A DNA stretch of 38,802 nucleotides from Betaproteobacteria bacterium (lineage in GTDB: Bacteria; Pseudomonadota; Gammaproteobacteria; Burkholderiales; SG8-39), in the NCBI GenBank assembly GCA_031409355.1, contig JANNXB010000407.1, forward strand, positions 1-38,802, given 5' to 3'. The first letter of the stretch is position 1. Every line of letters starts with the position of its first letter. The notes under the pieces were generated by a model that saw only the letters and a list, made by a program, of their open reading frames with translations, was not told where the DNA came from and ran no database searches. Both the position numbers and the translations under genes were made by a program. Shown one piece after another: positions 1 to 38,802 of the stretch.

Positions 1-1170
1 CTCCATAGATATCGGCTGGCCAGGACCCGTCAATCCCTGGCCCGTTCCAAATTAGGGGCGATGCTGTGCTTCGACCAGCACAACATCCGCTATATCTCTT
101 CCACCGTCATTGGCGAGTGGGCGCGGGACAAGCTGATCCGCTATTGCCTGCTCACCGGCACCGGCGATCCCTGGGTCTGGGATTTCGGTTCGGCGGCGCG
201 GCACCATAAGTTGTATTGCCCGTGGCTCAAGGAAGACCACGTGCGCGCGGGCAATCCGGGGATGCGCGGCGCGATCGGGCCGTCGGTCGGCCTGTTCGAG
301 GCGGCGGCGAAGGAGATCAAGGACATCCTGGTGCAGGAGGGCGTGGCGGGCATGCCCCTCGGCATCGACATGTGCGAGCCGGGGTTCCTGTTTGCGCTGG
401 AGAAGGAAGGCCTGAATATCCGCGACGGCCAGCAGATGATGCTGATGGCGCGCGAGGTGAAGAGCCATGACGAGATCACTCTGCTAAACACCGCGGCTGC
501 GATGGTGGACGGGGTCTACCAGGACATCACCGAGGCGTTGAAGCCCGGCGTGAAGGAAAGCCAGATCGTCGGCCTCGCCTCCAAGCGCCTCTACGAGATG
601 GGCTCGGACTGCGTCGAGGCGGTGAACGCCATCGCGGGCGAGCGCTGCAGCCCGCACCCGCACAATTTCACCGACCGCCTGATCCGCCCCGGCGACCAGG
701 CCTACTTCGACATCATCCATTCTTTCATCGGCTACCGCACCTGCTACTACCGCACGTTTTCGGTCGGCCGCTCGACGCCGGCGCAGCGCGACGCCTACAA
801 GAAGGCGCGCAACTGGATGGACGGCGCCATTTCGATGCTAAAGCCGGGCATCTCCACCGAAAAAGTGGCGAAGATGTTCCCCAAATGCACCGAGATCGGC
901 TTCGAGACCGAGATGTCCGCGTTCGGCCTGAATTTCTGCCATGGTCTCGGTCTCGGTCTGCACGAGCGGCCGCTCATCTCGCGCCTGAATTCGTTCATCG
1001 AGCCCTACGAACTGAAGGCCGGCATGGTGTTCGCGGTCGAGACCTTCTGCCCGGCCAAGGACGGAGTCTCGGCGGCGCGTATCGAGGAAGAAGTCGTGCT
1101 CACGCCCGAAGGCGCCAGGATCATTTCGCTGTATCCCGCACAGGAGTTACCGGTCGCAAATGCCTACTAA
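1..1170 (+). CDS. M24-family (creatinase/prolidase/Xaa-Pro aminopeptidase fold) hydrolase; 5' end lies outside the window
   Basis: Frame 1 is open from nt 1, with no stop before the ATG at 61. The upstream residues YRLARTRQSLARSKLGAMLCFDQHNIRYISS resemble the N-terminal creatinase/prolidase domain. C-terminal pita-bread motifs are present: AYFDII, CHGLGLGLHERP, VFAVETF, RIEEEVVLT. Stop is TAA at 1168-1170. Confidence 0.8.
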   Translation, partial: LHRYRLARTRQSLARSKLGAMLCFDQHNIRYISSTVIGEWARDKLIRYCLLTGTGDPWVWDFGSAARHHKLYCPWLKEDHVRAGNPGMRGAIGPSVGLFEAAAKEIKDILVQEGVAGMPLGIDMCEPGFLFALEKEGLNIRDGQQMMLMAREVKSHDEITLLNTAAAMVDGVYQDITEALKPGVKESQIVGLASKRLYEMGSDCVEAVNAIAGERCSPHPHNFTDRLIRPGDQAYFDIIHSFIGYRTCYYRTFSVGRSTPAQRDAYKKARNWMDGAISMLKPGISTEKVAKMFPKCTEIGFETEMSAFGLNFCHGLGLGLHERPLISRLNSFIEPYELKAGMVFAVETFCPAKDGVSAARIEEEVVLTPEGARIISLYPAQELPVANAY

Positions 1171-2077
1171 AAAGCAAACCATCGGCTGGATCGGCGCGGG
1201 GCGCATGGGCTACGAAATGGCCGGACGCCTCGCCAAGGGCGGCGCCGACGTGCTGGTGTGGAACCGGACGAAAGCCAAGGCGGAGCCGCTGGCGAAGTAC
1301 GGCGCCAAGGTTGCCGATGACGTCTCGGAACTCGCCTCGCGTGACATCGTGTTCTGCATGGTATCGACGTGGAAGGACGTGAAGGAGGTAGTCGAGAATC
1401 TCCTCAAAGGCAAGGCGAAGCCGAAATTGATCGTGGAGTGCTCTTCGATTTCTCTGGAAGGTTCGGCTGAACTGCGTCAAATTCTTGAAAGCAAAAAAAT
1501 AAACTATTTGGCCGCACCGGTTTCAGGGAACGCCAAGGTGATCAAGGCGGGCAAGCTCACCTTTGTATGCTCGGGTCCGAAGAGCGCCTACGACGCCGCC
1601 GAGCCTCTGCTGGACCTCATCGCCGTCAATTCAAGCTACGTCGGCGAAGGCGAGCTCGCGCGCATCGTCAAGATCTGCCACAACGTGTTCCTCGGCGTGG
1701 TGACGCAATCGCTGGCCGAGATCACGGTGCTGGCGCAGAAGGCGGGGGTGCCGCGCCACGCCTTCCTCGATTTCATGAACCAGAGCGTGATGGGATCGAC
1801 CTTCACGCGCTACAAGGCGCCGGCCTTTGTCAACCTGGACTTCAAAGTAACGTTTACTCCTCATCTGCTGAGGAAAGACATGGACCTGGGGCTGGACGCG
1901 GGGCGGAAGTTCGAAGTGCCGATGCCGCTGGCGAGCGCGACGCGCGACCTGATCCAATCGATGATCGGGCAGGGCTGGACCGAGCAGGATTTTGCAACGC
2001 TGCTGCTGCAACAGGCGGAGGCGTCCGGAATAAAACTGAAACCTGAGAACGTGGAGGTGGGAGATGGGCTTTCTTAA
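1160..2077 (+). CDS. NAD(P)-dependent oxidoreductase, beta-hydroxyacid (3-hydroxyisobutyrate/6-phosphogluconate-like) dehydrogenase family
   Basis: N-terminal Rossmann motif IGWIGAGRMGYEMAGRL. The 305-aa length and overall layout fit this family. The ATG overlaps the upstream gene by 11 nt. Confidence 0.85.
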   Translation: MPTKKQTIGWIGAGRMGYEMAGRLAKGGADVLVWNRTKAKAEPLAKYGAKVADDVSELASRDIVFCMVSTWKDVKEVVENLLKGKAKPKLIVECSSISLEGSAELRQILESKKINYLAAPVSGNAKVIKAGKLTFVCSGPKSAYDAAEPLLDLIAVNSSYVGEGELARIVKICHNVFLGVVTQSLAEITVLAQKAGVPRHAFLDFMNQSVMGSTFTRYKAPAFVNLDFKVTFTPHLLRKDMDLGLDAGRKFEVPMPLASATRDLIQSMIGQGWTEQDFATLLLQQAEASGIKLKPENVEVGDGLS

Positions 2078-3026
2078 AGGCATAGTTTTTTTACTGGGAG
2101 TTTTTTCGTCCCTGTCGATACAGGCGCAAAACTTTCCGAATAAACCCGTTCGCCTGATCATCGCGTTCACGCCGGGCAGCTCGACCGACATCATCGGCCG
2201 CGTGGTCGCGGCCAAGCTGCAGGAGATGTGGGGCCAGCCGGTGCTGGCCGAGAACCGCGCCGGCGCCGGCGGCTCGATCGGCTCCAAGTACGTGGTGGAC
2301 CAGCCCGCGGACGGCTATACCCTGCTCGCCAACTCCTCGGCGCACGCCGCCAATCCGGGCATCTTCGCCAAGCTGCCCTACGACACGCTGAAGGACTTCA
2401 CCAATCTCGCGCTGCTGGGCGGCGGGCCGAACGTCATGATCACCGCGCCCGATTCGGGGCTCAAGTCGCTGGGCGATTTCGTCAAGGCCGCGAAGGCGAG
2501 CCCGGGCAAGCTGAATTTCGCCTCCGCCGGCATCGGCAGCGGCACGCACTTCAACATCGAGAAGCTGAAGATCGCGACCGGCACCGACGTCACGCACGTG
2601 CCGTACAAGGGCACGCCGGAGGCGATCGCCGACACCATCAGCAACCGCACCTGCTGCTACTGGGCGCCGCTGAACGCCGCGCTGCCGCACGTCAACGGCG
2701 GCAAGGCGGTGGCGCTGGCGGTATCCAGCGCCACGCGTTCCCCGCTGCTGCCCAACGTGCCGACGGTGGCCGAGCAGGGCTACGCCGGCTTTGACTACAC
2801 GCTCTGGGTCGGCCTCTGGGGCCCGGCCGGCATGCCGGCCGACATCGCCGCCAGGATCAACAAGGACGTGGTTGCGGCTCTAAACAGTCCCGATACGCGC
2901 GAGCGGCTGACCAAGCTCGGCACCGTGCCGGGCAACATGTCGATGCCCGAGTTCAACGCCTTCTTGCGCAAGGAGATCGAGGACACGCAGAAGATCCTGA
3001 AGGCCGCCGGCATCAATCCGCAATAA
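2064..3026 (+). CDS. Bug-family (TctC-like) tripartite tricarboxylate transporter periplasmic substrate-binding protein
   Basis: Signal peptide MGFLKGIVFLLGVFSSLSIQA, then FPNKPVRLIIAFTPGSSTDIIGR and ENRAGAGGSIG, typical of Bug proteins. 320 aa. GGAGG-like RBS upstream. Overlaps the upstream gene by 14 nt. Confidence 0.9.
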   Translation: MGFLKGIVFLLGVFSSLSIQAQNFPNKPVRLIIAFTPGSSTDIIGRVVAAKLQEMWGQPVLAENRAGAGGSIGSKYVVDQPADGYTLLANSSAHAANPGIFAKLPYDTLKDFTNLALLGGGPNVMITAPDSGLKSLGDFVKAAKASPGKLNFASAGIGSGTHFNIEKLKIATGTDVTHVPYKGTPEAIADTISNRTCCYWAPLNAALPHVNGGKAVALAVSSATRSPLLPNVPTVAEQGYAGFDYTLWVGLWGPAGMPADIAARINKDVVAALNSPDTRERLTKLGTVPGNMSMPEFNAFLRKEIEDTQKILKAAGINPQ

Positions 3027-3036
3027 GGAGAACAGG

Positions 3037-3993
3037 ATGAGATGGTTTTTTGCTTTTGTTTCCCTGTTCCTTTGCATTCAGAATTCAAATGCACAAGGCT
3101 ATCCATCCAAGCCCGTCCGGCTGATCATCTCCTTCACGGCGGGCAGCTCCACCGACATCGTCGCGCGCGTCGTGATGCAGAGGGTGTCGGAATACTGGGG
3201 CCAGCCCGCGGTGATCGAGAACCGCGGCGGCGCCGGCGGCTCGATCGGTTCGGCGGTGGTCGCCAAGGCGGCAGCCGACGGCTACACGCTGCTGGTCAAC
3301 TCCTCGGCGCATTCGGTCAACCCGGCGATCTTCGCCAGCCTGCCTTACGACACGGTGAAGGACTTCACCGACATCGTGCCGCTGTCCATCCAGCCGAACG
3401 TGCTGGTGGTGAACGTCACCTCGCCGCACAAGACGATGATGGACCTGCTGAACGCGGCCAAGGCGAAGCCGGGCGCCATCAACTTCGGCCACGCCGGCAT
3501 CGGCAGCGGCACCCACCTCAGCACCGAACGCCTGATCGCCGCCGCGGGCATCAACGTCACGCAGGTGCCGTTCAAGGGCACGCCAGAGGTCATCACCGCG
3601 CTGCTAAGCAACTCGGTGGACTGCTACTGGGCGCCAATCTCGGCAGGCCTGTCGGCGATCAAGGGCGGCAAGCTGCGCGCGCTGGCCGTCAGCACCGCGA
3701 GGCGCAATCCGTCCCTGCCCGAAGTCCCGACGCCGGCCGAGGCGGGCGTGAAGAACGCGGAATCCGCGCTCTGGTTCGGCGTGTGGGGTCCCGCCGGCCT
3801 GCCCGCGGACGTGACGCAGAAGATCTCGGCGGACGTGCGCCGGGCGCTCTCGGAGCCGGTGGTGAAGGAAAAGCTCATCGCGCTCGGCAACGACACGCTG
3901 GACATGCCTCCGGCCGAGTTCGCGAAATTCGTGCGCGACGAGATCGATACCTACCAGCGCGTGATCAAGGCCGCGGGCATCAAGCCGCAGTAA
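3037..3993 (+). CDS. Bug-family (TctC-like) periplasmic substrate-binding protein, paralog of the preceding gene
   Basis: Signal peptide MRWFFAFVSLFLCIQNSNA, then YPSKPVRLIISFTAGSSTDIVAR and ENRGGAGGSIG. Collinear with the 2064-3026 product. AAGGAG RBS lies 10 nt after the previous stop. Confidence 0.9.
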   Translation: MRWFFAFVSLFLCIQNSNAQGYPSKPVRLIISFTAGSSTDIVARVVMQRVSEYWGQPAVIENRGGAGGSIGSAVVAKAAADGYTLLVNSSAHSVNPAIFASLPYDTVKDFTDIVPLSIQPNVLVVNVTSPHKTMMDLLNAAKAKPGAINFGHAGIGSGTHLSTERLIAAAGINVTQVPFKGTPEVITALLSNSVDCYWAPISAGLSAIKGGKLRALAVSTARRNPSLPEVPTPAEAGVKNAESALWFGVWGPAGLPADVTQKISADVRRALSEPVVKEKLIALGNDTLDMPPAEFAKFVRDEIDTYQRVIKAAGIKPQ

Positions 3994-4023
3994 AGGCAGG
4001 CCGCCGGCATCAAGCCGCAATAG
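3969..4023. repeat. Imperfect tandem duplication (30-nt period) of the 3' terminus of the Bug gene, including a second in-frame stop
   Basis: ggccgcgggcatcaagccgcagtaa (3969-3993) is followed by ggccgccggcatcaagccgcaatag (3999-4023), 22 of 25 nt identical. Copy 2 is in the same frame and would again read AAGIKPQ-stop. It also resembles the end of the first Bug gene (ggccgccggcatcaatccgcaataa, about 3002-3026). Confidence 0.6.
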
Positions 4024-4024
4024 A

Positions 4025-5611
4025 TTGGAACTTGATCTCCTGATCGTCGGAGCCGGTTTCGCCGGCCTCTGTATGCTGCACAAGGCCCGCCGGGCAGGCC
4101 TGTCGGCGCGGGTTCTGGAAGCCGGCGCCGGCGTCGGCGGCACTTGGTACTTCAACCGCTATCCGGGCGCGCGCGTAGACATCCAGAGCATGGAGTACTC
4201 GTTCGGCTTCTCCGACGACCTGCAGCAGGAATGGCGCTGGACCGAGCGCTACGCCGCGCAGCCCGAGCTGCTGCGCTACGCCAATCATGTGGCGGACCGC
4301 TTCGGCCTGCGCGACGGCATCCAGCTGAACACCCGCATGACCGGCGCCGCGTTCGACGAGCGTTCGCGGCGCTGGCAGGTGACCGCGGAGAGCGGCGAAA
4401 CCTGGTCGGTGCGGTTCCTGGTGATGGCGAGCGGGCCATTGTCTTCGCCCAGCACGCCGGATTTCCCGGGCCTCGCCGAGTTCGCCGGGCCCGTCTACCA
4501 CACGGCCCGCTGGCCGGCGGAGAAGATCGATTTCACCGGGCTGCGCGTGGGCCTGGTCGGTACGGGGTCATCCGGAGTGCAGGCCATTACGGCGATCGCG
4601 CGCGAATGCGGCGAGTTGACGGTGTTCCAGCGCACCGCCGCCTACGCGGTGCCGGCCCACAACGGCCATCTGGACCCGGGCTTCGAAGCGCGCGTGAAAT
4701 CCGACTACCAGGGCTTCCGCGCCCGCAACCGGAGGATGCAGGGCGGCTTCGGTTCGGAGCTCCCGCCCAACCCCGTCTCGGCGCTGGCGGCCGGGCCCGC
4801 CGAGCGCGAGGCGATGTTCGAGGCGCGCTGGCGCATCGGCGGCTTCGGATTTCTCGGCGCGTTCAACGACCTGCTGCTGGACGAGCGCGCCAACGCGCTG
4901 GCGGCGGAGTTCGTGCGCGGCAAGATCCGCTCGATCGTGCGCGACCCGGAAACCGCGCGCCTGCTGTCGCCGAAACAAACCATCGGCTGCAAGCGCCTGT
5001 GTGTCGATACCGGCTACTACGAGACCTACAACCGGCCCAACGTGCGGCTGGTGGACATCGCTATACAGCCGATCGAGCGCATCACGCCCGCGGGCCTGCT
5101 CGCCGGCGGGCGCGAATACGCGTTCGACGCGCTGGTGCTCGCCACCGGCTTCGACGCCATGACCGGGACACTGATGCGCCTCGACCTGCGCGGCCGCGGC
5201 GGCCTGACGATGCGGGAGAAGTGGGCCGCCGGGCCGCTCAACTACCTGGGCCTCCTCATCGAGGGTTTCCCGAACCTCTTCAACGTCGCCGGGCCGGGCA
5301 GCACCTCGGCCTTCACCAACGTCATGGTCTCCATCGAGCACCACGTCAACTGGATCGCGGATTGCATTTTGTTCTTGAACAACACTGGAAGAGAAACCAT
5401 TGAAGCAACCCGTGAGGCGGAAGCTGCCTGGGTCGAGCACGTTTACACGGTCGCGAAGCGCACCGTCTACCTGACCTGCAACTCCTGGTACCTGGGCGCG
5501 AACATCCCGGGCAAGCCGCGGGTGTTCATGCCGCTGTTCGGGTTCCCGGCCTACGCGGCGAAGTGCGCCGAAGTCGCCGGGCGCGGCTACGAAGGCTGCC
5601 TGCTTTCCTAG
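4025..5611 (+). CDS. Baeyer-Villiger-type flavin-containing monooxygenase (NADPH-dependent)
   Basis: FAD GxGxxG motif (VGAGFAGL) at the N-terminus. BVMO fingerprint FxGxxxHxxxW (FAGPVYHTARW). Second dinucleotide motif GTGSSG. 528 aa. The only start candidate upstream of the FAD motif is TTG 4025, with a weak RBS. Confidence 0.85.
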   Translation: MELDLLIVGAGFAGLCMLHKARRAGLSARVLEAGAGVGGTWYFNRYPGARVDIQSMEYSFGFSDDLQQEWRWTERYAAQPELLRYANHVADRFGLRDGIQLNTRMTGAAFDERSRRWQVTAESGETWSVRFLVMASGPLSSPSTPDFPGLAEFAGPVYHTARWPAEKIDFTGLRVGLVGTGSSGVQAITAIARECGELTVFQRTAAYAVPAHNGHLDPGFEARVKSDYQGFRARNRRMQGGFGSELPPNPVSALAAGPAEREAMFEARWRIGGFGFLGAFNDLLLDERANALAAEFVRGKIRSIVRDPETARLLSPKQTIGCKRLCVDTGYYETYNRPNVRLVDIAIQPIERITPAGLLAGGREYAFDALVLATGFDAMTGTLMRLDLRGRGGLTMREKWAAGPLNYLGLLIEGFPNLFNVAGPGSTSAFTNVMVSIEHHVNWIADCILFLNNTGRETIEATREAEAAWVEHVYTVAKRTVYLTCNSWYLGANIPGKPRVFMPLFGFPAYAAKCAEVAGRGYEGCLLS

Positions 5612-5614
5612 TTC

Positions 5615-7597
5615 CTAGGACGATGGGACTTTCTTCAGGTCCGACAGCCATGCCGTCGCGTTGCCGTCGGACGGTGCGCGCCAGTCGCCGCGCGGCGAAA
5701 GAGAGCCGCCGGAGCCCACCTTGGGGCCGTTGGGCAGGGCGCTGCGCTTGAACTGGCTGGTCTGGAAGAAGCGCCGCAGGAACACTTCCAGCCAGCGGCG
5801 GATTTCCCCCAGCTTGTACTTGCCCTGCCAGGCGTGCGCGGCGAGGAACGCCACCTTCGACGGAGTGTAGCCGAAGCGCAGCGTGTAGTAGAGGAAGAAG
5901 TCCTGGAGCTCATACGGCCCGATCACGTCTTCCGTCTTCTGATTTGGTTTTAATTCTGGAGAAATTTCAGTAGCAAGAACGCGAAGGAGCGCTTTATTCA
6001 CCGCTTCGCCGAACTGGCCCGACTTCGCCACCCAGCCGATCAGGTATTGCACCAGGGTCTTCGGCACGCTGACGTTGACGTTGTAATGCGACATATGGTC
6101 TCCAACGCCATAGGTTGCCCAGCCCAGCGCCAGCTCCGACAGGTCGCCGGTGCCCACCACCAGGCCGCCGTGGTGGTTGGCGAGGCGGAACAGGTGGCTG
6201 GTGCGCTCCCCCGCCTGTACGTTCTCGAAGGCGATGTCGTACTGCTTGCGGCCCTTGGCGTAGGGATGGCCCAGGTCCTTGAACATCTGCATGCACGAGG
6301 GGCGGATGTCGATTTCCTCCGGGCTGGCGTCCACGGCGCGCATCAGCTGCCAGGCGGTGGAGCGGGTGCGAGTGGAAGTCGCGAAACCGGGCATGGTGTA
6401 GGCGAGGATGTTGCCCCTCGGCAGGCCCAGCTCGTCCATCACGCGTGTGCTTACGAGCAGCGCCTGGGTCGAGTCCAGCCCGCCCGAGATGCCGATGACG
6501 AGCTTTTTCGTCCCGGTGGCGCGCATGCGCGTGGCGAGGCCCGCGACCTGGATGCGGTAGACCTCCTCGCAGCGCGCGTCGCGCGTTGCAGGGTCCGAAG
6601 GCACGTAGGGGAACCTGGGGATTTGCCTTTCGAGGGGAATTTTTCCGGCAGGAATATCCAATGAAAAATCCACCATCCTGAACTTCCCCACTTCTCCTGC
6701 ATGCCGCCGCGCGGACTCCCCGAACGAGTTCTGGCGCATGCGGTCGGCCTCGAGGCGCTCCAGGTCCAGGTCGGCATAGGTCAGCTGCGCGCGGGTGGCG
6801 AAGCGCTCGGACTCCGCCAGCAGCGAGCCGTTCTCGAAGGCCATGGCGTGGCCGTCCCAGGCGAGGTCGGTGGTGGACTCGCCCGCGCCCGCCGCGCTGT
6901 AGAGGTAGGCGGCGATGCAGCGCGCCGACTGGTTGGCGGCGAGGTCCCTGCGGTACTGGTGCTTGCCGACGACCACGTTGGAGGCCGACAGGTTGGCGAT
7001 TACCGTGGCGCCGGCGAGCGCGGCATACGAGGAGGGCGGCGCCGGCACCCACAGGTCCTCGCAGATCTCGGCGAAGAGCCTGAGCCTCGGGTTTTCTTGC
7101 AGCCTGAAAATCAGGGGCCCGAACGGCACGGCCCGGCCATCGAAAAAAATATCCTTCACCCCGTCCCCGCCCGGCGTGAATTGCCGCAATTCGTAGAACT
7201 CGCGGTAGTTGGGCAGGTAGGTCTTGGGCACAAGCCCGAGCAGTTCGCCGCGGCAGATGAGCGCCGCACAGTTGTAGAGCAGGCCGTCGGCGACCAGCGG
7301 CAGGCCGACGAAGGCGGCGATCGGCAGATTCTTCGAGCGTGCGAGCAGCCAGACGAGCGCCTCCTCGGTCGCGCGCAGCAGCGCCTGCTGGTGGAACAGG
7401 TCCTCGCAGCTGTAGGCGGAGAGCCCGAGCTCCGGGAACACCGCGACGATCGCCTTCTTCTTCGCCGCCTCGCGCATCAGCGCCAGCGTCGCCCCGGCGT
7501 TCGCCATCGGGTCGCCGATGCGCACCAGCGGCGTGGCGAGGGCGACGCGCGCGAAGCCGTGCCGGTAGAGGTTGAAAAAGTCGTCGTTTCGAGCCAT
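5615..7597 (-). CDS. nadE: Glutamine-dependent NAD+ synthetase (long form, CN-hydrolase domain fused to NAD synthetase domain)
   Basis: 660 aa. N-terminal nitrilase-like domain ([24 protein letters not shown]). C-terminal domain has the SGGxDS PP-loop (GISGGLDST). Confidence 0.92.
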
Positions 7598-7642
7598 GCA
7601 GCCTATTTTACGCCTGTTGTACTATGGTGTATAAAGCCATAT

Positions 7643-7846
7643 ATGTTCGAAGAGAGATGCCTGCTGCCCGACGACTTCGTCCTGGAAGCAAAGGTCCTGG
7701 ATGGCATGGATTTTTTTCTTTTGCTCAGGAAGGGAAAAACCATCCTGGTCGAGTACAGCAATGCGAGCGGCCATGAATTCAAGTCGGTGGAAAAACTCCG
7801 CTACGACTTCGAGCGCGATGTCGAAGACGCTCTACGTCAGGGTTAG
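7643..7846 (+). CDS. Small hypothetical protein (67 aa), candidate partner of the downstream wHTH gene
   Basis: ATG 7643 lies in the AT-richer gap after nadE. Third codon positions are mostly G/C. The 3' end overlaps the ATG (7818) of the next gene by 29 nt. I recognise no motif. Confidence 0.4.
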   Translation: MFEERCLLPDDFVLEAKVLDGMDFFLLLRKGKTILVEYSNASGHEFKSVEKLRYDFERDVEDALRQG

Positions 7847-8183
7847 CAGCGGGGAAAACCCGCGCGCCGACGCTCTCGACCGCTTCGAGGCCGCCTGGCA
7901 CCTGGCGACTGGCCGCAAGCCGCCCGCGCCGCTCGCGCTGCTGTCCTTCGCCGACCTGCCCCTGCTGATGAAAAACATCTCGCCCGCCCGCTGGGAGCTG
8001 CTACAGCGCCTGAAGAAGGCGGGGCCGCTGACGATTTTCGCGCTGGCGAAGCTGCTGGAGCGCGACTACAAGAACGTGCACACGGATGTTTCGCGTCTTC
8101 TCGAATTGAATCTTCTCGAAAAAAACCAGGAAGGACAGGTCAGCGTGCCCTGGCAAGCGGTCCGGGCCGAGCTGAAATTATAG
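7818..8183 (+). CDS. Small winged-helix (ArsR/MarR-like) DNA-binding protein, antitoxin-like predicted regulator (121 aa)
   Basis: I chose internal ATG 7818 of the 7701-8183 ORF. The 39 upstream codons are S/T-rich and overlap the better small ORF. The product MSKTLYVRVSS...ISPARWELLQRLKKAGPLTIFALAKLLERDYKNVHTDVSRLLELNLLEK has the layout of the ~120-aa predicted transcriptional regulators with a C-terminal wHTH. Confidence 0.7.
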   Translation: MSKTLYVRVSSGENPRADALDRFEAAWHLATGRKPPAPLALLSFADLPLLMKNISPARWELLQRLKKAGPLTIFALAKLLERDYKNVHTDVSRLLELNLLEKNQEGQVSVPWQAVRAELKL

Positions 8184-9143
8184 CCAGCCGGCCTTGCGGA
8201 ATTTCAGGAACAGCACCACGTCGATGCCCACCATCATGAACAGGGCGAGCGGGTAGCCCCAGAGCCATTTCAGCTCCGGCATGTGCTCGAAGTTCATGCC
8301 GTAGACGCCGGCGATCATGGTCGGCACCGCGACGAGGGCGGCGTACGCGGCCAGGCGCTTGGTCACCTCGCTCTCGCCGATGGTGATCATGGCGAGGTTC
8401 ACCTGCAGCGCCGTGTTCACCGTGTCGCGCAGGGAGTCGAGCGACTGGTTCACGCGCACCAGGTGGTCGTAGACGTCGCGGAAGTATTCCCCCAGGCCTG
8501 AACACACCGCCGGCACGCGGCCGCCGTAGAGCTTGCCCACCGAGTCCATCAGCGGCCCGGTGGCGTGCTTTAGCGTGGTGACCTTCTGCTTGACGTAGTA
8601 CAGCGCCTCGATGTTGGCGCGCGGCGAGGTGTTGGCGAAAATGCGTTCCTCGATCGCCTCGAGCTCGGTTTCGATCGCGTCCAGCACCGGGAAATAGCGG
8701 TCCACCACCGCGTCCATCAGGGCGTAGAGCACGTAGCCCGAACCGTGGCGCAGCAGTTCGGGCTCCCGCTCGCAGCGTGAGCGCACCCCGAGAAAGCCCT
8801 GTTCGGTGCGGTTGCGGACCGACAGCACGAAGTTCGGTCCGGTGAAGATGTTCACTTCGCCGACATGGAGCTCTTCGCCCGCTTTCTCCACCACGTGCAG
8901 GACGGTGAAGATTTCGCTGCCGTACTCCTCGATCTTGGGCCGCTGGTGGCCGTGGCGCGCGTCTTCGAGCGACAGTTCGTGCAAGTCGAACTGCTTGCCC
9001 ATCTCGTCGAGTTCGGCGTCTGACGCATCGCGCAGCGCCACCCAGACGAAACATCCCGGTTTTGCCAGGTAGTCGTGGATCTCGCTTTGCGCGATGTCGG
9101 CGAGCTTTTTGCCGTCCTGGTAGACGACGCAGTTGACCAGCAT
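8178..9143 (-). CDS. corA: CorA-family magnesium/cobalt transporter
   Basis: 321 aa. Two C-terminal TM helices and the YGMNF (GMN) signature. The 3' end overlaps the convergent wHTH gene by 6 nt. Confidence 0.92.
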   Translation of the reverse strand: MLVNCVVYQDGKKLADIAQSEIHDYLAKPGCFVWVALRDASDAELDEMGKQFDLHELSLEDARHGHQRPKIEEYGSEIFTVLHVVEKAGEELHVGEVNIFTGPNFVLSVRNRTEQGFLGVRSRCEREPELLRHGSGYVLYALMDAVVDRYFPVLDAIETELEAIEERIFANTSPRANIEALYYVKQKVTTLKHATGPLMDSVGKLYGGRVPAVCSGLGEYFRDVYDHLVRVNQSLDSLRDTVNTALQVNLAMITIGESEVTKRLAAYAALVAVPTMIAGVYGMNFEHMPELKWLWGYPLALFMMVGIDVVLFLKFRKAGWL

Positions 9144-9182
9144 TGATAATCATAATCTGAATCCGCGAAGTTAAAATAGGCC

Positions 9183-10397
9183 ATGACCAAGATCAGCAGG
9201 CGGGCCGAGTCCCTCGGCACCGAGAACGCCTTCGTGGTGCTCGCCGAAGTCAACGCGCTGGCGCGCCAGGGCAAGGACATCATCAGCTTCTGCATCGGCC
9301 AGCCCGATTTCCCGGCGCCGCTGCACGTGCAGGAAGCCGGCATCCGCGCCATCCGCGAGGGCAAGCACGGCTACACGCCCTCGGCCGGCATCGATCCGCT
9401 GCGCGAAGCGGCGGCGAAATACATGGCGGGGATGCGCGGCGGGCTGCCAATCCGGCCCGAGGACGTGGTCATCGGCGCGGGCGCAAAACCCTTCATCGCC
9501 TACGCCATCCTCTCGACCACCGACCACGGCGCGGGCGACGAGGTGATCTACCCGAACCCGGGTTTCCCGATCTATGAATCCCAGATCGTCGCCAGCGGCG
9601 CGAAGCCGGTGCCGATTCATCTGCATGAGTCGAAGGACTTCGCCTTTGATCTCGATGACCTGAATCGACTGGTCAACCCGAAGACGAAGCTCCTGATCCT
9701 GAATTACCCGCACAACCCGACCGGCGGCTCGCTCACCCGGAAGGAGCTGGAAGGGATCGCGGAAATCCTGAAAAAGCACCCGCAGGTCTGGGTCTACGCG
9801 GACGAGATCTACTCGCGCCTCGACTACTCCGGGAAGTTTTTCTCGATCGCCCAGGTGCCGGGCATGTACGAGCGCACCATCATTTCCGATGGCGCCTCGA
9901 AAACCTGGGCCATGACCGGCTGGCGCATCGGCTTCGCCTCGAACCCCGTGCTCGCGCCGGTGCTGACGCGCTGGATCACCAACACCGACTCCTGCGCCTC
10001 GCAGATCTCGCAGTGGGCCGCGGTCGAGGCGATCAACGGACCGCAGGACGACGCCGAGATGATGAAGAAGAGTTTTCTCGAGCGCAGGAATCTGATCGTC
10101 CGCTTGCTGAATGACGTCCCCGGAGTGAAGTGCAGGACCCCTGGCGGAGCGTTTTATGCCTGGCCGAACGTCACCGAGGCCTGCCGCATGATCGGCGCGG
10201 CCGATTCGGAGGAGTTCCGCAAGCGCCTGCTGCACGAGGCGGGCGTGGCCCTGCTCGCCGACATCCATTTCGGCGCGCGCGTGCCGGGCGAAGGCCAACA
10301 TGTGCGCTTCTCGTACGCCGCCTCGAACGAGGCGATCGAGAAGGGCGTGGCGCGCATGGCCGACTTCATCCGGAGGAACACCCGGAAGGTTGCCTGA
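9183..10397 (+). CDS. PLP-dependent aminotransferase, class I/II (aspartate/aromatic aminotransferase-like)
   Basis: 404 aa. NYPHNPTG motif and PLP-lysine motif SDGASKTWAMTGWRIGF. Confidence 0.9.
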   Translation: MTKISRRAESLGTENAFVVLAEVNALARQGKDIISFCIGQPDFPAPLHVQEAGIRAIREGKHGYTPSAGIDPLREAAAKYMAGMRGGLPIRPEDVVIGAGAKPFIAYAILSTTDHGAGDEVIYPNPGFPIYESQIVASGAKPVPIHLHESKDFAFDLDDLNRLVNPKTKLLILNYPHNPTGGSLTRKELEGIAEILKKHPQVWVYADEIYSRLDYSGKFFSIAQVPGMYERTIISDGASKTWAMTGWRIGFASNPVLAPVLTRWITNTDSCASQISQWAAVEAINGPQDDAEMMKKSFLERRNLIVRLLNDVPGVKCRTPGGAFYAWPNVTEACRMIGAADSEEFRKRLLHEAGVALLADIHFGARVPGEGQHVRFSYAASNEAIEKGVARMADFIRRNTRKVA

Positions 10398-10846
10398 TGA
10401 CTCTCTGGCGGCCCAGCGTCACGGTCGCGGCGGTGATCGAGCGCGACGGCAAGTTCCTGCTGGTCGAAGAGCTGCAGGACGGGCGGCGCGTGTTCAACCA
10501 GCCGGCGGGTCATCTCGACCCGGAGGAGACGCTGATTGCGGCCTGCTCGCGCGAAGTGCTCGAGGAAACGGCGCACCGCTTCGTGCCGGACGCGCTGGTC
10601 GGCATCTACCGCTGGTACTACCAGCCCGCGGACGTCACCTTCCTGCGCTTCTGTTTTTCGGGAAACGTGCTTGGCGTTGCGGATTCGCCGCTGGACAAGG
10701 AAATTCTCGGAATTCATTGGTTGAATGCAAAAGAATTGAAAGACAGAGTCCAGCAGCACCGCTCGCCTCTCGTCCAGCAATGCGTGGACGACTACCTGGC
10801 CGGCTGCAATTTCCCCCTCACGGTGCTTTCCAGATCCTATGGGTGA
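10397..10846 (+). CDS. NUDIX hydrolase
   Basis: ATGA start/stop overlap with the aminotransferase. Nudix box [22 protein letters not shown]. 149 aa. Sits immediately upstream of mnmA. Confidence 0.85.
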
Positions 10847-11909
10847 AAGAATCGTCGTCGGCATGTCGGGCGGGGTGGACTCCGCAGTTGCCGCGCTGCT
10901 TCTAAAGCGCGAGGGCTACGACGTGGTCGGCCTGTTCATGAAGAACTGGGAAGACGACGACAACGACGAGTACTGCTCGACGCGCGAGGACCTGGTCGAC
11001 GCGGCGGCGGCGGCCGACGTGATCGGCATCGAGCTGGAGGCGGTGAATTTCTCCGCCGAGTACAAGGACCGGGTGTTCGCCGAGTTCCTGCGCGAATACC
11101 AGGCCGGGCGCACGCCCAACCCGGACGTGCTGTGCAACGCCGAGATCAAGTTCAAGGCCTTCCTCGACCACGCCATCGACCTGGGCGCGACGCGCATAGC
11201 GACTGGTCATTACGCCAGGGTTTTACAAAATAAAGATTTATTCGAGCTGCATCGCGGCCTCGATCCATCGAAGGACCAGAGCTATTTCCTGCACCGGCTG
11301 AACCAGTCGCAGCTTTCGCGGGTGCTTTTTCCCCTCGGGGAACTGAAAAAGACCCAAGTGCGGGCGCTCGCGGCCGAGGCGCGCCTGCCGAACCACGCGA
11401 AGAAGGATTCGACCGGCATCTGCTTCATCGGCGAGCGGCCGTTCCGCGAATTCCTCAACCGCTACCTGCCGCGCGAGCCCGGGCCGATCATGACGCCCGA
11501 AGGCACGCGCATCGGCACCCACATCGGCCTCGCGTTCTACACCATCGGCCAGCGCAAGGGCATCGGCATCGGGGGACTATCTGGCGGGCCGGGGAATCCC
11601 TGGTATGTGGCGCGGAAGGACCTCGGCGCCAACGCGCTCATCGTCGTGCAGGGCCACGACCACGCGCTGTTGATGCGCAATTCGCTGCGGGCGCAGGACG
11701 CAAGCTGGACCGTGGGCGCGCCGGCGGAGGGCGCCACGCAGTCGGCCAAGACGCGCTACCGGCAGGCCGATTCCGCCTGCATCGTGACGCGCTCGGACGA
11801 GGAAGGGATCGCGCTGGAATTCGCCCAGCCGCAGTGGGCGGTGACACCCGGCCAGTCGGTGGTGCTCTACGAGGGCGCGGTGTGCCTGGGCGGGGCAGTC
11901 ATTAGCTAA
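10839..11909 (+). CDS. mnmA: tRNA 2-thiouridine(34) synthase
   Basis: PP-loop [10 protein letters not shown], plus CNAEIKF, ATGHYAR and KDQSYFL motifs. 356 aa. 8-nt overlap with the NUDIX gene. Confidence 0.95.
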
Positions 11910-11914
11910 ATACA

Positions 11915-11963
11915 GGGACAGACCACGTTTTTCCGCAAAAACGGAAAAACGTGGTCTGTCCCT
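11915..11963. terminator. Perfect 22-bp inverted repeat with a 5-nt loop between convergent mnmA and GST genes; probable bidirectional terminator or RNA-stabilising hairpin
   Basis: agggacagaccacgtttttccg (11915-11936), loop caaaa, cggaaaaacgtggtctgtccct (11942-11963). The arms are exact reverse complements. It starts 5 nt after the mnmA stop and overlaps the GST stop codon by 2 nt. Confidence 0.6.
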
Positions 11964-12576
11964 AGGCCTTCGGTGGAGCGGTGTCGGCGAAGGCCGGCCG
12001 TTCCATCAGCTTCTGGTAGAAGCGGTCGAGGTTTGGATAGTCCGCGCGCCAGTCGACGCCGCCGGGCTTGCGGAATTCCACCCATCCGAGGCAGCAGCCC
12101 ACCGCGATGTCGCCCAGCGAGTAGCGCTCGCCATGGCACCAGGGCCTGTCGCCCACGTCAGCGGCGATCATCGCCAGGCCGCGCTTCAGCTTGCCGACCT
12201 GTTTGTCCGTCCAGGCCTTGCTTTGCTCTTTCTTCGGGCGCAGCGATTCGTAGCGGATCAGCAGACCCGCATCCAGCGTGCCGTCGGCGAGCGCTTCCCA
12301 GCGGCGCACCGCCACCCGATCGCGGTTGTCGTCGGGAATCAGGCGGGCAAGCGGCGACACGCCGTCCAGGAACTCGACGATGACGCGCGAATCGAAGAGG
12401 GCGGCGCCGTCGTCCAGCACCAGCGTGGGAACCTTGCCCAGCGGATTGATGGCGTTTACCGCGTTCTCCGGCGCCAGCACGTCGGCCACCTCGAATTCGC
12501 ATTCGATCTTCTTCTCCGCAAGGACGATGCGAACCTTGCGGGTATAGGGGCTTGGAGCCGAACCGAGTAGTTTCAT
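11962..12576 (-). CDS. Glutathione S-transferase family protein
   Basis: I moved the start to ATG 12576 (MKLLGSAPSPYTRKVRIVL). The longer ORF to 12717 would overlap purB. Thioredoxin-like N-domain (PLGKVPTLVLDDGAALFDSRVI) plus a helical C-domain. 204 aa. Confidence 0.85.
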   Translation of the reverse strand: MKLLGSAPSPYTRKVRIVLAEKKIECEFEVADVLAPENAVNAINPLGKVPTLVLDDGAALFDSRVIVEFLDGVSPLARLIPDDNRDRVAVRRWEALADGTLDAGLLIRYESLRPKKEQSKAWTDKQVGKLKRGLAMIAADVGDRPWCHGERYSLGDIAVGCCLGWVEFRKPGGVDWRADYPNLDRFYQKLMERPAFADTAPPKA

Positions 12577-12586
12577 GGAGGCGCGA

Positions 12587-12596
12587 ATTATATAAT
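12587..12596. promoter_or_regulatory. Palindromic ATTATATAAT element offering a TATAAT -10 hexamer on both strands in the 28-bp GST/purB divergent gap
   Basis: attatataat is its own reverse complement. TATAAT on the + strand ends 8 nt before the purB ATG. TATAAT on the - strand ends 10 nt before the GST ATG. I see no convincing -35 or SD. Confidence 0.3.
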
Positions 12597-12604
12597 ACGA
12601 AGCA

Positions 12605-13987
12605 ATGGCCTCCCCGCTGTCCGCATTGTCTGCACTCAGCGCGCTGTCGCCGCTAGACGGCCGGTACGCGAAATCCGCCGATCCCCTCAGGCCGTTCTTC
12701 AGCGAACACGCGCTCATCCGCTACCGCGTGCGCGTCGAGCTGGTCTGGCTCATGGCGCTGGCCGCAGAACCGGCGATCGCCGAGCTAAAGCCGTTCTCGC
12801 GCAAGACCGTGGCCTCGCTAAACGAGCTGGTGGCGAAGTTCAGTGAAGCCGATTCAGGACAGATCAAGGCGATCGAAGCCGAGACCAACCACGACGTCAA
12901 GGCGATCGAGTACTGGCTCAAGGCGCGGCTGGGGAAGAACCGCGAGGTGCAGGGTGCCCTCGAATTCATCCACTTCGCCGCCACCTCGGAAGACATCAAC
13001 AACCTGTCCTACGCGCTGATGCTCGCCGAGTCGCGCGAAGGCGCGATGCTGCCGAAGCTGGACGAAGTCATCGCCGTGCTGCAAGAGGGTGCCCACCGGC
13101 ACGCGGGCCTCGCCATGCTGTCGCGCACCCACGGCCAGCCGGCTTCGCCGACCACGCTCGGCAAGGAGCTCGCCAATTTCGTGCAACGCCTGCGGCGTGC
13201 CCGCGCGCGCGTCGCCGCGGTGCCGCTGCTCGCGAAAATGAATGGTGCGACGGGCAACTACCATGCGCACGCCGTCGCCTATCCGGATTTCGACTGGGAG
13301 CGCTTCTGCCAGCGCTTCGTGCAGGGCCTCGGGCTGGAATTCAATCCCTACACCACGCAGATCGAGCCGCACGATTCGTATGCCGAGCTGTTCGACGCCT
13401 ATGCGGCGGCCAACACCGTCCTGCTGGACCTCGACCGCGACCTGTGGGGCTACATCTCGCTGGGCTATTTCCGGCAGAAGATGAAGCAGGGCGAGGTGGG
13501 CTCCTCGACCATGCCGCACAAGGTCAATCCGATCGATTTCGAGAATTCCGAGGGCAACATCGGCGTGTCCAGCGCCCTGCTGCGCCACCTCGCGGACAAG
13601 CTGCCGGTGTCGCGCTGGCAGCGCGACCTGTCGGATTCCACCGCGCTCAGGAACGCCGGCGTCGCGCTCGGCCACGCCCTGCTCGCCTACGCCTCCTGCC
13701 TGCGCGGCCTGGCCAAGCTGGAAGCGGATCCGCGCCGCATCGCCGCGGACCTGGATGCCAACTGGGAAGTGCTCACCGAGGCGGTGCAGCAGGTGATGCG
13801 CAGGCACGGCGTCGCCGGGGCCTACGAGAAGCTCAAGGCGCTGTCGCGCGGCAAGAAGCTCGACCGCGCGCAGCTGGCCGCCTTCATCCGCACGCTGCCG
13901 ATTCCCGCGCCTGAGAAAAAGCGGCTGCTGGCCCTGACCCCCGCGACCTACACCGGCCTCGCTGCCCGGCTCGCCAAGCGCATCTGA
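12605..13987 (+). CDS. purB: Adenylosuccinate lyase
   Basis: 460 aa. LSPLDGRY near the N-terminus. Fumarate-lyase signature SSTMPHKVNPIDFEN. Confidence 0.95.
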   Translation: MASPLSALSALSALSPLDGRYAKSADPLRPFFSEHALIRYRVRVELVWLMALAAEPAIAELKPFSRKTVASLNELVAKFSEADSGQIKAIEAETNHDVKAIEYWLKARLGKNREVQGALEFIHFAATSEDINNLSYALMLAESREGAMLPKLDEVIAVLQEGAHRHAGLAMLSRTHGQPASPTTLGKELANFVQRLRRARARVAAVPLLAKMNGATGNYHAHAVAYPDFDWERFCQRFVQGLGLEFNPYTTQIEPHDSYAELFDAYAAANTVLLDLDRDLWGYISLGYFRQKMKQGEVGSSTMPHKVNPIDFENSEGNIGVSSALLRHLADKLPVSRWQRDLSDSTALRNAGVALGHALLAYASCLRGLAKLEADPRRIAADLDANWEVLTEAVQQVMRRHGVAGAYEKLKALSRGKKLDRAQLAAFIRTLPIPAPEKKRLLALTPATYTGLAARLAKRI

Positions 13988-13994
13988 GCCGCGG

Positions 13995-16016
13995 ATGAGC
14001 TACGCCGCGACGATTTTCCTGTCTTCATTCCTGCTGTTCCTCGTGCAGCCGCTGATCGCGCGCCAGATCCTGCCGTGGTTCGGCGGCACGGCGGCGGTCT
14101 GGACCACCTGCATGCTGTTCTTCCAAACGCTGCTGCTCGCGGGCTACGCCTACGCGCACGCCACCAACGCGATGCTGCGGCCGCGCACGCAGGCGGTGCT
14201 GCACTCCGTGCTGCTCGCCGCCGCCCTCGCGCTGCTGCCGATCGCGCCGGGCGAATCATGGAAACCCGGCGGCACGGAGGAACCGATCACCCGGATCCTG
14301 CTGGTCCTGACGGCCACCGTGGGGCTGCCGTACCTGCTGCTCGCTTCCACCAGCCCGCTGCTGCAGGCCTGGTTCACGCGCGCGCGGCCCGGCGTGGACC
14401 CCTACCGCCTGTTCGCGGTGTCGAACCTCGCTTCGCTGCTGGCGCTGATCGGCTATCCGCTGCTGGTCGAGCCGTTCCTCGGCAACCGTGAGCAGGTGGT
14501 CTGGTGGTCCGCATTGTTCGCGGTGTTCGCCGTGCTGTGCGCCGTACTGGCGTGGTCCGCTTCTTCGGAACAAAAGAAAGTAGAAATAAAGGAAGAAAAC
14601 ATTCTTCCACCACGCCGCGCCGACTACCTGCTGTGGCTCGCGCTCTCGGCGGCCGGCTCGGTCATGCTGCTGGCGGTGACCAACCACGTGACGCAGAACG
14701 TGGCGGCGATCCCGCTGCTGTGGCTCGCGCCGCTGACGCTGTACCTGCTCACCTTCATCCTCGCGTTCGAGGGAGGATTGCTGGGATTCAACCTGTACCG
14801 GGTCGAGATCTTCTGGTCGGTGGTCCTGGTCTGGCTGGGCGGCATGGCCTGGCTGCTGGTGGATTCCAGGTACCAGTTCGACCTCTGGATCCAGATCGGC
14901 ATGTACCTCTCGGGCCTCTTTGTCGCCTGCATGTTCTGCCACGGCGAGCTCTACCGCGTGCGCCCTGCGGCGCGCCACCTGACGGCCTTCTACCTCACCA
15001 TCTCGGCCGGCGGCGCGCTCGGCGGCCTGCTGATCGCGGTCGTGGCGCCGCTCGCCTTCAACGCCCACTATGAACTTGGCCTCTCGCTGATTGCGCTCGC
15101 GCTGCTGGCGGCGGTGCGTTTCGCGCCGGTCAATGCGATCGCCCGCTGGGCCAGCCTGGCGGTGCTGCTCGGGGTGGCCGGCAGCGCGGCCTACGACGGC
15201 TCGCGCTTCCAGAAGGACGTGCTGGTCTCGGAACGCAATTTCTACGGCGTGATCCGTGTGAAGGAATACGGCGCCTTGGGCAGCAACTACCACCTGCGCC
15301 GGCTGGTGCACGGCGTGATCATGCACGGCGAGCAGGACATGACCGAGGCCGGGCGGCGCAAGCCGACCACCTACTACCAGCCCAGCTCGGGCATCGGCGC
15401 CGCCCTGGCGGCGAAGCAGGAGAAGGGCGCGCTGCGCGTCGGCGTCATCGGCCTGGGCACGGGGACGCTGGCCGCCTACGGGCGCAAGGGCGACAGCTTC
15501 CGCTTCTACGACATCAATCCGCAGGTGATCGCGATCGCGCGCTCCCAGTTCACCTTCCTTCCGGACAGCGAGGCCGCCATCGAGCTGGCGCTGGGCGATG
15601 CGCGCCTCAACCTCGAGCGCGAGGCGCCGCAGGGATTCGACGTGCTCGCGGTGGACGCCTTCTCGAGCGACGCGATCCCGGTCCACCTGATCACGAAGGA
15701 GGCGCTGGGCGTCTACCTGCGGCACATGAAGCCCGACGGCATCGTCGCGTTCCACGTCTCCAACCGGTTCTTGAGCCTCGTCCCGGTGGTCGCGCGGCTC
15801 GCCAAGGAGCACGGCGTGCATGTGGTGCTGGTGTCCGACAGGGGCAAGGACGGCGACGACGACCACACCACCACGGATTGGGTGCTGGTGTCGCGCGACC
15901 CGAAGGCGCTGGAGGCGCCGGCGATCAAGGCAGCCTCGCCCGAGGCGCCGGAGGAAAAAGAAAGCTGGCGCACCTGGACGGACGACTACTCCAACCTTGT
16001 GCAGATCCTCAGGTAG
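13995..16016 (+). CDS. Fused polytopic membrane domain / spermidine synthase-like SAM-dependent transferase
   Basis: 673 aa. The N-terminal ~400 aa form a run of hydrophobic helices. The C-terminal part has spermidine-synthase-like motifs (NFYGVIRV, VGVIGLGTGTLAAYG, VDAFSSDAIPVHL). Confidence 0.85.
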   Translation: MSYAATIFLSSFLLFLVQPLIARQILPWFGGTAAVWTTCMLFFQTLLLAGYAYAHATNAMLRPRTQAVLHSVLLAAALALLPIAPGESWKPGGTEEPITRILLVLTATVGLPYLLLASTSPLLQAWFTRARPGVDPYRLFAVSNLASLLALIGYPLLVEPFLGNREQVVWWSALFAVFAVLCAVLAWSASSEQKKVEIKEENILPPRRADYLLWLALSAAGSVMLLAVTNHVTQNVAAIPLLWLAPLTLYLLTFILAFEGGLLGFNLYRVEIFWSVVLVWLGGMAWLLVDSRYQFDLWIQIGMYLSGLFVACMFCHGELYRVRPAARHLTAFYLTISAGGALGGLLIAVVAPLAFNAHYELGLSLIALALLAAVRFAPVNAIARWASLAVLLGVAGSAAYDGSRFQKDVLVSERNFYGVIRVKEYGALGSNYHLRRLVHGVIMHGEQDMTEAGRRKPTTYYQPSSGIGAALAAKQEKGALRVGVIGLGTGTLAAYGRKGDSFRFYDINPQVIAIARSQFTFLPDSEAAIELALGDARLNLEREAPQGFDVLAVDAFSSDAIPVHLITKEALGVYLRHMKPDGIVAFHVSNRFLSLVPVVARLAKEHGVHVVLVSDRGKDGDDDHTTTDWVLVSRDPKALEAPAIKAASPEAPEEKESWRTWTDDYSNLVQILR

Positions 16017-16075
16017 GTACCGCCACGCCTGCTTTGGGTGTTAGGCTGCACGGGGCTGACAGCAAGGATCAGGCG

Positions 16076-16372
16076 ATGCAAAAGACCAGGAACGAAGGCG
16101 AGCGCAAGTCGGATGTCGATCGTACGGTAAAGCTGACCTGGAAAGAGGTTTCGGAGGCGGAGTTGCGCGCGGCCCTCGCCAGCGCGAAGGGCGGATCAGA
16201 TCCGGCCGCGGCAATGAAACTGATCGAGTATTTCTACCGGCGGATCCACGACAACCTGCCGTACGACCAGACGATCCTGTTCGAGTATCTGGACCACGCT
16301 CTGGGCGGGATCGTGGAGGGTCGAGCGGCAGACAGCGCGTTCGGGCTCGAGCGGCGGTCCGTGAAGGAATAG
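16076..16372 (+). CDS. Hypothetical protein (98 aa), 7 nt upstream of the cyclase gene
   Basis: I chose internal ATG 16076 of the 15878-16372 ORF, because the upstream part overlaps the previous gene. Third positions are G/C-biased. I recognise no motif. Stop at 16370-16372, cyclase ATG at 16380. Confidence 0.5.
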   Translation: MQKTRNEGERKSDVDRTVKLTWKEVSEAELRAALASAKGGSDPAAAMKLIEYFYRRIHDNLPYDQTILFEYLDHALGGIVEGRAADSAFGLERRSVKE

Positions 16373-16379
16373 GCGTCCG

Positions 16380-17456
16380 ATGACGCGAATCACGACCGGC
16401 CGGGCGGTAGACGACATACTGAAGGGCAAGACTGTCCTGGTGGCCGACGACACCGCGGTGGTTCGCATGCTTGTCGCCGACACGCTCGGCTCGAGCGGCG
16501 TGCGAATCCTCGAGGCCGATTGCGGCGCGCGCGCGCTCGAGCTGGCGGGCGAAAACCTGGTGGATGCATTCCTGCTTGACATCCGGATGCCGGACATGAA
16601 CGGCATTGAGCTGTGCCGCACGATAAGGGGGATCGAACGCTACGGGGGCGCGCCGATCATGTTCATCACCGCCATGGATCAAAGGGACGTTCTGCAGTGG
16701 GCGCTTGAGGCCGGATGCGACGATTTCATGCAAAAGCCGATCGACGCCATGGTGCTGAGAAAGCGGCTCGGCAACCTGTTGCAGAAGGCCATTTATGTTA
16801 CGCAGATCGAACTGATGAGCCTGTCGCTGCAGCGCTATGTTTCACCGCGCACCGAGGAAATGGCCAGGATCTATGCAATGACCGGCCTGCTGCCGGGACC
16901 CAGGCAGCAGGAAGTATGCGTGCTGTTCTCCGATGCCCGCGGCTTCACGGAAATGAGCCAGCAGGTGGACCCCGAATTGCTGTTCCGAATGCTGAGCGAG
17001 CACCTGGCGGCGCAGGTGGATCTCGTCTACAACCACGCCGGATACATCGACAAGTTCGCCGGCGACGGAATCATGGCGGTGTTTGACGGTGACAATATGG
17101 CGCAGCGCGCCTGCAGATGCGCCCTCGATATCATGGACATGTCCAGGGAAAATGCCGCGCGCACCGGATCGAAGATCAACCGACTTGGTATCGGCATTCA
17201 CATGGGACTCGCGATCGTCGGGAACCTGGGCTCGCAGAACCATCTCGACTACACGCTTATCGGCGACACGGTGAACCTGGCAACCCGGCTTTGCGGCATC
17301 GCCAACGAATCCATCATCGCCTCGCAGGCGGTTTTCGACGCGCTGGCCGGCGTGCCCGAACCGAGATTCGGCGGGAAGAGGCCGGTGGCGATACGCGGCT
17401 ACCGGGATCCGGTGATCGTCTATGAACTCGCGCAACGGACGGGTCCGGCTGGATAG
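16380..17456 (+). CDS. Response-regulator receiver domain fused to a class III adenylate cyclase catalytic domain
   Basis: REC motifs: VLVADD, LLDIRMPDMNG (phospho-acceptor Asp), FITA, MQKP. Cyclase motifs: VLFSDARGFT and FAGDGIMAVF (metal Asps), Lys in IDKFAGDG, Thr in DYTLIGD, Asn/Arg in TVNLATRL. Confidence 0.9.
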   Translation: MTRITTGRAVDDILKGKTVLVADDTAVVRMLVADTLGSSGVRILEADCGARALELAGENLVDAFLLDIRMPDMNGIELCRTIRGIERYGGAPIMFITAMDQRDVLQWALEAGCDDFMQKPIDAMVLRKRLGNLLQKAIYVTQIELMSLSLQRYVSPRTEEMARIYAMTGLLPGPRQQEVCVLFSDARGFTEMSQQVDPELLFRMLSEHLAAQVDLVYNHAGYIDKFAGDGIMAVFDGDNMAQRACRCALDIMDMSRENAARTGSKINRLGIGIHMGLAIVGNLGSQNHLDYTLIGDTVNLATRLCGIANESIIASQAVFDALAGVPEPRFGGKRPVAIRGYRDPVIVYELAQRTGPAG

Positions 17457-17492
17457 CGCTTGGCCGGGCGGCGTCTCGGCCAGGGCGCGGTT

Positions 17493-18776
17493 TTACCGGG
17501 CGGTCCCGCCCTGCGGCAGGCGCTCGATCCGCTTGACCAGCGTCCTGAGCAGCGCACGGTCGAATTGCACCTGGCACGCCGCGGAGGCGCGGCGCAGCGA
17601 CCCGGCCGTGATTTCGAGCAGCACGACGGGCGAGGCGCTGGTCATGGTCGTTTCGCGCGGCGCCTCCCGTTCCTCGAAATACAGGATGTCGCCGAAAAGC
17701 TGGCCCTCGCCGAGGGTTTCGAGCGACACGCCGCCTCGGCTGACGACGACGTCGCCCGCCGCGATGATGAAAAAACCCCGGCAGGCCTCGCCCTCGCGAA
17801 TTACCGTCATTCCCTCGCGCAGCCGGTGCCAGACTCCGATGCGCAGCGCCTCCCAGATTTCGACGTCGCCGAATTCCTGGAACAGCGGCAGCTGGCACAA
17901 CACGCTGAACCGTTCCGCTTCCGACTGGTCCTGGTCGGGAAGCTTGAGTTTGCCGAACAGACCTTCGAGTTCCGCGGCAAACTCGCGCCATTCCGCATAG
18001 CGCTCCTCGCGGTTCTTGGCGAGCGCGCGCATCACGATGCGATCGAGTTCCGGCGGCAGATCCGGTCGGGCAAGCGAGGGCAGCGCCGGATCGATCTGCA
18101 GGATCTGGTACAGCAGGCTTTCGCGGCTCGAGCCGTGAAACGGAGGCCGGCCGGTCAGCAGCTGGTACATCACCGCGCCCAGTGAATAAATGTCGGTCTG
18201 GTGGCTGAGGCGCCTGTCCTCGATCTGCTCCGGCGACATATACAGGGGCGAGCCGACGCCGGAAAGAAGCGTGTGCGCCGCGGCGACATATTGCGCGGCG
18301 CCGAAGTCACTGATCTTCAGCTCATCGTTCTTGCAAAGCAGCAGGTTGGCCGGCTTGATGTCGCAATGAATCACGCCCTGCTGATGCGCGTGGTTCAGTG
18401 CGAGCGAGGCCATGAACATGAGTTCGACCACCCGGTCGATCGGTAGCAGATTGTCGTAGCGGCAGTACGTCTCGAGTGTGCCGCCGTCCGCGTACTCCAT
18501 GACGATGTAGTTCTCATTGCCCTCGCTGACCGCGTCATGAATTGCGACGATATGCGGGTGCTGCAGCTTTCCCGTAAGGGCGGCTTCGGTCAGGAACGCG
18601 CTCTGAGCCTGCTGCCGCTCCACTTCGCCCGCGACCAGGCTGGTCTGCATGACCTTGATCGCAACCTGCTGCGAGCGGAACATGTCGAAGGCCAGGTATA
18701 CGCAGCTGGTCGCACCTTGCCCGAGCAAACGGCTTACGGGATACTTGCCAATGCTCCGGGGTATCGCCTCGGTCAT
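17493..18776 (-). CDS. Hanks-type Ser/Thr protein kinase with a C-terminal cyclic-nucleotide-binding (CAP/PKA-R type) domain
   Basis: I chose ATG 18776 (MTEAIPRSIGKYPVSRLLGQGATSCVY). Kinase motifs: GQGATS, VAIKVM, HCDIKPANLL, SDFG, SPEQ. The C-terminal ~120 aa resemble a cNMP-binding barrel (LPLFQEF...GEGQLFGDILYFEEREAPRETT). Confidence 0.88.
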   Translation of the reverse strand: MTEAIPRSIGKYPVSRLLGQGATSCVYLAFDMFRSQQVAIKVMQTSLVAGEVERQQAQSAFLTEAALTGKLQHPHIVAIHDAVSEGNENYIVMEYADGGTLETYCRYDNLLPIDRVVELMFMASLALNHAHQQGVIHCDIKPANLLLCKNDELKISDFGAAQYVAAAHTLLSGVGSPLYMSPEQIEDRRLSHQTDIYSLGAVMYQLLTGRPPFHGSSRESLLYQILQIDPALPSLARPDLPPELDRIVMRALAKNREERYAEWREFAAELEGLFGKLKLPDQDQSEAERFSVLCQLPLFQEFGDVEIWEALRIGVWHRLREGMTVIREGEACRGFFIIAAGDVVVSRGGVSLETLGEGQLFGDILYFEEREAPRETTMTSASPVVLLEITAGSLRRASAACQVQFDRALLRTLVKRIERLPQGGTAR

Positions 18777-18870
18777 GTAATCAAGGTGCGGTGTTGTCCG
18801 ACGTTGCAGTTGCGGATATTTTGGTCTAAAAAGCACATGTAGCGTTAGATAGTTACGCCAAGGAGACGCA

Positions 18871-19308
18871 GTGGACCTCATTGCACACTTTCAGGGAGCT
18901 CGGAACCTGGTTTTCATTCAAGCCGGGGTCCCTTTGTTCAGCGAGGGCGAGCCTGGGAATGCCATGTACGTACTCATGGAAGGTTCGGCAGTGGTCGTTG
19001 TGGCGGGTCACGCTATCGAGGTTGCCGTGCCGGGGGCTTTGCTTGGTGAAATGGCTTTGGTCGATTCATCCGTCAGAAGTGCTACGGCAATAGCGCGCAC
19101 AAATTGCCGCCTTTTGCCAATCAACCGCGCGCATTTCGATCTGCTGGTACGCGAATCTCCCGAATTCGCGAGGCACGTCATGACGGTAATGGCCGGCCGA
19201 TTGCGGAGCATGAACCAAAGACTTCTGGCAGCTGTATATAACGACCCGACGATCCGGAACATTCTGCGGCGCAATACTGCCGCAACCGTCGAGCAAATGG
19301 GCAATTAG
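18871..19308 (+). CDS. Stand-alone cyclic-nucleotide-binding domain protein (145 aa)
   Basis: GTG start 5 nt after AAGGAG. The whole protein is a single cNMP-binding domain with a canonical phosphate-binding cassette GEMALVDSSVRSAT. No HTH or other output domain. Confidence 0.8.
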   Translation: MDLIAHFQGARNLVFIQAGVPLFSEGEPGNAMYVLMEGSAVVVVAGHAIEVAVPGALLGEMALVDSSVRSATAIARTNCRLLPINRAHFDLLVRESPEFARHVMTVMAGRLRSMNQRLLAAVYNDPTIRNILRRNTAATVEQMGN

Positions 19309-19329
19309 CCCAGCCCGATCCCCGATGTT

Positions 19330-20273
19330 CTAGACGACCGCGCCCTCGTTCTTTTCCTCCGCGCCTTCCTTTTTCGTCGGGCGCACGAACTGGGCTCGAT
19401 CCACCCCGAGCCACATCACCAGCGGGCTGGCGACCAGCACGGACGAGTAGATCCCGAAGCAGATGCCGATGGTGAGCGCGAGCGCGAAGTAGTGCAGCGC
19501 CGGGCCGCCGAAGAGCAGCATGGTGGTGACCATCATCTGGTGCAGCCGTGGGTGATGATGGTGCGCGAAATGACGCCGGTGATCGCGCTGTCGATGACTT
19601 CCGGCACCGTGGCCTTCCGCATCTTGCGGAAGTTCTCCCGCACCCGGTCGAACACCACCACCGATTCGTTCACCGAGTAGCCGAGCACCGCGAGCACCGC
19701 GGCCAGCACCGGCAGCGAAAATTCCCACTGGAACAGGGCGAAGAAGCCCAGGATGATCACCACGTCGTGCAGGTTGGCGATGATCGCGGCCAGGCCGAAG
19801 CGCCACTCAAAGCGGATCCAGAGGTAGAACACGATGCCCACCGCGGTGACGAGGAGCGCGAGCGCGCCGTGCTCGGCGAGCTCGTCGCCGACCTGCGGGC
19901 CGACGAACTCGATGCGGCGCACCTCGGCCGTGGCGTCCTGCACCTTTAGCAGCCCCGTGACTTTCTGCGACAGGTCGGCGGTGGACTGGCCCTTCTCGAC
20001 CGGCAGGCGGATCAGCACGTCGCGCGAGGAGCCGAAGTTCTGCACCTCGCCCTTCAGGCCGGCCTTGTCCAGCGTCTCGCGGATCGCCTCGACGTTCGCG
20101 GCCTCCTTGTAGTTGACCTCCACCAGCGTGCCGCCGGTGAACTCGACCGAGAAATGCAGTCCCTTGTAGGCGAGGAAGAACACCGCGAGGAAGAAGGTGA
20201 CCAGCGAGATGATGTTGAACAGCAGCGCATGCCGCATGAACGGAATGACGCGGCGGATCTTGAATAACTCCAT
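19330..20273 (-). pseudogene. secF: Protein-export membrane protein SecF, reading frame broken by an apparent 1-nt deletion (or a sequencing error)
   Basis: ORF 19533-20273 ends ...SRTIITHGCTR-stop. ORF 19330-19806 continues in another frame with QMMVTTMLLFGGPALHYFALALTIGICFGIYSSVLVASPLVMWLG. Joined, they give a normal ~313-aa SecF. Confidence 0.85.
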
Positions 20274-20293
20274 CTGCTCAGTTTCCTCTCACG

Positions 20294-22132
20294 TCATTTC
20301 CAGGCGGTATCGCCGATCGCCAGGTGCGCGACCTTGCGCCGGTGCCCGTAGGCGAGGTTGACGATCGCGCGCGACACCACGACCGAGGAGAAGATCGAGG
20401 TCAGGATGCCGAGGCAGTGCACCACCGCGAAGCCGCGCACGGGACCTGAGCCGAAGATGAGCAGCGACAGGCCCGCGATCAGCGTGGTGACGTTGGAGTC
20501 GAGAATCGTGCCCCAGGCGCGCTCGTAGCCGGCGGAAATCGCGGCCTGCGGCGACTGCCCGGCGCGCACCTCCTCGCGGATGCGCTCGTTGATCAGCACG
20601 TTGGCGTCGATCGCCATGCCCAGGGTAAGCGCGATCGCCGCGATGCCGGGCAGGGTAAGCGTCGCCTGCAGCAGCGACAGCAATGCCACGAGAAACAGCA
20701 GGTTGACGCCGAGGGCGATCGAGGAGAACACGCCGAACAGGGTGTAGTACGCGCTCATGAAGAGCACGATCGCGACAAAGCCCCACTTGGTGGCATTGAA
20801 GCCCTTGTCGATGTTCTCCTTGCCGAGCGACGGGCCGACGGTGCGCTCCTCGATGATCTCCATCGGCGCCGCGAGCGAACCGGCGCGGATCAGCAGCGAC
20901 AGGTCGCTGGTCTCGGCCGGGGTGAAGCTGCCGGTGATCTGGAAGCGGGAGCCGAATTCGCCCTGGATGGTGGCCACCGAGACCGCCTCGCCCTTGCCCT
21001 TCTCGATGAGGACGATCGCCATCAGCTTCTTCATGTTCTCGCGCGTCGCCTGGCGCATGATGCGGCCCGCCGACTCGTTCAGCTCGACCGCGACCGCCGG
21101 GCGCTGGTCCTGGTCGAAGGTCGCCTGCGCGCCGACGAACTGGTCGCCGGTCACCAGCACCTGCTTGCGGGTCGGCACGTTGCCGACGCTGCCGTCGCGC
21201 CTGCGCTCCGGGAAGACATCGACATTGAAGTTGCTGCCCGAGCGCATCGCGTCCTCGTCCACGAGGCGCACTTCGAGGGTGGCGGTGCGGCCGAGGATGT
21301 CCTTCGCCTTGGTGGTGTCCGTCACGCCGGGCAGCTGCACCACGATGCGGTCCGCGCCTTGCTGCTGGATCACGGGCTCGGCCACGCCGAGCTGGTTCAC
21401 GCGCCGGTTCAGGGTGACGATGTTCTGCTTGATCGCCATGTCCTGTTCGTTCTTTAGCGCCTCGGGCCTGAGCGTCGCGACCAGCAGCTGGTCCTGGCCG
21501 TCGTCGCGCCGGGCAAGGACCAGCACCGGCAGCGCCTCGTTCACCGTCTGGGCCGCCTTGTCGCGAGTCTCGGCGTCGCGGAAGCGCATGCGCAGCGTCT
21601 GGCCTTCGCGCGAGATGCCGGCATGGCGCAGGTTCTTGTCGCGCAGGAGCGTGCGGATCTCGCCCACGTAGGCATCCAGGCGCTTGGTGATCGCCGCCTG
21701 CATGTCCACCTGCAGCAGGAAATGCACGCCGCCGCGCAGGTCGAGGCCGAGGTACATCGGCAGCGCGTGCACCGCGGTGAGCCAGTTGGGCGAGGAGGAA
21801 AGCAGGTTCAGCGCCACGAAGTAGTCGGGATTCTGCGGATCGGCATTGAGCGTCTTGTCGATCAGGTCTTTCGCTTTCAGCTGGGTGTCGCCGTCCGCGA
21901 AGCGCAGGCGCACGCCGTTCGGGTCGAGCAGGATGCCGGTCGAAGGGATGCCGGCCGCCTTCAGGGCGACTTCGACGCGCGCGAGAACGGCGGCGTCCAC
22001 CTTGACGGTGGTCTTGCCGCTCGAGACCTGCACCGCCGGCGACTCGCCGAAGAAATTCGGCAGCGTGAAAAGGAAGGCGAGCGCGATCGTGAGGCCGATC
22101 AGCGCGTATTTCCAGGTCGGATAGCGGTTCAC
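20294..22132 (-). CDS. secD: Protein-export membrane protein SecD
   Basis: 612 aa. N-terminal TM, large periplasmic domain, C-terminal 5-TM bundle. Lies directly upstream of secF and downstream of yajC. Confidence 0.95.
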   Translation of the reverse strand: MNRYPTWKYALIGLTIALAFLFTLPNFFGESPAVQVSSGKTTVKVDAAVLARVEVALKAAGIPSTGILLDPNGVRLRFADGDTQLKAKDLIDKTLNADPQNPDYFVALNLLSSSPNWLTAVHALPMYLGLDLRGGVHFLLQVDMQAAITKRLDAYVGEIRTLLRDKNLRHAGISREGQTLRMRFRDAETRDKAAQTVNEALPVLVLARRDDGQDQLLVATLRPEALKNEQDMAIKQNIVTLNRRVNQLGVAEPVIQQQGADRIVVQLPGVTDTTKAKDILGRTATLEVRLVDEDAMRSGSNFNVDVFPERRRDGSVGNVPTRKQVLVTGDQFVGAQATFDQDQRPAVAVELNESAGRIMRQATRENMKKLMAIVLIEKGKGEAVSVATIQGEFGSRFQITGSFTPAETSDLSLLIRAGSLAAPMEIIEERTVGPSLGKENIDKGFNATKWGFVAIVLFMSAYYTLFGVFSSIALGVNLLFLVALLSLLQATLTLPGIAAIALTLGMAIDANVLINERIREEVRAGQSPQAAISAGYERAWGTILDSNVTTLIAGLSLLIFGSGPVRGFAVVHCLGILTSIFSSVVVSRAIVNLAYGHRRKVAHLAIGDTAWK

Positions 22133-22163
22133 TGCGAGGGTTCTGCGATCGGGTTCGGTTCTG

Positions 22164-22490
22164 CTACTTGATGCTCTTGATCGTACCCTTGGGCAGCAGC
22201 GTCTGGACCGCCGGCCGCTGCACCATGATCATGGTCCCGGCTGCGATCTCCAGCGTCGCGTACTGGTCGCCAAGTTCGACGATCTTGCCCAGCAATCCGC
22301 CGACGGCGACGACCTCGTCGCCCTTTTGCAGCGCATCGATCATCGCCTTGTGCTCCTTGGCGCGCTTCATCTGCGGCCGGATCATCAGGAAATACAGCAG
22401 CACGAACATCAGGATGATGGGCAAAAAGCTCATCAGACCGTCGCTGCCGCCGAGAGCCGGGGTTTGCGCGAAAGCAGGGGAAATCAGCAC
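22164..22490 (-). CDS. yajC: Preprotein translocase subunit YajC
   Basis: 108 aa. Single TM followed by YFLMIRPQMKRAKEH. Conserved tgt-yajC-secD-secF order. Confidence 0.9.
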   Translation of the reverse strand: MLISPAFAQTPALGGSDGLMSFLPIILMFVLLYFLMIRPQMKRAKEHKAMIDALQKGDEVVAVGGLLGKIVELGDQYATLEIAAGTMIMVQRPAVQTLLPKGTIKSIK

Positions 22491-22526
22491 GAAATACCTC
22501 GTTAAAAAAGCCGGAAAAGCTTGAAA

Positions 22527-24616
<2,090 letters not shown>

Positions 24617-24674
24617 CCGGCCCATTATAGAATTGCCCCCCCACAGGAGCACGGGTACGGTTGCCCCGTGCTGC

Positions 24675-24761
24675 GCCGGAATGGTGGAATTGGTAGACGC
24701 AGCGGACTCAAAATCCGCCGACAGCGATGTCATGAGAGTTCGAGTCTCTCTTCCGGCACCA
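24675..24761 (+). tRNA. tRNA-Leu, anticodon CAA, class II with long variable arm, encoded CCA
   Basis: Acceptor stem GCCGGAA/TTCCGGC. D-loop AATTGGTAGA. Anticodon stem GCGGA/TCCGC with loop CTCAAAA. Variable arm GACA-GCGA-TGTC. T-arm GAGAG-TTCGAGT-CTCTC. Discriminator A plus CCA. Confidence 0.95.
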
Positions 24762-24825
24762 GTAGAATGCACTCTGATGACGACTAACCGGGCAGGGCTG
24801 CATTGCCACATCAAGCGTTGACGCC

Positions 24826-27135
24826 TTGGCGGACGCCCTGACACCGGCCGACGAACTCGCGCGCCAAGCGAGCGAGCGGTTGCGCCTCGCGCTTGGCGCG
24901 AGCGGCGCCTGCATCTGGGACTACGACCTCGTCACCGGGTGCGTCTACCTTTCCGAGGGCTGGGCCGCGCTGACCGGCACGCCGGCGGGCGAGACGCATA
25001 CTACGTTCGAGGCGCTGCTCGCTCAGGTTCATCCTGAGGACCTGGCCGCCGCCAAGGGGGTGTACCTGGAGGTGCTCAAGGGACAGCGCGAGGCGTACGC
25101 CGTAGAGCACCGCGTGCGCACCGGCGCGGGGGAATGGCGCTGGATCCTGTCGCGCGGCAAGCTCATCGAACGCGGCGCCGACGGCCGCGCGCGGCGACTG
25201 GGCGGCATCAACGTCGACATCCAGAGCCGCAAGGCCGCGGAGCTGGCGCTCGCCGACAGCGAGGCGCGCTACCGCAGCCTTACCGCGCTGTCGCAGCACA
25301 CGTACTGGGAAACCGACACGGCGCACCGGCTTGCCGGCGCCGGGGACACGTCGGTGAACGTCGGCGCGCTGACCCTGGCGCAGCAGATCGGCAAGGCGTT
25401 CTGGGATTTTCCAGCCACCCTGCCGGACGAGGCGGGGTGGCGCGCGTTGCAGCTGAAGTTCGAGCGGCGCGAGCCGTTCCGTCACTTCGAGGTTTCGCGC
25501 CGGACCAGCGGCGGCGGCGAACGGCACCACGTGCTCTCGGGCGAGCCGCGCTTCGACCAGGGCGGCCGCTTCCTCGGCTACCGGGGCTTCAGCCGCGACG
25601 TCACCGACCGCGTGATCGAGGTGCGGCGCGCGCGCGACGCCTACGAGCAGCTGCGCGCGGCGATCGAGAACCTGGACGAGGTCGTCGCGCTGACCGACGC
25701 CGACGACCGCTTCGTCATGGTCAACCGCGCCTTCCTCGCGATGAGCGGCGTGATCGCGGAATTCGCGCAGCCCGGCTGGACCTATGAGCAATACCTGCGC
25801 GCGGGCATGGCCGCCGGCAACATCGTCGGCGCCATCGGGCGCGAGGAGGAATGGATCCAGGAGCGCATGGCCCTGCGCCGCAACGCGACCCAGCAGATGG
25901 AACTGCAGCTCGCGGGCGGCCAGTGGCTGCTGATGCGCGACCAGCGGCTGGCGAACGGCGGCACGATCACCTGGGGCCTGGATATTTCCGACCGCAAGCG
26001 CGCCGAGGCAGCGCTCGCCACGAGCGAAGAGCATTTCCGCGCCGTCTTCGAGCGCTCGAACGCGGGCATCGCGATGTGGGCGGTCGACGGCCTGTACATC
26101 GCGGCGAACACGGCGTACTGCGATTTCGTCGGCTATGCGATCGACGAGCTCATCGGCAAGGTGCACGCCGGCGAACTGCGCCTGCCCGGCGACAACGAGG
26201 GCTTCGACCTAACCGGGCGCATGGTGCGTGGCGAGGTCGCGTTCACCTCGCGCGACCGGCGCTATCGCCGGCGCGACGGCAGCGACGTCTGGGGCCGCAC
26301 CACGGTCGCGGCGGTGCCGGGCAACGATGGCATGCCGCAGCATTTCATCTCGGTGGTGATCGACATCACCGAGGCGCGCCAGGCGCGCGAGCGCAATGAG
26401 CGCCTGAACGTGGAGCTCGAGGAGCGCGTCGCGGCGCGCACCGTCGAGCTGCGCAGCGCCCTGAAGGAACTCGATGCGTTCGCCTACTCCGTGTCGCACG
26501 ACCTGCGCGCGCCGGTGGGCGCGGTGAGCGGCCTGGCCCACCTGCTGCGCACCGGCGAGGCGCCGCGCCTTAGCGACGACGGCAAGCGCCTGCTCGGCAT
26601 GATCGAGGGCAACACCGAGCGCATGATCGGCCTGATCGACGGCTTGCTGCGGCTATCGCAGCTGGGGCGCGGCGCGATCCGGCGCGTCGCCGTTTCCATG
26701 GAAGAACTGGCGCGCGAAGCGGTGCGCGACGCCGCGGGGCAGGCCGGCGCGGAGATCGTGGTCGACGCGATGCCCGGTTGCGAGGGCGACCCGGTGATCC
26801 TGCGCCAGGTCTGGGCCAACCTCGTCGGCAACGCGCTAAAGTATTCGAGGACGCGGAAGGCCGCACGGGTGGACATCGGCTGGGACATGGGGCAGAAGGC
26901 CTACTTCGTGCGCGACAACGGCGTCGGCTTCGACATGAAGTACGCGGGCAAGCTGTTCGGCGCCTTCGAGCGCCTCCACGGCGAATCGGAATTCGAGGGC
27001 AGCGGCATCGGCCTGGCGATCGTGCAGCGCATCCTCGAGCGCCACGGCGGCAGGATCTGGGCCGAGGCCGCTCCCGATCGCGGCGCTACCTTCTGGTTTA
27101 CCGTGCCTGCCGCCGCGTCTGCAAGGAAGCGTTAA
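24826..27135 (+). CDS. Cytoplasmic sensor histidine kinase with about four PAS/PAC repeats
   Basis: 769 aa with no hydrophobic TM segment. Repeated PAS/PAC-like blocks (for example IWDYDL...EHRVRTGAGEWRWI and RRYRRRDGSDVWGR). HisKA H-box FAYSVSHDLRAP. HATPase boxes NLVGNALKYS, DNGVGF, GSGIGLAIV. TTG start is uncertain. Confidence 0.85.
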   Translation: MADALTPADELARQASERLRLALGASGACIWDYDLVTGCVYLSEGWAALTGTPAGETHTTFEALLAQVHPEDLAAAKGVYLEVLKGQREAYAVEHRVRTGAGEWRWILSRGKLIERGADGRARRLGGINVDIQSRKAAELALADSEARYRSLTALSQHTYWETDTAHRLAGAGDTSVNVGALTLAQQIGKAFWDFPATLPDEAGWRALQLKFERREPFRHFEVSRRTSGGGERHHVLSGEPRFDQGGRFLGYRGFSRDVTDRVIEVRRARDAYEQLRAAIENLDEVVALTDADDRFVMVNRAFLAMSGVIAEFAQPGWTYEQYLRAGMAAGNIVGAIGREEEWIQERMALRRNATQQMELQLAGGQWLLMRDQRLANGGTITWGLDISDRKRAEAALATSEEHFRAVFERSNAGIAMWAVDGLYIAANTAYCDFVGYAIDELIGKVHAGELRLPGDNEGFDLTGRMVRGEVAFTSRDRRYRRRDGSDVWGRTTVAAVPGNDGMPQHFISVVIDITEARQARERNERLNVELEERVAARTVELRSALKELDAFAYSVSHDLRAPVGAVSGLAHLLRTGEAPRLSDDGKRLLGMIEGNTERMIGLIDGLLRLSQLGRGAIRRVAVSMEELAREAVRDAAGQAGAEIVVDAMPGCEGDPVILRQVWANLVGNALKYSRTRKAARVDIGWDMGQKAYFVRDNGVGFDMKYAGKLFGAFERLHGESEFEGSGIGLAIVQRILERHGGRIWAEAAPDRGATFWFTVPAAASARKR

Positions 27136-27217
27136 GAACATCGCACTTGCGGCGCGCGCGCTGGACAGGCCAGCATGCCGGGCGTAGGCTGTAATCGAGG
27201 ATATTTAGGGAGGAATT

Positions 27218-28318
27218 TTGGCGAAAGCGCAGATCCACCTGCTGCCCGCAGCGCGCAATACCGTGATGGTGGTGGACGACCAGTCCACCAGCCGCTCGAT
27301 TCTTGAGCAGGTGGTGCGCGGTCTGGACGACCGGGTGGTGGTCGAAGGCTTCGCCCGCCCGGTGGACGCGGTGGTCTGGGCGGCGCGCAGCGTCGCCGAC
27401 CTCGTGCTGCTCGACTACATGATGCCCGACATGGACGGCATCGAACTGGTCGGCCGGCTGCGTTCGCTGCCCGGCTACGAGCACGTGCCGATGGTCATGA
27501 TCACCGGCAAGGACGACAGGAAGGTCCGCTACGCCGCGCTTGATGCAGGCATCACCGACTTCCTGACCAAGCCGGTGGACGCGCGTGAGTGCCTGGCGCG
27601 CTGCCGCAACCTGCTCACGCTGCGCCGCCAGCAGCTCGCGCTGGAGGACAAGCGCCGCCTGCTGGAAGGCATGGTGGACGAGGCGACGCGCGAGATCCGC
27701 GAGCGCGAGAAGGAAACGCTGCTGCGCCTGGCGCGCGCCGGCGAATTCCGCGACGAGGAGACCGGCTACCACCTGATCCGCATGGCGCGCTACTCGCGCC
27801 TGATCGCCAACGCGATCGGCCTGGAGCGCGACGAGGCCGAGACCATCGAGCTCGCGGCGCCGTTGCACGACATAGGAAAAATAGGCATCCCGGACGGCAT
27901 CCTGCTCAAACCCGCGCGCCTGGACGAGGCGGAGTGGACCACGATGCAGCGCCACCCGTCGATCGGCCACGAAATCCTCAAGGGCAGCGCCTCAAAGTAC
28001 GTGCGCATGGGGGCGCTGATCGCGCTCGGCCACCACGAGCGCTACGACGGCAAGGGCTATCCGAGGGGCCTGGACGGAGACCACATTCCGCTGTGCGCGC
28101 GCATCGTCGCGGTGGCCGACGTCTACGACGCGCTGACCTCGGCGCGCCCGTACAAGAAGGCATGGAAATCCGCCGACGCGCTCGACTACATCCGCTCGCA
28201 GCGCGGCAAGCATTTCGATCCGGGGCTGGCGGACGCGTTCCTCGGCATCAGCGACAAGGTGCAGGAAGTGCAGCGCGACCTGCAGGACTCCGCTCTCGAC
28301 CACGGCGAGCCCGAGTGA
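27218..28318 (+). CDS. rpfG: Two-component response regulator, REC + HD-GYP cyclic-di-GMP phosphodiesterase domain (RpfG-like)
   Basis: REC motifs: [27 protein letters not shown] motifs: [10 protein letters not shown] and [14 protein letters not shown] start preceded by GGGAGG. The symbol is given from architecture plus synteny with the rpfC/rpfF-like genes. Confidence 0.88.
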
Positions 28319-36726: not shown

Positions 36727-37796
36727 CACTTCGGTCCGCCGTAAAGCGGGCCGGCGAGGTAGGCGCTCTGCACGTGGCGCAGCGCGACCAGCAGCGCCGC
36801 GCTCGCGGGCAGCGCGAGCAGCACGCCGAAAAAGCCGAACACCTGGCCGAAGGCGAGCAGCGCGAAGATCACCGCCACCGGGTGCAGGCCGATGCGCTCG
36901 CCCACCAGCAGCGGGGTCACGACCATGCCTTCCAGCGCCTGGCCGATGGCGAAGGCGAGCGCCACCCAGGCGACGCCGGCCAGGGTGCCGAACTGCATCG
37001 CCGCGGCGATGATGCCGAGCAGGATGCCGGTGAACGAGCCGACATACGGGATGATCACCAGCAGGCCCGTGATCACGCCGATCGGCAGGGCGAACTCCAG
37101 GCCCGTCGCCCAGAGCGCGGTGGAGTAGAACACGCTCATCACCAGCATCACGATCATCTGCCCCCGCAGGAACTCCGCCAGCACGGCGTCGATCTCGGCC
37201 AGGATGCCGCGCGCCCGCTTGTGCAGGTGGCGCGGGATCATCGCGTCCACGCGCGTCACCAGGCGGTTCCAGTCGCGCAGCAGGAAGAACAGCACCACCG
37301 GGATCAGCAGCACATTGACGGCGAAGGCGAGCAGCGCCAGGCCGCCGATCTTGAGCGAGCCGAGCACTCCCGCCAACAGGTCCTGGTTGCCGGCGAGGAA
37401 GCCGCCCGCCATCTGCTTGACGGTTTCGATGTCGACCTTGAAATCGATCGCGAACTTTTCCTTCAGCCAGGGCGCGAGCGTCTGGTTTAGCCAGGCGAGG
37501 AAGGCCGGCAGCTGCTCCGACATCATCCTGAATTCCTTGACCAGCAGCGGCAGGATCACCAGCGCGAGTGCCACCACCACCGCGAGCACGAGGAGCAGCA
37601 CCAGCACCACCGCCACCACGCGCGGCAGGTAGCGGCCGGTGAGCCGGCCCACCAGCGGGTTCAGGACATAGGCGAGGATCGCGCCGGCCAGGAACGGCGC
37701 GAGGATGGGCGACAGCACGTAGAGCAGGCTGCCGATCACCAGAGCGATCGCCAGCCAGGCCCATAAACGCGGGTCGGCGAGAAGCGGTGCCTTCAT
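36726..37796 (-). CDS. AI-2E family transporter (PerM/UPF0118-type permease)
   Basis: 356 aa with about 8 hydrophobic helices and the typical PerM-like layout. The conserved purM / permease / hda neighbourhood supports the call. Confidence 0.85.
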   Translation of the reverse strand: MKAPLLADPRLWAWLAIALVIGSLLYVLSPILAPFLAGAILAYVLNPLVGRLTGRYLPRVVAVVLVLLLVLAVVVALALVILPLLVKEFRMMSEQLPAFLAWLNQTLAPWLKEKFAIDFKVDIETVKQMAGGFLAGNQDLLAGVLGSLKIGGLALLAFAVNVLLIPVVLFFLLRDWNRLVTRVDAMIPRHLHKRARGILAEIDAVLAEFLRGQMIVMLVMSVFYSTALWATGLEFALPIGVITGLLVIIPYVGSFTGILLGIIAAAMQFGTLAGVAWVALAFAIGQALEGMVVTPLLVGERIGLHPVAVIFALLAFGQVFGFFGVLLALPASAALLVALRHVQSAYLAGPLYGGPK

Positions 37797-37835
37797 TTCA
37801 CGTAAAATTGCTGGAAAGACATCATTTTACCCGCC

Positions 37836-38802
37836 ATGTCGGAACCCCTCTCTTACCGTGACGCCGGCGTGGACATTGACGCGGGCGACGCGCTGGTCGA
37901 AGCCATCAAGCCGTTCGCCAAGCGCACCATGCGCCCGGAGGTGCTGGCGGGCCTGGGCGGCTTCGGCGCGCTGTGCGCCATCCCGCAGAAATACAAGGAA
38001 CCGATCCTGGTATCCGGCACCGACGGCGTCGGCACTAAGCTGAAGCTCGCCTTCCTGCTCGGCCGGCACGGCACCGTCGGCATCGACCTGGTCGCGATGA
38101 GCGTCAACGACATCCTCGTGCAGGGCGCCGAGCCCTTGTTCTTCCTCGACTATTTCGCCTGCGGCAAGCTGGACACGGCCGTGGCCACCAACGTCATCCG
38201 CGGCATCGCCAAGGGCTGCGAAGAGGCCGGCTGTGCCTTGATCGGCGGCGAAACCGCCGAAATGCCCGGCATGTACCCCGAAGGCGAATACGACCTGGCC
38301 GGCTTCTGCGTCGGCGTGGTGGAGAAGGAAAAAATCATCAACGGCAGCACTATCCAGCCCGGCGACGTGCTGCTCGGCCTGGCCTCCAGCGGCGCGCATT
38401 CCAACGGCTACTCGCTGATCCGCCGCATCCTCGGCGCGGACAAGCCCAACTCCGGCATTGCCGATAGCCTCATGGAGCCGACCCGGATCTACGTCAAACC
38501 GATCCTCAAGCTGCTGGTCGCCGTGAAGGTGAAAGGTCTCGCCCACATCACCGGCGGCGGCCTGGTCGGCAACGTGCCCCGCATGCTGCCGGAGGGCATG
38601 CGCGCCGTGCTGCGCAAGAAAATGTGGCCGCGGCCCGAACTGTTCAGCTGGCTGCAGAAAAACGGCAACGTCGCCGAAGACGAAATGCACCGCGTCTTCA
38701 ATTGCGGCATCGGCATGGTGATCTGCGTCGCGCGCGACCAGGTCGCCGCCGCCACCATGCTCCTCAAGCGCGAAGGCGAACTCGCCTACGAGATCGGCTT
38801 CG
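37836..38802 (+). CDS. purM: Phosphoribosylformylglycinamidine cyclo-ligase (AIR synthetase); 3' end lies outside the window
   Basis: Absent from the ORF track because there is no stop in the window. My translation from ATG 37836 gives [31 protein letters not shown]..., [30 protein letters not shown]. Open to nt 38802. Confidence 0.93.

Follow-up and report, generated by a model that had tools for sequence, protein, structure and literature searches.

Most known actions of cAMP in bacteria run via transcription factors, and the exceptions, for example an acetyltransferase and an EAL phosphodiesterase, are few. The mycobacterial cAMP-regulated protein acetyltransferase (Pat) is a cyclic-nucleotide-binding (CNB) domain fused to GNAT, by which post-translational modification is placed under direct cAMP control. 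In Pseudomonas aeruginosa, the CNB protein CbpA, which is without a DNA-binding domain, binds cAMP. Regulation of a class III adenylate cyclase by a receiver (REC) domain has been described for cyanobacterial CyaC (Kasahara & Ohmori 1999, as cited in PMC1183210), and fusions of bacterial CNB domains to kinases are mentioned in a survey (PMC2246266). That a Hanks kinase may be controlled directly by cAMP has so far been suggested from domain catalogues only. Literature searches for a characterised bacterial kinase-CNB protein returned catalogue mentions and nothing further, in agreement with the original prediction for the locus described here, in which no characterised bacterial example of this wiring was known.

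The locus lies at 16076-19308 of the window, the whole analysed stretch of 38,802 nt, which derives from an uncultured soil or water betaproteobacterium. According to the list of open reading frames and Pfam, the interval contains four genes: orf99, REC-cyclase, kinase-CNB, and CNB145. The features are as follows.

16017-16075, no strand: left junction of the inserted block, from the SpdSyn stop to the orf99 start (empty-site comparison).
16076-16372, plus strand: orf99, a conserved helical protein of 98 aa, ending 7 nt before the cyclase start.
16380-17456, plus strand: REC-cyclase of 358 aa, with REC at about 16434-16769 and the cyclase domain at about 16902-17429 (Pfam).
17457-17492, no strand: convergent spacer of 36 nt, with a short GC hairpin (TGGCCG...CGGCCA) in the sequence.
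17493-18776, minus strand: kinase-CNB, a soluble non-RD Hanks Ser/Thr kinase, with the kinase domain at about 17997-18740 and the CNB domain at about 17589-17825 (Pfam).
18777-18870, no strand: divergent intergenic region, AT-rich, 94 nt, with the Shine-Dalgarno sequence AAGGAGA for the CNB145 gene.
18871-19308, plus strand: CNB145 of 145 aa, a CNB domain without a helix-turn-helix (Pfam, NCBIfam), with AAGGAGA 5 nt upstream.
19309-19329, no strand: right junction of the inserted block, from the CNB145 stop to the secF stop (empty-site comparison).

Together, the four genes make up a single insertion of 3.3 kb and low GC that separates SpdSyn from secF. About 19 sister genomes of the genus lack it and have secF-secD immediately after SpdSyn, and the GC content of the inserted block (0.617) falls in the 3rd percentile of genomic values. 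A search for mobile-element scars around the insertion gave no meaningful repeats, direct or inverted. The consensus scan called no T-run terminator in the 17457-17492 spacer, and no promoter or terminator consensus sites were found above shuffled expectation. Three genes had been described in the original prediction: a REC-gated class III cyclase, a Hanks kinase with a C-terminal CNB domain that is convergent to it across a 36-nt gap (17457-17492), and a divergent 145-aa protein consisting of a CNB domain alone. All three were as stated, with every domain above the Pfam cut-offs, whereas the fourth gene, orf99, at the very start of the interval, had been left out. The block is read here, with moderate confidence, as a self-contained, horizontally mobile cassette, the core of which would signal from a phosphoreceiver through cAMP to a kinase, with CNB145 as an optional fourth part.

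The cyclase gene matched the Pfam models Response_reg (PF00072, 85.8 bits, above the cut-off) and Guanylate_cyc (PF00211, 69.2 bits against a cut-off of 21.9). When aligned with the class IIIb enzymes CyaB (3r5g) and CyaC (1wc0), the protein matched them in FSD, IDKFaGD, and DYTlIGdtVNLAtR, and both metal Asp residues as well as the transition-state Asn and Arg were present (FSD, GDG, VNLATR). Its substrate pair is Lys and, in place of Asp, Thr (IDKF compared with IDKF/VDKF, and DYT compared with DYT/DFT, of CyaB/CyaC); the same positions are Glu and Gly in the guanylate cyclase Cya2 (2w01). Judged from this alignment, the enzyme bears the Lys/Thr pair that marks class IIIb adenylate cyclases, as had been proposed along with its full set of catalytic residues.

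Of the two-component input that had also been proposed, the receiver half stood: the REC residues DD, D, T, and K were intact in an alignment to PleD (VADD, LLDIRMPDMNG, FITA, QKP). For the other half, a cognate histidine kinase was looked for and found in none of the module loci. Upstream of solo cyclase orthologues, the gene that is conserved encodes a TonB-dependent receptor and not a kinase. The REC-cyclase is an orphan response regulator with no cognate histidine kinase identifiable at the module loci. Like CyaC, it has a REC domain upstream of a class IIIb catalytic domain, and its catalytic and Lys/Thr residues are identical to those of CyaB and CyaC. Unlike CyaC, it is a minimal REC-linker-cyclase without histidine kinase or GAF domains, has no adjacent histidine kinase, and sits inside a kinase-CNB cassette.

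The longest open reading frame of kinase-CNB spans 17493-18881 on the minus strand, and the true start was put at the ATG at 18776 by homologues of 428 aa. The Pfam matches were Pkinase (182 bits) and cNMP_binding (PF00027, 44.5 bits against a cut-off of 27.5). The kinase domain has a Gly loop, and among 36 homologues all its catalytic motifs were invariant (VAIK Lys K41, alphaC Glu E64, catalytic D139 and N144, DFG157-159, and PE182-183 of the APE-like motif), as were the cassette Arg (R374) and the FG motif of the CNB domain. The kinase is non-RD: the window protein and most family members have HCD, and a few paralogues have HRD. Thousands of members of the kinase-CNB family are present in Burkholderiales metagenomes, several copies per genome.

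The nearest folds of the kinase domain were PknB (36% identity, top 25 fold matches), and its best sequence matches were bacterial PknB and Stk1. By Pfam and fold search, the kinase domain is not AGC-type, and the single CNB domain is C-terminal to it. As in eukaryotic PKG and PKA, a Ser/Thr kinase comes together with a CNB domain, through which the cyclase product could switch on phosphorylation; as in PKG, both are in a single chain, and the module CNB domains aligned best with the CNB domains of Plasmodium PKG. PKG and PKA, however, are AGC kinases with tandem N-terminal CNB domains or, in PKA, with CNB domains on a separate R subunit, whereas the module kinase is PknB-like and has one C-terminal CNB domain with a divergent cassette. 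Since the kinase is PknB-like and not a relative of PKA/PKG, the resemblance is convergent, and on these comparisons kinase-CNB is best described as a convergent fusion and not as a PKA/PKG family member. The NCBIfam model 'acetyltransferase Pat' was matched in the NCBIfam search of the module proteins. The module resembles mycobacterial Pat in that a CNB domain and an enzyme that modifies proteins are fused in one bacterial polypeptide; unlike the module, Pat acetylates rather than phosphorylates and is without a dedicated co-inherited cyclase.

The CNB domain of the kinase is the putative cAMP reader of the module. Its cassette is non-canonical in the alignment (FGD...PRETT compared with FGE...R[ST]A) and longer. 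In the module clade, Asp stands in place of the ribose-contacting Glu, Cys-Arg occupies the position of the canonical Gly-Asp in the beta2-beta3 loop, and R-E-T-T is found instead of R-[ST]-A-[ST]; the canonical residues are kept in more distant kinase-CNB paralogues. As several hallmark residues for cAMP contact and allostery are lost, ligand binding may be altered or lost. The AF2 model of kinase-CNB had a pLDDT of 85 and a pTM of 0.66, a value at which the inter-domain geometry is not fixed by the model, and within the CNB domain its confidence was lowest in the cassette region.

That these changes are specific to the module clade speaks for a reversed wiring, in which the kinase's CNB domain would be a degenerate pseudo-sensor (for docking, dimerisation, or another ligand), the kinase would control cAMP output by phosphorylating orf99 and/or the REC-cyclase, and cAMP would be read by canonical CNB proteins, for example CNB145 or the many others in the genome. 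The cassette of CNB145 is indeed canonical, at least 27 CNB domains in the genome could read cAMP, and the kinase, being non-RD, may be constitutively competent. The family-wide invariance of the cassette Arg, of the FG motif, and of the CNB fold as a whole argues instead for a retained phosphate-containing ligand, and among orthologues the linker-CNB segment is about as conserved as the kinase domain. The reversed wiring is considered unlikely.

The cassette reading draws on conservation of the genes across genomes. On 14 independent contigs, cyclase, kinase, and orf99 occurred as a group, and at least three gene orders were represented, as were five or more genomic contexts; both convergent and divergent orders occurred, and the flanking genes differed among the module loci. 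Cyclase and kinase are neighbours in the window as well as in L090, L091, L075, L067, L094, L093, L013, L014, L137, L071, L069, L072, and L135, and the cyclase was never missing beside kinase-CNB in the informative loci of the orthologue clade to which the kinase belongs. The kinases of these pairs group into a single clade, and so do the cyclases (support 99 for each); the internal topology of the two is the same, and the kinase and cyclase pairwise distances were correlated (r = 0.92). The kinase-cyclase pairing arose once, and the 14 loci are not independent origins. The three genes cyclase, kinase, and orf99 are a real unit and the conserved core of the module. Co-conservation of cyclase, kinase, and CNB145 had originally been named as a check; it held for the first two, with adjacency in every informative locus and congruent trees, but not for CNB145, which was adjacent to the module in 4 of the 13 informative loci and absent from the other 9.

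The genome contains at least 17 cyclase domains and no fewer than 27 CNB domains, besides many kinase-CNB paralogues, and the likelihood that some cyclase adjoins a CNB gene in it by coincidence was roughly estimated as about 1 in 4. With so many of these domains, adjacency within this genome alone is weak evidence, and the module is more than a chance neighbourhood because it is conserved across genomes. A genome family saturated with cyclases, CNB proteins, and kinases, the single origin of the pairing, and the insertion of a block with atypical GC would also suit genes that hitch-hike as one transferable segment without a direct signalling relationship. Against this, the adjacency outlasted at least two internal rearrangements (convergent/divergent, and a switch of orf99 from one side of the kinase to the opposite one) and at least five relocations with zero separations in the clade, and orf99 was found nowhere outside the module. 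Mere hitch-hiking is regarded as quite improbable.

The orf99 gene was present at 53-88% identity in all module loci but one, and its family is narrow (79 clusters, all annotated 'hypothetical') and confined to the module. No matches to orf99 were obtained in Pfam, NCBIfam, or PADLOC, nor was there a PDB fold match, and distant homologues (150-200 aa) had no Pfam domains. The AF2 model has four helices (pLDDT 78), and the protein carries an invariant Thr-rich motif, DRTVKLTW. Its link to the module is tighter than that of CNB145.

For CNB145, cNMP_binding (PF00027, 59.6 bits) was the sole Pfam domain match. In an alignment to PKG and PKA-R CNB domains, its phosphate-binding cassette was canonical (GEMALVDSSVRSAT), with EGEPGN at beta2-beta3. 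No helix-turn-helix was found in it with Pfam and NCBIfam, the CRP model reaching 36 bits against a cut-off of 266 and covering the CNB part only, and the C-terminal helix-turn-helix of CRP/FNR proteins is lacking. Both the canonical cassette and the CNB-only composition had been foreseen. CNB145 resembles CbpA in being CNB-only and without a DNA-binding domain; unlike CbpA, it is a single domain of 145 aa and is recurrently found beside kinase and cyclase pairs. The GC3 of the gene is 0.62, compared with 0.86-0.94 in the flanking genes. Orthologues with 79-81% identity adjoin the module in L071, L075, and L097, and those with 66-69% adjoin a different pair, an operon of CHASE2-kinase and CHASE2-cyclase. 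CNB145 is a facultative member of the module. The neighbour of CNB145 in G006 and G026 was considered as a kinase-cyclase fusion and proved to be two genes, CHASE2-kinase and CHASE2-cyclase. A native origin of CNB145 in the secDF neighbourhood was rejected, as its orthologues never adjoin secF and the site is empty in the sister genomes.

Although the module shares with Pycsar the two-gene logic of a cyclase (PycC) and a CNB-bearing effector, the PADLOC models PycC, PD-T4-6, and PycTIR match three module proteins at the domain level, and the genomic locations are variable (IS91 and RelE genes lie close to one locus, an nSTAND ATPase close to another), an anti-phage role, in which infection would lead to a cyclic nucleotide and the CNB-bearing kinase would shut the cell down, is very improbable, as the PADLOC matches are generic domain matches, the cyclase has the adenine-type Lys/Thr pair of class IIIb enzymes (purine-type, where Pycsar has a pyrimidine cyclase) and has a two-component receiver as its gate, a kinase stands in the effector position and neither a TIR nor a transmembrane effector is found in the module by Pfam, and the kinase-CNB family is multi-copy and housekeeping-style in these genomes.

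What was observed of the signalling cassette comprises its domains, catalytic and acceptor residues that are intact, genes that are inherited together, and their insertion; the following sequence of steps is proposed. On the cyclase, the receiver Asp would be phosphorylated by an unlinked histidine kinase or a small phosphodonor. Receiver-driven dimerisation would then complete the two-subunit class III active site, and cAMP would be made from ATP. Binding of cAMP to the C-terminal CNB domain may free the PknB-like non-RD kinase from autoinhibition, after which the kinase would phosphorylate Ser/Thr on its targets. The first candidate targets are the co-inherited orf99, at DRTVKLTW, and the cyclase itself as feedback. 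Where present, CNB145 would bind the same cAMP and could serve as a buffer or an R-subunit-like trans-adaptor.

More tentatively, the module could be the first prokaryotic cyclic-nucleotide-dependent protein kinase pathway, a portable one leading from a two-component signal through cAMP and a convergent single-chain kinase-CNB to Ser/Thr phosphorylation, with orf99 as a dedicated substrate or adaptor and CNB145 as an R-subunit-like modulator; this wider reading is possible but somewhat doubtful. The module is a compact, co-evolving, and tractable set of three or four soluble proteins, in which bacterial reinvention of the eukaryotic cAMP-to-kinase logic can be put to the test, and it is also a route to learning how receiver domains gate class III cyclases. 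A result on the module kinase would annotate the large uncharacterised kinase-CNB family. If the proposal is true, bacteria would have in this module a counterpart to the cAMP-to-kinase pathway of animals.

The interval 16076-19308 was predicted to contain three genes. The cyclase, the kinase with a cNMP-binding (CNB) domain and the CNB-only protein were all present, but four open reading frames were found, the extra one being orf99, which encodes a small helical protein. All four predicted domains (Response_reg, Guanylate_cyc, Pkinase and cNMP_binding) were matched by HMMs, and the 36-nt gap between the convergent cyclase and kinase genes agreed with the sequence.

Genes in the interval 16076-19308
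16076-16372, plus strand: orf99, 98 aa
16380-17456, plus strand: receiver (REC)-cyclase, 358 aa; Response_reg at residues 19-130 (85.8 bits), Guanylate_cyc at 175-350 (69.2 bits)
17493-18881 as ORF, minus strand: kinase-CNB, convergent with the cyclase; Pkinase 182 bits, cNMP_binding 44.5 bits (cut-off 27.5)
18871-19308, plus strand: CNB145, divergent from the kinase, 145 aa; cNMP_binding 59.6 bits

Since the kinase homologues are uniformly ~428 aa long and begin with MxExxP, the true kinase start was placed at ATG 18776, which leaves an AT-rich divergent spacer of 94 nt to CNB145. The CNB145 gene is preceded by the ribosome-binding site AAGGAGA.

Cyclase residues were read by alignment to the solved class IIIb cyclases CyaB (3r5g) and CyaC (1wc0). 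The metal-binding Asp pair (FSD and GDG), the substrate Lys (IDKF), Thr in place of Asp (DYT), and the Asn and Arg (within VNLATR) were all recovered, confirming the proposed catalytic residues and Lys/Thr signature; in the guanylate cyclase Cya2 (2w01), by contrast, the two specificity positions are occupied by Glu and Gly. The receiver aligned with PleD at the acidic pair, acceptor Asp, Thr and Lys. The kinase is of the non-RD type (HCD), and its catalytic motifs are complete and invariant across 36 homologues. The canonical cassette expected in CNB145 was also borne out (GEMALVDSSVRSAT, a textbook phosphate cassette), with cNMP_binding as the sole domain, and its predicted cAMP pocket is canonical.

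In the source genome (3.47 Mb, ~90% complete), class III cyclase domains number at least 17 and CNB domains at least 27, and several full-length kinase-CNB paralogues are encoded. One case of adjacency on its own therefore carries little weight, and comparative data decide. Kinase orthologues (66-94% identity) from sister genomes and metagenome contigs were compared. The REC-cyclase adjoins the kinase in the window and in loci L090, L091, L075, L067, L094, L093, L013, L014, L137, L071, L069, L072 and L135. At least three gene orders were observed: orf99>cyclase> <kinase (window and nine other loci), <cyclase kinase> <orf99 (L072, L135; L069 without orf99) and <orf99 kinase> (L095). Flanking genes varied by locus and included SpdSyn/secF, aldo-keto reductase, ribonucleotide reductase, ABM/chromate transporter, ABC substrate-binding/IS91/RelE and TctC. 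In maximum-likelihood trees, the 11 paired kinases grouped in a single clade (SH-aLRT 99), as did the paired cyclases (99), and the two clades agreed in their internal branching; pairwise distances of the two proteins were correlated (r = 0.92). Nine solo cyclase orthologues from the same genus (50-67% identity), without any partner, fell outside the paired clade, so the pairing arose once. No REC-cyclase was found beside the sister kinase clade (69-70% identity; L015, L016, L070) or more distant kinases (L073, L074). The pairing has since survived rearrangements and relocations, and separation was observed in no case. The expected three-gene co-conservation thus held for cyclase and kinase, with congruent trees, but not for CNB145, which is a facultative member.

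Of the 13 informative loci, 12 carry orf99, the tightest companion of the module. The 79 clusters of its family span 84-102 aa and are all annotated as hypothetical, and all members examined lie inside the module, even the most divergent (53% identity). The AF2 model has four helices (pLDDT 78) and a disordered N-terminus carrying an invariant DRTVKLTW motif. No match to orf99 was found in Pfam, PADLOC or PDB folds.

CNB145 orthologues (79-81% identity) lie next to the module in L075, L097 and L071, in the last in the same direction as the kinase, and are missing in nine other informative module loci. On the metagenome contig L097, a Glutaminase-STAS-CNB fusion (49-1524, plus strand) and a 271-aa protein with a C-terminal receiver (2289-3104, minus strand) lie near the CNB145 orthologue and module kinase. 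Orthologues of 66-69% identity in two other genomes (L049, G006:C70, 2865-8063; L050, G026:C294) are convergent 130-aa CNB-only proteins beside a CHASE2-Ser/Thr kinase gene followed at once by a CHASE2-class III cyclase gene. These make up a second triad of kinase, cyclase and small CNB protein, independent of the first. Two more orthologues stand without either partner.

Other associations were also noted. In more than 10 genomes of the genus (G014:C144, G032:C124, G021:C109, G023:C54, G009:C53 and others; in the source genome G000:C229 [L063], 905-2128 minus and 6139-6927 plus strand), a second kinase-CNB paralogue of 436 aa (~40% identity) has a tandem-CNB protein of ~300 aa encoded 4-6 kb away, and this may be another conserved kinase-CNB/CNB-only association. 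Two more cyclase/CNB gene adjacencies occur in the source genome (G000:C538, 3115-5470; G000:C99, 83-2556). A 348-aa Hanks kinase with only the kinase domain is encoded 0.2-2.5 kb from the module in L067 (11031-12080) and L137 (3756-4802).

In ~19 genomes of the genus, secF-secD comes directly after purB-SpdSyn; one of these genomes, G011, has the module elsewhere. In the source genome, 3.3 kb with all four genes is inserted between SpdSyn and secF. At 0.617, the GC content of the block lies in the 3rd percentile of the genome (mean 0.654 ± 0.019), and the four genes have GC3 values of 0.62-0.83, lower than the 0.86-0.94 of their neighbours. No flanking repeats were found around the block. GC3 of CNB145 (0.62) is far below that of the other three (0.80-0.83), which hints at a separate origin or different expression level. 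The secF gene (19330-20273, minus strand) is broken into two frames at ~19533, with 3 nt between its aligned segments vs 4 nt in relatives, consistent with either a 1-base deletion or misassembly of the MAG.

As judged from the alignments and trees, the catalytic machinery of cyclase, receiver and kinase is intact and the genes are co-inherited. The evidence supports the proposed circuit in part, and orf99 should be added to it. Receiver phosphorylation would cause the cyclase to dimerise and become active, and cAMP would bind the kinase's CNB and lift autoinhibition. Non-RD kinases do not require activation-loop phosphorylation, which fits allosteric control. The kinase would then phosphorylate targets, with orf99 and the cyclase as first candidates, and CNB145 could act as signal buffer or adaptor.

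What is least certain is whether cAMP would still bind the kinase's divergent CNB. The invariant Arg, FG and the fold are retained; in the module clade, FGD replaces FGE, Cys-Arg occupies the canonical Gly-Asp position of the beta2-beta3 loop, and R-E-T-T follows a longer cassette. Farther kinase-CNB paralogues retain GDxGD and FGE. The cassette Arg is reported to co-evolve with the loop Gly (Kannan et al., PMC2246266), so the changed loop bears on retention of ligand binding. If cAMP is not bound, control may run the other way, from the kinase to the cyclase and orf99. A defence role is unlikely.

The C-terminal linker-CNB kinase type was found in 8 of 400 genomes sampled evenly across the phylum (~2%; ~1.5% counting only full-length kinase-sized ORFs), concentrated in the taxonomic order of the source organism. 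REC-gated class III cyclases such as CyaC (cited in PMC1183210) are already known. Bacterial CNB-kinase fusions were listed, uncharacterised, in a 2007 survey (PMC2246266) and appear in a Planctomycetota kinase survey (PMC11032199). No experimental study of such a fusion was found in the literature, in line with the original statement that no characterised bacterial example of this wiring is known. The logic of the proposed circuit, in which cAMP would release the kinase, is like that of PKG/PKA, but with its PknB-like kinase domain and reversed domain order the protein would work like PKG/PKA without being a family member. The module would be a new version of a known signalling logic, and it merits a bench test.
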